This document shows, piece after piece, positions 1-64,000 of a DNA stretch of 64,000 nucleotides. The notes beneath the pieces were generated by a model, which was not told the origin of the DNA, searched no databases, and saw nothing but the letters and a program-made list of their open reading frames with translations. The translations under genes were made by a program, and so were the position numbers. Source of the DNA: Felis catus (lineage: Eukaryota); the NCBI RefSeq assembly GCF_018350175.1, contig NC_058384.1, positions 32,302,001 through 32,366,000 of the forward strand, read 5' to 3'. Every line of letters begins with the position of its first letter. Position 1 is the stretch's first letter.

Positions 1-1170
1 AGAATGAATCTGAACCCTTACCTAACACCACATACAAAAATTAACTCAAACTGATTGAATACTTAAGTGTAAGAGCTAACCCTATAAAAACTCTAAGAAA
101 ACATAGGTATAAATCTTCATAACCTTGAATTAAGTAAGCAATGGTTTCTTAGATATGATGCCTAAGGCACAGGCAACAAAAAAAAGAACAAAGTGGANNN
201 NNNNNNNNNNNNNNNNNNNNNNNNNNNNNNNNNNNNNNNNNNNNNNNNNNNNNNNNNNNNNNNNNNNNNNNNNNNNNNNNNNNNNNNNNNNNNNNNNNNN
301 NNNNNNNNNNNNNNNNNNNNNNNNNNNNNNNNNNNNNNNNNNNNNNNNNNNNNNNNNNNNNNNNNNNNNNGGAATGAGCAAAGGATTTGAACAGACATTT
401 CCCTAAGGAANNNNNNNNNNNNNNNNNNNNNNNNNNNNNNNNNNNNNNNNNNNNNNNNNNNNNNNNNNNNNNNNNNNNNNNNNNNNNNNNNNNNNNNNNN
501 NNNNNNNNNNNNNNNNNNNNNNNNNNNNNNNNNNNNNNNNNNNNNNNNNNNNNNNNNNNNNNGGCTGATGGGGAATGGAAAATGGTGCAGCCACTTTATA
601 AAAGTTTGGCATTTCCTCAAAAAGTTAAACATAGAATTACCATATGACTCAGCAGTTCTCCCTAGACATATGCTCCCACAAAAACGTCTACGTGAATGTT
701 CATAGCAGTATTCATATAACCAAAAGTGGAAATAACCTGAATTTCCATCAGCTGATAAATGGGTAAACAAAATATATCCGTACAGTGGAATATTATTTGG
801 CCTTAAAAAGGGATAAAGCAGTGATACACAACAACTTGGAAGAACCATGAAAACATGCTATAGGAAATGTGTCAGTCACAAAAGGCCCCAGACTGTGTGA
901 TTCCATTTATATGAAATGTCCAGAAGAGACAAATCTGTAGAGACAGAAAGATTAGTGGCTGCTGGGTGGGAGGAGGGGAGAATGGGGAATCACTGCTAAT
1001 GGGAACAGGCTTTCTTCTGGGGGTGATGAGAGTGTTATGGAAATAGATAGCGGTGATGGTTGCACATTGTGAATCTCCTAAAAGCCATTGAATTGTATGT
1101 GTAATTTTAAGGGTGAATTTTATGATATGTGAATTACCTCTCAACAAATCAATACTAATAAAAAATACAA
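1..1170 (+). mobile_element. Old L1 (L1MB-like) ORF2 3' part and 3' UTR, partly N-masked
   Basis: Decayed ORF2 text (aattaactcaaa..., aacagacatttccc, aaagttaaacatagaattaccatatgac), L1MB-type 3' UTR and an A-rich end. Confidence 0.85.
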
Positions 1171-1174
1171 TTAA

Positions 1175-1353
1175 GAGGCACCTGGATGGCTCAGTTGGTT
1201 AAACGTCCGATTCTTGATTTTGGCTCAGGTCATGATCTCACGCTTCCTGAGACCAAGTCCCATGTCAGGCTCTGAGCTAATAGCATGCAGCCTGCTTGGG
1301 ATTCTTAACCTGTCTCCCCTTCTGCCTCTTTATCTCAAAATAAATAAATAAAC
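1175..1353 (+). mobile_element. CanSINE (older subfamily)
   Basis: gaggcacctggatggctcagttggttaa head, AATAAA tail, diverged TSD aaaatacaatt/aaaatgcaatt. Confidence 0.9.
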
Positions 1354-1384
1354 TTTTTTAAAAATGCAATTCGTGTCAAAAAAA

Positions 1385-2625
1385 AGAAAGAAACCCACAC
1401 ATATAAGGTCAATTAACTTATGACAAAGGAGCCAAGAATATACAATGGGGAAGGGCAGTCTCTTCAACAACTGAACAGCCCCATGCAAAAGAGTGAAACT
1501 GGACCACCTATTTCACCATACATAAACATCAACTCAAAATGGATTAAAGACTTGAACATAAGACCTTAAACCATACAACTTATAGAAGAGAACACAGGCA
1601 GTAAGCTCCTTGATGTGGGTTTCGATGATGATTAAATTTGACACCAACAGCAAAGATAAACATGAAGCTATATCCAACTAAAAGCTTCTGCATAGCAAAG
1701 AAAACCATCAATAAAATGAANNNNNNNNNNNNNNNNNNNNNNNNNNNNNNNNNNNNNNNNNNNNNNNNNNNNNNNNNNNNNNNNNNNNNNNNNNNNNNNN
1801 NNNNNNNNNNNNNNNNNNNNNNNNNNNNNNNNNNNNNNNNNNNNNNNNNNNNNNNNNNNNNNNNNNNNNNNNNNNNNNNNNNNNNNNNNNNNNNNNNNGG
1901 CACATAAAAAGATACTCTATATCATAATCATGAAGAAATGCAAACAAAGCCACCATGAAATATCACCTCACACTTATTAGAAGGGATATTAACNNNNNNN
2001 NNNNNNNNNNNNNNNNNNNNNNNNNNNNNNNNNNNNNNNNNNNNNNNNNNNNNNNNNNNNNNNNNNNNNNNNNNNNNNNNNNNNNNNNNNNNNNNNNNNN
2101 NNNNNNNNNNNNNNNNNNNNNNNNNNNNNNNNNNNNNNNNNNNNNNNNNNNNNNNNNNNNNNNNNNNNNNNNNNNNNNNNNNNNNNGACAAGATATCTGC
2201 ACCACCATGTTCACTGCACCATTATTTACAATAGCCAAGACACGGNNNNNNNNNNNNNNNNNNNNNNNNNNNNNNNNNNNNNNNNNNNNNNNNNNNNNNN
2301 NNNNNNNNNNNNNNNNNNNNNNNNNNNNNNNNNNNNNNNNNNNNNNNNNNNNNNNNNNNNNNNNNNNNNNNNNNNNNNNNNNNNNNNNNNNNNNNNNNNN
2401 NNNNNNNNNNNNNNNNNNNNNGACAAATACTGTATGATCTCTCTTATATATGGAAACTTAAAAAAAAAAAAAAAGCTTATATATAAAGAGAACAGATTGG
2501 TGGTGGCCAGAGGCAGGGGGAAGGGTGAGAGAAATCGGTGAATTACTATTTTTTTTTAGTTTAAATAGAATTATTGTTTATTTAAAAATATTAAAAATCT
2601 CTTTAAAAGTTAAAAAAAAAAAAAA
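1385..2625 (+). mobile_element. L1 ORF2 3' fragment plus 3' UTR (L1MA/L1_Carn-like), partly N-masked
   Basis: tgacaaaggagccaagaatatacaatgggg, aactcaaaatggattaaagactt, ORF2 peptide DICTTMFTAPLFTIAK, and poly(A). Confidence 0.85.
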
Positions 2626-2669
2626 GAAGCTGGTACTGTCTCCATAATAGTGAGCATAGAATCTGGTAA

Positions 2670-2850
2670 GGAGGCAGCCAGGTATGATGGAAAGCACATC
2701 CTGTTTACTAAGCCAGGTGGCCTTGAACAAGTCATTTAACCTCCTGGATTCTTTGTTTCCTCATCTATAAAATAGGGACTATAATAACTAACCTCCAAAA
2801 GAATTCTGTGTGAGAACTAAATAAAAGCCAGCGTCCAGGCAAGTGCAATT
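2670..2850 (+). mobile_element. MIR fragment
   Basis: Core ccttgaacaagtcatttaacctc...gtttcctcatctataaaataggg. Confidence 0.7.
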
Positions 2851-3223
2851 AGTAGATGTTAGAGTATTTCTACCTCAGATGATCACTTGGAGAGCATCAC
2901 AGTGGATGACAAGGGAAAGCGACAAAGACAGGCCTTACTAGTGGCAAAAGCTGTTGGATTCATATCACCTGCTGCCTTATAACAACCTGTTCTAAGCAAA
3001 AAGTGTTCCATGATTAAATGTTTAGGAAGTGCTGAATTAAATAAATGTCCCTACTTTATGGCAAAACTGCAAAAGACGACAGACTAGGCAAAAGTTTTCC
3101 AATGAATTTTGCCAAGGATCCCTATTTAAGATCCCTTCTTTAGTCTCCCAAGAAATTATTTCCTTAAAATAATAACTTTGGGAATACTTTGGGGAAAGCT
3201 GACCTCTTGCAATGAGCCTAGGA

Positions 3224-4280
3224 AGGGAATTAAAAGCAAAAATGNNNNNNNNNNNNNNNNNNNNNNNNNNNNNNNNNNNNNNNNNNNNNNNNNNNNNNNN
3301 NNNNNNNNNNNNNNNNNNNNNNNNNNNNNNNNNNNNNNNNNNNNNNNNNNNNNNNNNNNNNNNNNNNNNNNNNNNNNNNNNNNNNNNNNNNNNNAAACTC
3401 CACACCCAAAAAATAATCCAGTGAAGAAATGGGCAGAAAACATGAATAGACACTTCTCTAAAGAAGGCACCCAGATGGCCAACAGGCACAAGAAAGGATG
3501 NNNNNNNNNNNNNNNNNNNNNNNNNNNNNNNNNNNNNNNNNNNNNNNNNNNNNNNNNNNNNNNNNNNNNNNNNNNNNNNNNNNNNNNNNNNNNNNNNNNN
3601 NNNNNNNNNNNNNNNNNNNNNNNNNNNNNNNNNNNNNNNNNCTGTTGGCGGGAATGCAAACTGGTGCAGCTGCTCGGCAAAAAAGTGTGGAGGTTCCTCA
3701 AAAAATTAAAAATACAACTACCCTATGACCCAGCAATAGCACTACTAGGAATTTATCAAAGGATACAGGATTGCTGATGCATAGGGGCACATGTACCCCA
3801 ATGTTTATAGCAGCACTTTCAACAATAGCCAAATTATGGAAAGAGCCTAAATGTCCATCAACTGATGAATGGATTAAGAAACTGTGGTTTATATACACAA
3901 TGGAATACTACGTGGCAATGAGAAAGAATGAAATATGGCCTTTTGTAGCAACATGGATAAAACTGGAGAGTGTTATGCTAAGTGAAATAAGTCATACAGA
4001 GAAAGTCAGATACCATATGTTTTCACTCTTATGTGGATCCTGAGAAACTTAACAGAAGACCATGGGGGAAGCGATGGAAAAAAAAAAAAAAGGTTAGAGA
4101 GGGAGGGAGCCAAAACATAAAAGACTCTTAAAAACTGAGAACAAACTGAGGGTTGATGGGGGGTGGGAGGGAGGGGAGGGTGGGTGATGGGTACTGAGGA
4201 GGGCGCCTGTTGGGATGAGCACTGGGTGTTGTATGGAAACCAATTTGATAATAAATTTCATATTAAAAAAGAAAGAAAGA
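3224..4280 (+). mobile_element. Young 5'-truncated felid-type L1 with perfect 13-bp TSD
   Basis: ORF2p C-terminus (…TCTPMFIAALSTIAKLWKEPKCPSTDEWIKK…FSLLCGS, 3771-4043), G-rich 3' UTR, AATAAA and A-rich tail. TSD AATGAGCCTAGGA at 3211-3223 and 4281-4293. Confidence 0.95.
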
Positions 4281-6213
4281 AATGAGCCTAGGACTGAGAG
4301 TCAGGAGACCTGGCCTCTAGTTCTGGTCCAAGTAAATTTACCTCCCTGGGCCTCAGTGTCCTCTTCTCCAAAATGGGAAACTTAGGCCAGAATCTCTCCT
4401 CCAAGATCTTTTTGGATCTAACTTTCCACAATTCTATGGTTTCTGCAAAATATACTAGATTGTCTTGCGTTGGAGGGAAGGTGAACCAGAGACCTCTGAA
4501 TTTCCAAATAATTCTTCAAAAATGCCCATACTTTCAGCTCCAAATATCACAAACAAAAGCAAAAAAAAATTAACTTCTTTATGGCATGAGCATTTCCAGA
4601 AGTATTACAACTCATTCATGGCATATGAATATATCACTTTCCACTAGTTCTAAACACCACTGGTTCACCTAATGTTTCCAGATGCTTCTGCAACTAGCTC
4701 CGTTATATTTAAATTCTGCCCACTAAATTGAATAAGATGTTCCCTCTTCTCTTGCAACAAAGCTGTCTGGTTCAAAAAAATAACAGAGCTATCAAGGGAC
4801 AACAGGAAAACTGCACCGTGCAGGCAGGTGGCTCATGTAAAAAACCCTCATGTGATTCATTTCCCAGGACTAACTCGTGATCGACTCCAACTCTGCATCT
4901 TCACCTACAACTAGAATGTTACAGCGGTGGCTTACAGAAGATGAAGTAGTGGTTCCCCTTCCACACAAGCAGTACGTTCTAGAAGGTTTAGAATCTATCA
5001 GCTATTACCAATATATATAAATAATTCATTTGCGATTGATCAAAGACTAGCACTAACCATAAGATTTATACTTTTTGTTTCCTAAATAAATCAAGGGATA
5101 CACCAGTATTATAGAGATGTCAGTTCTCACCAAATTTATACACATATTCAATGTGATTTCAATCAAAAGTCAACCAAGATGTTTTGTTTTGGGGTTGTTT
5201 CCGTTTTGTTTTGTTGTTACAGAAATTGGTAAGATGTTTCTTCAATTTTTTATGGAAAGCCAAAGATCCAAGAGTACCTAAGACAAGCTGAGAGAATGAT
5301 GGCAGGGAAATTATATTACAAGCAACAATAATTATAAAACTTCCTTAATTAGGACAGTACAATGTTGACTCAGGAGACACACCATTGGACATCTGATTTA
5401 TGATAAAGATAGTGCTGCACATCAGTGGGGAATTGATGGACTTTTCAATGAATGTTGATCTTTATATCATACATAAAATTAATTCCAAATAGAGTATAAA
5501 TCTAAATAGGAAAGGTAAAAAAAGATAAAGCTTCCCGAAGATAATATAGAGTGATATCTTCACCATCTTGGAGTAAACAAACATTTCTTAATGAGGACAC
5601 AGAAACCACTAACAATAAAGGAAAAAACTGAGAAACAGGACCTAATGAAAATGTTAAATACCTACATATCAAAAAACATCATTAAAAGAGTAAAATATGG
5701 AAGTTATAGAGTAAGAGAGAACATATTTGCAAAACACAAAACCAACAAAAGACTTACCTGGAATATATAAAGATTATTTATAAATCAAGAAGAATAAAGC
5801 AAGTGACTCAATTTTTGTTAATGGTCAAAAGACTTCTAAGGGCACTTCTCAAAAGAGAAAATACAAGTAGTCAATAAACATACGTGAAGATGCTTAAACC
5901 TTAGTCATCAAGAAAATGCAAATTAAAATCATGATGAAATACCATACACACACACACACACACGAAGAACTAAAATCAAGAAGATGGACAATTCCAAGTT
6001 TCAGAAAGGATATGTAGCCACTGGAATCTTTCATGTATACTGGTTAGACAATAAATGGGTGCAACCACATCAGAAAACTGGTGACTTCTACTGAAACTGA
6101 TCACACACATATACTAAGACCCAGCAATGCCATTCCTGCATCTGTACCCATAAAAGTGTGGCACGTGTGCACTAAAAGACATGTACAAGATTTTTCAGAG
6201 TAACATTATTTGT

Positions 6214-6454
6214 TTTTTTTGTGTGTGTGTTTTTTTTAATTTTTTTTTCAACGTTTTTTATTTATTTTTGGGACAGAGAGAGACAGAGCATGAACGGGGG
6301 AGGGGCAGAGAGAGAGGGAGACACAGAATCGGAAACAGGCTCCAGGCTCTGAGCCATCAGCCCAGAGCCTGACACGGGGCTCGAACTCACGGACCGCGAG
6401 ATCGTGACCTGGCTGAAGTTGGACGCTCAACCGACTGCGCCACCCAGGCGCCCC
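6214..6454 (-). mobile_element. Young felid CanSINE (SINEC_Fc type)
   Basis: Full-length, CpG-intact; TSD CAGAGTAACATTATTTGT at 6196-6213 and 6455-6472. Confidence 0.97.
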
Positions 6455-6735
6455 CAGAGTAACATTATTTGTAAGAGCATTAGTCTAAAAGCAATTTAAA
6501 AAGTCCATCAATAGTTGGATAGACATAATTATAGTATATTCAGACAATGGAATAATACAGCAATAAAAATGAATAAACTATTGCTAGACATAATGATACT
6601 GATGAATCTTTCAAACATTATGTTGAAAGAAGCAAGACACCAAAAAGAAATATAGTCAGCTCTGCCAAAATGTGATGTATATGTTCCTAAAGATCACCAC
6701 ACTATGCAAAATCAAGCATTAAACCACAGGGCTTA

Positions 6736-7293
6736 GAAGATATTTACAAATGACATATCTGATATAGGGCTAGTATCTAAAATATATAAAAAACTTATAC
6801 AACTAACTCAACCCTCAAAACAACAAATAATCCAATTAAGAATGGGCAGNNNNNNNNNNNNNNNNNNNNNNNNNNNNNNNNNNNNNNNNNNNNNNNNNNN
6901 NNNNNNNNNNNNNNNNNNNNNNNNNNNNNNNNNNNNNNNNNNNNNNNNNNNNNNNNNNNNNNNNNNNNNNNNNNNNNNNNNNNNNNNNNNNNNNNNNNNN
7001 CACAAGAAACAACAAGTGTTGGTGAGGATGTGGGGAAAAAAGAATCCTGGTGCACTTTTGGTGGAAAGCAAACTGGTAGAGCCACTGTGGAAGAGAGTAT
7101 GGAGGTGCCTCAAAAAATTAAAAATAGAATTATCATATGATCCAGCAATTACACTACTGGGTATTTACCCAAAGAATACAAAAACACTAATTCAAAAAGA
7201 TATATGCACCAGGATGTTTATGGCAGCACTATTTACAATAGAAATTATGGAACCAGCCCAAGGGTCCACCAACAGATGAATAAATAAGTGGTG

Positions 7294-7344
<51 letters not shown>

Positions 7345-7722
7345 AAATATTATTAAGCCATAAAAAGAATGAAATCTTGCCATTTGTAACAACCTGAGTG
7401 GATCTAGAAAGTAAAATGCTAAGTGAAATAAGTCAGTCAGAGAAAGACAAATACCATATGATTTCACTCATATGTGGAATTTAAGAAACAAAACGAACAA
7501 AGAAAAAAGAAACAAACCAAAAACAGCCTCTCAAATATAGAGAACAAACTGATGATTACCAGAGGGGAGATGGATGGGGAGTGGGGGTTAAATAGGTAAA
7601 GGGGATTAAGAATACACTTATCATGATGAGCACCGAGTAATGTATAGGATTGTTGCATGACAGTATTATATATCTGTAAGTTATACAATATTGTATGTTA
7701 ATACTGGAGTTAAAAAAAAAAC
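6736..7722 (+). mobile_element. 5'-truncated carnivore L1 (L1_Carn-like) with internal (CA)n
   Basis: ORF2 peptide [52 protein letters not shown], carnivore-type 3' UTR and poly(A). Confidence 0.9.
7297..7341. repeat. (CA)n microsatellite
   Basis: Uninterrupted CA run. Confidence 0.95.
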
Positions 7723-7818
7723 TAAGGGTTAAGGAAAAAAACCATAAGGGCATAGAGTTAAGGGCATAGTATTCAAAAACTTTGTCAGTGACACATAAAA
7801 GTAAAAAAACAAATCTAA

Positions 7819-7945
7819 GGGATGCCTGGGTGGCTCAGGTGGTTGAGCATCCAACTCTTGATTTCAGCTCAGGTCAAGATCTCGCGTTTCAAGAGACCGA
7901 GCCCCACATCAGGCTCTCCTCTGTCAGAGAGGAGCCTGCTTAGAA

Positions 7946-7989
<44 letters not shown>

Positions 7990-8039
7990 TCCTCCCACAC
8001 TTGCCCTCTCTCTCAAAATAAATAAAACACTAAAAAAAG
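7819..8039 (+). mobile_element. CanSINE
   Basis: tRNA-like head, (CT)n, AATAAA tail, TSD aaatctaa. Confidence 0.93.
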
Positions 8040-8165
8040 AAATCTAATAATATTGGTAGCATGGATTTACACATGTAAAATTGTTAAGAAATGAATCAAG
8101 TACTAAAATAATATTTGTATTTGCAAAGTAGGTTTCCTTATTGAAGTGGACATAAAAAACCAAAG

Positions 8166-8281
8166 GGGGCACCTGGGTGGCTCAGTCAGTTGACTCTTGA
8201 TTTTGGCTCAGGTCATGATCTCAAGGTTCATGGGATCAATACCCACATCAGTTTTTGTGCTGAGCATGGAGCCTGCTTGGG

Positions 8282-8327
<46 letters not shown>

Positions 8328-8406
8328 CCTCCTCTGTTCACACGTGCATGCTTGCACTCTCTCTCCCCCCCAAATAGTAAATAAACTTTAATAATAATAA
8401 AAAAAG
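8166..8406 (+). mobile_element. CanSINE
   Basis: ggggcacctgggtggctcagt head, (CT)n, A-rich tail. Confidence 0.92.
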
Positions 8407-10289
8407 AAGTGGGTATCAGAGGGCTGCAGCTTGTGGGTAATCATGGAGTGATGGAAGGAGGGCTATCTGATGCTGGACGGAGTGTTGTAATACAGGATGT
8501 GGATGGGTGTGGTTCACAATGAGGAACGGAAGCAGCTGGTAGATGTTTGAGGTGTGTGCATGTGGGTATGTTCTGTACTTCTACTGGGCTCAATTCAGCT
8601 GGGTGCAGTTTTCTGCATTCACCTAGGGTTTCTTGAAGACAAAACTACATATAAGCAAACACTCAACTGCATTATGCTCAGATTGCTGCCTAAGTAGTAA
8701 TCATGATGAAAGTGAAATCCATACTTTCAAAAACAAGCAGTACTGCTGAACTGATAGTACCTTATTACTCTATTTAAATAAAGTCCAAACACGGAAAATT
8801 CACCCCTGACATTAGATATCAGGATGCAGATTACTCTAGAGGGGGTTGTAACTAGAAAGGATCACAAAGAGAAACTTCTATAGTGCTGGGTATCAAACAG
8901 GTGTGTCTACTTTGAAAATTCATCATGCTGCACACTTAAGGTTTGTGCACTTCATGTATATGTTTAAATAAAAGTTCCAAAAAAAAGGCATGTTACATTA
9001 AAAATTGAAAAACAAGATCTACGCCTTTTGGGAAAGCTTCCTGGGCCTTGAAGATAAATGATGAGGTTTTCCTACCCCACTGGATAGACATTAAGTTCCT
9101 TCCCAAGCAAGTATACTAATCATCCATACTTATGTCACAAACATTTATATAGCTCTTCTCATGCAGCGTTCAGCAGTCCATCATTCACACCCTAAAGAAG
9201 AACAAAGTAGGATTCCTAAGTTACCAACTCCAGACAGGTACTTAGCAGAAACCCCAGCATCTTCCTAGCAGTGAAAAAGGAGCTAGATGACACAACTTCG
9301 AGTCTCAGCTCTGCCATTTCCTAGCTGAGTGGGTCTGTCAAGTCACTTAACTAAGTTCAAGCTCCCTCACTTACCTTTAAATAAGAATAATAATTCTGCT
9401 CAATCTATATTACAGGGCTGTAAGCAATGAAAACGCTTTTCAAAATGTAAAGAGATATATATTATAGGATACAATTAAGTATTTCCTCTCCCACGTTCAA
9501 CTGAAATTTAGTTGGTCTCCTCCCATGTTGGTGTAGGTCAACAATATCTTGGACATCAAGACTCCGAATAACAAGCATGGCTGGCATCACCTAAGGTTTT
9601 CTTTTTTTAAATACAGCCCCATGTGTAATGAGGGTTCCATAAAAGCATTTAGATGGTGATGGTGGTGAGCATTTGGTGCTCAGATGGATTTATGTCTTTG
9701 TGAGAAAAACGTGTGTCCACACAGCATTTTGATGTATGTTTAGATCTAGAGGCATTTTTAAAACTTCCTCTCCACCTTACTGGAGTCAGCCGTCAGTTAT
9801 CCGTGTGGAGACAAGACTTTTCGTTACAGCTGACACTGCCCCCACTCCACTCTCTGCTGCCCTGGTCATTGTCTTCCTAAGGCTCTTCCATTTTAATCTC
9901 CTAAAATTCAAGTTCTGTTTTCCTTATCAAATCAAGCAAATTGAAGAGGCTGCAAAATCTGATATCTAATAATATGCCTCTAAACCCAGGTGCTGATTAC
10001 TTGGATATGTTACAGTTTGGATTATCTGTACCACCAGACATCTGAAAGTTACCAAGAGCTGTTGGGTCCTTGTAGCCTTCAAGAATCTCAAAGCATATTA
10101 TAGATTCTACCCACTAAACTCAGTGGGAGAGACACACACACAGAATAGTGTTTTCTCCTTCTTAGCCATGGTGCAACAAATCTAGGCTTGAAGAGATTGG
10201 CACTAGCAGGGCACTTGAAGGGAAACTAGAAATTTCCCATATTGTTAAGTAATGCTGGAACTGAAAGATCAATTATGGGAGAGAATCTC

Positions 10290-10702
10290 AGGGTGATAAA
10301 AGGTGCATTTCAATCAGAATCACTAAAGATGTTTACTGAAATACAGATTCCTGAGTGCCAACCTAGACTTACTGAATCAGAATCTCTTAGAGGTAGGGGC
10401 TCAGGATTCTGCATTTTATTTTAAAGTTTATTTTATTTATGGAGAGAGAGAGAAGAGAGAGAAAGAAGAGAGAAAGCAAGGGAGGGACAGAGAGGGAGAG
10501 AAAGAGAGAATCCCAAGCAGGTTCCACACTGTCAGCATGGAGCCCAACATGGGGCTCGATCTCAGGAACCATGAGATCACGACCTGAGTCGAAACCAAGA
10601 GTCAGATGCTCAACTGACTGAGCTGCCCAGGAGCTCCATGGGTTCTGCATTTTAAATAAGCTTTGCAAGTGATTCTGATGAGCATCAAGTGTGGAAACCA
10701 TA
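10290..10702. mobile_element. MER5A-like hAT-Charlie element split by a CanSINE
   Basis: cagattcctg...actgaatcagaatctc...tctgcatttta[SINE]...gtgattctgatg...ggaaacca. Confidence 0.75.
10419..10637 (-). mobile_element. CanSINE
   Basis: Reverse-strand SINE; TSD ttctgcatttta on both sides. Confidence 0.93.
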
Positions 10703-11404
10703 CTGGAGGTTGAGCAAGAGAACAGCTGACATCATACTGATTAATGATGACACAAAGGGGAGCAATCTCATCAAGAAAGCTGTGTTAGACCAGGTCAACC
10801 TTGAAATCATTCAACATTGTGTTAATAATGAGAAATGCAGCTACCAGGCATCATGCATGGAGCCACAGACAGGAGGCAGGAGAGAATGTCATACATATTT
10901 AACATTGAGTTGTCACAGCAAATAAACAAAACCAGAAAATTTCCTACATACCATTCTGAGGGCTCATCAGAGGTGAGATGTGGCCCAGGTGTTCCTGCTA
11001 CTTCAGCATGCCCCTGGCTATATATACAACTAACCCCCAACTCATGTGCATCCATCTGTTTACTGGATGGATTGATAAAGAGCATTTCCTCTGCAGAGCT
11101 TGGCAAAGTCACATTACCAGGCATTGCAACTCATAAGGACACTAGAAATGCCAAACTACCATGATGAAAAACAGGGACTAGCATGGTTCCTGGACTTTAG
11201 CAGATGACCAGTGAATAGTTTTTGGATTTATAGAATGAAGTAGGAAAGAGACAATGAGATGGAATGATATGGGAGGATGGAAGGAAGAGTAAACGATAGA
11301 AGGAAGGTCAGGTGAATGGACAAATGGATGGACAGATGAACAAATGGATTAATGAACAGGTAGAATAACTATGCCAGACCAATTACCTTTCAGCCCCAAA
11401 ATAA

Positions 11405-12620
11405 TTTTAAAAAATTACTGAGATGTAATTAAAATACTTTAAAATTTGCCCATGTGAAGTGTATAATTCAATGGCTTTTAGTATACTCAGAGTTGTGCAA
11501 CCATCACAATCAATTTTAGAATACCGTATCAGCCCCCCCCCAAAGAGGACTCCATGCTCATTAGACATTACCCTCTAAAACCCCATCCCTTCCAGACCTA
11601 AAGTAACCATTAATTTATTTTTATCTCCATAGATTTACCTATTCTGGATATTTCATACAAATGGAATCATATCATATGTGGTCCTTTGTGATCGGCTTCT
11701 TTCACTTCAAGATTCATTTATGTTGTAGCATGTACCAGCACTTTATTCCTTTTTAGTGCTGAGTAACACTCCATTTTCTAGATTATACCACATCTTATTT
11801 ACCTATTCATCAATTGATGGACATACGGGCTGTTCCCACTTATTCCATTATTATGAATAATGCTGCTATGAACATTCATGTATAATGTATATAATTTGTG
11901 TAGATCTATATTTTCATTTTTCTTGGGTATATACCTAGGAGTAAATTTCTAGGGTAATTGTTTAACTTTTTGAAGAAGTTCCAGACTATTTTCCAAAATG
12001 TCTGCTTTCTACTATATTACATTTCCGCAGGTGGTGTATGAGGGTTCAAATTTCTCCTCACCAATATGTAGTTTTCATTTTGGGCTTGTTTATTCATTTC
12101 TTACTACAGCAATCCTAGTGGTTGTGAAGTGGTATCTCATAATGGCTTTGATTTGCATTTTCCTGATGGCTAATGATGCTCAATATCTTTTCATGTGACT
12201 ATTGGTCATCTGTAGATCTTCTTTGGATAAATATCTATTCAGTCCATTTTATATTGAGTTATGTGTCATTTCATTATTGAGTTGTAATAATTCTTCATGT
12301 ATTCCAGATACAAATTATCAGATATATGGTTTGCAAAATTTTTATGGTTGCATATTTACTTTCTTGATGATGTCCTTCAAATCACACACACAAAATTAAT
12401 TTTGATGATGTCCAACTGATCCATTATTTTTCCTTTTGTTACTTGTCTTTTGATGCCATATATAAGAAATCATTGGCTAACCAGGGCCACAAAGATTTGC
12501 CCCCAAAAGAATTTTGTAGTTTTAGTTTTTACACAGAGGTCTTTGATGAATTTTGAGTTGATTTTTGTATATGATATGAGGTAGGGATCCAACTTCATTT
12601 TTTTGCATGTTGAATATCCA
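11405..12620 (-). mobile_element. Old L1 (L1MB-like) 3' end and ORF2 fragment
   Basis: Reverse-complement L1 text (gtataattcaatggcttttagtata..., gtgaagtggtatctcat...atttgcattttcctgatggctaatgatg). Confidence 0.88.
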
Positions 12621-12912
12621 CCAAACTATTTTTGACAGAAGAAAGGGGCCATGTGGGTAGAATAGCATTAATATAATAATATTACCAATAATGAGCTACC
12701 ATTAGTAAGGGCTGTGCAGTTTTATATTTATTATTACCTTATTTAATCTCCACAGTCACCTACGAGGTGCATATTTTTCTTAATATACAGCTGAGAAGCT
12801 GAGTGTTAGTGTATCTTGTCCAAGGTCCCAAAGCTAGTAAATGATTCAATTGTGTTTGACTTCGGAGTCCTTTACCACCATTCTACACTACCACTAAAAC
12901 ACAACTCTCAGT

Positions 12913-13081
12913 GGGGCATCTGGGTGGCTTAGTCAGTTAAGGGTCCAACTTCAGCTCAGGTCATGATCTCGCAGTTTGTGGGTTTGAGCCCCACGTTGGG
13001 TTCTGACAGCTCAGAGCCTGGAGCCTACTTCAGATTCTCTTTTTCTCTCTCTCTCTGTCCCTCCCCCACTTGTGCGTGCTT

Positions 13082-13131
<50 letters not shown>

Positions 13132-13150
13132 ATAAACAGTAAAAAAAAAA
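12913..13150 (+). mobile_element. CanSINE
   Basis: Head, long (CT)n, poly(A); TSD cacaactctcag/cacaaccctcag. Confidence 0.93.
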
Positions 13151-13582
13151 ACCCACAACCCTCAGAAATTAGGAGATTTCTCAAACACACCTACCTTCTC
13201 TTAGCAATCCAATATGAATTCATGTATCAAGAATTTATATGATGCCTTCTATTTATATTTGAAGCATTTGATCATTTCTTGGATGTTTTAAATGGTATGT
13301 CTGACTCAAAGGAAAATCAGGATTTCTATAGAATTTAAGAAAGACTTCTTTTTCCGGCAATGACAGGTAAGTTATTTGGACTAATTCTCCCTGGAATTGG
13401 AAGTAAAAATCTCACCAGAAGAAAAAAAAAAACAAAAGTAAAATTGCTAGATAAATATTTTATTTTTTTCAAAAGGCTGGCAACGTTCAGTACAACAGTA
13501 AGGAATTTCCTGGCCAAAATCTAAGAAAAAGTGAGAACCAAGGGAGACAAGGGAAGTTCTTTAAAAAGTTTTTTTTTGTCAT

Positions 13583-13800
13583 GGGGCATCTGGGTGGCTC
13601 AGCTGGCTAAGCGTCCAACTTCAGCTCAGGTCACAATCTCACAGTTCGTGGGTTCAAGCCCCACACTGGGTTCTGTGCTGATGGCTCGGTGCCTGGAGTG
13701 TGCTTTAGATTCTGTCTCCCTCTCTCTCTCCACCCCTCCCCCACTCACACTCTGCCTCTCTCTCTCTCTCTCTCAAAAATAAATAAACCCAAGAAAAATT
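13583..13800 (+). mobile_element. CanSINE
   Basis: Head, (CT)n, AATAAA; tttttgtcatg on both sides. Confidence 0.93.
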
Positions 13801-14329
13801 TTTTAAATGTTTTTGTCATGAGAACATTTGTTTTTCCAGATTGTGATACAATATTTGGGGTAAGATGACAGAAATAAAATTCCAGGCTGCTAAAAGTAGT
13901 GAGTCTAATAGCAAATCACAAAAGCATATTAGATTAGGGCCTAAAAAGGAATCAAATCACCTATTGGTTAATGGTGAACCAGAAGTAAACATAGCCTCTT
14001 TCTTCAAGACAGAAGAAGAAGTGAATCTCTCCCTAAAAAAGTATAACCATGAACCAGTCCTATCTGGTATCCATCAAATAAATATAAGCACAAATTTTGT
14101 CTGGAGGAAGGTACCTTTGTAGTGGACCACAGGAAAAACCCACATATAATCACATAAGACGATGATCAGCACACAAAGATAACCAAGCATACAAGGAAAG
14201 AGGTGACATCAGTAAGACCCAGCACAAAAAGAAGACAGTAGATATAAATACAGATTTAATATAATGAAAGTATCAAACATTGATTATAAAGCAATTATAC
14301 TCACTACGTTTAAGAAACAAAAGACAAGA

Positions 14330-14558
14330 GGGGCGCCTGGGTGGCGCAGTCGGTTAAGCGTCCGACTTCAGCCAGGTCACGATCTCGCGGTCCGGGAGTT
14401 CGAGGCCCGCGTCGGGCTCTGGGCTGATGGCTCAGAGCCTGGAGCCTGTTTCCGATTCTGTGTCTCCCTCTCTCTCTGCCCCTCCCCCGTTCATGCTCTG
14501 TCTCTCTCTGTCCCAAAAATAAATAAACGTTGAAAAAAAAAATTAAAAAAAAAAAAAA
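14330..14558 (+). mobile_element. Young felid CanSINE (SINEC_Fc type)
   Basis: Near-consensus, CpG-intact, long poly(A); TSD AAGAAACAAAAGACAAG. Confidence 0.97.
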
Positions 14559-14574
14559 AAGAAACAAAAGACAA

Positions 14575-14770
14575 GGGATGCCTGGGTGGCTCAGTTGGTT
14601 AAGTGTCCAACTTCGGCGCAGGTCATGATCTCCCAGTTCGTGAGTTTGAGGACCGCATTGGGCTCCACACTGACAGCACAGAGACTGCTTTAGATTCTCT
14701 GTCTCCCTCTCTCTCTACCCCTCCCTCTCTCTCTCTTTCTCTCTCAAAAATAAATAAACATTAAAAAAAG
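14575..14770 (+). mobile_element. Older CanSINE directly in tandem
   Basis: gggatgcctgggtggctcag head; bounded by further copies of aagaaacaaaagacaa. Confidence 0.93.
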
Positions 14771-17257
14771 AAGAAACAAAAGACAAATCTGAAAATATCT
14801 GCAGAGAACAAGAAACTACAATACATAACCCTTCCAGATGAATTTGGCCTTGGAAAAAGTATTAATTGAGGTAGTCTACTGAACAAGCTGCTCATCTCCA
14901 CAAAGACCACCTCTTTGTCCTGGCATTTTCCTCAGCACTTGCATATTCCCTCAAACTGCAGAGGCAAAGGAAAGAAAACAGAGAAGTCTGTAGAGGCCAT
15001 TTTTTCTTCAAAATTCAGAAACTAATCTATGTTATCTACAAAAGCAGCAGATAAACCTCAAGTATTTTTGTCTATCTCAGGCACCAAAACCATTAAACTA
15101 TAAATATTATGAAGAGTTAGATAATTCCCTAAAATCTTCCCTGGGAGAATTCTGAAGATCTCTTCTGTCTTTCCTATCCTTTGACACTCAGCATCCCTTG
15201 TCATCTCTCACATAGCTTCCTGACTGGCCTCTCTGTTCCAAGCACTGCTCCTCTACAAACAGCCTCCACAATTACCTCTATGTAGATCTTTCAAAAATAA
15301 GAATCATGGTACTATCTTGCAAAAATCTTTCTGTGACCCACCCCTCCCCAGCCTATTAAGGATGAAGTCCATACTCTGTACCTAAAAAAGCAAGTACCTA
15401 AAAAAAGTTCCTACCTTTTTGGTGTTCTCTGGTGCAACCAGCCTATTCATCAACATCACACCTTGCATCTTTCCTGCCATGATCCTGAGATGCTTAGACT
15501 TTGTTCAGTGTGCAATTTTATGCCTTCATGGCTTTGTGCATGCTGTATCTATCCCTCAAGTCTGGTACTTCTCATCGTTGAAGCTCACCTCTGATGTCCA
15601 ACCTCCTCCATGATGACTTTATCACTCAGAATATAAAGTTAAGCATTCACCTCTTTGTTCCCAAAGCACTTATCAAAACTGGTATGTCCCAAAGCACTGT
15701 TGCACATTCTTCCACAACTGATTACCACTGTATCCTAAGCACTCGGCATAATGACCGGCAGGAATATAGGGAAGCCCTCTCCTTCAAGCATTTTTCTATG
15801 TAAAATAGATCTTAAGCCTCATTCAGACTCACTTAACCACTGTGCCTCTTTTTCCTGAATCAGATAGTCTGAGATGTTTCCCAATATCTTATTTCCTTAC
15901 TCTATACTTTTGCTTCTTTTAGTAAAATCTTCGCTGATGAAATGCAAAAGGTATGATCCAAGTCTCTAGTGATCTTGTTGGGGCAGCCACCAAGTGAGGA
16001 AAGTAATCAAGACTCAAGCTTCAAATGTGATAAAAGTAAGTGATAGGTAACCATAGACATGAATAGAATGTTAAGACCGGACCAAAAGCAATTCTTTTAT
16101 GTTAAAAGTTACCTGGTGTCTTCTAGCTTAGTAAAAACACAATGACATTCCTAGGAAAGGTGTGTTTCCCCAAACAGGCCTATATGACCATCCACTGGCT
16201 ATTTGCCATTTGAAAGTCAGCACACAACAGTGCCCGTTATGTCGTCTGACATTTTTTGATTGTGTGTGATTGACAACCTTAAGAATATAAATGATCCGCT
16301 CTTATACATTGTAACAAATGTGCTCAAAAACCTGCTCACCTAGGGGACTCAGCTTGGAACAAAGGTTATGAAAGTGGTCCCATCTACCCAATGTGTAAAG
16401 AATAACTGAGGAAAGGGAAATCAAGCGAAAGCCCATGTTCCTGAGTCATAAACTGGGTGGCCTGGCCTCTCCCAAGCAAGCCAGATACACCTAATGCTCT
16501 CTGGTGTTCTAACAGTGTTATAACCGCTGCCTCAGCCCTCAGTTGTCTGTTTTCTTCTCCCTCTAAAAGCCACAGGTTTTAGGTAACTCCCTTTGCTACC
16601 TACTCCTAATCCCATGAAGATGTCTACCAGCATAGCAAGACAATCACCTTTAAGACAAAATTTTAGATTTCCCTTTTGCTTTACTGATAGGTGAGTCAGT
16701 TTTTTCCCCCCAAGGTCACATGAAAGCACCACTAGAAAAAATAAAGAAAAGTCCTGAGACATGCTGCCTAGAGATCTAAATAGGGCTCAAATTAGCAGCT
16801 GCCTCCTTCTCTAGGCAAGAGCTGGCAGCAGCTGGAGTGTGACAATACTCAGAGGAGAACAGAGGGGAGCAAAGGGGCACTGCACTGAGGGACAAAGGAT
16901 TCAAGCCTCAGGTCGGCTGGATGCTGGGCCACTTCCAAGTGGGGCGGTCCATCCTGCCTGACCTCCCAGGAAGCCTCAGTGTGCCCCTTGACACGGGGTG
17001 ACATATACTTCCAGACCAGCTATTTCCATCTGCTGCTTCCGGTATAATCAGCGTCATGGGTTAGAGAAGGACACATGAGAAGATAAATATTAAGCACAGA
17101 CTTAACTTGAACCTAACTTGAAGAGGGTGTTTCTGACCTTCTAGTTCTGGACTTATGTGTTGAACTGCTCTGTTTCTTTGGGGGTGGGGTGGGGGAAGAA
17201 GTCACTGCCAACCCATCTGAATACCTTATCCCACCACCTTCCTGCACCACACATCCT

Positions 17258-17580
17258 ATGTGAGTTTCCTAAGGTTGCCGTAACAAAGCACCAAAAACAG
17301 AACGGCTTAAACAACAGAGATGTACTGTCCTAGTTCTGGAGGCTAGAAGTCTGAAGGCAAGTTGTTGGCAGGGTCATGCTCCCTCTGAGGCCCCCAGGGG
17401 AGGTTGCTTCCTTGCCTCTTGCTACTTCTGGTGGTTCCAGGCTTCCATGGCATGTGGTGGCACAGCAGGAGCCCGTCTTTACGTGGCCATCTTTTCCCTG
17501 TGGCCTCACCTCACCTTCCCCGTGTGTGACTGTCTCTGTACCCACATGTCCCCAGTTTATAAGGACACCAGTCACACGGT
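17258..17580 (-). mobile_element. MaLR LTR fragment (MLT1B/C-like)
   Basis: tgagtttcctaaggttgccgtaacaaag...ggcttaaacaacaga...ttctggaggctagaagtctgaag...tataaggacaccagtca. Confidence 0.8.
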
Positions 17581-18186
17581 ACTCCCTTTGTCATGTCCTC
17601 TCTTAGCAGGTCCCCTTGTAAAGAATACTCCTCAGCGGCAGGTAATGTGAACAGGGTGGCGGCTGGTGGACTGTAAGAATTTCAAGTCCGTACAGAGAAA
17701 AGTGGTCCAGATGAGGCTCGAATGCCTGTTGACACAAAGCTCTGACCCTTTAACTATACTAAACAGGTGCTCACAAAACAGGATTCATTTTTTTTTTCTG
17801 TCCTTATTTCAAGACAACGAACAAGTTTTCCTCAGTGGTTTTCATTCTCATTCACTGAATATCCATCGGAATACCTGACTGCCTTAATTACACTCAAGAG
17901 AGGCGACCACAGTGATGGACAGAACTCCTGAGGCAAGGAAAGCCCCCTGGATTCCACTTTCTGATCCCTACTGCAAATAAACAAACAAAAAACACAACCA
18001 GCCCACGCTGCTGCCTCATGCTGCATTTTCAGCACTACGTGAGGTAGCACAGGTGTTTGGCTCTTAATGACAGTCGTGCTGAGGTCACTTTATTTCTCTG
18101 GTAATTCAGATAGCATGCCCAAATAAAATGATCTTCTCCTTCCCCTTCTCTCCTGGTCCGAGTAAGGGTGATTAGTATGAGAAACG

Positions 18187-18310
18187 GGCCAATGAGCAAG
18201 CTAACTCAGTGCCTGAGTAAGGCTGCCAGAGGGAAAACCAACACCCGAGGGCTGACGCGTCAGGTGAGCAAGAGTCCTTCACCAAAGGGGCAGACTCGGT
18301 ATAAAAACAC
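18187..18310 (+). promoter_or_regulatory. Candidate promoter/enhancer motif cluster (CCAAT, CRE-like palindrome, GC-box variant, TATA)
   Basis: CCAAT 18189-18193; CTGACGCGTCAG 18252-18263; GGGGCAGAC 18287-18295; TATAAAAA 18300-18307. Motif evidence only. Confidence 0.35.
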
Positions 18311-19035
18311 TTCGCTGCAGGGGTGAAGACCAGCTGGTGGCCAACCCAGTGATGGCCACGGGCTGGCCTATCAGCCCAAGAACCTGGAAGTGTGCCCCCT
18401 ATCTCCTCCCTCCAACCCCCCTGTGATAAGTACCAGGAACAGAGCCATGAGCCAGGCACCGTAGACTGTGTCTCCCACAGTGGGACCCAGAGATGCTCTG
18501 TGGTGAAAACAGCGGTTGCCTATCTTGATGCAGACCTTGCAGAGGGAAGAAGTGAGAGGGCAACACAACATAAAGGATGGGGGATCTGCACTCAAAAGTG
18601 AGTGACACGCACCTGGTGTCTCTGTTTACTAGCTGTGTAACGACGAACAGGTTTCTGACCTCTCTGAGTCTCAGAGTTGTAACGTGACAACGTCTGTCTG
18701 AACTATCTCGCAGGATTGCCAAAAAGATCAACTGAGCTGGTGAGGTGAAAACTACTTAACAATGAATAGTTAGAATACCAACAGTAGATGCTAAAAGGCA
18801 GTAAATCACATTTAGTTAGAGCACCCAGAAACGTCTGAATGCCAGGCAGCCTAGACATCTATGCAAAGCAAAGGAATATTTGCTTGGTAGCTGGGCTTTG
18901 GCCTCACACCCTGAGCAGAACTCCACATGGCCAGGCTGGCCCACAGAGAAGCTCCTTTAAGTTAGACCATCCTCAGTGTCCCAGTGTACCAGAAAGTCAC
19001 AGTATGGATAACACACCTGCATGCATGTATATACA

Positions 19036-19036
<1 letters not shown>

Positions 19037-19078
<42 letters not shown>
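19037..19078. repeat. (CA)n microsatellite
   Basis: Uninterrupted CA run. Confidence 0.95.
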
Positions 19079-19081
<3 letters not shown>

Positions 19082-19344
19082 TCTGTTTCACTGCAGAGTA
19101 GAGCTGGCCTAGGCCTCTCCTGCCCTTCACCAGCCACAACAACTTCTGGATGGGAGTTATTACATGGGGGGCAGAGAAAGCCTCTTCAGGGGAAAGAGGG
19201 AGAAATGGCCACAAGAGAAGTGGCCAAGGGGAGAGATGGCAAAATGGGACCAGTGTGATTCCTGTTACCTGTCCAGCCTCACTGGATCATCTCAACAGTC
19301 ACGCTGTTGGGCCAGCTCTCTGCTCCCTCTGAAAATGCAACTGA

Positions 19345-19860
19345 GATAGGCTGCAAAAAACGCTCACACTCCTTGACATGCCTGTATCAACATCTCTGCA
19401 AAATGAGCATACCACTCCTCCTATCAGGGGCTGGGGTCTATGTCCCCTCCCCGTGAATTTGGGCTAGCATTATGACATGCTTTGGCCAAAAGACTGCAGC
19501 AGAAAGGAAAGCGTGCCAGTTCTGAGCCTAAGCCTGAAAGTCCTTACATACTTTCTGCTCTCCCTCTTGGACCGTGATGACTGCCATGTGAATAAGCCTG
19601 GGCCAGTCTGCTGGAGGATAAGGAGCCAACGTGAAGCAGACCTGACTTAGTCAATTCATCCAAGCCAGGGCCCCAGAAATGTGAAAACCCAGGGAAGATC
19701 AGCAAATCCAACCCATGGCTGACCCACAGATGTATGCCTGAGACTGTCCTAGACCAGCCAGTCCCCAGCTGACACTGACTCATGGGCTAAATAAATATTT
19801 CTTCTTTTAAACCATTAACTTTGGCGGTGGTTTGTTATGCAGCAGTGGCTAAATGACACA
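19345..19860 (+). mobile_element. MaLR solo LTR (MLT1F/G/H-like)
   Basis: tgctttggccaa...gtgccagttctgagcctaagcc...ggtggtttgttatgcagca...gacaca end. Confidence 0.75.
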
Positions 19861-20269
19861 TGCTAACCTGGACAACTATTCTCCAGTCCAGTCTAACACT
19901 CCTTTCCTCTGGGCTAGAATAAGGACTATGGAGTAGGACACGAAGGACAGTGACCTTCTTTTCCCTACAGGGCACTAGTCTTCAAAATGGGTTATACATA
20001 CCACTAGGGCTCAAGCAGGACTTTCCAAAGTATAAGTTTAGAATAACTGATTTCCAGATCCTCAATTCCACATATACATTTATATATCCATTCTTATATA
20101 TCTTATATATCCGTATATACATACCTCCATTCTTCTCTAAAATTTAACCTAAGGTTAAGGTTCTCCTTTCCCCTACCCTTTATCTACCTTACAAAGGAAA
20201 GGTAAGCTTTTCCCCCATTGTTCTGTTACCTCAGGATATTATTCCAGGGTGTAAAACCCTCAAGGGAAT

Positions 20270-21045
20270 TGGTAAAACATTCTGTGAAACCATCCGGCAG
20301 TATCTGCAAAAGCTGGATATGTGCATAGCGTGTGAGGCAGCAGTCCTATTCTCAGGTATACACCCAACAAAAATGTGTACACAGCTTCACCACAGGTCAT
20401 ATATCTGACTCGTGGTGGGAGCTAATAGCTGCTACGTTTGTCAACAACAGAACGGGTAAATGAATTATAACATGTTCAGAAAATGGAATACTTACTAGTA
20501 CTAAGCACAAAAAATCCATAACCACACTCAAAAATATGGATGATTCTCTTGGGGCGCCTGGGTGGCGCAGTCGGTTAAGCGTCCGACTTCAGCCAGGTCA
20601 CGATCTCGCGGTCCGTGAGTTCGAGCCCCGCGTCAAGCTCTGGGCTGATGGCTCGGAGCCTGGAGCCTGTTTCCGATTCTGTGTCTCCCTCTCTCTCTGC
20701 CCCTCCCCCGTTCATGCTCTGTCTCTCTCTGTCCCAAAAATAAATAAACGTTGAAAAAAAAATTAAAAAAAAATATGGATGATTCTCTTAATGTGATATT
20801 GAGCAAAAGAAGCTAGACACAAAAGAATGGATAGAATGCATTTCTGTTTATATACACACAAACAAGCTTCCTGACAAAAAGCTATGCATTTAGAAGCCAA
20901 AATAGTGGTTACCCAAGTAATTGGCGGAGTCATAAGAAGGGAGTTTTAGGCACAAGTTATACGTGTGTGTTCACTTAGAGAAAATTCTTATGATATATAC
21001 ACACTTCTGGGTTATGGTATATTTTAACAAAAAAAAAACTTTAAA
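20270..21045 (+). mobile_element. Ancient L1 (L1ME-like) 3' fragment split by a SINE
   Basis: ggtatacacccaacaaaaatgtgtac, aatggaatact, ttgagcaaaagaagctagacacaaaaga, A-rich end. Confidence 0.7.
20551..20768 (+). mobile_element. Young felid CanSINE (SINEC_Fc type)
   Basis: Near-consensus; TSD AAAAATATGGATGATTCTCTT at 20530-20550 and 20769-20789. Confidence 0.97.
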
Positions 21046-21431
21046 ATAGTCAGAGGGACAAAATAAAGGGATAATTACATAATTCCTTTACTCAAACAAC
21101 CAGAAATTCCTACAGTATCCATCTCAAGAGAAATGCAATTCTAATAAAATTTTACTTTTTATGTTTAATAATTACTTATCATTGGTATTATCTTTGTGCT
21201 CCTTTGAATTATGCACTAATAATTATAATGATAACTCAACCTAGGAGAAAATGTTTACATTTCTAGACTTATGGCAATCAAAAAGTAAACAAACAACACA
21301 ACAATGCTACAAAGAAGTAGGGCAGCTGAAAAAGGAAATAACTTTTAAACAAGCAAAAATTCTGCGGGAGAAATGAAATACAAATAGATCAAGGAAATAA
21401 CATTGTGAAAAAGATCTTGCTCATATATAAT

Positions 21432-21492
21432 TTTTAAATGTTTATTTATTTAGAAAGGTAGAGCATGAGAGCAGGGAGGGGCAGAGAGAGAG

Positions 21493-21527
<35 letters not shown>

Positions 21528-21616
21528 CCCATGAGCCCGATGTGGGGCTCAAACTCATGAACCGATCTTGAAATCAAGAGTCAGACACTTAACTGACTGA
21601 TCCACCCAGGTGCCCC
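21432..21616 (-). mobile_element. CanSINE (internally deleted)
   Basis: tttatttattt, (GA)n, ...tccacccaggtgcccc. Confidence 0.9.
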
Positions 21617-22027
21617 TGTCCATAAATATTTTTTAAAAGATGATGGTGGATAGCAAATCACTAAATTTTTTATAATCCATACTATTTAAAGGTATCAGGT
21701 TTATTTTTAAATGTCAATATTCATATTATAGCAAAAATGAGATCTCTTATACTTTTATTTAAATTTATAATAGAAGAGTGCAGATGCCTACATTATAAAG
21801 TGTAATAGTGTACACGATTTTTCAATAAAGTTTCTTTATTAGGGGGAACAAAAGCCAAAAAGAGTTATAAGAAAAAAACAGTTCGGTATAAAAGAATCTC
21901 CCCAAATATCCTTCCCTTAAGATTCTGTCAGGGCTGTATGTTCTACCTACATTATTTAGGTTAATGTACATTAGTCAGGATGTTTTTGGTTAAAAGTGAC
22001 AGAAACAGAAAACCAACCAAACTGGAC

Positions 22028-22518
22028 TGTCAGTCAGTGAAAGGTCTGATATTTTACCCCCGCTTGAAAACAACAAATCAGCCTGTCAAAATTTCAGGGA
22101 TGCTAGCAGAAGACATGAGACTCTTGGGTCAGAGACAAAGGACTCGGCTTTATTACTCACAGCAATAACAGTAGCCAGAGCATTTGTGCCATTTCCCTGA
22201 GCCCCACATCCCACAATGCAGTGCAAAGAGGGCCAGGGGATGCCTGCACAGGCAGTGAGTTACATCATAGGAGATAAACCCAGGCTTAGGAAATGCAAAC
22301 ATTTTACAATGGGCAGTAAGCCTGCCTGACCTTTGCCCCAGAGAAGGATATTATCTTTATTATACTGAATGGTAAACAAATACCCTCTACTTTGGAGAAA
22401 GATACTGTCTCCATCTTCCAAAGATGTTTGCTATACAAACATTCTTGGAAATATGGTCTGAAAGAGAGTCAAAAGATCTACAGAAACACAAGAGAGTCCT
22501 GGAGAACTGTCTCACAGC
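22028..22518 (-). mobile_element. ERVL solo LTR (LTR40-like) inserted in an older MLT1 LTR (~21965-22980)
   Basis: Reverse complement follows the recalled LTR40a consensus (gagacagttctcca...aataaagataat...ggcaaaggtcaggcaggcttactgcccatt...ctgtgagtaataaag...tcagacctttcac...tgaca). Flanks are MLT1J/K-like. Confidence 0.75.
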
Positions 22519-23214
22519 AGGAGTTGAGAAAAAACAAACAAACAAACAAACAAACAAACAAAAAACAACAACAAAAAAACGAACAGCAAGGAACTCCTGT
22601 AACTGAAAAGTAACAGACACGTTGGCTTCAAGGACGCCTGGATCTAGGGGCTTAAAAATCTGTGGCAGTGAGTTGTCTCCAAAACACAGCATCCAACATG
22701 TAGCTCTGCTTTCCTCAGAGCTGGCTTTCCTTGCTACCTGGCTCTCACTGGTGGTGGCAAGAGGGCTGCCAACAGCTCCAGCCCGATGTTCTGACACCTC
22801 CGCAATAGCGAAGGAAAGAATGTTTTTCCTTCCTGACAGTTCCAACAGAAACTGGCCAGTCCCGGCACATGTTGAACCCTGAATCTTAGGTGCAAGATGT
22901 GCCCTACCAGAATGGCACAGAATGAGAGTGCGGTGGGAGAGGTTTGCTCCCAGAGAATGGGGGACTGAGCTGAGCCGGCAAAGCTACAGCTTTCTCCTAT
23001 ACTACTCCCTAAGTACCCTGAAGATAGCAAACCTCACAAGTACACTTTTGTGAAATTCAAATACCACTTCTTTTTACAGGCTGATTCTCATTTTAATGAA
23101 GCTAGCAGCATATCCAATTTGCTATTTTATAATCAAAGCTCTTTAGGAAGAGGCTATCTCATCAGTGCCACAGGAAGAATGTTCTGTTCGATAGTGATTG
23201 TGACCGTATTGTGC

Positions 23215-23702
23215 TATTCCAGGCTAAATAATGGCTCCTCCAGAGATGACCACACCCTAACCTCTGAAACCCACGAATATTACTCCACCTGGCAAAAGAG
23301 ACTTTGCAGATGTGACCAAGTTAAGGATCTTGATATGGGAAGATTACCCTGGACTACCCAGGTGGGCCTGTTGTAACCATGGGTTCTTTGTAGGAGAGAC
23401 ACAAGGAATCAGACAGAAGGCACAGTAATGACAGAAGTAGAGGGACAGAGGGAGGGATTTAAAAAGGAGGAACGTCAGCCAGAAGCCACGGGGTGTAGGT
23501 GGCTTCCGGAAGCTGGAAAAGGCAAGGAAACAGATTCTACCCTAGAGTCTCCAGAAGAAACGAGTCTCGCCAACACTTTGACCTTGGTCCAGCCATACTG
23601 ATTTCAGCTTTCTGGCCTCCAGAACAGTAAGAGATAAATTTGTATTGCTTTAAGCCATCAAATTTATAATCATTTGTTACAGCAACTACAGGAAACAAAT
23701 GC
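23215..23702 (+). mobile_element. MaLR solo LTR (MLT1D-like)
   Basis: aataatggc...ggcaaaagagactttgcagatgtga...aaggcaaggaaacagattct...tttgttacagcaac...ggaaac. Confidence 0.85.
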
Positions 23703-24310
23703 CAGTGGTGGCATAAAGCAGGTGGTCAGTGCCCAGTGCAATAGTAAACAGAAACACACCCAACAAAGGGTCCTGCCTCATGAAAGAATTTGTTCCAAAG
23801 CTGAGACACCTGGTGATGATGGCTTTGCAGAATTTCCTTCTGGTACAAAATGTTACTGAATTCCATATTACATATTCTTAAGTTTTAACGCTTTTTAATA
23901 ATGCTCAGTAGTGACTGGAAAAGACAGTATGGTAAAAAGGGTCCCTTGGCTACCGATGCATAAGATAAAAACTAGCAGAGTTACCATTTTGGACTTGATC
24001 CTTGCATAAGGCACCAGTTCCAGAAGAAGTGGGTTAAGGCCAGCGCCCTCCCCTTTCATCCTTATCTGGCATGTGCTGGCACAGCTGGTGTTGAACTATT
24101 CCTGCACCCGTAGCGGAAGGTATAATAGTAACTGTGATAAGCAGTCAAATAAATTAATAACATAAATTCCAGGATGCGTGGTTCATTTCAGAAAGCAAAC
24201 ATGTCCTGCAACCCCAAGAGATTTCTTGGTTTGGGCCTTACAGTACAGGCTTACGAATCCCGCTACAGATATCCTTTTATATATTGAATATATTATCACA
24301 TGGTGAGCAG

Positions 24311-24312
<2 letters not shown>

Positions 24313-24361
<49 letters not shown>
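24313..24361. repeat. (TA)n microsatellite
   Basis: Perfect TA run. Confidence 0.95.
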
Positions 24362-24366
<5 letters not shown>

Positions 24367-24515
24367 AGAATAAATGAGACTTAGATTTTTTAAATTATTT
24401 TGGTTTGACTTTAATTTCTATTTACATATTTGTAATATGCTTTTTTCCTCTTGTCCCCCATTTTATTGAGATATGATTGACATATAATATTGTATTAATT
24501 TAAAGTGTATAAGAT

Positions 24516-24723
24516 GGGGCGTCTGGGTGGCTCAGTCGGTAAGAGTCCAACTTCAGCCCAGGTCATGATCTCAGGGTTCATGAGTTTGAGCCCCGCATTG
24601 GGCTCTGCACTGCTAGCTCAGAGCCTGGAGACTGCTTCCGATTCTGTGTCTCCCTCTCTCTCTGCTCCTCCCCCATTCACACTCTGTCTCTCTCTCAAAA
24701 ATAAATAAACATTAAAAAAAATT
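24516..24723 (+). mobile_element. CanSINE inside a very short minus-strand L1 3' tip (~24441-24748)
   Basis: SINE TSD tgtataagat; flanking ttttattgagatatgattgacatataatattgtatt is L1 3'-end text bounded by tgtaatat repeats. Confidence 0.9.
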
Positions 24724-25944
24724 AAAATGTATAAGATAGTGATTTGATTGTAATATACCTCTGCATATCACCCGCACATATATGATTGGGGGCATGTAGA
24801 TTAGGGCCAGCAAGAAGTAGAGATTTCAAATATTATATGCTAATAAAACAGTAAAAATCAAAATTATTTTTATTTGTGCCTAAGTTCTACTAGTCTTTAC
24901 CTGATATTCTATGTAAAGACTGCTTTAAAATGTTCCCATAGTCCATAAAACTCTTTGCAAATGAATTCACAGAAACTCCTGGTTAACAGGAAAAAGTTTC
25001 CCACAATCTTACAGAAAGTAGTATTTAAATGTACTATGATTCAAATTCCTTTCTAGATATTTTAGAAATCCTCTCAGCTTTAACATAACCCCAGGCGCAC
25101 TGCTGGATAAGAACTCCCACTCACTGTTTCTCATGTCCTATACCTAGTGACTTGGCCTGAAGTGCTTTTTAAAAAACCCATGTCCAAGCCATCTGGGAGA
25201 CCATGTGGCATAGAGTAAAGATGAAACCAAGACATCTCTAAGTCTTGAAATTCAGATTCCAAGAATAGCCATAAATGGACCAATGTGTAACCATGGATGA
25301 ACCTTATAACCTATATCTACAAACAACTTTACCGTGAGTACGATGGGTGGGAAGCCCCTGCTCCTCTAACTGTTCTACAGCTCGCACAGGATCCAGTGAG
25401 GCAGAAGCAGGATCGATCGGAGCAACAGAAACTCCCTTTGAAGGTGACGGCTAGCGAAGATGGCGAGACAAAGTAATCACAAAGAAAGGCCCCTGAGACA
25501 CTGACTTCTGCCCCCTGTCTTCTCTCATCAAAAACGAAATTTCAGTCCCAGGAACTTAACAAGATGTGAGGGCAATGAGTTTCTATCTAACCACAGCCTT
25601 CCAGAATTTCCAGTGTGATACCCCAGTTCAGCTTTAAATAAAATGCCTGTCCAGAGCCATTTGAGTCAGGAGACAAATAAGTTGCCTGGACAAGCTAGTA
25701 ATCAGGGAGGAAATCTACTTTCTCCTTTCTCAGCTAGAAATAGTAAGCAAATATGGGGAGTGTAAAGGTTCTGACCTGCATAAAAAACAAAACAAAACAG
25801 AACAAAAAACTACTAGTTCCTCTCTCATTGCAATCTGGAAAAGAACCACATTCTCCTTGCCTTGGCACAGGGCCACTCCAGGAACTAAGTGTTGAGATGG
25901 AGTTTGCCAAATTAGATCAGGCAACAAAAGGAGGGAAACAGGTG

Positions 25945-25946
25945 TA

Positions 25947-25978
<32 letters not shown>

Positions 25979-26014
25979 TTGATTGTGTTTGAGCGTGCGC
26001 GTGTGTGTGTGTGT
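25945..26014. repeat. Interrupted (GT)n microsatellite
   Basis: Two GT runs with gc interruptions. Confidence 0.9.
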
Positions 26015-27534
26015 GATGAGAAGTCAGGCAGAAGAATATTTGGTGGATACCATGTCCCTATGAAATTTCTGTCACTGCAAAACCCTAGATGCAGGATCTA
26101 GGTCCCTACCTCTTGGGAAAGGATTAGGTCCCTTTTTTACAGAGTCCCTGCCTACTGCTGACAAAAGCAAATGGACCTTCCAGAAGCAACACCACCTTGC
26201 ACACAAACATTAATAAAGCTCTCAGCCCCTCAAGGCCAGATATATTCCCAATGTACATCCATCCCCTCCGAACACAGGGCACTGCCAGCTGTAGCAGGAC
26301 TACAGGGCACCGCAAGGATACTTGAGACACAATTGCTTTATGGAGCTTGGTCTTGCAGACTTGGAGTTATAACTCACTGATATTTCTGAGTTAGAGAGCA
26401 GTCATCATCTGCTTGTTCAAGAAATTAACTTATACTTCAACGTCAAGGATTTAAGACAGGAGAAAGCTCTTTCCATCAACAGATGCTTTTGAAGGCCAAA
26501 GAGTTATGTAAGAAGCAACCTGAGTTTGCAAAGCATGCGACAGCAGAGCCCCCTAGAGCAGGTCCGGGGACCAAATCCCCAGAACACATCCTTCTCAGAT
26601 CCCTGGATCCAGCTAAGCTCCTTAAATATATGAGGCCTAAACATTCACATTCCTCAAGCTGCTTGAAGTAAATTTCAATAGCACAAGTTTGGGGACTTTT
26701 GGTTTTAAAGGCAAAGATATAGATGATTTCCCGTAATTAATTGAATATTACTTCTCCAACCCCTGCAGCAGAGAGAACACCCGATAAAAATGGTGTGTGA
26801 TGCCTTGAGAGGGCCGCTTAGCATTCCCATCTGCTGGCTGACATCTTCCAATTTCCTGGCAGTAGGGCAGTGTGCCTAGCAGAAAGGGCAGGGTCTGATT
26901 TTACAGCCTGGTGTTACCAGCCGCATAGAGACCAGGCTAGAGATTTTTACATATGCTACTAAAATAAGCTTTGTAGCTTAAAGCAAACAGACCCATGCCA
27001 AAATCCAAGGAACTGGAGATAGGGAGATAGTGACCTTAAGCCAACATCTCCAGGCTAACTGTGAGGTATTTCCAGGCACATCAGCGATGTGGGGAAAGGG
27101 CTCCCTGAGAACTAGCGAAGCTGTATCCTCTCAGCCCCTTCTCTGGCGGGGGTGTGGGGGGGGGAGATTTGCAATCTCCTCTATAACCCCCATCCTCAGA
27201 TGCCTGGCTGCCCCTCCCTGCCCTTCCAGGACTCACAGAGGCAAGATCTGTTGGAAGGACACCCATTACCACTTCCCGTATCTCACTACAGCAGGGCCCA
27301 GCCCATCAAGGTGCACAGGGACCAAGTGTGTTACCCTTGGGGAAGGGCCACCTTCCCATTCAACCTGGAAATCTAAATACTGAGCTTGAACTCTCCGTCC
27401 CCTCGCTCTCTCCTGTCTCATGTTCCTCAGTGAGTAGGGGTGGGTCTCAGAACAGCAAACTCCATTGGCTGAAGAAGAGGCCAGAGACGACCAGGGTCTC
27501 AAAGTCCTGATTCATTCATCAGCTGATACATGTG

Positions 27535-27730
27535 CAGGTCAGCAATCCTGTATCTGAAACCATTGGGAGCAGAGGAGTTTCAGAATTCAGATTTTTTTAA
27601 TTTTAGAAAGCGAATGTAACACCCCCAACAGAGTTATGAGGAAACATCCTACAAACTCATTAGTACTTTTTTGTACCCAAACATGAATATTCATACTACT
27701 GTTCTATCAAGTCAATCAAATGAGTTATGA
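27535..27730. mobile_element. Tigger-family DNA transposon end fragment
   Basis: caggtc...aatcctgtatctgaaaccattggg...tttcagaattcagatttttt...ttttagaaag resembles a recalled Tigger terminus. Confidence 0.55.
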
Positions 27731-28399
27731 AGTAAAATCCAGAGGTCTCAAGGATGGGAGATTTGGCACCATCTGCTTTAGTTTCCTCCAGGAGATACTG
27801 AAATTCACTCAAAGACCCGCAGTGGGGAACATGCAAACAAGGGAACTGCCAAGTCCCCAGTAGACATCCCCTGCCTCAGGAGGCCCATGGGACGGACCAG
27901 CTGGGATGGGACCAGGCTGACTTAAAGACTCTCTGACACAGTAAATGCCTTCTAAGCTGAGCCTCCCTGGCCTCAGAAACCAGAGAAATGCTTCCACAGA
28001 GCCCTCCATATTTGGAGATTGGGTCTCCAGGACTCAGGCACCTGGCTCCAAAGGTACAACATAGATCCAGTCGAAGGCCATAGCAGGACCCGCACGGCAG
28101 AAGCAGACGGGTTTTTTTCTGAGCCCTGACCCCGGGGTGCCTGATGTTAGTTCCACAGGGTGCAGGGCAAAGCATGCCTTCAAGAAGCAGTAAGAACATC
28201 TTATAGCTGTGATCTTTCCTCCGCCACTTTATGTGCCGGCACAGCCAGATCACACCTCCCACCCTGCTCTCTTCTCACTCTGTGCCTGCTGCCTGGGGAC
28301 CTGTATCCACCCCCCGTGGCCTCATGTACCTGTGAGCCCTTGACTCCCACAGTTCATGTAGTCCAAACCTCCCCAGCTGTAACCCACATCCAGACAAAC

Positions 28400-29540
28400 A
28401 CTTGATTACTGAAGTATAGTTGACATACGATGTTGTATTAGTAGTTTCAGAGGCACAACATAGTCATTCCACAATTCCATACACTGTGCGACGCTCACCA
28501 CAATAAGTATAGCTACATTATGGCACCACGTACCATTATTATATTATTAATTATATTCCTTATGCTGTACCTTTCATGTCTGGAACTTACTTATTTTATA
28601 ACTGAAAGTTTGTACTTCTTAATCCTCTTCACCTATTTCACCCCCCACCCCATGTCCCTCTCCCCTATGGCAGCCACCAGCTCTGTGTATTCACAAGTCT
28701 GTTTCTGTTTTTATTTTTTTTTAATTATCAATATTATTTATTTGTAAATTCAAAAAATTCATTTTTCCCCCTTTGTTAGAGTACAATGTTTGTAAATGAA
28801 TTATCACAGGCCATAGCATCATAATCATAGTGATCGTGGAAGTGACTGATGGTTTTAAAATCCATGACCTGGTAATTCCATAAATTTGTGTTAGCTTTTG
28901 TATTTTGACTAAATGAAACTGAATGTTAATATTCACAAGTATCATTCATTTTGACTCTTGAATACTCAGGGCTTTCTTCTTTGCCTTATCCATCTATATT
29001 TATTTGATGAAGAATTACTTTAGCAAAAATTTAGCTTTTATGTATATCAGTTGATCATTTCTACCGCTATTCCATGAGCTACAGTTTTCCTTGGAAAATC
29101 TCAACCTCAATATCCAACCAAAGAATGTTATTTCTTGCATGCTTATTGTAAAAACCAAACTATTTTTTTTATTCTACATGTAAGTAAAATCATATGGTAT
29201 TTGCCTTTGTCTGACTTACGTCACTTCGCATAATACCCTTCACGTCCATCCATGTCACAAATAGCAAGACTTCATTCTTTCTATGGCTGAGTAATATCCC
29301 ATCACACATACATACCACATCTTCTCTATCCACTCATCTATTTACGAACACCTAGGTTGTTCGTAATCACCAAACACCTTGGTGATTGTAAATAATGCCA
29401 CAATGAACATAGGGGTGCACGTATCTTTTTAAATTAATATTTTCATTTTCTTTGGGTAAATTTTCAGTAGTGGAATTTCTGGATCATATGGCATTTCTAT
29501 TTTAATTTTTGAGGAACTGCCATACTGTTTTCCACAGTCC
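28400..29540 (-). mobile_element. L1 3' end (L1MA9/L1_Carn-like) split by a non-L1 insert
   Basis: tgaagtatagttgacatac...ataactgaaagtttgtac at 28400-28711; resumes collinearly at 29171 (attctacatgtaagt...aatttttgaggaactgccatactgttttccacag). Confidence 0.88.
28723..29160 (-). pseudogene. Retroposed insert of unknown origin (retrocopy or endogenous viral fragment)
   Basis: Non-L1, AT-rich, ~440 bp; interrupts a collinear L1. Minus-strand AATAAA at 28742-28737 lies 14 nt before an A run; TATTTTTTTT direct repeat at 28712-28721 and 29161-29170. Confidence 0.6.
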
Positions 29541-29594
29541 AACTCACATTTTTACCTGCCCCTTGGGCACCTCCAGGTTGCCTCATGTACTGTC

Positions 29595-29945
29595 TCCTGC
29601 TGTGCCATAACCTACGAATATCTGTGCACTTCCCCACATCTCCCTCTCTTGCACTTGGGCCGGTCACGTGACTGGTTCCGGCCAATGGAATGTGAGCAGA
29701 AATGCTGTGCGTCACCACTGGCGGGGATATTTAATACTTGTGTGTCATCCCCATGTGCTCTTCTCCTCCATGATGCCAGGCCAAGAAAGTAAAGAATCAA
29801 CATAGAAACATTCTAGGTTCTGGAGTCACTGCCTAGAAAAAGCCACTGGACCCACAATGAACTGTGAGAAGAATAAACTTCTATGGGAAAAGATTACTGA
29901 GAGTTCAGAACTATCTGACAGAGCAGCTAGTGTTAATTATTCCCA
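29595..29945 (+). mobile_element. MaLR LTR (MLT1I/J-like)
   Basis: gtcacgtgactggttccggccaatggaatgtgagcagaa...tgtgagaagaataaacttc...tactgagag. Confidence 0.7.
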
Positions 29946-31239
29946 CACACCTGCCTTCTCCACCTGGCAAGTTCCTACTTGCGGCTCAAAACTCCAATTC
30001 AATTGCCACCTCCTCTGTGAAATCCAGTTTTTGCGGGAAGGTAAGCCACTCCATCCTATGACCTACGGTAAGTCGCTCATGCATCTGGCACAACTACCTC
30101 AGTCTGTGGACACATTTCTGTTTGCATGTTCAGCTCCTACATTTATGTGTGCTTCTTTTTTGTAATGTATTCTCAGTGCCTTGGAAGTGGCAAATACCTG
30201 AGGCCTCATTTCCGGAAGCAAAGATCGGAGCCTTCTTGTCCATGTGACCAGCAAGTCCCAAGTCAGCATTTTCCCGAGTCACAGCGTCCTTGGCGTCATG
30301 CTAGGTACTGTGGTTGGAAGCCAGGAAAGTAGGACACTGTCGCCCACCTCAAGGAGCGTGTTTTTTTTCTCGAGACCCTCTGCACCCCATCGGCTCCCAT
30401 CTTTATTAAAGGACGGCTCCCACTTAAAAAGTACATTGTCTTTTCAGGAACCATCAGCTAAGATAGTTCTCAAAAAGTAAGATCAAAGAGGGGTTTTGTA
30501 ATGACGAGAGGAAAGCAGAGCAGGGCTCTCTCATGGCCCCTTTGAGCCTGGCTCCCCCAAGCTGCCATGGTTTAGACTTGTGACCTGGCATTCTGGGCTC
30601 ACGCAGCTGTGCCGGGGTTATTTCTGGTATGAAAAAAGCTGCAGTGAAAGCATCACTGGCTCCTCAGGGACCCGTATGTAGAGACGACAGCCTGGTCATG
30701 CAGTCAATCACGTCGTTACCGCCTGGCAAAACTTCCCAGACCAAAGGCACAAAACCATGCCATTGGTCAGGGAAACAGAACAGGGGACCTTGGCTTTTCA
30801 CACCCGGTAAACTGGCTGGAGTAATGTGCACTGTAGGCAGGCCTCATTCTCCCAAGTCTCCCAAGGCCGTGACAGAGCTCTTAGTTCTGGCCTAAGAGCA
30901 GTAGGGACCATAAATAAATGATGATCGATTATTAATGCAGTGTTTCCACAGTAACCCCCACAGACCAGCATTTTACCTGCTGGAGGACACCGACACACAC
31001 TGCTTCCTGCACATTACATACAAGACTGGCCATGAGTGTTGGCATCCCGCTGTTCAGACAAGAACACCTACAACAAAGAGCTGTGGCAAATCTGGGTGCC
31101 AAGCCCACAGCTACATGAGAGCACAGTGGGGCTTCCAGGACCTTGCTGGCCAGGATGCTCAGAGCGGTAAATGAAAGGTTAGACTTCTGCAGTATACTGA
31201 AGGCTGGGATGATTAGGAAGGAAGACTAGGAAACTTTTT

Positions 31240-31473
31240 TTTAAATTGTTTTTTATTTGTTTTTGATAGAGTGAGAGGGAGAGAAAGAGAGAGACAGAAC
31301 GTGAGCAGGGGAGGGGCAGAGAGAGACAGAAACACAGAATCCGAAGCAGGTTCCAGGCTCTGAACTGTCGGCACAGAGCGTGACGCAGAGCTAGGACTCG
31401 TGGACCGTGGACCCTGAGATCACCACCTGAGGCGAAGTCAGACACTTAACCGACTGAACCACCCAGGTGCCCC
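31240..31473 (-). mobile_element. CanSINE
   Basis: Reverse-strand SINE; TSD aggaaacttttt at 31228-31239 and 31474-31485. Confidence 0.94.
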
Positions 31474-31781
31474 AGGAAACTTTTTAAAAACCAGAGTATT
31501 AATTTAGTAGAAGGCAACAGCAGAGTTTGGGAGAGCTGGGATAATACCTTTTAATGTTAAGTGCCGCATGTAATAGACGAGAGGTACATCGACGTAGGGG
31601 CCCCTGAACGTTATGGCTAAACACGGGGAATTGTTTCTGGTTGGTATTTTATGGGTCACATACCACAAACAGAACAATGAACGCCTCCCGCTACACCACA
31701 CAGATGTACCACAAGGTATGTGGCAACAGCATACGTGGAAAACAAGAAATTGACCGAAAACAGCGTTGTCAGGCAACTTAC

Positions 31782-31926
31782 CTTGTATGAAGATCCTGTT
31801 CCAGTAGATTTTCCCAACTTGACTGCCCCCAAGAAACACCAGGTTGGACAGGATCAGCATGGAGGTGGAACAAGACGCAAAGGCGGCGTGGAATCGACGG
31901 CGGGCTTGTGGGGAGAGGAAGTGAAT
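31782..31926 (-). CDS. HHAT: HHAT penultimate coding exon (145 bp)
   Basis: Translation IHFLSPQARRRFHAAFASCSTSMLILSNLVFLGGSQVGKIYWNRIFIQ(G) matches HHAT. Acceptor ccttttccccacag|ATT, donor CAAG|gtaagt. Its phase-0 start fits the phase-0 end of the 54960 exon. Confidence 0.97.
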
Positions 31927-33481
31927 CTGTGGGGAAAAGGCAGGTGGTGTCTCACTGGAGGGGCACAAAAATAGTGCTGAGGTACCACCGGGCATCTCTA
32001 GCACCAGCCCAGGACACCCAGCCCAGAGCCTGAGCTGGGGCAGGACTTACGCAGCCATAAAAACTTCCATTCCTGTGTCATGCTCACTCCGGTCTAAGAA
32101 GTGATGCACCCCCAATTTGTTGCTTCCTACTGCCAAACGGGCTTCCCCTGACACGTTTCACACAAGCACTGAAGCTAGTCAAGATTTGTCCAGAATGAAT
32201 GTGTCCACACATCCTCTGCATGTGAACTACAGGTATAAGAACTGTTTAAACTGGGCTCCCTTATAACCAACACAACTCCATGTAACGAGGTCAAGATCAG
32301 GGTGATGTTCTGGGCCAGGTAACTTGACTCTGGGAAGCCATCCTGTCAATCTGACCCACTGTGAGGAAGAATCCCATTAAGAGGGAGCAGGAGAATCAGC
32401 ACAAGCCGACCTCATTCCCGGAATCAGAGCTCAGGGTACACGCCCCACTGAGAGTGAGCCTGCGGCAGCTTCCAAGAGCGGCCGCTTGTCACAGCACCTG
32501 AAATACGCAGGAAACAGAGAGGTGGTTTCCAACAATGATGATGATAAAGAATTCTGCTCGTCCATCTGAGGGCTTCATTGCACTTTTTCCTTCCCTTTTA
32601 ATAACCTCTTGGGGACTGCATCAAGTAAACAGAGCCTTTCTTTCTTGGTACTGACTGTTCTGGTGGTCCTCCTGAGTAAGATGGCAGAGTGCTGTGCCTG
32701 GAGTGTGTGAGCGCCATCGACACATCCACAGGGACTGTTCTTAGGGACTGCATATGCAGAATGAGAACCAGGTGCAGTGCAACAGCAAGGCCAAAGGGCC
32801 CCAGGGTTTCTGACAAATACCTCCATCAAATCCAAAGACACAGAAAAAGGAGAGAGCAGAGGGTTTGGAGATCGTTCCTGAATATCTTCCTGAAACCTAC
32901 ATATTTCTGGGATCACTTGCATCCTGATTTCAGCTGTGCTCCAATTACAAATAGAAATCTGAATTAACCAAATTCCTAGTATGAGAAAAGGATTAAGCTG
33001 GAGGGTGTCTCTGGAAGGAGGCTTGCTTAGTTCTGGCAAGTCTGTTACGGATTATCTGGGGCCACTGTGTAAGCCTTGGTCAGTGTCTTTTGGAAACCTA
33101 GAGAAATCAATTTCTGACCCCCTCTTCTTTTCCTCTCCTGCCAGTTCCAGCTTCTGTTCTATATGCTCAGATACAGCTGCAATCACATGTCACCCCATCC
33201 ATGGTGTTTTCCGGCATCACCTTGGAGCATGGTTTTACTGCCACCATTATGTCAAAGTAAAGTGTGATCTTCTCACAGATAAGTTGTGTAGTTGGCACTG
33301 AGTCATCTGCTTGGACATCATTGTTCTGGAAAGCTCTCAGATGATGCTGACATGTCCCCAGTTAGAGGCTACCAGACAAGGTGACCTCTAGTCTCTCCCT
33401 TGTTCTAAAAGGCCACAAGCATGTATAGAGGACACTGTCAAGTCAGACCAGACAAGAGTTAATTACACAGTATAAAAACAA

Positions 33482-33690
33482 GGGGCGCCTGGGTGGCTCA
33501 GTCAGCTAAGCGTCCGACTTCAACTCAGGTCATGATCTCGCAGTTCATGGGTTTGAGCCCCGTGTTGGGCTCTGTGCTAACAGCTCAGAGCCTGGAGCCT
33601 GCTTCGGATTCTATGTCTCCCTCTCTCTCTCTGCCCCTCCCCTACGAGTAGCGCTCTGTCTCTCTCTCTCTCAAAAATAAAACATTAAAA
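33482..33690 (+). mobile_element. CanSINE
   Basis: ggggcgcctgggtggctcagtcag head, (CT)n, AATAAA tail. Confidence 0.94.
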
Positions 33691-35188
33691 ATTTTTTTTT
33701 AAACGGTGATGAAAAAGACATGGGCATGAAATGGGCTTGTAATTCAGCACTCTTCACCTCTGAGAATAGGGAGACATTAATCTACCAGTTTCTGCATTTG
33801 AGAGCAGAAGATATTTTCTGTGTATCACTGGCTCAATCAGCAGTAACTAGGGAGGCAGGAAGAGAGGAAGGAGGGAGATAAGGGGGAAATTCAGAATGAT
33901 AAATTAAGACAATATAGATTACCCTAACTGGCACAAATGTATCCAAATAATTCTCTCCAGGTACAGGACCACTGATAACGTGTTTCATTTCTAAGGGACC
34001 CGGTGAGTCAGATGTTCTGGCACTTCTGTTCCAAGCCCACCTGTGTCCTCCAACCTTACATCCTGTTAGGGGAATTCAAAGGCTCCATGTAATCTTTTCC
34101 ATATTAATGTCAATGACACAGAATGCACGTAGATTGGTTAAGCTCAGAGTGGTTCTCCTTTTACAGGAAATGATTACAATTATTAAATAACCAACTGAGA
34201 GATACTGAGAGAGGAAACTGCTCTTTGCATTGGGCTTAGTTCTAAGCAGGACTGAGGAGCCAGGTGACCCAGTAGGGGGCAAGGGCCAGGCTGGTAGGAG
34301 GCAGAGGTGTGGGGCAAGGGGCAGAGCAAGGGAGGAGGTGAGGCGGAGAGTGAGTCCTGGAGGCACAGGGCTCCTCATTTCAGCACCCGAAGCTCTGGTT
34401 CTAACAGATCTTCCTTTGCTTCTGTGATTATTCAGCTATATGAGTCAATAAATTCCTATTTCTGCTTAGGGAAAAAAAAGTCAAAATAATAGCAAATATG
34501 AAAGAGCCTCTGATCTCAGAGGCAATGGAGGACATCTAAAATCTGACAAAATGGGCTACAATTCAATTTTTATAAAGAGTTAATTTTGCAAAAACTAAGC
34601 AAGAACATTAAAGGCACAGGCTTTTAGAATCAACACACCAGAAAGATACAAAGGAGAAATCAAGATGCTTATAGGCAGTTGTTGATTACCAAAGTAGGAG
34701 ACAATAAAGTAAATCCAAAAACCTGATTGAACTAATAGCCCCATCCTCTGAACTAACAAAATTAGCCTGCCTGCCCACAAGCAGCAAACTTGACTCAGCA
34801 TCACTTCTCTGCCCTGTGGATCAGTGGGAGAGCAGAATGAGAGGCACCAGGAACAAAAGAGAGGGCCTGTGCGGATAGCCCACGGTTAATAGCAAAGGGG
34901 ATGTGAATCTCAGCTAGAACCCATCTCTCCTCTTCGGAGTCCCTGAAAACACTGCGGGAGGTGACGGTTTAGACACTGGGGATCTCCCTCTACCTTGGGA
35001 GCCATCTGGTTTTTCAGCCCCTGATTTACACTCCAGACCCAAGTTCCATGCTTAGAGGTCCTAAGGAGGGAAGAAGTCACATGGGCAAGGCTGGAAGGGT
35101 ATATCTGGCCAGCTCCACCAATAAATACGACTTTCTACATCTCTAGGGCCATGGAGTCAACATTCCTACTTTAAACTCTTGATTTCTT

Positions 35189-35421
35189 GGGGCGCCTGGG
35201 TGGCGCAGTCGGTTAGGCGTCCGACTTCAGCCAGGTCACGATCTCGCGGTCCGTGAGTTCAAGCCCCGCGTCGGGCTCTGGGCTGATGGCTCAGAGCCTG
35301 GAGCCTGTCTCCAATTCTGTGTCTCCCTCTCTCTCTGCCCCTCCCCCGTTCATGCTCTGTCTCTCTCTGTCCCAAAAATAAATAAACGTTGAAAAAAAAA
35401 TTTTTTTTAAATAAAAAAAAA
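35189..35421 (+). mobile_element. Young felid CanSINE (SINEC_Fc type)
   Basis: Near-consensus; TSD AAACTCTTGATTTCTT at 35173-35188 and 35422-35437. Confidence 0.97.
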
Positions 35422-35799
35422 AAACTCTTGATTTCTTTTACACAGTCTCCTTAGATATCCTGTAGCCATTGTTGCCATCACTCCTGTGGTCCTTCACGTC
35501 TAGGATACAGGCTATCTGTTCGTGTGCACAGGCCACGCCTCGTATGTTAGTCATGATTCAGGTGCTGAAAAGCCTCCCTGGTAGGAGAGGTCATGTGATG
35601 GACTGTGCTCCAAATGGGGAAATAAGCCAGTGTATAGCGAGGAGCCATCAGGTATGAAAATAGGAATTGCCAACTTGGTCAGATAAGGCAATGACTGGTA
35701 AACAGAATCTGATTTTAACACAAACGCAACAGGATACACCAGAGCTCTGGTCTGGTCATGGACTCTTCCCATAGGAAAGATGAGGCTACGGCAATTCAA

Positions 35800-35985
35800 T
35801 ATCCTGGCAGCAAAAAACTGGGAATGGTTTTCCAATCCCCAGGGGATGGTTAGAACTTGCGGAGCAGCTTTTGGTTGTCCCAAGGTAACAAAATTAAGGC
35901 ATGAGATGGCAGAGCCCAGGGATAGTAAACATATTACAATGTGTGAGACAGAACTGTCCTGCCCAGAATGTCAACAGTGTCTCTT
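35800..35985. mobile_element. MER20-like hAT fragment
   Basis: ccccagggga...ttttggttgtc...ccagggatagtaaacat...ctgcccagaatgtcaacagtg. Confidence 0.55.
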
Positions 35986-38900
35986 GAGCATGGGTGAAAT
36001 GTTTTCTTCTATGTTCCTTATAAGCCCACTTCCCTCTTGGTCTGTGGGGGCACAGAACCTCCCTTCCTGCCTCATTAGGAGCGATGCCAAAAACGTTCCC
36101 CCTTTCCCCTGGGGCCCAGAGAAAGGCATCCCAGGGCAGGGACAGTGCTCTTCACAGTGCCCCAATGTGAGGCTCCCCTAACCCACCCACCACCCCCTGG
36201 CACCCAACTTGAGAGGAGCCTCCTGTGCCAACCACAGATAGGCATGGTGTGCCACCAGTCCCGAGGCTTCTCTCCCTCACACCCCACAGACCCAGAGGAA
36301 AGAAGAAGAATAGAAAGTATCACTTCCTACCCTAGGGTGACCAGTTCTCCCTCAGGGACTCTGGCTTCAATAACAGGTTGAGATGGTTTCTCTCCATGTT
36401 AGCATTGATATAACCCACTCTTTAGCAGATCCTGGACTTTGGGCCTGGATACAGCAAGCCCCACAGAACACCTAGAAGCACACACCCAAGGTAGACCTCT
36501 AATTCCTCTGCGTGAGTTCAGGGTCTCTGATAGAAGAAACAAGACATGGGGTGTGGGAACACTTTGTAAGGACAGCGTACTTTAAAACTTCCCTCAAAGC
36601 ACTGCTTTATACTTCCCTCTAAGACACTGACTTCCAAAGACAAGGAACTAACCCAAACAAAGTAAACCTTGGGGCAGAACTAAACTGTCAAACTAGTTTG
36701 CCTTTCCTCCTGTGAGGTGTCAGCTCCTGTGTTTATTCCTATCTCTATGGAAACTCCTCTCTCTTTTCCAGTCAGCATCCTGTCCCTGGAAATCACAGGA
36801 CCTGGGCTGGGGCGAACAAGTTGGGTCCTGGGGTGGTGTGGAAACTGGGTCAGAAGTTACTCTCAGAATGTGCACTAGGATGGGAGGCAGATGGCGCGGT
36901 GGGGCTGCAGACTGCTGTGCGCAGTGGGTCCCACGCTCGTCCACAGAGGGGCTGCATGTGGGGCCGAGCTGGGAAGAGGGGACAGGCTGAGCATCTGGGG
37001 GAGCAGATGGGCCGGAGGAATGGCTGCTGGAGACTGACAAAGGCTTGGCAAGTGGGACCTGATACTGTTTATTTTTAAATGGGAAGAAGCTAAAAAAAGA
37101 AATTGGGTGGGTTTGAGCAGCTGGACACAGTTCTTCCATATAATCACTGAAGTCTTTCATTTTCTAATAAAAATGCTACCCAGAGGGTAAGAGAGGATGC
37201 ACAAGGAAATGGCATGGGGGATATTGCTGGAGACCAGGGAGAGTAAATGAGGGTAAACACCCCACAGGCTGTAAAGATGAGACCAAAGGTAACAAAGAAA
37301 CAATCAGAGCTCTTGTGAAAGAGAAGGGTGGCCAGGGCAAAACACTCAGGAAGACCCGAACTCCTGTCCCATCCTGCGCCAACCCGCCAGGACACCTCTC
37401 CCCGCGCTTCATTGGACAAGGCACTTTGGTCCCTTCCATTCAGAAGTCCATGTTTCATGAGTAACCCCTCTCTCACGCTCCTCCCTGTATGGTGAGTGCT
37501 ATTCTTCCATCTGCATCACATAAGACCCATGAATACTCTGTGTGTGCTCAGTAATTAGTTATTTAACACCTGCCTCTCTCTTTGCCCTAAATAAGTTACA
37601 GAATCTCCTGACTTCCTTAATGTTCCATTCCATCCTATATCCATGCCAAAGGAATATATGAAGGCACTCAAAAGCAGCACCTCCTTCCTTCTTGTAAGTG
37701 TACGAAGCTTCAAAATATATCTGGTCAATGAAATGAAAATTTCCAGTATCTACTACTGAGATCTAAGCAATGTATGCTCCTGAGAGAGAATCAAATACTG
37801 TGGTGATAAAGACAAAGCCAACTTTGCTTAAATGGACAAGTCACCTGCTCCACAGTTTACATATCCTGCTTGGTTAAAAATAGCACAGCCTATAGTCTGG
37901 CATCCGAATCCATGCAGCATATGAAGCAATTTCAGGGGGCTTTCAAATAGCCAAGCAAACAATAAGCTCTTGGTATAATCAGAGAACTTAAGCCATATTT
38001 GAGGGGCTGGGATCCTGCCAAAAGTTCTGGAATGGCCAACAGTACTGTCTCACCCCGTGTTCTTGCTCTTCTACCAACATGGCCGTGCTTTTAGTCCTCA
38101 TGTCTCTGCTCTGGATTGTACAGAAGCCTCTTTGTTAGCTGGCATGCTATACTCTGGCCTTTCCCCCTCTGGTTCGTCAGGTACACTGAATATGTCCCTC
38201 CATTGCGCAAAATATCTTGGTGGCTCTTTTACTACTTGAGACTAAAATCCAAAGAAGGTCCTTTACAATCAGACCTCATTTTACTTTCCAACCTTGATTC
38301 CTGCTAATGACACAGCTCTACTCACTGTTCTTCCAACATGGCACGTACTTTTACAGCTCTGTGCCTTTGCACAAGCTGTTTTCTCTACTGAAAATGTGTC
38401 CTCCTAATTCTTTCTTCAAGCTCCAGCTCAGTGTCAGCTCAGGAGACCAACAGCTTTGGACCAGTCCAAATGGTGCTCAGGTTCTGGGCCCACTTTTTAA
38501 CTGCACTGCTCCGGGCAAGCTCAGACTCCGAGTTCACAGTTGGTATTTGATAAACATAGGCTACTCTAACCCTGTCAGAGTCAGTCACCCCTTTTCTGTG
38601 TTTCTGTAACCCAGGGGATAGATAGTATCAATCTATATGCTTTAGCTATACAATTTCTGATGCAAAAACAAATTCACTATGTGATGACATTAAGCTATAT
38701 TGCTAAGTAGGAGAAACTATTCCCTTTTTGCAAAGGAGAAACTAGAAGGGCATAGACTTTAAGTAACAGGTCCTAGGTCATACACTGGTAAGTAGAGTAG
38801 TAAGGATAGTACAGGGATTCACACATTCCCCTAACTCAAATGTCTTCATGCTGCCTGCTATACTGTACAAATTTATGTCTGTGTAGCACTGTGTGTCCCT

Positions 38901-39244
38901 CCCCTAGAATGGAATCTTCAAGATATTTGTCCCTTCAGTGCCAAATACAAAGTAGATCTTCAAGAAGTGTTTTTTTCCTTGAGATACTTCAAATACGTCA
39001 AAAACTAGTACTTAGTTATGCATGTGTTCCTTAAGCAATGGTTGATAGATATTCACCAAGTGTCAATTTCAGGAGCTCAATATTTTCAAGAACAATATGG
39101 CTTAAAATAACACCGGAAGTTAAAAAAGTAATTGGAATTCACCATTAGAGTAGGAGATTTAACATATCCCCTCAGAAAATGACACCTAAAAGATCAAAGG
39201 TAAGAATATAAAATAGCTGAATAAAAATTAATAGGCCTAGCACC

Positions 39245-39765
39245 CAAACTGGAAAGGAAGAAGCAAAACTTATCTCTGATTGCAAAGGAAATGATTTCAT
39301 ATGTAGAAAGAACTAAAGATTTTATATACATAAAAAAAAACCCAAACTGTTACAACTAATGAAAAAAAATTCGGCAAAGATTCAAGACAAAAATCAACAT
39401 GCAAAAATCGGCTGCACTTCTATACACTAACAATAAACCATCTGAAAAGCAGATTAGAAAAAGAATTCCATTTACAATAGCATCAAAAAGAAAAAAAATA
39501 CTTAGGAATAAATTTAACTAAGGAGGGAAAAGACTTATATACTAACAACTACAAAACACTTCAAGAAGAAACAGACATCCATATTCATAGATTGGAATAT
39601 TTAATATTATTAAGATGACAATACCACCCAAAGCTATCTACAGATTCAAGGCAATCCCTATCAAAACCCCAATGATGTTTTTTTTTTTTCCAAAAAACAG
39701 AAAAACTCATCTTAAAATTAAGATGGAATCTCAAGGGAACCTAAATAAGCAAAACAATCTTAGAA
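39245..39765 (+). mobile_element. L1 ORF2 (RT region) fragment
   Basis: aaaatcaacatgcaaaaatc, ccatttacaatagcatcaaaaaga; peptide PKAIYRFKAIPIKTP. Confidence 0.88.
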
Positions 39766-39766
39766 G

Positions 39767-40962
39767 AGGAGAGGCTATCAAGATGGCGACACAAGAGGTT
39801 CCTCCCCTTCCCTCCTTCTGGGGCTGCACTGCATGCACAGCTATACATTCAGTAAATGGAGCAATTTACACTGAAAGAAATCCAGAAACTGGCAGAGAAA
39901 CTCCTACACATCAGGTAAATGAGAAAATACCCACATCTTAACAGGCAGACAAGGCTGAGACATACTCTTGCCATAAACCCCACCCCCCACATAGCATCCT
40001 ACAATTGGGAGAAAAACCCTAATTCCCAGCTTATCCCTGAGGAACAAAGATTCTGAACCCCACATCTAGCACCCCAAATTTTAAGACTCCCATTGCAGGA
40101 ACAGGCAATTAGCTCTGAAAACCAATGGTGCCTGTGTTCATAAGGCCCCCAAGACGAGCAAACAAAGAAGCAGTCTTGAGGGGCACATGAGCACTTGTCA
40201 CAGCTCTCTCCCCAGAGTCACCACTAAGAGAGCAAGCAAAAATCTCCCAGTCTTTCTCTGAAAGAGGTCTACTGCATAGTTTAAAATTTTCTGCCTGAGA
40301 GTCAGACTGCTCATTTAGCACACATCTAAAGAATGTCTGTGATCCTCCCAGGTCACTGGGAGGCTGGTGGACACCTCCCCCACCTTTTCCCTCCAGCTCA
40401 CTCCAAGTTGCCAGTATCTCCCTGGAAGGAGCCTGAATTACACCTGCATGCCAGCTTTTGCAGCTGCTGTCCAAGGAACAGGTCCCCCAATGGCCTAGCT
40501 CTGGTGGCCACTGAGGCTTCCATTCACAAGTCCCGTAGGACTGCAGCAACCAAAGAAGCAGTTCCTAACAGGCACAGGAGCACTCTCCTGAGACCACACA
40601 CCAAGTCTTGGCACAGACTGAGCAGGCAAAAGTTCCCATCTCCCAGTTTTTCCTCGGAAACAGGTTTAAATATATACTCTCCCAGCTGATGATTGAGGGT
40701 CTAGATTCTAATCATACTGCATCAAGGTGCTGATTGTGACCCTCCCCTAGGGCACACTAACAGGTCTTAGCACATCTTCAGCTAAGAAGGCCGTTAAGAA
40801 TGAAGAAGGTAACTTGAACTTGGACAATCACAAAGGTTTGAGAAAAAAATTAGAAGCTCAGGCCAGGCTGACTGACATGGTTCAACTTCTACACAACACA
40901 ACTCTGTCAAGACTAAGAGACATGGTAATTTTATCTAATGCAAAGAAACCATTACAGAGAGT

Positions 40963-41002
<40 letters not shown>

Positions 41003-41100
41003 AATATATATATAAATATATATATTTATAAAAATATATATATATATTTATAAATGATGAATTAAGAAAACAAGGCCAAATAAACAACAAGAGATAATAA
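39767..41100 (+). mobile_element. L1 5' UTR region (old L1M/carnivore type) with YY1 motif
   Basis: Starts ggagaggctatCAAGATGGCG (39779-39788), the typical L1 5' terminus; GC-richer UTR then text resembling the ORF1 start, broken by an AT run. Confidence 0.65.
40962..41054. repeat. Pure A/T compound (TA)n tract
   Basis: About 90 bp with no G or C. Confidence 0.95.
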
Positions 41101-43200
41101 TATATAGGAGATTTAAAACTCTTTGGAGATTATATAGCAATATATTTGGTAACGTAGCTGAGAAACAAAGTATCTAGAAAATATAAATTGCCTAAAATTC
41201 TCAAAGAAAAAGTAGAAAGGCTGAAAAAGCATAACCACAGAAGAACTGAAACAGTGGTCAAAGCTCTACACTTAAAGAAAAATTGGCCAAATGATCTTAA
41301 TGAGCAAGTTCTACCATAAGATCAAGGAACAGACAATTTCCGGAAACTGTTTCAGAGGATTGAAAATCATGGGAAGCTTCCACTTATTTCATGGTGCTAG
41401 TATAACCCTGATACTAAAGTCATAAAAAGCCAATATGGGGAAAGAAAATCATGAATTAATCTTTCTTATACACAGTGCCTTAAAAATTCTAAATTAAATA
41501 CCTGTAAATTGAATATAGGAGTGATTAAAAGAATACTTGCAATTGAGTAGGATTTATCCCAGGAATGGAAGGAGGATTCAGTATTAAAAACATTAGAAAT
41601 TTATGAGAATAATTAAAGGAGGATAATCTTATGATCAATCCATAGATGCTAATAAAATATTAAGTAAAACTGCACACTCATTCATGATTTTTTAAAAAAG
41701 CCAACTAGTAAAAGAAAAGAGGAAGCTTCTTTAAGCTGATAAAGAAGATATGTCAAAACCCAGAGCAGGTATTCCCTCCCACTAGCTTTAAGAAAAAGAC
41801 ATTTTCTCTTCTGTCACTCAAAACCACGCTGAAAGTCTCCGTCAGTACCACAAGACAATTAAATGCAGCAAGAGTTAAATTTGTTGGCAAGGACAAACTG
41901 TCATTATTTGTAGATGATATGACCATCTATTTAGGAAAATCAAAAGAAACAACTGGCAAATTACTAGAGCTAACAAAAGATTTAAACAAGAAAGAAGCAA
42001 AATTATCAACTCAAAACAAAAATCAGTACCTTTCTTATATCAAAGCAATAATCCACAAAGAAGTGTCCAAGACTTCTGAGGAGAAATGATAAATCATTAT
42101 GTAATAACCTTAGGGAAGGCTTGAATAAATAACTATTCATGATTGAAAATTCAGAGTCAATATCACAGACATGCAAACGCTACCCAAATTAAGCTACAAT
42201 TCATTGCAAACCTAACAAATTCAGATATAAATACCAATGTCAGGAATCAAGACATACTATAGAACTCTAGTATTTAAAATAGGAAGAATCGAGTAGATCA
42301 ATACAATAGAATGGAGCCCTAAAACAAACCCATGTATACTTGGATATTGACTATATATTAAAGGTGGTCTTTCAAACAGGTAGGGAGAGTATGGACCACT
42401 GAATAAAATAGTTTTTTTAAGTCATTTATTTTTGAAAGAGAGACAGAGAGAGCGAGTGGGGGGGGGAGGAGGGAGGGAGAGAGAGAGAGAGAGAGAGAGA
42501 AGGAGAGAGAATCCGCACTGTCAGCACAGAGTCCCACATGGGGCTTGAATTCACAAACCATGAGATCATGACCTGAGCTGAAACCAAGAGTCAGATGCTT
42601 AACCAACTGAGCCACCCAGGTGCCCCAGAATAAAACAGTTTTAAGATATAAAAACCATTCTTAGTTGCAGGCCATACGAAAATAGGCAGTAGACCAGATT
42701 TGGCCCATGGGCCATCATTTGCCAACTCCTGTTCTATTCTATTCTTGGTACCTGCCCTAAAGGAATACTTACATATATGTACAAGGAGGCATAAATAGGC
42801 ATCTCTACAGCAGCTGCATTTGCAAAAGAGAAAAATTAGAAGCAACCTAAAATTTCAGCAACAGAAGAATGGCTAAAAAACATTACATATCCATACCATG
42901 TCCAGTCAGGCCAATTCACATACACTAATATAGAAACAGCCTCAAAATAACACCATGAGGAGGGGGAAAAAAAGCACATATTTTAGAATATTTATCCATT
43001 TATTAAACCACACACACACACACACATAGCAGTAAAGGTATGGAAAGCTATACTCCAACCTGACAATAATGGTTACCTCTCATGGGAGAGGAAAGTGAGT
43101 AAGGTGTGTTTGCTGGGGTCAGAGGAATTATTGTCTTAGAGGGCTTCAGTCTTACCTGTATTTTTTACTTCATAAATTAAAAAGAATAAAATAATTTAAA
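41100..43200 (+). mobile_element. Ancient L1 (L1ME-like) ORF2 and 3' remnants with SINE and MER58-like insertions
   Basis: gtaggatttatcccaggaatg, tttgtagatgatatga (FxDD-encoding region), tagatcaatacaatagaat; MER58-like end gatttggcccatgggccat...ttgccaactcctg at ~42650-42731. Confidence 0.7.
42418..42626 (-). mobile_element. CanSINE
   Basis: Reverse-strand SINE; TSD gaataaaatagtttt/gaataaaacagtttt. Confidence 0.93.
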
Positions 43201-43629
43201 AAAGGAAGTCTAGGAATCTTTCTACTTAATGACCTTAGACCCTGGCTACCTCCCCTAAGTATGGAGTCAAGGCATGTGGGTGAGAAGACAGAAGCTAGAT
43301 GACTGTCACCCCCCAGTTATGACTGCTCATGGCTGGGGCCTCCCTCTCCAGGTAGCACTAAGATCCCTTGGGACTATTAAAGAAGCCTAAAATGTGACAG
43401 TTGTGGCCTCAGCTATATCCTGTTCAAACACAAAAGCAACAGCTTAGGGCAACTCCCATTTTTAAGCAAACTTGGTATTTTAAAATCTAAAACTGACAAA
43501 CAGGTAAAGCATTCCAAAATGATTCAGCCAACAGCACAGAAAACTGTTCTAGGACATCCAGTTAAACACAGGAGATGAGAGATCTTTGCTCCCTCCAAAA
43601 CCCCATTAAAAAGCAAGTAAGCATTTGAT

Positions 43630-43840
43630 GGGGCACCTGGGTGGCTCAGTCGGTTAAGAATCTGACTTCGGCTCAGGTCATGATCTTACAGTGTGTGGGT
43701 TCAAGCCCTGCATCAGGCTCTGTGCTGACAGCTCAGGGCCTGGAGCTGCTTCAGACTCTGTGCCTCCCTCTCTCTCTGTCCCTCCCCCGTGCGCACTCAC
43801 TCACTCTCTCTCTCTCTCAAAGATTAATAGACATTAAATT
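43630..43840 (+). mobile_element. CanSINE
   Basis: Head, (CT)n; diverged TSD aaaagcaagt..cattt. Confidence 0.92.
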
Positions 43841-44124
43841 TTTTTAAAAGCAAGTCAACATTTGAAAAGGTATAAACTCACAGGCAAGGAATGGAATAGA
43901 AGTGAAAAGCAAGTGGTTAAAATGAACTCATTTTTACAAGACAGAAAACAGATGGAGGAATTAGCAGCACTGAGACACCTAGATAGTAGATGTCAGAGGA
44001 GAAAGTCATTCCTACACCAGATCCCCAGAAGGCCTAGCCATTAGAGGCACCATGTACCACAGACGGCAACAGTAAACCACAGAGACAAGAAAACAGACAG
44101 GTTGGTTAAAAATCTTGGTAATGT

Positions 44125-44297
44125 AGGGCACGTGGGTGGCTCAACTGGTTATGGCCTCACAGTTAGGGAGTTCGAGCCCCACATCAGGCTCTGTGCCGAC
44201 AGCTCAGAGCCTGGAGCCTACTTTGAATTCTGTGTCTCCCTCTCTCTGTGCCCCTCCCCTGCTTCTTGCCCTCTTCTCTCTCCTCCCCTGCTTCTTG

Positions 44298-44348
<51 letters not shown>

Positions 44349-44372
44349 AATAAACAAGTATTTAAAAATATT
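44125..44372 (+). mobile_element. CanSINE with head deletion and internal 29-bp tandem duplication
   Basis: cctcccctgcttcttgccctcttctctct repeated at 44253-44281 and 44282-44310. Confidence 0.9.
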
Positions 44373-44393
44373 TTTAAAAAATCTGGGTAATGA

Positions 44394-44610
44394 GGGGCGC
44401 CTGGGTGGCTTGGTCGGTTAAGCATCTGACTTCGGCTCAGGTCACGATCTCATGGTCCATGAGTTCGAGCCCTGTGTCGGGCTCTGTGCTGACAGCTCAG
44501 AGCCTGGAGCCTGTTTCAGGTTCTGTGTCTCCCTCTCTCTCTGCTTCTCCCCTGTTCATGCTCTGTCTCTCTCTGTCTCAAAAATAAATAAACGTTAAAA
44601 AAAAAGAATA
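44394..44610 (+). mobile_element. CanSINE directly in tandem
   Basis: Full length; TSD aaatctgggtaatgag on both sides. Confidence 0.94.
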
Positions 44611-46199
44611 CAAATCTGGGTAATGAGCATACAGACCCTGGGGCTTCCTTCTTTCTCTGCCCCCCACTCCCCATGACGAAGGCGATGATGAGAAATTTTT
44701 TTTGTGAATAAATTGTATCAGAGTGACTCTAAACTCAGGGACAACGGGTACAGTGGCATTTCAGAATGCCAAAGATATTTTCATTAAGTTTCTCAAGAGA
44801 AAAACAGATTACATATAAAGAATCAAAAATCAAAATGGCATTTCTCAACAGTAAAGCTAAAAACTAGAAGACAAATTACATCTTCCAAATTTTTCAAGAG
44901 AAATTACCTTTCAACCTTAAAATTCAGTGCTCAGACAATCAATCAAATGTGAGAATAGAATAAAGACAGTTTGGGAAATGCAAGTCTCAAAAAAATTTAT
45001 TATCCATGGTCCTTTTCTAAAGGCCCTTCTACTAGGTCTAATAGAAGTAGTCCTTGTACTGAAGGACGTGCTCCACCAAATCAAAGGGAGGAGAAAACAA
45101 GGGGACATGGGGTCCAAGACCCAGGGATTCAGCCCGGGAAAGAGGAGGAGGAAAGTGTCAGGACCAGCTGTACAGTCCATCTAAAGAGATATGATCCAGA
45201 TGGGACAGAGGATGGAAGGGCCCAGGAGAGGTTCTCCGGGAAAAGAAGAGAGCTGACAGATTGCCAAATACATCTGACCACATGGAAATGACTATTCTGA
45301 GGGATTTTTCCATTTTACTGGGGAGTTTGCAAAGAAGTGGTGATAGTAAACTACTAATCAAACAAAAAGAGGCAAGGTGATTCTTAATCTGAGGTGGGCA
45401 AACAGTGGACTAGAAAGGAAATTCAATTATAGCATATTAACTGGCATGGCAGTAAGCCACACTTAACATGGTGGTAATGGGAACATCGAGTGCTGATGGA
45501 ACCAAACACAGAGCTACTACCATATTGGAAGGAGAAGTAGGTCTCAGATGCTAAAACCTCATGTAGAAAGCAGCTAATATTTATAATTCTTAAGGGAAGA
45601 ACTAAGAGAATATACTTTAGAAAGGTGGAAGTAAATGTCAGAAACAACTGAAGTGAATTGGAAGTTGTTGCTGATGAGGAGAAGGATGTATGAGCAGAAT
45701 GGAGACTAAAGATTCCTTTACCTCAAGGAAGCCTTGCAGGAAGATTTGACTTCTGACCCATAAACAGATATTCCTTAAACTTTCTGGGTTTCCATTTTTT
45801 CCCACTGCAGAACAGGGATAATGACAGTACTTACCTACAAAGCTACTATTGAAACCACATGACATAATTTGGTAAAAATGCTCTTGTGAGCATTGCCACT
45901 TCACTTAGAGCAATTTTTCCATACGCAGGTAGAGTGAAGCCACAACTAAAACACAAGATGTCCAAGAACTGAGGGCTGGAATGTGAAATTGATATAATGC
46001 CAAATGGTTCTGCCTAGCTTGCTTGTCCCGAATTGCAATTCTTTGTTATTCCCGAAGAAATCCATTTTTGCTGCTTAAAAAAATTTAATGCCAAATGTAC
46101 ACAAGCAGCAAGGAGAGATGAATGAATAAGTGTGTAATATTTATCAAGGCAGGTGTCTCTTCTTACCTAAAATTAAGGAAGCTCAGAATAAATTATGTA

Positions 46200-46400
46200 T
46201 AACTGAATTTGACTCCCTTTCTAATTGAACTATGTGTTCTTAGACATATCACGTACGTTCCCCGGTCTGGAGTTTCCTCATCTGTAAAAATGGAGATAAG
46301 CAATACCTGCCCTGGGTGGTTGTTGAGGTGCTTCAATAAAATAACCAATGTGGAAGATCTCTGTGCAGGGTCTGGTACAGTTTCTTCTCTGGCAAAGGGT
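46200..46400 (+). mobile_element. MIR fragment
   Basis: agtttcctcatctgtaaaaatggagataa core. Confidence 0.7.
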
Positions 46401-49400
46401 GGCAGCTAGAGCAACCCCACATTAGTCTGTTCCTTCCATCTCTAACATACATCAAGCAACCAGGGTCAGCTAAGCATAGCCTCCTGAGGAGGGATCCATC
46501 ATGTTCCCTTTTCTCTCAATCACCCTTAATTAGATAACAATACGTATTCACCGTAGAAAAGGCTGAAAATATAAATAAGTAAAACCAGGAAAATATGTAT
46601 CATAAATAATCCCCATCAATAAAAAGCTAATCACCATCTGTATGTTAGTATGTAACCTTCTGCGTACCTTTCCGTATGTGCACGGAAATTTAAATAAAAA
46701 TAAATTTTTATTCTACCTATTATTCTTTATTCATCTTTCTTCACAGTTAAATTATTTCAAAATCGCTACTTTCAGTGGTGGGATAGTCAACTTACTAGAT
46801 GTCCTGTACCTCTTATGCTCTTTCCTGCTACCCCTCAGGGGATAGACAGTGGCCATTCCAGCACTTACCTGAGCTTACGGGGTGGACTAGAGGGTTGACA
46901 CAAAAGGAAAAAGCAAAAGCCCCCTTAAGTTGTGTGTTTCAGTACATGCTGGCAATCACAAGTACAATGATACCAACTCAGCTATCTCAAATGAGGCCAG
47001 CAGCTGCTCCATAAGCTTTTTAAAGCAGTGTTTATTTCTAGGTCTTGGGAGGAATGTGAGATATTTTGGAAGTCCTGCACATCTCTGACTTCTCAGAGCT
47101 TTAAAAATGAATACATGCACACAAACATATATATCTATATACACACAGACACATATACACACATATACATATACTACATATAGATGCTATACAGTTATGA
47201 CATACATATAATATTCACTGCACATAATATGTAAATACACACTATAAATAAATACATACTGTAAAAATATATTGCACTAAGTATGTGCATATTATTTTGG
47301 GGAAAGTGGGCTAATTTCATCCTTCTATTGCTAATAGGAACACTGAAAACTCAAGTTCTGCTACCTCCAGGGAGTAATGGGTTTTCTTGGAGGAAAAGAG
47401 ACCCAGATTTAGAAACACACATCCAAAGCTTCAGCACGTACATAATAAAGATTTTGCTTTTCCCTAAGTTCATCTGTAGAAACCGCTGGGCACCAGGCTG
47501 TGACTTGAATAACCACCACTTATCTGTGCTGTAGAAGCAGGAATTGAGGGCTCTCAAGTAATGAATCTAATCCCACAAGCCACCTGAAAAAGCCCATTTC
47601 AACCACTGACATTCAAGCCATGGATCTCATCTTCGGCTTAGCATTCTTTACCAAGAGTACAGTTCCCGAGGCTGGGAGCCTGTGCTGTGCACTTAGCAGG
47701 AAAAAAGGACGAGAGCTGGCCAGCCCTGGGGGGCTCACCAGGCCACCACTAACTGGAACCTGGCTCTAGTTCAAAGTCTTCTCTCTGTCAGCAGACCCAG
47801 TAACGGAAAGTTAAAAAGAACCTTTGAAAATGTTTTTGCCATGCTAACCATATCTGAACTAAGAGGTGGAATTATTTGCCACATTCCACCTCTCAGACCA
47901 GAGGGGTTAAGGCTTAGGTTCAGGTTCCCACAGAGAAGAAAATGTGTAAGCAGTGAATTGCGCAGTGTGCTTCCTGCATCATTAATGATCCTTCGGAGTG
48001 GGAGACAATGGAGGGGGCACCATCAGGTCGTCATCCACCAAGGAACACACTGTTCATAACAACACGCATTGCTTTTGCCATACAGAGAGGCCCGGGAGAG
48101 TGCTAACAAGCCGGCACAACAGGCTAATTTGACGTGTGGGATTAATACGTTAATTTAATGCTCTCCTGTTTGGTTAAGTGTTTTGCATTTCTATATTTCT
48201 AAGTTTGCACTCAGATCCTTTTATATGGGAAACCATTCGGCTTCTCTAGCCTCCTTTCCTTCATCCTCCTGAGTGATAACTCCTCATCCGCCATGTCTGC
48301 CTCCTCACCTGAATGGCAAGCCTATTTCTGACTTCAGGCTGTATGTGTGCTATTCTCCTGACCGGGAATGCTTGTCTTTTCTCTACTGACCTAGCCAAGC
48401 CCCGATCTTAATTCTCCAGAGTCCTACTCAAGCCTCAGCTCTTTAAACCATTCCTAAAAGCTTAGCTCACCCTGACCACCACTCTTCACAAACATCGGCT
48501 GCCTCCATGACTCATTCTGGTCTCTCTGTGCAAAATACCTTACATTGGTCCTCAACTGATTTGCACATGCCTTGCATCTCCAGCTGGACCACAATCTCCT
48601 ATGACACAGGGGAGATGCCTCATAGCTTCTTTCTCCCACTATTAGCACCCTGGCCTGGAGACATAACCATTCTTTAACCTCATCTTACTTTATCCCTCCC
48701 TGGCATCACCATCATTGACCACTCCCTCCATGAAATACCCTCTTTTTCTCAGTTTCAGTGAAATCACCCTCGAGATTTTCCTCCCCCTGTTGGCCCCTTC
48801 TCCTCTATCCAACTTTTAACTGTTGGTGTTCCTCAGGTTCAGTCCTGGGCCACCACCTTTTCTTCTCTTTCTGTACTCTCTCCAAAAAGTCCCAAACACT
48901 TCCATGGCTCCAAAATACCAAGTACATGCTCCCAAAAATCTATCTCTAGCCTGGACATTTCTTCTGAGAAATGCCTGGGAAGGCTAAGCCAATCAACATT
49001 CTATAACGTTAATGAAAATAAGACTTTTTTCTATAGATCACTTAGCTCTTCATAAAGAAAAGCTCTTGTTCCATGGTTTTATTGCCTCTGTTCCAAAGCA
49101 GACATCACAAAGATGATTATCCTGATAGGCCACCACGAAATACCTTGTTCTTGGAGGGAACTGACGAATAACAGACTCTACCATATACAAGGACAGACTA
49201 GTACACGATAGGCACAGAAGCACTGAAAGAGACGCCAAAAAAAGGAAATGAGGAGGAAGGGACCATGTTTTTCACTCAGAGTTCCCCAGAGCTCTGCAAT
49301 GTGTCTCCCACATAGGGTACTGAAATTTTTTTTCCCCCTAAATGAGCAAATTAAGAAAGGACGAATCAGACTGACCTTGCCAAAGGAGCCAAGTCTAAGA

Positions 49401-50587
49401 AGGGTTCCAGTCTTGAGAAAATGGCTTATCCATAATAAGTACTCGATCTCCATTTCTTGAATTGATTTAAGCAGTAGAGAAATAGAAGATCATGAGCCAC
49501 TCTCAAACAGACCTACTCTTCTTAGACTAGTTTGCTTTGTGATGCTTCAGTTAGGTGGGACTGGAGTCACTGACCTTCTTATCAGGCCAACTGGCATGTA
49601 TATCCTGCCAATTAGTGAGTTAGGATTCCACAAAACTAAGCACTGGTTATATATCATGTCAATAATTCTTATAATTGACTGAACTCTCAAACTCATGGGA
49701 TTTCTGTATCTACATCTTCAAAGTCAAACCAACCAATATAGCAGATAAACTGAATGTGTATCAGCACAGAGCCATGGTCTTTGGGCTCCTTCTGACACAT
49801 CAGAGCATCAGATCCCTCTCAGAACCATTAGACTGACCCTCCCTGATTGTCACTGGAGGCATCTTTCCTCAATTAAGTCTATAAATAGAAATTTTACTGC
49901 TTTAGAGAGGACATAAATCAGCTCAGCAGGATACTCTTGGGGCAAAGAAGAGGAGACATAGGCAGGGGGAGGAGGACATATTGAAATTATTCAATGAAAT
50001 GAACATTAGGAATGGGGGGGGTGAACTGCTTGAGGTATCGATTCTCCTTTGCATAGGAATAACTGACAAGCAGCCTGGAGGTATCTTCCTTCAAAGGAGA
50101 GAGCACATCCAGAATTGGCAAGAAGTAATGTCACTCTACTGATGTTTCACAATGTGTCCACTTATTAAAAGATTTCAATGCTGAACACAAATTCTAGCTC
50201 CCCGAGAGAGTGCTTGTGTAGAGGAAAAGCATGTTGCTTTAGCAGTTAACTCCTCTTTTGTCCGCCCAGCTCGGGTGCTTTGTGAAAGTACCTTTCGTCA
50301 GCTTCCTACAGCTCTGTGCCTCAGTGAGTCACAACCAATAATCCCACATCTCATAAAGCAGCAGGGTACCAGAAAGGCTAATTTCTCCCCATCCATTTCT
50401 TTCCTATATATATTTTGTTCACTGAGCGTTAAAATAGCATTTTGCCATCACTAGACCAATTACTATCTATGCTGCTATGGAAAATAATAAGCTCCCTGTA
50501 TAATGCTCAACAAGCCTCAGCTTTAGGAAGTTCTTTCAGTTTTCACTCTGTATTCTCCATGCTGCTGCCATGAGCCTACTTCTTCTT

Positions 50588-50818
50588 TAAAATTTTTTTT
50601 TCAACGTTTATTTATTTTTGGGACAGAGAGAGACAGAGCATGAACGGGGGAGGGGCAGAGAGAGAGGGAGACACAGAATCGGAAACAGGCTCCAGGCTCT
50701 GAGCCATCAGCCCAGAGCCCGACGCGGGGCTCGAACTCCCGGACTCGAACTCCCGGACCGCGAGATCGTGACCTGGCTGAAGTTGGACGCTTAACCGACT
50801 GCGCCACCCAGGCGCCCC
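50588..50818 (-). mobile_element. Young felid CanSINE with duplicated B box
   Basis: TSD GAGCCTACTTCTTCTT at 50572-50587 and 50819-50834; ctcgaactcccgga tandem at 50730-50757. Confidence 0.97.
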
Positions 50819-50864
50819 GAGCCTACTTCTTCTTGTACTGCCCTCAGTGAAATCAGAAAATATT

Positions 50865-52060
50865 CACCCATTCGACAAGTATTTACCGCACGCTTACTCT
50901 GTGCCAGGCATCGTGATGCATGCCAAGGACACAAATCTCTGACTTCACGAGGCTAATAGTTCAGTGAAAGATATAAGGATTAAACAAGTTATTGGATAAA
51001 AATATTTCATTGCAACTATGATAAGTATAGCAGAAGAGATCACATACAAGGTGTCCAAAATGAGTTGTTGATCAGGACCTGATTGACTTAGGAGGGTCAG
51101 CGAAAGACACCCAAACAAGATATCATTCAAATTGCAATCTGAAGGATGAATAGAGATGGAAGTAGAGGGGAGAGAGAGCAGCCTAGGAGATGAACGAGGC
51201 TGTGTGAGGCAGGAGGGGCCAGGTGTGCAAATGAAGAGAAGAACAGAGTGTAAAGTGGGAGAGGGGGGCCGAGGGGTGGGGAGCAGACCCCCGAGGGGTG
51301 GGGGCCGAGGGGTGGGGAGAGGTAGCAAGCTCAAGATCAGGCAGGGCCCCATAGGTCATGTTAAATATTGAGAGCTTACCCCTAAAATAATGGGACACCA
51401 CGAAGGATTTTAAGAAGGATAACCGAAGATGGTTAGGTTTTTACTGAGAAGTATCACTCTGCACTATGAGGATAAAGAACTTAAGAAGGCAAAATGGAAG
51501 CAGGTAGACTAGTTAAAAGCTATTCAGTAGACTGGGCAAGAAATGAGAGCAGTGAGATTAGGATGACTTAGCAGAAATGGAAATAATTTTTAAAAGTTAA
51601 GATCTACCGTGGTGCCTGGGTGGCTCAGTTGGTTGAGGGTCCGACTTCAGCCCAGGTCATGATCTCATGGTTCGCGGGTTCAAGCCCCACATCAGGCTCT
51701 GTGCTGACAGCTCAGAGTCTGGAGCCTGCTTTGGATTCTGTGTCTCCCTCTCTCTCTGCCCCTCCCCATTTCCCCCTCTCCCTCTCTCTCTCAAAAATAA
51801 ATAAATATTAAAAAAAATTTTTTTAAAGTTAAGATCTACCTAGGTGACAGAATATACCATATGAACAGGTAGAACTGAGGGACAGAGAGTACAAAGGTTA
51901 ACTTCATGTCTTTGGCCTTGAATAACTAGACAGCTTATGACTTTTCTAGAAATAGGGAATGCTAGAGGGAAAGGAGCTAGTTGGAATTATGGGGGGAAGA
52001 GGTACACAAGTTCAGTATTACACATGCCAAATCTGAGATTTACCTGTGAGATGCACAAGT
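50865..52060 (-). mobile_element. L2 remnant split by a CanSINE
   Basis: cattcgacaagtattta...tactctgtgccaggca, atctgaaggatgaataga, gaaggattttaagaagg, ggaagcaggtagactagttaaaagctatt. Confidence 0.75.
51611..51815 (+). mobile_element. CanSINE
   Basis: Full length; TSD aaagttaagatctacc. Confidence 0.94.
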
Positions 52061-52129
52061 GGAGCCATTCAGTAGCCACTGGATATATGAGGTACCTCAT
52101 CATTAATGAACATCACTCAAAATTATAGC

Positions 52130-52347
52130 AGAGTCCAACACTGTACATTTAATTTTTTTCTAGATGGGGGTATGTTCTAGAATTGCACTGGTCAAAATGG
52201 AATCCCCTAACCACATGGGGGCTACTTAGCGTCAAATTAAAAATTAATTTCTTGGTGACACTAGCCACATTTCAAGTGCTCAGTGTGGTTGTGTCTCCTG
52301 TATTGGTCATTTCCATTATTGTAGAAAGTTCAATTATACAGCCCTGC
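52130..52347. mobile_element. MER3/MER33-like hAT-Charlie fragment
   Basis: cactagccacatttcaagtgctca and tagaaagttcaattatacagccctg. Confidence 0.65.
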
Positions 52348-54239
52348 CTAGAACATCAGAGGGCTTCCTATTCACAACACTCAGCTCTGATTAGTCTTCC
52401 AGTGAATGTTCAACTGCCATTCTATCAACACTGAGAAATCCTACTGTCTTTTGTGCTCCAAACAAAGCTTTGATTTTGAAGATGAAAAAGATACAAGAAA
52501 AGAAGACATGATCATCTTTGTTACTTAGATATCTTCCAATCGATCTTTAAAAAAAAAGATAAAAAAAAACCCAAGATGAAGAATAAATGCCATGGAGAGA
52601 GTATGTGGGCACCCTGGGGGGGCAGGGGTGAACTCACATTGTAAAAATACTATCAGATCAACGATGGAGGAAATTAGGTGCCAAGGAGGCATTAAGGCAT
52701 CAAGTCTTCATCTGGATTTTGACAAAAGAATGGGGAATATATTCATGAAAAGGGAGGGAAGGAGAGTAACCCAGGTTGGGAAACAGTTTATTCAAAAGGC
52801 TATACAACATTTGAAATGCCAGCCATGTTTCTCTGAAGTTAAACACAATCTACGTTGAACTGTGTAAGAAACAGAGTAGTAACTCTTTGGGTGGACAAGT
52901 GGAAGAAGAACTAAAGAATCAACCCGATTGTGCACTGACTTAACACTGCAGCTAACTCAGACACTGAGCTAACCACCGGGGATATAAACAGTGATGGAAT
53001 CCTGATCTCGTACACAAGGAGCTCCACATCTACACAGCCATAGCCAACTACCAGGCTGTCAAGATAAAAGGTGATAAAGTAGGTTTTTACAAAATATGTT
53101 CCTGCTCAATAAATATGTATAATATAAACACTATATTCACAATATATATGCATGTACCTCACCAAAAAGTGCATACTCAAAAACTACTATACACGGAGGT
53201 GTCTGAATTGTGGATGGATGCTCAAATGAGGTACTCACGTGAGGGTCCTGGAATGAGCTGATGAAGCAGAGCAGACATACAAGGGCTTCATCCTGTGTCG
53301 GCTTTCACTGTTTTCATTTTCAGACCAAATTAACAAGCCATAGGCTACAAGGCACAGTTTGCATTACTCCTTTAGCATTTTTGATTTTTAAATTTTATCA
53401 CTAGCATAAGCCATGGCTCAAAGTCTACAGAGCAGTGCTTAACATTAAGTTCAAGGTGAATTTTAGACCCTTCATGAAGGAACATGGAAATATGTTACAG
53501 GGCTTCAGCCTAAGCTGAAAAAAATTCTCTGGCTTTCACAGGTGATAATTGGGTTTCAGACTTCGGGGAAGGCTATTCAGATTTGAAGACGGAGATTGAA
53601 ACCTTGATGATACCACCTTTTACGGTTTTTCTTTGTGTTGCATAACCATGACTTTCACTGAAATTCCATTTTCTATAAGAATTCACTGACATTTCTTTCC
53701 TGCTGATTGCTGGGTACTACTACTGAACAAAATATTTATCTTTAAACATACACGAGCATATTTCAATTCCTTCAGATGTGTTATTTTGCTATGTGCTTTG
53801 CATGAGTTTTTACTGAAATAACTGTCCACTTTTACTATGACCATCTTCGTAGGAAAAAAAAAAAACTCGAATGTACTCTATTTGGTGGTGTTGGGTTTTT
53901 AAAATAAATTTGCTTTCGTTGCATATACTGGGGGAGTTTAGGCACATTAATCATTTCCCAATAAATTTCATGTGTTTTATTGCCTGCCATGAACACTGAT
54001 GATAGCATATTTCTTTTTAGCTTCTTTTTTCAGGGTTATCAGGAATATTGCTGCACAGTCACAACTGATGATTTCCTACAAGATTCTAATACAATGTATA
54101 TCATTTTACACGATAAAACCTTTGCTCATAGTTTAAAATCACTTAAAATATGTGTGTAAAGTACCTAATTTTCCAAATCATTTTCCTGTAGAATTGGAAT
54201 GCGTCTTAAACACTTAACTGTTTTTTATGCTACAATAAC

Positions 54240-54815
54240 ACTACCTATTGAATTAGCCAAGATTAAAAATACCAGCACTACTCAGTATTAGCAAGGGCAT
54301 TCTCATGCACTGTAGGTAGAAATGTAAATTGGCACACTGTCTACAGGGCAGTTAAAGAAGAGTTAAGCAGTAAGCACGGCAAAAAAGGTGAAAAACACCT
54401 TTAACTTAGCAATTTTACATACAAGAATTCACCCTGGTTATATTACTCATCTTGGTTTTGAGTGACAACTGCAAAACAATTAGAATAATATGATTGTCAA
54501 TAACAGGAGAATAATTCAATAAATGACTCACACAGCCACATAATGGAATTCTGTACAGCCATTTAAAAAGGGCTGTTAGAAATACATTTGGTGACATAGA
54601 AAGGTGGGCCTGACACAACCGTACCTCTGGGATAACAGAATTCGTTTTAAAAGTTACACGTGTGTGTGTGTGTGTACACATAAATAAAAAAGAAGAGTTG
54701 GTAGTAATAGTAATTTTTGTTGAGGTATTTTTTTCCCCTTGTGTGAATTTTCTTATTTTTGTATAATAAGCATGTATTGCTTTTATAGTTAAACATTGTG
54801 TAAAAAAAAAAAAAA
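54240..54815 (+). mobile_element. Ancient L1 (L1ME-like) 3' fragment
   Basis: tctcatgcactgtaggtagaaatgtaaattggcaca, taatggaattctgtacagccatttaaaaag, A-rich end. Confidence 0.65.
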
Positions 54816-54959
54816 ACTGCTATTTCTGGGTACATCTACTCTGAACCAATCTGGCAGGAACGGCCCATGTTGCGATGAATCTGATGACCATCTTCCCTCC
54901 CAAACCTAGTCCACCTAGCTCAACTGTTCCCCCGCCGCAGGGGCAAGGGTCCTGCTCAC

Positions 54960-55161
54960 CAAGCTGTCCTGGATGCACGGGGTCTGCACAAGCCTCTGGA
55001 CGGTGTTCTCCGCGACGACTCCCAGCCAGTTGAGCGCTGCCCAGTACCAGAGGTAGTCATGGCCACCATGCCAGAAGCTCACAAATGCAAACGTCACTGC
55101 AGTGGCAAACAGTGTCCTCAGCAGGCCATGCTGGGACCCGCCTACTGGAATGTACACATAC
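54960..55161 (-). CDS. HHAT: HHAT internal coding exon (202 bp; corresponds to human residues ~348-415), contains catalytic MBOAT His
   Basis: Translation (R)YVYIPVGGSQHGLLRTLFATAVTFAFVSFWHGGHDYLWYWAALNWLGVVAENTVQRLVQTPCIQDSL matches recalled mammalian HHAT. Acceptor ctctctgtag|G (AG at 55163-55162), donor TTG|gtgagc (GT at 54959-54958). His codon CAT at 55070-55068 is equivalent to human H379. Confidence 0.97.
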
Positions 55162-55955
55162 CTACAGAGAGAAGAGGCCATCAGGAGCCATGCGGTGGGC
55201 TGTCCCTGCAATACCACCTGTTTCTGCGCTTGATTCTCCCGTCACACGTTGTTACTGAGCAAGTGAAGGTCCTTCCCGACTTCCGGGAGGCTGCAGAGCA
55301 CTCCTGGAATTCCCCAACACACAAGACACTGGCAAAAACACAGGCCTCTTTTCTGAGGGGCTTTAGGTCAAATGGATACACAGGCTCATTACCAGAGCAA
55401 AGTAGCACTTACAAGAGGCAGGGTAAAGAGTAATGAATTCTGTTTGTAAAAGGGGCGTGCCCAACCCTGGAAGGCCAAACACAGAATGACAATTAAGCTT
55501 CCAGTTACATGGGGACCCCAACCTTCAAGACAGATACATATTATACAGTTCAAACTACTATATTTATGGTAAGCCCAGTATTTAAGCACAATTGCTGCAA
55601 TTAGGCTCATAAATAGCAGGAGCTGGGTGCAGAATAGGGGTGCCAAGACCGGTTGCCCCAGCTTTCCAGGCAAGTTGCCCACAAGGAGTAGTGACGTTGC
55701 AAGAGAAGAGCTCTGTACTCACAGGTTAGCCAAATTATTGCCCAAAATGCACAGCCATCCCTTGGGTATGCTTTCTACTGCTGAGGTAGCTATTTGACCA
55801 CGTATATAAGCAGGACCATCTTCTTCAATCAGTATTTTCCCACTGTGGATAAAACCCAAACTTTGGATTTTGAGGGTTTTTTTCAAGGCTGCTTCAATCT
55901 GGCAAGGTAGGAGCATTTCCTCCTTGAAGCAGCCTTTTAACAAAGCCCACAGGAT

Positions 55956-56140
55956 GAGGCACCTGGGTGGCTCAGTCAGTTGAGCGTCCAACCCTTGTTT
56001 TCGGCTCAGGTCATGATGCCAGGGTTGTGGGATCGAGCCCCATGTTGGGCTCCATGATGCGCATGGAGCCTGCCTGGGATGCTCTTTCTCCCTCCCCCTG
56101 CCCCTCTCCCCTGAGCTCTCTCTCACTCTCAAATAAATAA
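55956..56140 (+). mobile_element. CanSINE (older, pan-carnivore type)
   Basis: gaggcacctgggtggctcagtcagttgagcgtcc...gggatcgagccc, AATAAA tail. Confidence 0.92.
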
Positions 56141-57193
56141 TTTTTTTTAAAAATCCCAGAGGCCTTTCATGCTGGTCAGTGTTTCTTTGCCCAAACTTCT
56201 TCCAGGAAGGAAAATGAAATCATCATTCCCTGAATACAGTGTGTTCCGGACACAGCACCAGACACTTTACCTGCATTACTTGGTTTGATCCTTTGAAGCA
56301 CCATAGGGTTTACGCCTGCTGTCCCAGCATGCCAACCAGTTTACAATTTGCCCTGTTACTATATTGTTTTAATACTCTGTAGGAAATGTTATTTTGAAAA
56401 TCATCTTTAAATAGAACAGTTTCATAGACAAGTCAAAAAATAGAAATGAAAACCACTCCTCGGTCAATAAATATTTCAAAAAAACTATTTGATAAGTATT
56501 TTTAAATACCCTCCTTCACTCTCAGATGTGTTCCACTTTAGATAAAATCACATGATCAGCTTAAACAGCCCCATTTTGTAGGTGAGAAACAGGCTGAGAA
56601 GTTAACTTGACCAAGGCACACACCCAGGAAGGGGAGTAGATGCACACCTGTAACCACAGAGCCAGAGTTCCTGTTTTCCACTACACCTATATCTTCCACT
56701 CCAATCTAAAACCAGAAAGCGTGTGAGAATGTAGCCATTTCAGAAATAAGTGGAGCAAAGGCTTTCTCTTGTGCAAAAACAAGCCCATCTTGACAACTAA
56801 ATTAGCAAATAGGTATCCAGCACTCACTACAGATTAAGGGTTCCTCCATCTGCTGTCCAGCATTTATTTAGGCATCCAAGGCAGTCTTGGCATTATGGGA
56901 AACACGGAAACATAAACCATTGTTTCTTGCCAAAAAGGACAGGTAGAGCTGGTTGTGAAACAATAGCAAACAAATCCCTGTGTTAGGCTATGTGATTTGG
57001 TCCAAAGCAGACCAAGAGAGTTTAAGTGTGGAGGAGAAGCGAGTGAGTGCAGGCAAGGCCATGGCAAGGCCAAGAGGATGAGCTTTGCTAGGCGAAAGGG
57101 AGAAGGGTGGGCACTGCATCTTGGACCTAGAAAGGCTGGGCAAGGAGCCAAAAAGGCCTGACTACCCCAGGCACAGCAGTTTTATTCAGTGCT

Positions 57194-57213
57194 CTGCTGC
57201 CCCCTAGAGGTTG
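57194..57213 (-). promoter_or_regulatory. CTCF-like motif
   Basis: Minus strand reads AACCTCTAGGGGGCAGCA, close to the CTCF core CC(A/T)(C/G)(C/T)AGGGGGC(A/G). Confidence 0.55.
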
Positions 57214-57584
57214 CTTCGTTATTGGTGTAAGATATTCCTCAGCAGAAGCAAAAAATGGGCCACAATTCTCTACAGCCTCCTACCTGCCTGGAGGTAGCTG
57301 CTACCCCACCATGGCATTCCATGAAGCTGCGCTTCACTTTATACAGTGTTGTCAAAAGGCTGCAGGGAGTGAGAGCGAGAGCGAGAGCGAGAGACAGAGA
57401 GAGATGGACAAACCAATGTTAAAATAACTGCTCTTTACAGCAAGTATGCAGATAATTTTATAAAACAAGTTAATACTAATACCAATACTCTTCTCACCCA
57501 ACATAACTATTTCATGTTGACCTTTTTATTGTATCTCACTATGTTAAGGTGAGCTCCACTGTATATATAAGAAAACCCAGGATA

Positions 57585-57800
57585 GGGGCATCTGGGTGGC
57601 TCGGTCGGTCAAGCATCTGACTCTTGGTTTCGGCTCACGTCACGATCTCACAGTTCGTGGGATTGAGCTCTGCTCTGCACTGACAGCATTTCACTGACGG
57701 CACAGAGCCTGCTTGGGATTCTCTCTCTCCATCTCTCTCTACCCCTTCCCTGCTCACTTGTGTGCTCTCTCTCAAAATAAATTAAAAAAAGAAAAGAAAA
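57585..57800 (+). mobile_element. CanSINE
   Basis: Head, (CT)n, (GAAAA)n tail; aagaaaaccc on both sides. Confidence 0.92.
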
Positions 57801-58539
57801 GAAAAGAAAACCCGGTGTAGAATAAATCCTCTCTCTCGTCATCCACACCAGTGGTCGTTCATATTGGATTCAACTCCAAGAAGGATATGACAAAGAAGTG
57901 TCTAGCCCCATAATTAGATTCACAGCTATTTTAGGGATTCTGCACTATGGCTTTATAATTTGGCCTTCAAAACGACAGCCAACAAAAATCTGAGAATTCC
58001 TCGTATTCCTAAAATTTATATACAGTAGGCCTCCAGGAACATGAGGCTGCTTATTTTAAACCAGAGGAGGGTATGGTTACCAGACTGAAAGATAAAAATC
58101 CTTTCTTCATTCTTAACTTCTGGAAGGGAGTAGGTGCATAAAGAAGGAGAGTAACAGGTTATTTTCTTCTACAAATTCTACCAGTCTTATGTCAGTTCCA
58201 TGATTAATAAAAACAGAATATGTCTCTTTTTTAAAAACAGCCGTGTGACCCCACTTACTGAGATCCACTGCACAGTGAAATTGATTTCCCAAAGGAAGAA
58301 AGCTTTCAGCACCACCTTCTCAGCAAAGCAAAACATACAAAGATTTTTCTTGCCAGTGACTGTGAGCTTGGGTCTGCACAGAGCCTGCCCCTGCCAGGCA
58401 ACCTCACGAGGTCACTGCTCACAGAGAACACTGCTTGAAGAAGTTAGCAGCCATCCGCAGCAGCCTTCTTCATTTAAAACCATCTCACGGAGTCAGCGCA
58501 AGACAGCAAACCCCCAACTCAGGAGGAGGAACTTATAGT

Positions 58540-58720
58540 AATAATATCCACCCTTTACTGAATATCCGTGAGCCAGGTGCTTTATGTATACTATTTCTAA
58601 TCATAACAACCATCTAACAAGGAACTAATGACCAGGCCTGTTTTACACAGGAGAGGTGAAATCCTAACCGAGAATGTTCTGGTTTCAGAACTCCCAGGCC
58701 TGTGTCCTAGTGTGCCATTT
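58540..58720 (-). mobile_element. MIR fragment
   Basis: tttactgaatatccgtgagccagg...ataacaacc...ttttacacaggagagg. Confidence 0.55.
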
Positions 58721-61700
58721 TTTATTGTGATAGGAGCATTTCTTGGTGATACGTTCCTCTCATTTGACCAAATCTTCAACGCAGTCTCCACAAACACATT
58801 CACCAGTATTTTATTAACTGAAGAAATGTCCTTTGTAGCAAAGGAATCTTGCTGGGGAGAAAGATGCTTATTATTTATAAAGGCATTTGGGCCAAAGAGC
58901 ACAGTACCAGAAGTCCGGAGGTATAAGTTCAAATTTTAAACAGACCAATTAGTTTCCTTCTGTCCCACAAGAAAAGAAGACACATTCTATCTTGACCACA
59001 CCGGCATCCTGCAGATGTCGGACTACTAAGGAAGTGGGGCATGAGAAGTGGACTCTTGGGGGGCTGTTGCTGAGTAGGTGTATGTTAAGGGAGAAGAAAA
59101 TACGTATCTCTGTCAGATCCACTATGAAAAACTCAAGAATATGTCCTACAGTAGAGGAGAGGGGTGATGAGAATCCATGTGGTAAATACATTAATCTTAA
59201 AACCACGACACTCCCTTTTCCCAGGACCTACACACCAGCTCTCCAGCTTGTCATATTATCTTCAAACTCTTTGCTGGGGCCCAATGCCAGACTCCCCCCA
59301 CCCCTGGAGGCAAGAGGATGAGGACACTGAATGCCTCGTTTCTCACTACCCCATGGAATGAGGTGAGGTGGGCTTGCGGGTCCCAGGGTTCAGCTACCTG
59401 TTGCTTGGCAGGGCTGAGGCAGGCAGTGACTGACACCCCATTCCAGCTCTGCCAGATCTTTCCATCCTTATTTCCCACTGGCTCTCTCAGCAAATCATGA
59501 ATTCCTGAACAAATGGGGCTTTCACACCTCTACGCCTTTGGTCATACCATTTTCACGTCCTCCAACCTCTCTGGTTTTCCAACTCCAATTGAACCTACAA
59601 AATTAAGTGGTTTTTCCATCTCCTCCAGGAAGTCTCTTTAAAATATTCCCACTCTATTTAACCCAGAAAACCTACTGTTTGTACCACTGACTAAACACTT
59701 ATTCATCAAAAGATGTCTTTTCTATTAGGTTGTCATTTAAACTAAGCTGAAAGATTCTTTCAGAAGTACTAGATATGTGATGTGGGTACACGTCTGCAAG
59801 TGTTACCATATAGTTCCTAGTTAACAGTATTTATGTACTAGTGACCTAATTTTCATAGACTCCAATAGCTTTTAAACTTGTGACAAATTGTCACCACTGC
59901 CACAGACCAACCAGGGAGGATAGTAGGAACCAAGGGAGGATTGTAGGGTCCTGCCCCAGTTACTGGGCGAAACTTCACAAGACACCCGTTCCTAAGGAAT
60001 ACAGACACTTGAAGGACCCTGGAGTCTCTCCATACTTTGTAATCCCTATTAGGGCCAAAGTATGTGGCCCCAAACCTCTAGACCTATCCCAACCGCAGAA
60101 GATTTGACAATGACAAGTAGTAGCCTTATAAAGACTAGAGCCTTTAGTCGCTGGGAAAAGCAAGACTTCTGGCTGCATTACGTTGCTGCTGAGGTGACCT
60201 CACCTGGTCTTCGCCTGGGCTCTAAGACAAGCTCCTGCTTAGAGTTCTTGCAGAGGTGGCCAGGGTCTCCTAAACCCAGCTCTCATGGGCAGTGGTTCCC
60301 TGACCTGACCCTGGCTCTGACTGACCTTGGCCCACACTTAAGTCCTCTCTCCCACAGCCCAGTCAACCCCCATCTTCTAGGTAGTGGACAAAGACCTGGT
60401 GTTTAGATCTCACAAAGGAAGCTACAGACTTGCTTATAATAAAAAGCTTTCAGAAAAAGATGCACACAGTAAAGAAGTCCAGTACAGATCGTAATGGAAT
60501 TTTAATAAGTAAAACTCGGCAGCTGGTTAATGGGCAACTCTAGACTTTATCATCTCCAAAAAGCTAAGAGAGGTCCACTTTGAAAGCAGAGGGCACGTTT
60601 TAGGCAGGGCTAATTCTCAGCTCTTTCACCAAGAGATACTGGCTGTAAGTTTTATATCCAACTCTGAAAAACTGCTTATTAAAAATGCTATGTCCTATTT
60701 GGCAACAGAACATTGTAGAATTTATAAAATAGAGATTAAACTCAGGCTATATTTAGTCTACATTTAAACTTCTAGGTTCATGTAATTAGATGCCAACATT
60801 TTTTTTTTAATTAATCTTTTCATTCCACAAAGCCAGTAGCTCAGTGGGTTGAGGTGCTGTGCTGATAAACTCAAGCCTGTAACGTCTTTCCTAGGGAAAG
60901 AGTCAGCTCTACCTTCACAGACCAAAACCCAAACTCTAGCTCCCCAAAAGCTCTATCTTCCTCACTGCAGAAGAGGCTGACAGAGAATGAATGGCTCAGC
61001 CCAGCCTTCTTCACCACCAGAACACAGCCCAAGTAGCAACAGCAGCCAAGCACAGGGCAAGCAGGAGAGCAATGCTTGACACCTGGAGATGTAACCTTGG
61101 TCCTGCTCGGTCACCTACCAACCACTTAACCTTGAGCTTGTCAACTAAGACTGTTCAGCTTAAGTGTGTACACTGAGCAGATACTAGGAGCACTAAAACC
61201 TTCTTTGGGTATGGGCTGCTATGAAGATCGGACGAGACAATATGTGTAAGGAGTTTAGAGATTTCAATACTCCATATTAATGGGAGGATGCATACTTACT
61301 AATAATCAGCCAGCAGCACCACACTTGTATTCAGGACAAAACAAAATGCCATTATCATAATCATCAAATGCCATTCCTATGTTTTCCATAAGCATGTGAA
61401 GGCAACAACACCTCTCACCTGGTTGCTCAGAGATTTTTTTTACTTGAAACCATTAGCCTTAAATATGCCACCATCAGAACCAAGTTGCTCAGTGCTCAGG
61501 GGTCTAAGCTATGGATTCAACACCCACTCACGTAGATCTGTTGATGAGGCTTAGCCAAAGAGACGTCAGCTCTTCTCCAAACATCTGGTATTAGCTACAG
61601 AGGGGCCTGTAGAGGGTATGTGGGTGGGTCTGTCACCAACATCTCACCTACAAATCACTGCTACCCTTCCACTCGGGCTCCCCCTTACCTACTGAGTACA

Positions 61701-64000
61701 AGAACCATCTGACCAAACCCTTTCCTGGGTGACTCCTGGGTGGGCAGGGCTTAAAGAAAGTGCTTTTATAGGTACTCATCCAACCAGTTTAAAGTAGCCT
61801 AATAATGCTCTAGAAGGTTCAAGCTTTGGTGATACATGAGTCTTTGCAGTACTATAATCTTCATAATATAGACTAGAAGGAAAAAAAAGAAAAAGCAAGT
61901 AACCTTTAAGATGCAATACTTCCAAACAACTTCCAGTCACAAATGGAGGAAGCGAAGGCCCAGCTGGAGGCGATCATAGACAGGGGTGCACACCATTTCC
62001 CTCTATGAGCTTTCCAACCACCTTCTGCTTATAAGCACATTGAAGCCTCAGCTCTGGGGCCCATGTCTATTTTGGGTTATAAATAAACACAGTATAAAAC
62101 AGATTCTTTGGAGATTTGAGCAGAGGAGACAGAGTGGGAGTTTATACTCTTTAGTGCTATGGAGCTGAGTCTAATCGCTAATAAAAAGGTCCTTGAGCCT
62201 CAGTTTAATAACCACCAAGATTTCCTGGCTGCCTGCCTGTCTCCCCACCTTCCTCCCAAGAGGATGCTAAAAGCATCTATAAGCTTCCCTGTGCCAGATG
62301 AAGGGAGGGGTGTATGGAAAGTCAGAGGAGAAGGAGCAAACCCAGATGTCTGCATGGTGTAGGTCTGTATGGTTCCCCATCTCATGGAGGGAAAGGGTTG
62401 AAGGGAGAGATGCCATCCTTCCCTCCTCCTAACACGTTTCCCAACCTTTGCTCCATCAACAGCTCCCAAACCCCAGATCAAAATTACAACCATCCTAGGC
62501 ACACAACTCCTCTTATAAGCAAATGTACTGTTTCTCTCATATGTTCCCTTTTTGATCTCTGCCTCTCACCCGCATCCTAACCAGTGCCACCCTACTGGTC
62601 TAATCTTATAACTCAATTATCATGACTGTTAGGGAAATGTTCACTACAAAATGAACTTGCACAACTCAAAAGTTGCTGCATGGGTACAATGCCTCGAGTG
62701 TCTCTGGAACGAAGGGCTCTGAAGACTAGCGTCATAAAGAAATGCCTAACTGATGACTGAAGCATTTCATTCTCCATCTGGGTTTATGGTGTAATGGTTT
62801 TAAGACAGCCATGCTAGACAGGGCCCCACAGAGGTAGGAACCCTGGCCCTGACAGGTATATGGTCTATGTTCCCACAGCAACACAGTATGTCACACATAA
62901 AGTCCACTTGGTTGGTTGTTCAGGCCAAAACAAAAACTAACAGTTAAGGAAAAAAGGTGCAAGTTCTGTGTCCTCAGGAAGCATCTAGTCTGACAATGGT
63001 AGCCACGTCCTTATCCTCAGGGGGTCCTGCCTATAATAGATTCCCAATGCATCACGTCCTAAGTTAAAACCTATCTGCCTGGCTTTAAAAAGTCATTCTT
63101 CAACTGGCTCCCTCCTATGCCACCAACTCCATTTTGAGTGTCCAAAATAGGTTTTCCACTCCAGTCAGTGAACTTCATTCTTACACAGGTCTAAGCCCCA
63201 GGATCATGCCAGCCCATCCCCCAACCACAGAAGACTCCTGACCGTCACTGCCACCATTTGATCTTCCAAAATGGGTTCAACACTCGCTTCAAGGGAAATT
63301 TCTCTTGCCAATCTCACTGAATGCTGGTGGCCCTTTGATTCTTCCTCTCTTCAGAATTCACATATTCATCACAGCCTCATTTCCTCAGACTTGTTGATGG
63401 GCTGCTCTCTAGCATTTGTGAGCCACTCCATCAGGTCAGCAGGCATGTAAGATTCCCCCACCACACAGACAAGACACGGAATAGGGAATTGTGACACTTC
63501 CCTTTTTATTGCCCTCCCCCAGAGTCTACCTTAGACTCTGAATTCTTAGACTCAGTAATTCCTGACCAACTTCCTTCTTTCCCTCATCCTCTTTGTTTCC
63601 CTGATTCATCTTCCTTCCCCTTCTTTTCTTTGGCTATCACTCTCTCTAAACAAAATACGATTCTCCAGCTAGAAAGTATGGCTTCACAAGCAAATGTCAC
63701 TGTTTGCCACATACTTCTCTAAGGTGCATTCGGGTTTGCAGGGTAATAGTTACAAAGTCAGACTAAATCCCAGACATCAACAGGAGGTGCCCTGAGCAAG
63801 GGGACAGCTGGCAGAGACTGAGAGGTGGGACATGTGCCAACTCCAATTTCCCCAGAAAGCTGCCAGAACTACACAAAAGAAAAGGGAGATTTAACCACAC
63901 AGCAAAGATTCAGTGTTAAATGTTTTTAAAACTAAAGCACCCAAGTTGGGAGGTTTAAGATTTGTGATGTGAACTTTAAAAGCTTCAAATAAAATGATGG

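What the first reader, a model, noticed from the sequence alone, without database searches (positions are those of the whole stretch)
28712..29170. Orphan polyadenylated insert with possible parvoviral capsid C-terminus similarity
Seen: ~440 bp of AT-rich non-L1 sequence splits a collinear L1 3' UTR. It has minus-strand AATAAA (28742-28737), a short A run and a TATTTTTTTT direct repeat at both ends, which fits an L1-retroposed, 5'-truncated RNA copy. Manual minus-strand translation with one frameshift at 29093 gives FYNKHARNNILWLDIEVEIF/KENCSSWN. By eye this aligns with the recalled AAV capsid segment [27 protein letters not shown] (KENxxxWN and IExE in register, 29069-29153). After a second frameshift and two stops the frame ends ...NYQVMDFKTISHFHDHYDYDAMACDNSFTNIVL* (TAA 28778-28776), loosely like the recalled bocaparvovirus end ...YDQCMPVKTNINKVL*, with AATAAA ~35 nt later as in parvoviral transcripts. 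Inference: an endogenous parvoviral element made from viral mRNA, or else a retrocopy of a host 3' UTR. The similarity is short, needs frameshifts, and the tail is longer than in AAV, so chance is a real possibility.
Basis: partly seen in the sequence, partly recalled or inferred. Interest (0 to 1): 0.75.

Follow-up and report, generated by a model that had tools for sequence, protein, structure and literature searches.

The report
Host RNA retrocopy, not a parvovirus
A 438-base insert that splits an old L1 repeat inside an intron of the HHAT gene is real, but its likeness to a parvovirus capsid is no better than chance; a near-identical second copy shows up in the same animals' sequencing data, so it is likely an ordinary L1-made copy of the end of a host RNA.

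Summary
The anatomy is confirmed. A 438-nt, 30% GC insert (28723-29160) splits an L1 that is continuous in a paralogue in the same window. AATAAA lies 14 nt before a short A run, and a 10-nt T-rich repeat sits at both ends. The parvoviral reading fails. That score is reached by 216 and 121 of 300 shuffles, while true cross-group controls score at least 118. Five of six near-invariant capsid residues are missing, and the tail is 99 codons instead of 31-55. Public contigs show the insert unchanged in three organisms. They also show a second copy, about 95-97% alike, that runs on past the insert's 5' end. Five unnamed database ORFs match the insert with a neutral, non-coding substitution pattern. 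Best reading (0.75): a young L1-made copy of the 3' end of a host RNA, either an orphan 3' transduction or a trans-mobilised non-coding or UTR end. The donor is not identified, and the target-site duplication is ambiguous. New member of a known kind; interest 0.1.

The parts
28723..29160 (-). Insert, 438 nt, GC 0.30: likely the reverse-transcribed 3' end of a host RNA, 5'-truncated at about 29160
   Evidence: Absent from the L1 paralogue. Listed contig pieces match it with 0 other letters in organisms A, B and C, and second-copy contigs run on past 29154/29164.
28737..28742 (-). AATAAA, 14 nt upstream of the A run
   Evidence: Sequence; chance about 6% in a 21-nt window.
28712..28722 (+). Left TATTTTTTTT repeat plus one further T (9-nt A run on the minus strand): target-site duplication and/or poly(A) remnant
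   Evidence: Sequence; low complexity, ambiguous.
29161..29171 (+). Right TATTTTTTTT repeat ending in TTTT/A, the L1 endonuclease consensus
   Evidence: Sequence; consensus 5'-TTTT/A-3' as given in PMC5110952.
28603..28711 (-). Target L1, 3' UTR, part downstream of the insert
   Evidence: Aligns to paralogue 7623-7514.
29171..29538 (-). Target L1, 3' UTR and end of ORF2, part upstream of the insert
   Evidence: Aligns to 7488-7347 and 7239-7084 (75-79%) and to 4027-3679 (67%).
28886..28898 (-). Frame break against 4 of 4 database relatives that span it; a second-copy contig and a contig break fall at 28892/28893
   Evidence: tblastn of P0005, P0007, P0008 and P0009; contig ends in X6 and X8. 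The second copy's letters there were not seen.
29069..29153 (-).
31782..31926 (-). HHAT coding exon 2.6 kb upstream; the insert lies in the following intron, in sense orientation
   Evidence: phmmer to HHAT chains 7q1u/7mhy, E 3e-22; AG/GT boundaries read; an MBOAT exon lies in 54918-55241, E 1e-19.

Best explanation
The insert is likely an L1-made DNA copy of the last ~440 nt of a polyadenylated host RNA, whose likely donor is a second locus seen at about 95-97% identity in contigs of two organisms. Inferred mechanism: a germline RNA polymerase II transcript ended 14 nt after the AATAAA at 28742. It was either the read-through tail of an active L1 (orphan 3' transduction) or a non-coding or UTR end taken in trans. 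L1 ORF2p nicked the T-rich tract of an older L1 at TTTT/A and primed on the A tail. It copied about 440 nt and stopped, leaving a 5'-truncated copy between two short T-rich repeats. Shown: the insertion, its junction letters, the second copy, the database relatives and the lack of viral similarity. Inferred: the RNA intermediate, which copy is the donor, the age (order of 10 million years, from 3-5% divergence and a recalled mammalian rate) and the lack of function.
For: - Collinear L1 paralogue without the insert.
- AATAAA 14 nt before the A run, TTTT/A at the right junction, and the T run on the strand that target priming requires. These are the class 1 hallmarks in PMC5110952.
- The length fits orphan transductions: median 335 bp somatic and 968 bp germline in PMC13009371.
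- Second copy: X5 record 3 fits 29099-29164 with 5 differences, and 234 nt of it lie off the stretch. X6 record 15 fits 29099-29154 with 3 differences, and 94 nt lie off. Both carry 29129 T>C and 29133 T>A.
- X6 records 9, 11 and 12 differ at 3 of 68, 3 of 67 and 2 of 66 sites beside a window-type record. X6 depth rises to 48.6 where the copies seem to merge (29.6 and 24.1 apart).
- HMMER over 1.84 billion proteins gave 4 hits (E 5.7e-10 to 2e-6), all short unnamed singletons; a fifth came.
- Their substitutions look like neutral DNA drift: mean BLOSUM62 of 57 mismatches -0.33, against -0.16 to -0.27 simulated.
- 4 of 4 relatives that span 28886-28898 change frame there, where the second copy also parts from the window copy.
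Against: - The direct repeat is low-complexity. As a duplication it leaves a 1-nt tail, against 10-40 A residues in fresh class 1 insertions, and needs about 23 nt lost from the target tract.
- No empty site was seen (no joints), and the left junction (28670-28734) was skipped by the tool.
- The second copy was seen only in short pieces, in 2 of 3 DNA-type runs (24 pieces listed, 429 not shown). In X8 only contig breaks at 28893 and 29128 hint at it, and depth there does not double (9.05 against 9.6).
- No read of the one raw RNA run lay on the insert (5 reads laid, all on the L1 flank; about 1% of the run read), so no transcript is shown.
- The DNA of P0005-P0009 was not seen, so their mammalian origin and orthology are inferred.
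- One relative (P0007) seems to lack the hexamer in register, judged by back-translation.
Confidence: 0.75

Rival explanations
1. A DNA-repair patch (class 2 templated insertion): donor sequence was copied into a double-strand break in the T-rich tract, using A/T microhomology at both ends, without the L1 endonuclease.
For: The tail is very short and the repeat is low-complexity. Reading both T runs as remains of the target tract needs only about 12 nt lost instead of about 23. X5 record 3 aligns 4 nt into the right repeat (to 29164), which may be microhomology. P0007 suggests by back-translation an A-rich genomic run near the junction.
Against: AATAAA stands at the canonical distance (chance about 6%), the junction reads TTTT/A, and the orientation fits target priming. 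Short 5' microhomology is also usual for L1 truncations (own knowledge).
Confidence: 0.15
2. The two copies are siblings in an old, low-copy repeat or retrocopy family, and the second copy is not the donor.
For: The five relatives are only 45-55% identical to each other, except P0005/P0009 at 84%. This fits dispersed old copies as well as orthologues. No repeat library (Dfam, Repbase) was available.
Against: At 80% likeness the insert shows depth of one or two copies, against thousands on the L1 flank. Only 4 hits came from 1.84 billion proteins. There was no relative in viral, metagenome or prokaryote contigs.
Confidence: 0.07
3. An endogenous parvoviral element: the 3' end of a capsid mRNA retroposed by L1, directly or through an older, decayed viral fossil at the donor locus.
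For: K-E-N-x3-W-N is unique in 127,996 codons. A stop with AATAAA shortly after also occurs in real dependoparvoviruses (-1 to 29 nt in 9 of 9; 33 nt here).
Against: The score is 35 (frameshift cost 12) or 39 (cost 8). It is reached by 216 and 121 of 300 shuffles and by 236 and 196 of 272 window tiles; cross-group controls score 118-253 for 65 of 65. Capsid profiles give at most 0.9 bits, and profile-profile probability is 0.2%. Of 6 near-invariant residues in the segment (Y, T, G, W, W, P; 59-65 of 65), only the second W is present. The tail is 99 codons against 31-55. There was no parvoviral hit in Pfam, the PDB or 1.84 billion proteins (one frame).
Confidence: 0.02

Closest known systems
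Class 1 templated sequence insertions (Onozawa and Aplan 2016, PMC5110952; parts 1-2 of 4 of the text read)
   Same: A distant host sequence was copied into a TTTT/A site, with AATAAA 10-30 nt before an A run and a flanking repeat of at least 5 bp, and the donor is still present.
   Different: The tail here is 1-9 A rather than 10-40. The insert is shared by three organisms rather than shown to be polymorphic. The host is a cat-family animal, not human.
L1 orphan 3' transductions (PMC13009371 and PMC4862182; passages read)
   Same: Unique non-L1 sequence of a few hundred bases, ended at a polyadenylation signal and without L1 sequence at the 5' end.
   Different: No source L1 upstream of the donor could be tested, so cis transduction is not separated from trans mobilisation.
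Endogenous parvoviral elements (Campbell et al. 2022, PMC9707805; PMC11521997; passages and supplement term searches)
   Same: Only a short by-eye motif, and a stop followed by AATAAA.
   Different: No significant capsid similarity, conserved residues missing, and the tail about twice too long. The 9 'Felis catus' places in supplement 10 of PMC11521997 list bornavirus G, circovirus Rep and AAV-like Rep elements and no capsid element. 'HHAT' is not in the 21 supplements of PMC9707805 held as text.

Membership tests
Endogenous parvoviral element (VP) | Significant translated similarity to Parvoviridae VP | tested here: not met
   also 10-12, 17, 26, 31, 83. The references were 18 dependo-like, 37 boca-like and 10 other capsids; proto-, amdo- and chaphamaparvoviruses were probably not among them.
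Endogenous parvoviral element (VP) | Conserved C-terminal residues Y-x-T-G ... W ... W-x-P | tested here: not met
Endogenous parvoviral element (VP) | 31-55 residues from W-x-P to the stop | tested here: not met
   296 nt (99 codons) in the insert, against 31-55 in 65 of 65 capsids.
Endogenous circoviral element (Rep) | Significant similarity to the Rep endonuclease domain | tested here: not met
   The Pfam hint on P0009 (E 0.021, below cut-off) was not borne out with 109 natural Rep domains: 1.1 bits, profile-profile probability 0.4%, and insert score 39 reached by 163 of 272 tiles.
L1-mediated retrocopy / class 1 templated insertion | Polyadenylation signal 10-30 nt before the A run | tested here: met
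   AATAAA 14 nt upstream.
L1-mediated retrocopy / class 1 templated insertion | Insertion at 5'-TTTT/A-3' | tested here: met
   29167-29171; weak, because the target tract is T-rich.
L1-mediated retrocopy / class 1 templated insertion | Target-site duplication | tested here: inconclusive
   A 10-nt low-complexity repeat; no empty site seen.
L1-mediated retrocopy / class 1 templated insertion | Non-templated poly(A) tail | tested here: inconclusive
   A run of 9, of which 8 can be assigned to the repeat; the donor's 3' side was not seen.
L1-mediated retrocopy / class 1 templated insertion | Intact donor elsewhere in the genome | tested here: inconclusive
   Second copy seen in pieces in 2 of 3 DNA-type runs; not placed, and donor status inferred.
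Orphan 3' transduction | Source L1 immediately upstream of the donor sequence | not testable with these tools
   No genome is held for this window.
Processed pseudogene of a coding mRNA | Match to an annotated mRNA 3' end, spliced exons | not testable with these tools
   No mammalian transcript collection was available. No longer protein relative among 2333 candidates. No RNA reads on the insert in one run.

The most novel reading that the evidence does not exclude
The donor locus is itself a very old, mammal-wide fossil of a parvovirus lineage with a longer capsid tail, decayed below detection, still transcribed in the cat-family germline and copied again by L1: a second-generation viral fossil missed by published screens.
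Probability: 0.02. Interest if true: 0.55.

Novelty: new member of a known kind. Interest (0 to 1): 0.1.

Why it matters
As read here it matters little: it is one more L1-made copy of host RNA, a class that is well described. It could serve as a presence/absence marker in cat-family phylogeny, and as a fossil of one germline transcript end or one active L1 once the donor is placed. It is also a clean example of a convincing by-eye viral motif that scores at chance level. Had it been parvoviral, it would have been a capsid-derived element; the cat rows I saw in one published screen list none.

Tried and rejected
- Pfam on all six frames with stops read through, on the frameshift read-through and on the five relatives: nothing at cut-off. 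The best were Viral_Rep E 0.021 (P0009), P5-ATPase E 0.051 (P0008) and CCDC85 E 0.22 (P0002).
- PDB by sequence: only DARPin-type matches at E 0.076 or worse for P0001, and none for P0002 or P0004.
- Circovirus Rep lead: followed with 109 natural domains from 128 loci (19 dropped for lacking a long enough domain) and rejected.
- tblastn of 153 long viral-contig ORFs against the window: best hit touching the insert E 0.88.
- Relatives in viral contigs, metagenome contigs and prokaryote genomes: none. A DNA pattern gave 51 metagenome loci; the best blastn matches were confined to the 19-28 nt around the pattern.
- Plasmids and Rfam: none.
- Longer protein relatives and relatives of the second minus frame: none; both searches are word-based and weak.
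- Whole genome: not held. The ESM Atlas was not searched.
- Truncation of HHAT by the insert's AATAAA: considered and set aside. Other minus-strand AATAAA sites lie nearer the exon (31257, 30407, 29173, 29004), and no RNA read supports it.
- Literature searches for a description of this insert and earlier scan notes by sequence and place found none. The library omits most subscription papers, and bioRxiv supplements were closed.

Full report
Setting. The window is mammalian DNA rich in SINEs and L1. Runs that hold the insert include two labelled 'feline metagenome', and earlier scan notes call this genome cat-family (unchecked notes). Two HHAT exons lie on the minus strand: an MBOAT exon in 54918-55241 (Pfam E 1e-19) and one at 31926-31782 (phmmer to HHAT chains, E 3e-22; boundaries read). 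The last coding exon was not found by motif in the minus frames. The insert therefore lies 2.6 kb into the following intron, in sense orientation. No whole genome is held.

The observation. The flanks align to an L1 paralogue in the window: 28603-28711 to 7623-7514 and 29171-29297 to 7480-7347. The paralogue has 33 nt between these blocks; this copy has 459. The insert (28723-29160, GC 0.30) has no other match in the window. On the minus strand AATAAA (28742-28737) lies 14 nt before a run of 9 A. TATTTTTTTT stands at 28712-28721 and 29161-29170, and the right copy ends in TTTT/A. Two cautions apply. The hexamer has about a 6% chance at this composition. The repeat is low-complexity: taken as a duplication, it leaves a 1-nt tail and an empty site about 23 nt shorter than the paralogue's. 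The insert is not an assembly artefact. 20 of 24 listed runs hold it, in 12 studies, 7 of the runs marked as a possible source of this DNA. Listed contig pieces from organisms A, B and C match it, and in part the right junction, with no other letters.

The parvoviral reading. Pfam found nothing at cut-off in any of six frames, the frameshift read-through or five relatives. The PDB search found no capsid. For a direct test I took 65 natural capsid ORFs from 84 viral loci; the other 19 loci gave no capsid-like ORF of 400 residues or more. They were 18 dependo-like, 37 boca-like and 10 other. It scores 35 with frameshift cost 12 and 39 with cost 8. These values are reached by 216 and 121 of 300 dinucleotide shuffles and by 236 and 196 of 272 window tiles. 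As a positive control, the natural 3' 438 nt of each virus, scored only against other groups, gave 118-253 in 65 of 65. This control uses intact viruses and so overstates the power against a decayed fossil. Capsid profiles give at most 0.9 bits, and profile-profile comparison gives 0.2%. The distance from W-N to the stop is 99 codons, against 31-55 in 65 of 65 capsids. A sub-threshold circovirus Rep hint on one relative (E 0.021) also fell to chance against 109 natural Rep domains.

What it is related to. HMMER with one minus frame over 1.84 billion proteins gave 4 hits (E 5.7e-10 to 2e-6), and a profile added a fifth. All are 43-99 residues long and unnamed, in clusters of one or two members, from ENA or Logan contigs. 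The four that span 28886-28898 all change frame there against the insert. In gap-free blocks the mean BLOSUM62 score of 57 mismatches is -0.33; neutral drift of 15-25% gives -0.16 to -0.27, so there is no sign of selection on a protein. No longer protein carries the segment (0 of 2333 candidates; a weak search). I infer that these are chance frames in non-coding DNA of other mammals; their DNA and hosts were not seen.

The second copy. Contigs of four runs were laid at 80% likeness (24 pieces listed, 429 not shown). X5 record 3 fits 29099-29164 with 5 differences, and 234 nt of it lie off the stretch. X6 record 15 fits 29099-29154 with 3 differences, and 94 nt lie off. Both show 29129 T>C and 29133 T>A. 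X6 records 9, 11 and 12 differ at 3 of 68, 3 of 67 and 2 of 66 sites beside a window-type record, with depths 11.3 + 12.4, 24.1 and 29.6; depth is 48.6 where the paths merge. Record 9 stops aligning at 28893 with 7 nt left over, and X8 breaks at the same place. That is where the distant relatives change frame, which suggests that the second copy keeps the older state and the window copy is the derived one; the letters were not seen. Against this, X8 shows no second-copy piece among those listed and no doubled depth (9.05 against 9.6), and the tool drops human-like contigs without notice. Depth on the insert is tens, against thousands on the L1 flank, so it is not a young high-copy repeat. In the one raw RNA run (about 1% read), all 5 reads laid were on the L1 flank. 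No empty-site joint was seen, and the left junction was skipped.

Mechanism. The best reading (0.75) is target-primed reverse transcription by L1 ORF2p of a polyadenylated host RNA into the T-rich tract of an older L1, truncated after about 440 nt. It has the class 1 hallmarks of Onozawa and Aplan (PMC5110952, parts 1-2 of 4 read): signal 10-30 nt before the tail, TTTT/A and a flanking repeat, though the tail is much shorter. The size fits orphan transductions (PMC13009371, passages; PMC4862182, passages). Whether the RNA was the read-through of a source L1 or an independent non-coding or UTR end cannot be told without the donor's surroundings. Divergence of 3-5% suggests an age of the order of 10 million years, using a rate from memory. 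The rivals are a DNA-repair patch using A/T microhomology (0.15), sibling copies of an old low-copy family (0.07) and a parvoviral fossil (0.02).

Comparison with print. For PMC9707805 I saw passages and term searches of its 21 supplements held as text; 'HHAT', 'Felis' and 'Felidae' do not occur there. For PMC11521997 I saw passages and the 9 'Felis catus' places in supplement 10, which list bornavirus G, circovirus Rep and AAV-like Rep elements and no capsid element; files 9 and 12 were not searched. Data on Zenodo or GitHub and bioRxiv supplements were out of reach and could bear on this. Searches found no paper on this insert; the other papers in the search results were seen as listings only.

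Verdict. The insertion is real and of an ordinary kind, the viral reading is not supported, and the donor is unplaced. New member of a known kind; interest 0.1.

Noticed in passing
window 31782-31926 and 54918-55241, minus strand: Two HHAT coding exons. The frame of the 31.8-kb exon stays open for about 90 codons into the intron after the splice donor, so intronic polyadenylation would give an altered C-terminus; no RNA support was sought beyond.
   Followed up: partly
window 198-7000: Eight runs of N, 141-193 nt each (1314 in all), inside L1 ORF2-like sequence; they look like masked stretches rather than assembly gaps.
   Followed up: no
window 6213-6465, 14326-14569, 20540-20773, 35180-35424, 50580-50821: Five young SINE copies 90-97% alike; two SINEs lie in tandem at 14312-14787.
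   Followed up: no
window 29339-29394: A 26-nt imperfect inverted repeat (77%) in the L1 flank, probably a small local inverted duplication that interrupts the L1.
   Followed up: no
P0009 residues 14-59: Sub-threshold Pfam Viral_Rep match (E 0.021); chance level against 109 natural Rep domains.
   Followed up: yes
window 45601-45684, minus strand: The best tblastn hits of two dependoparvovirus capsids in the window (E 0.016 and 0.052, 28 residues, among 153 queries) fall here, and P0005/P0009 also hit it weakly (E about 0.1); most likely chance.
   Followed up: no
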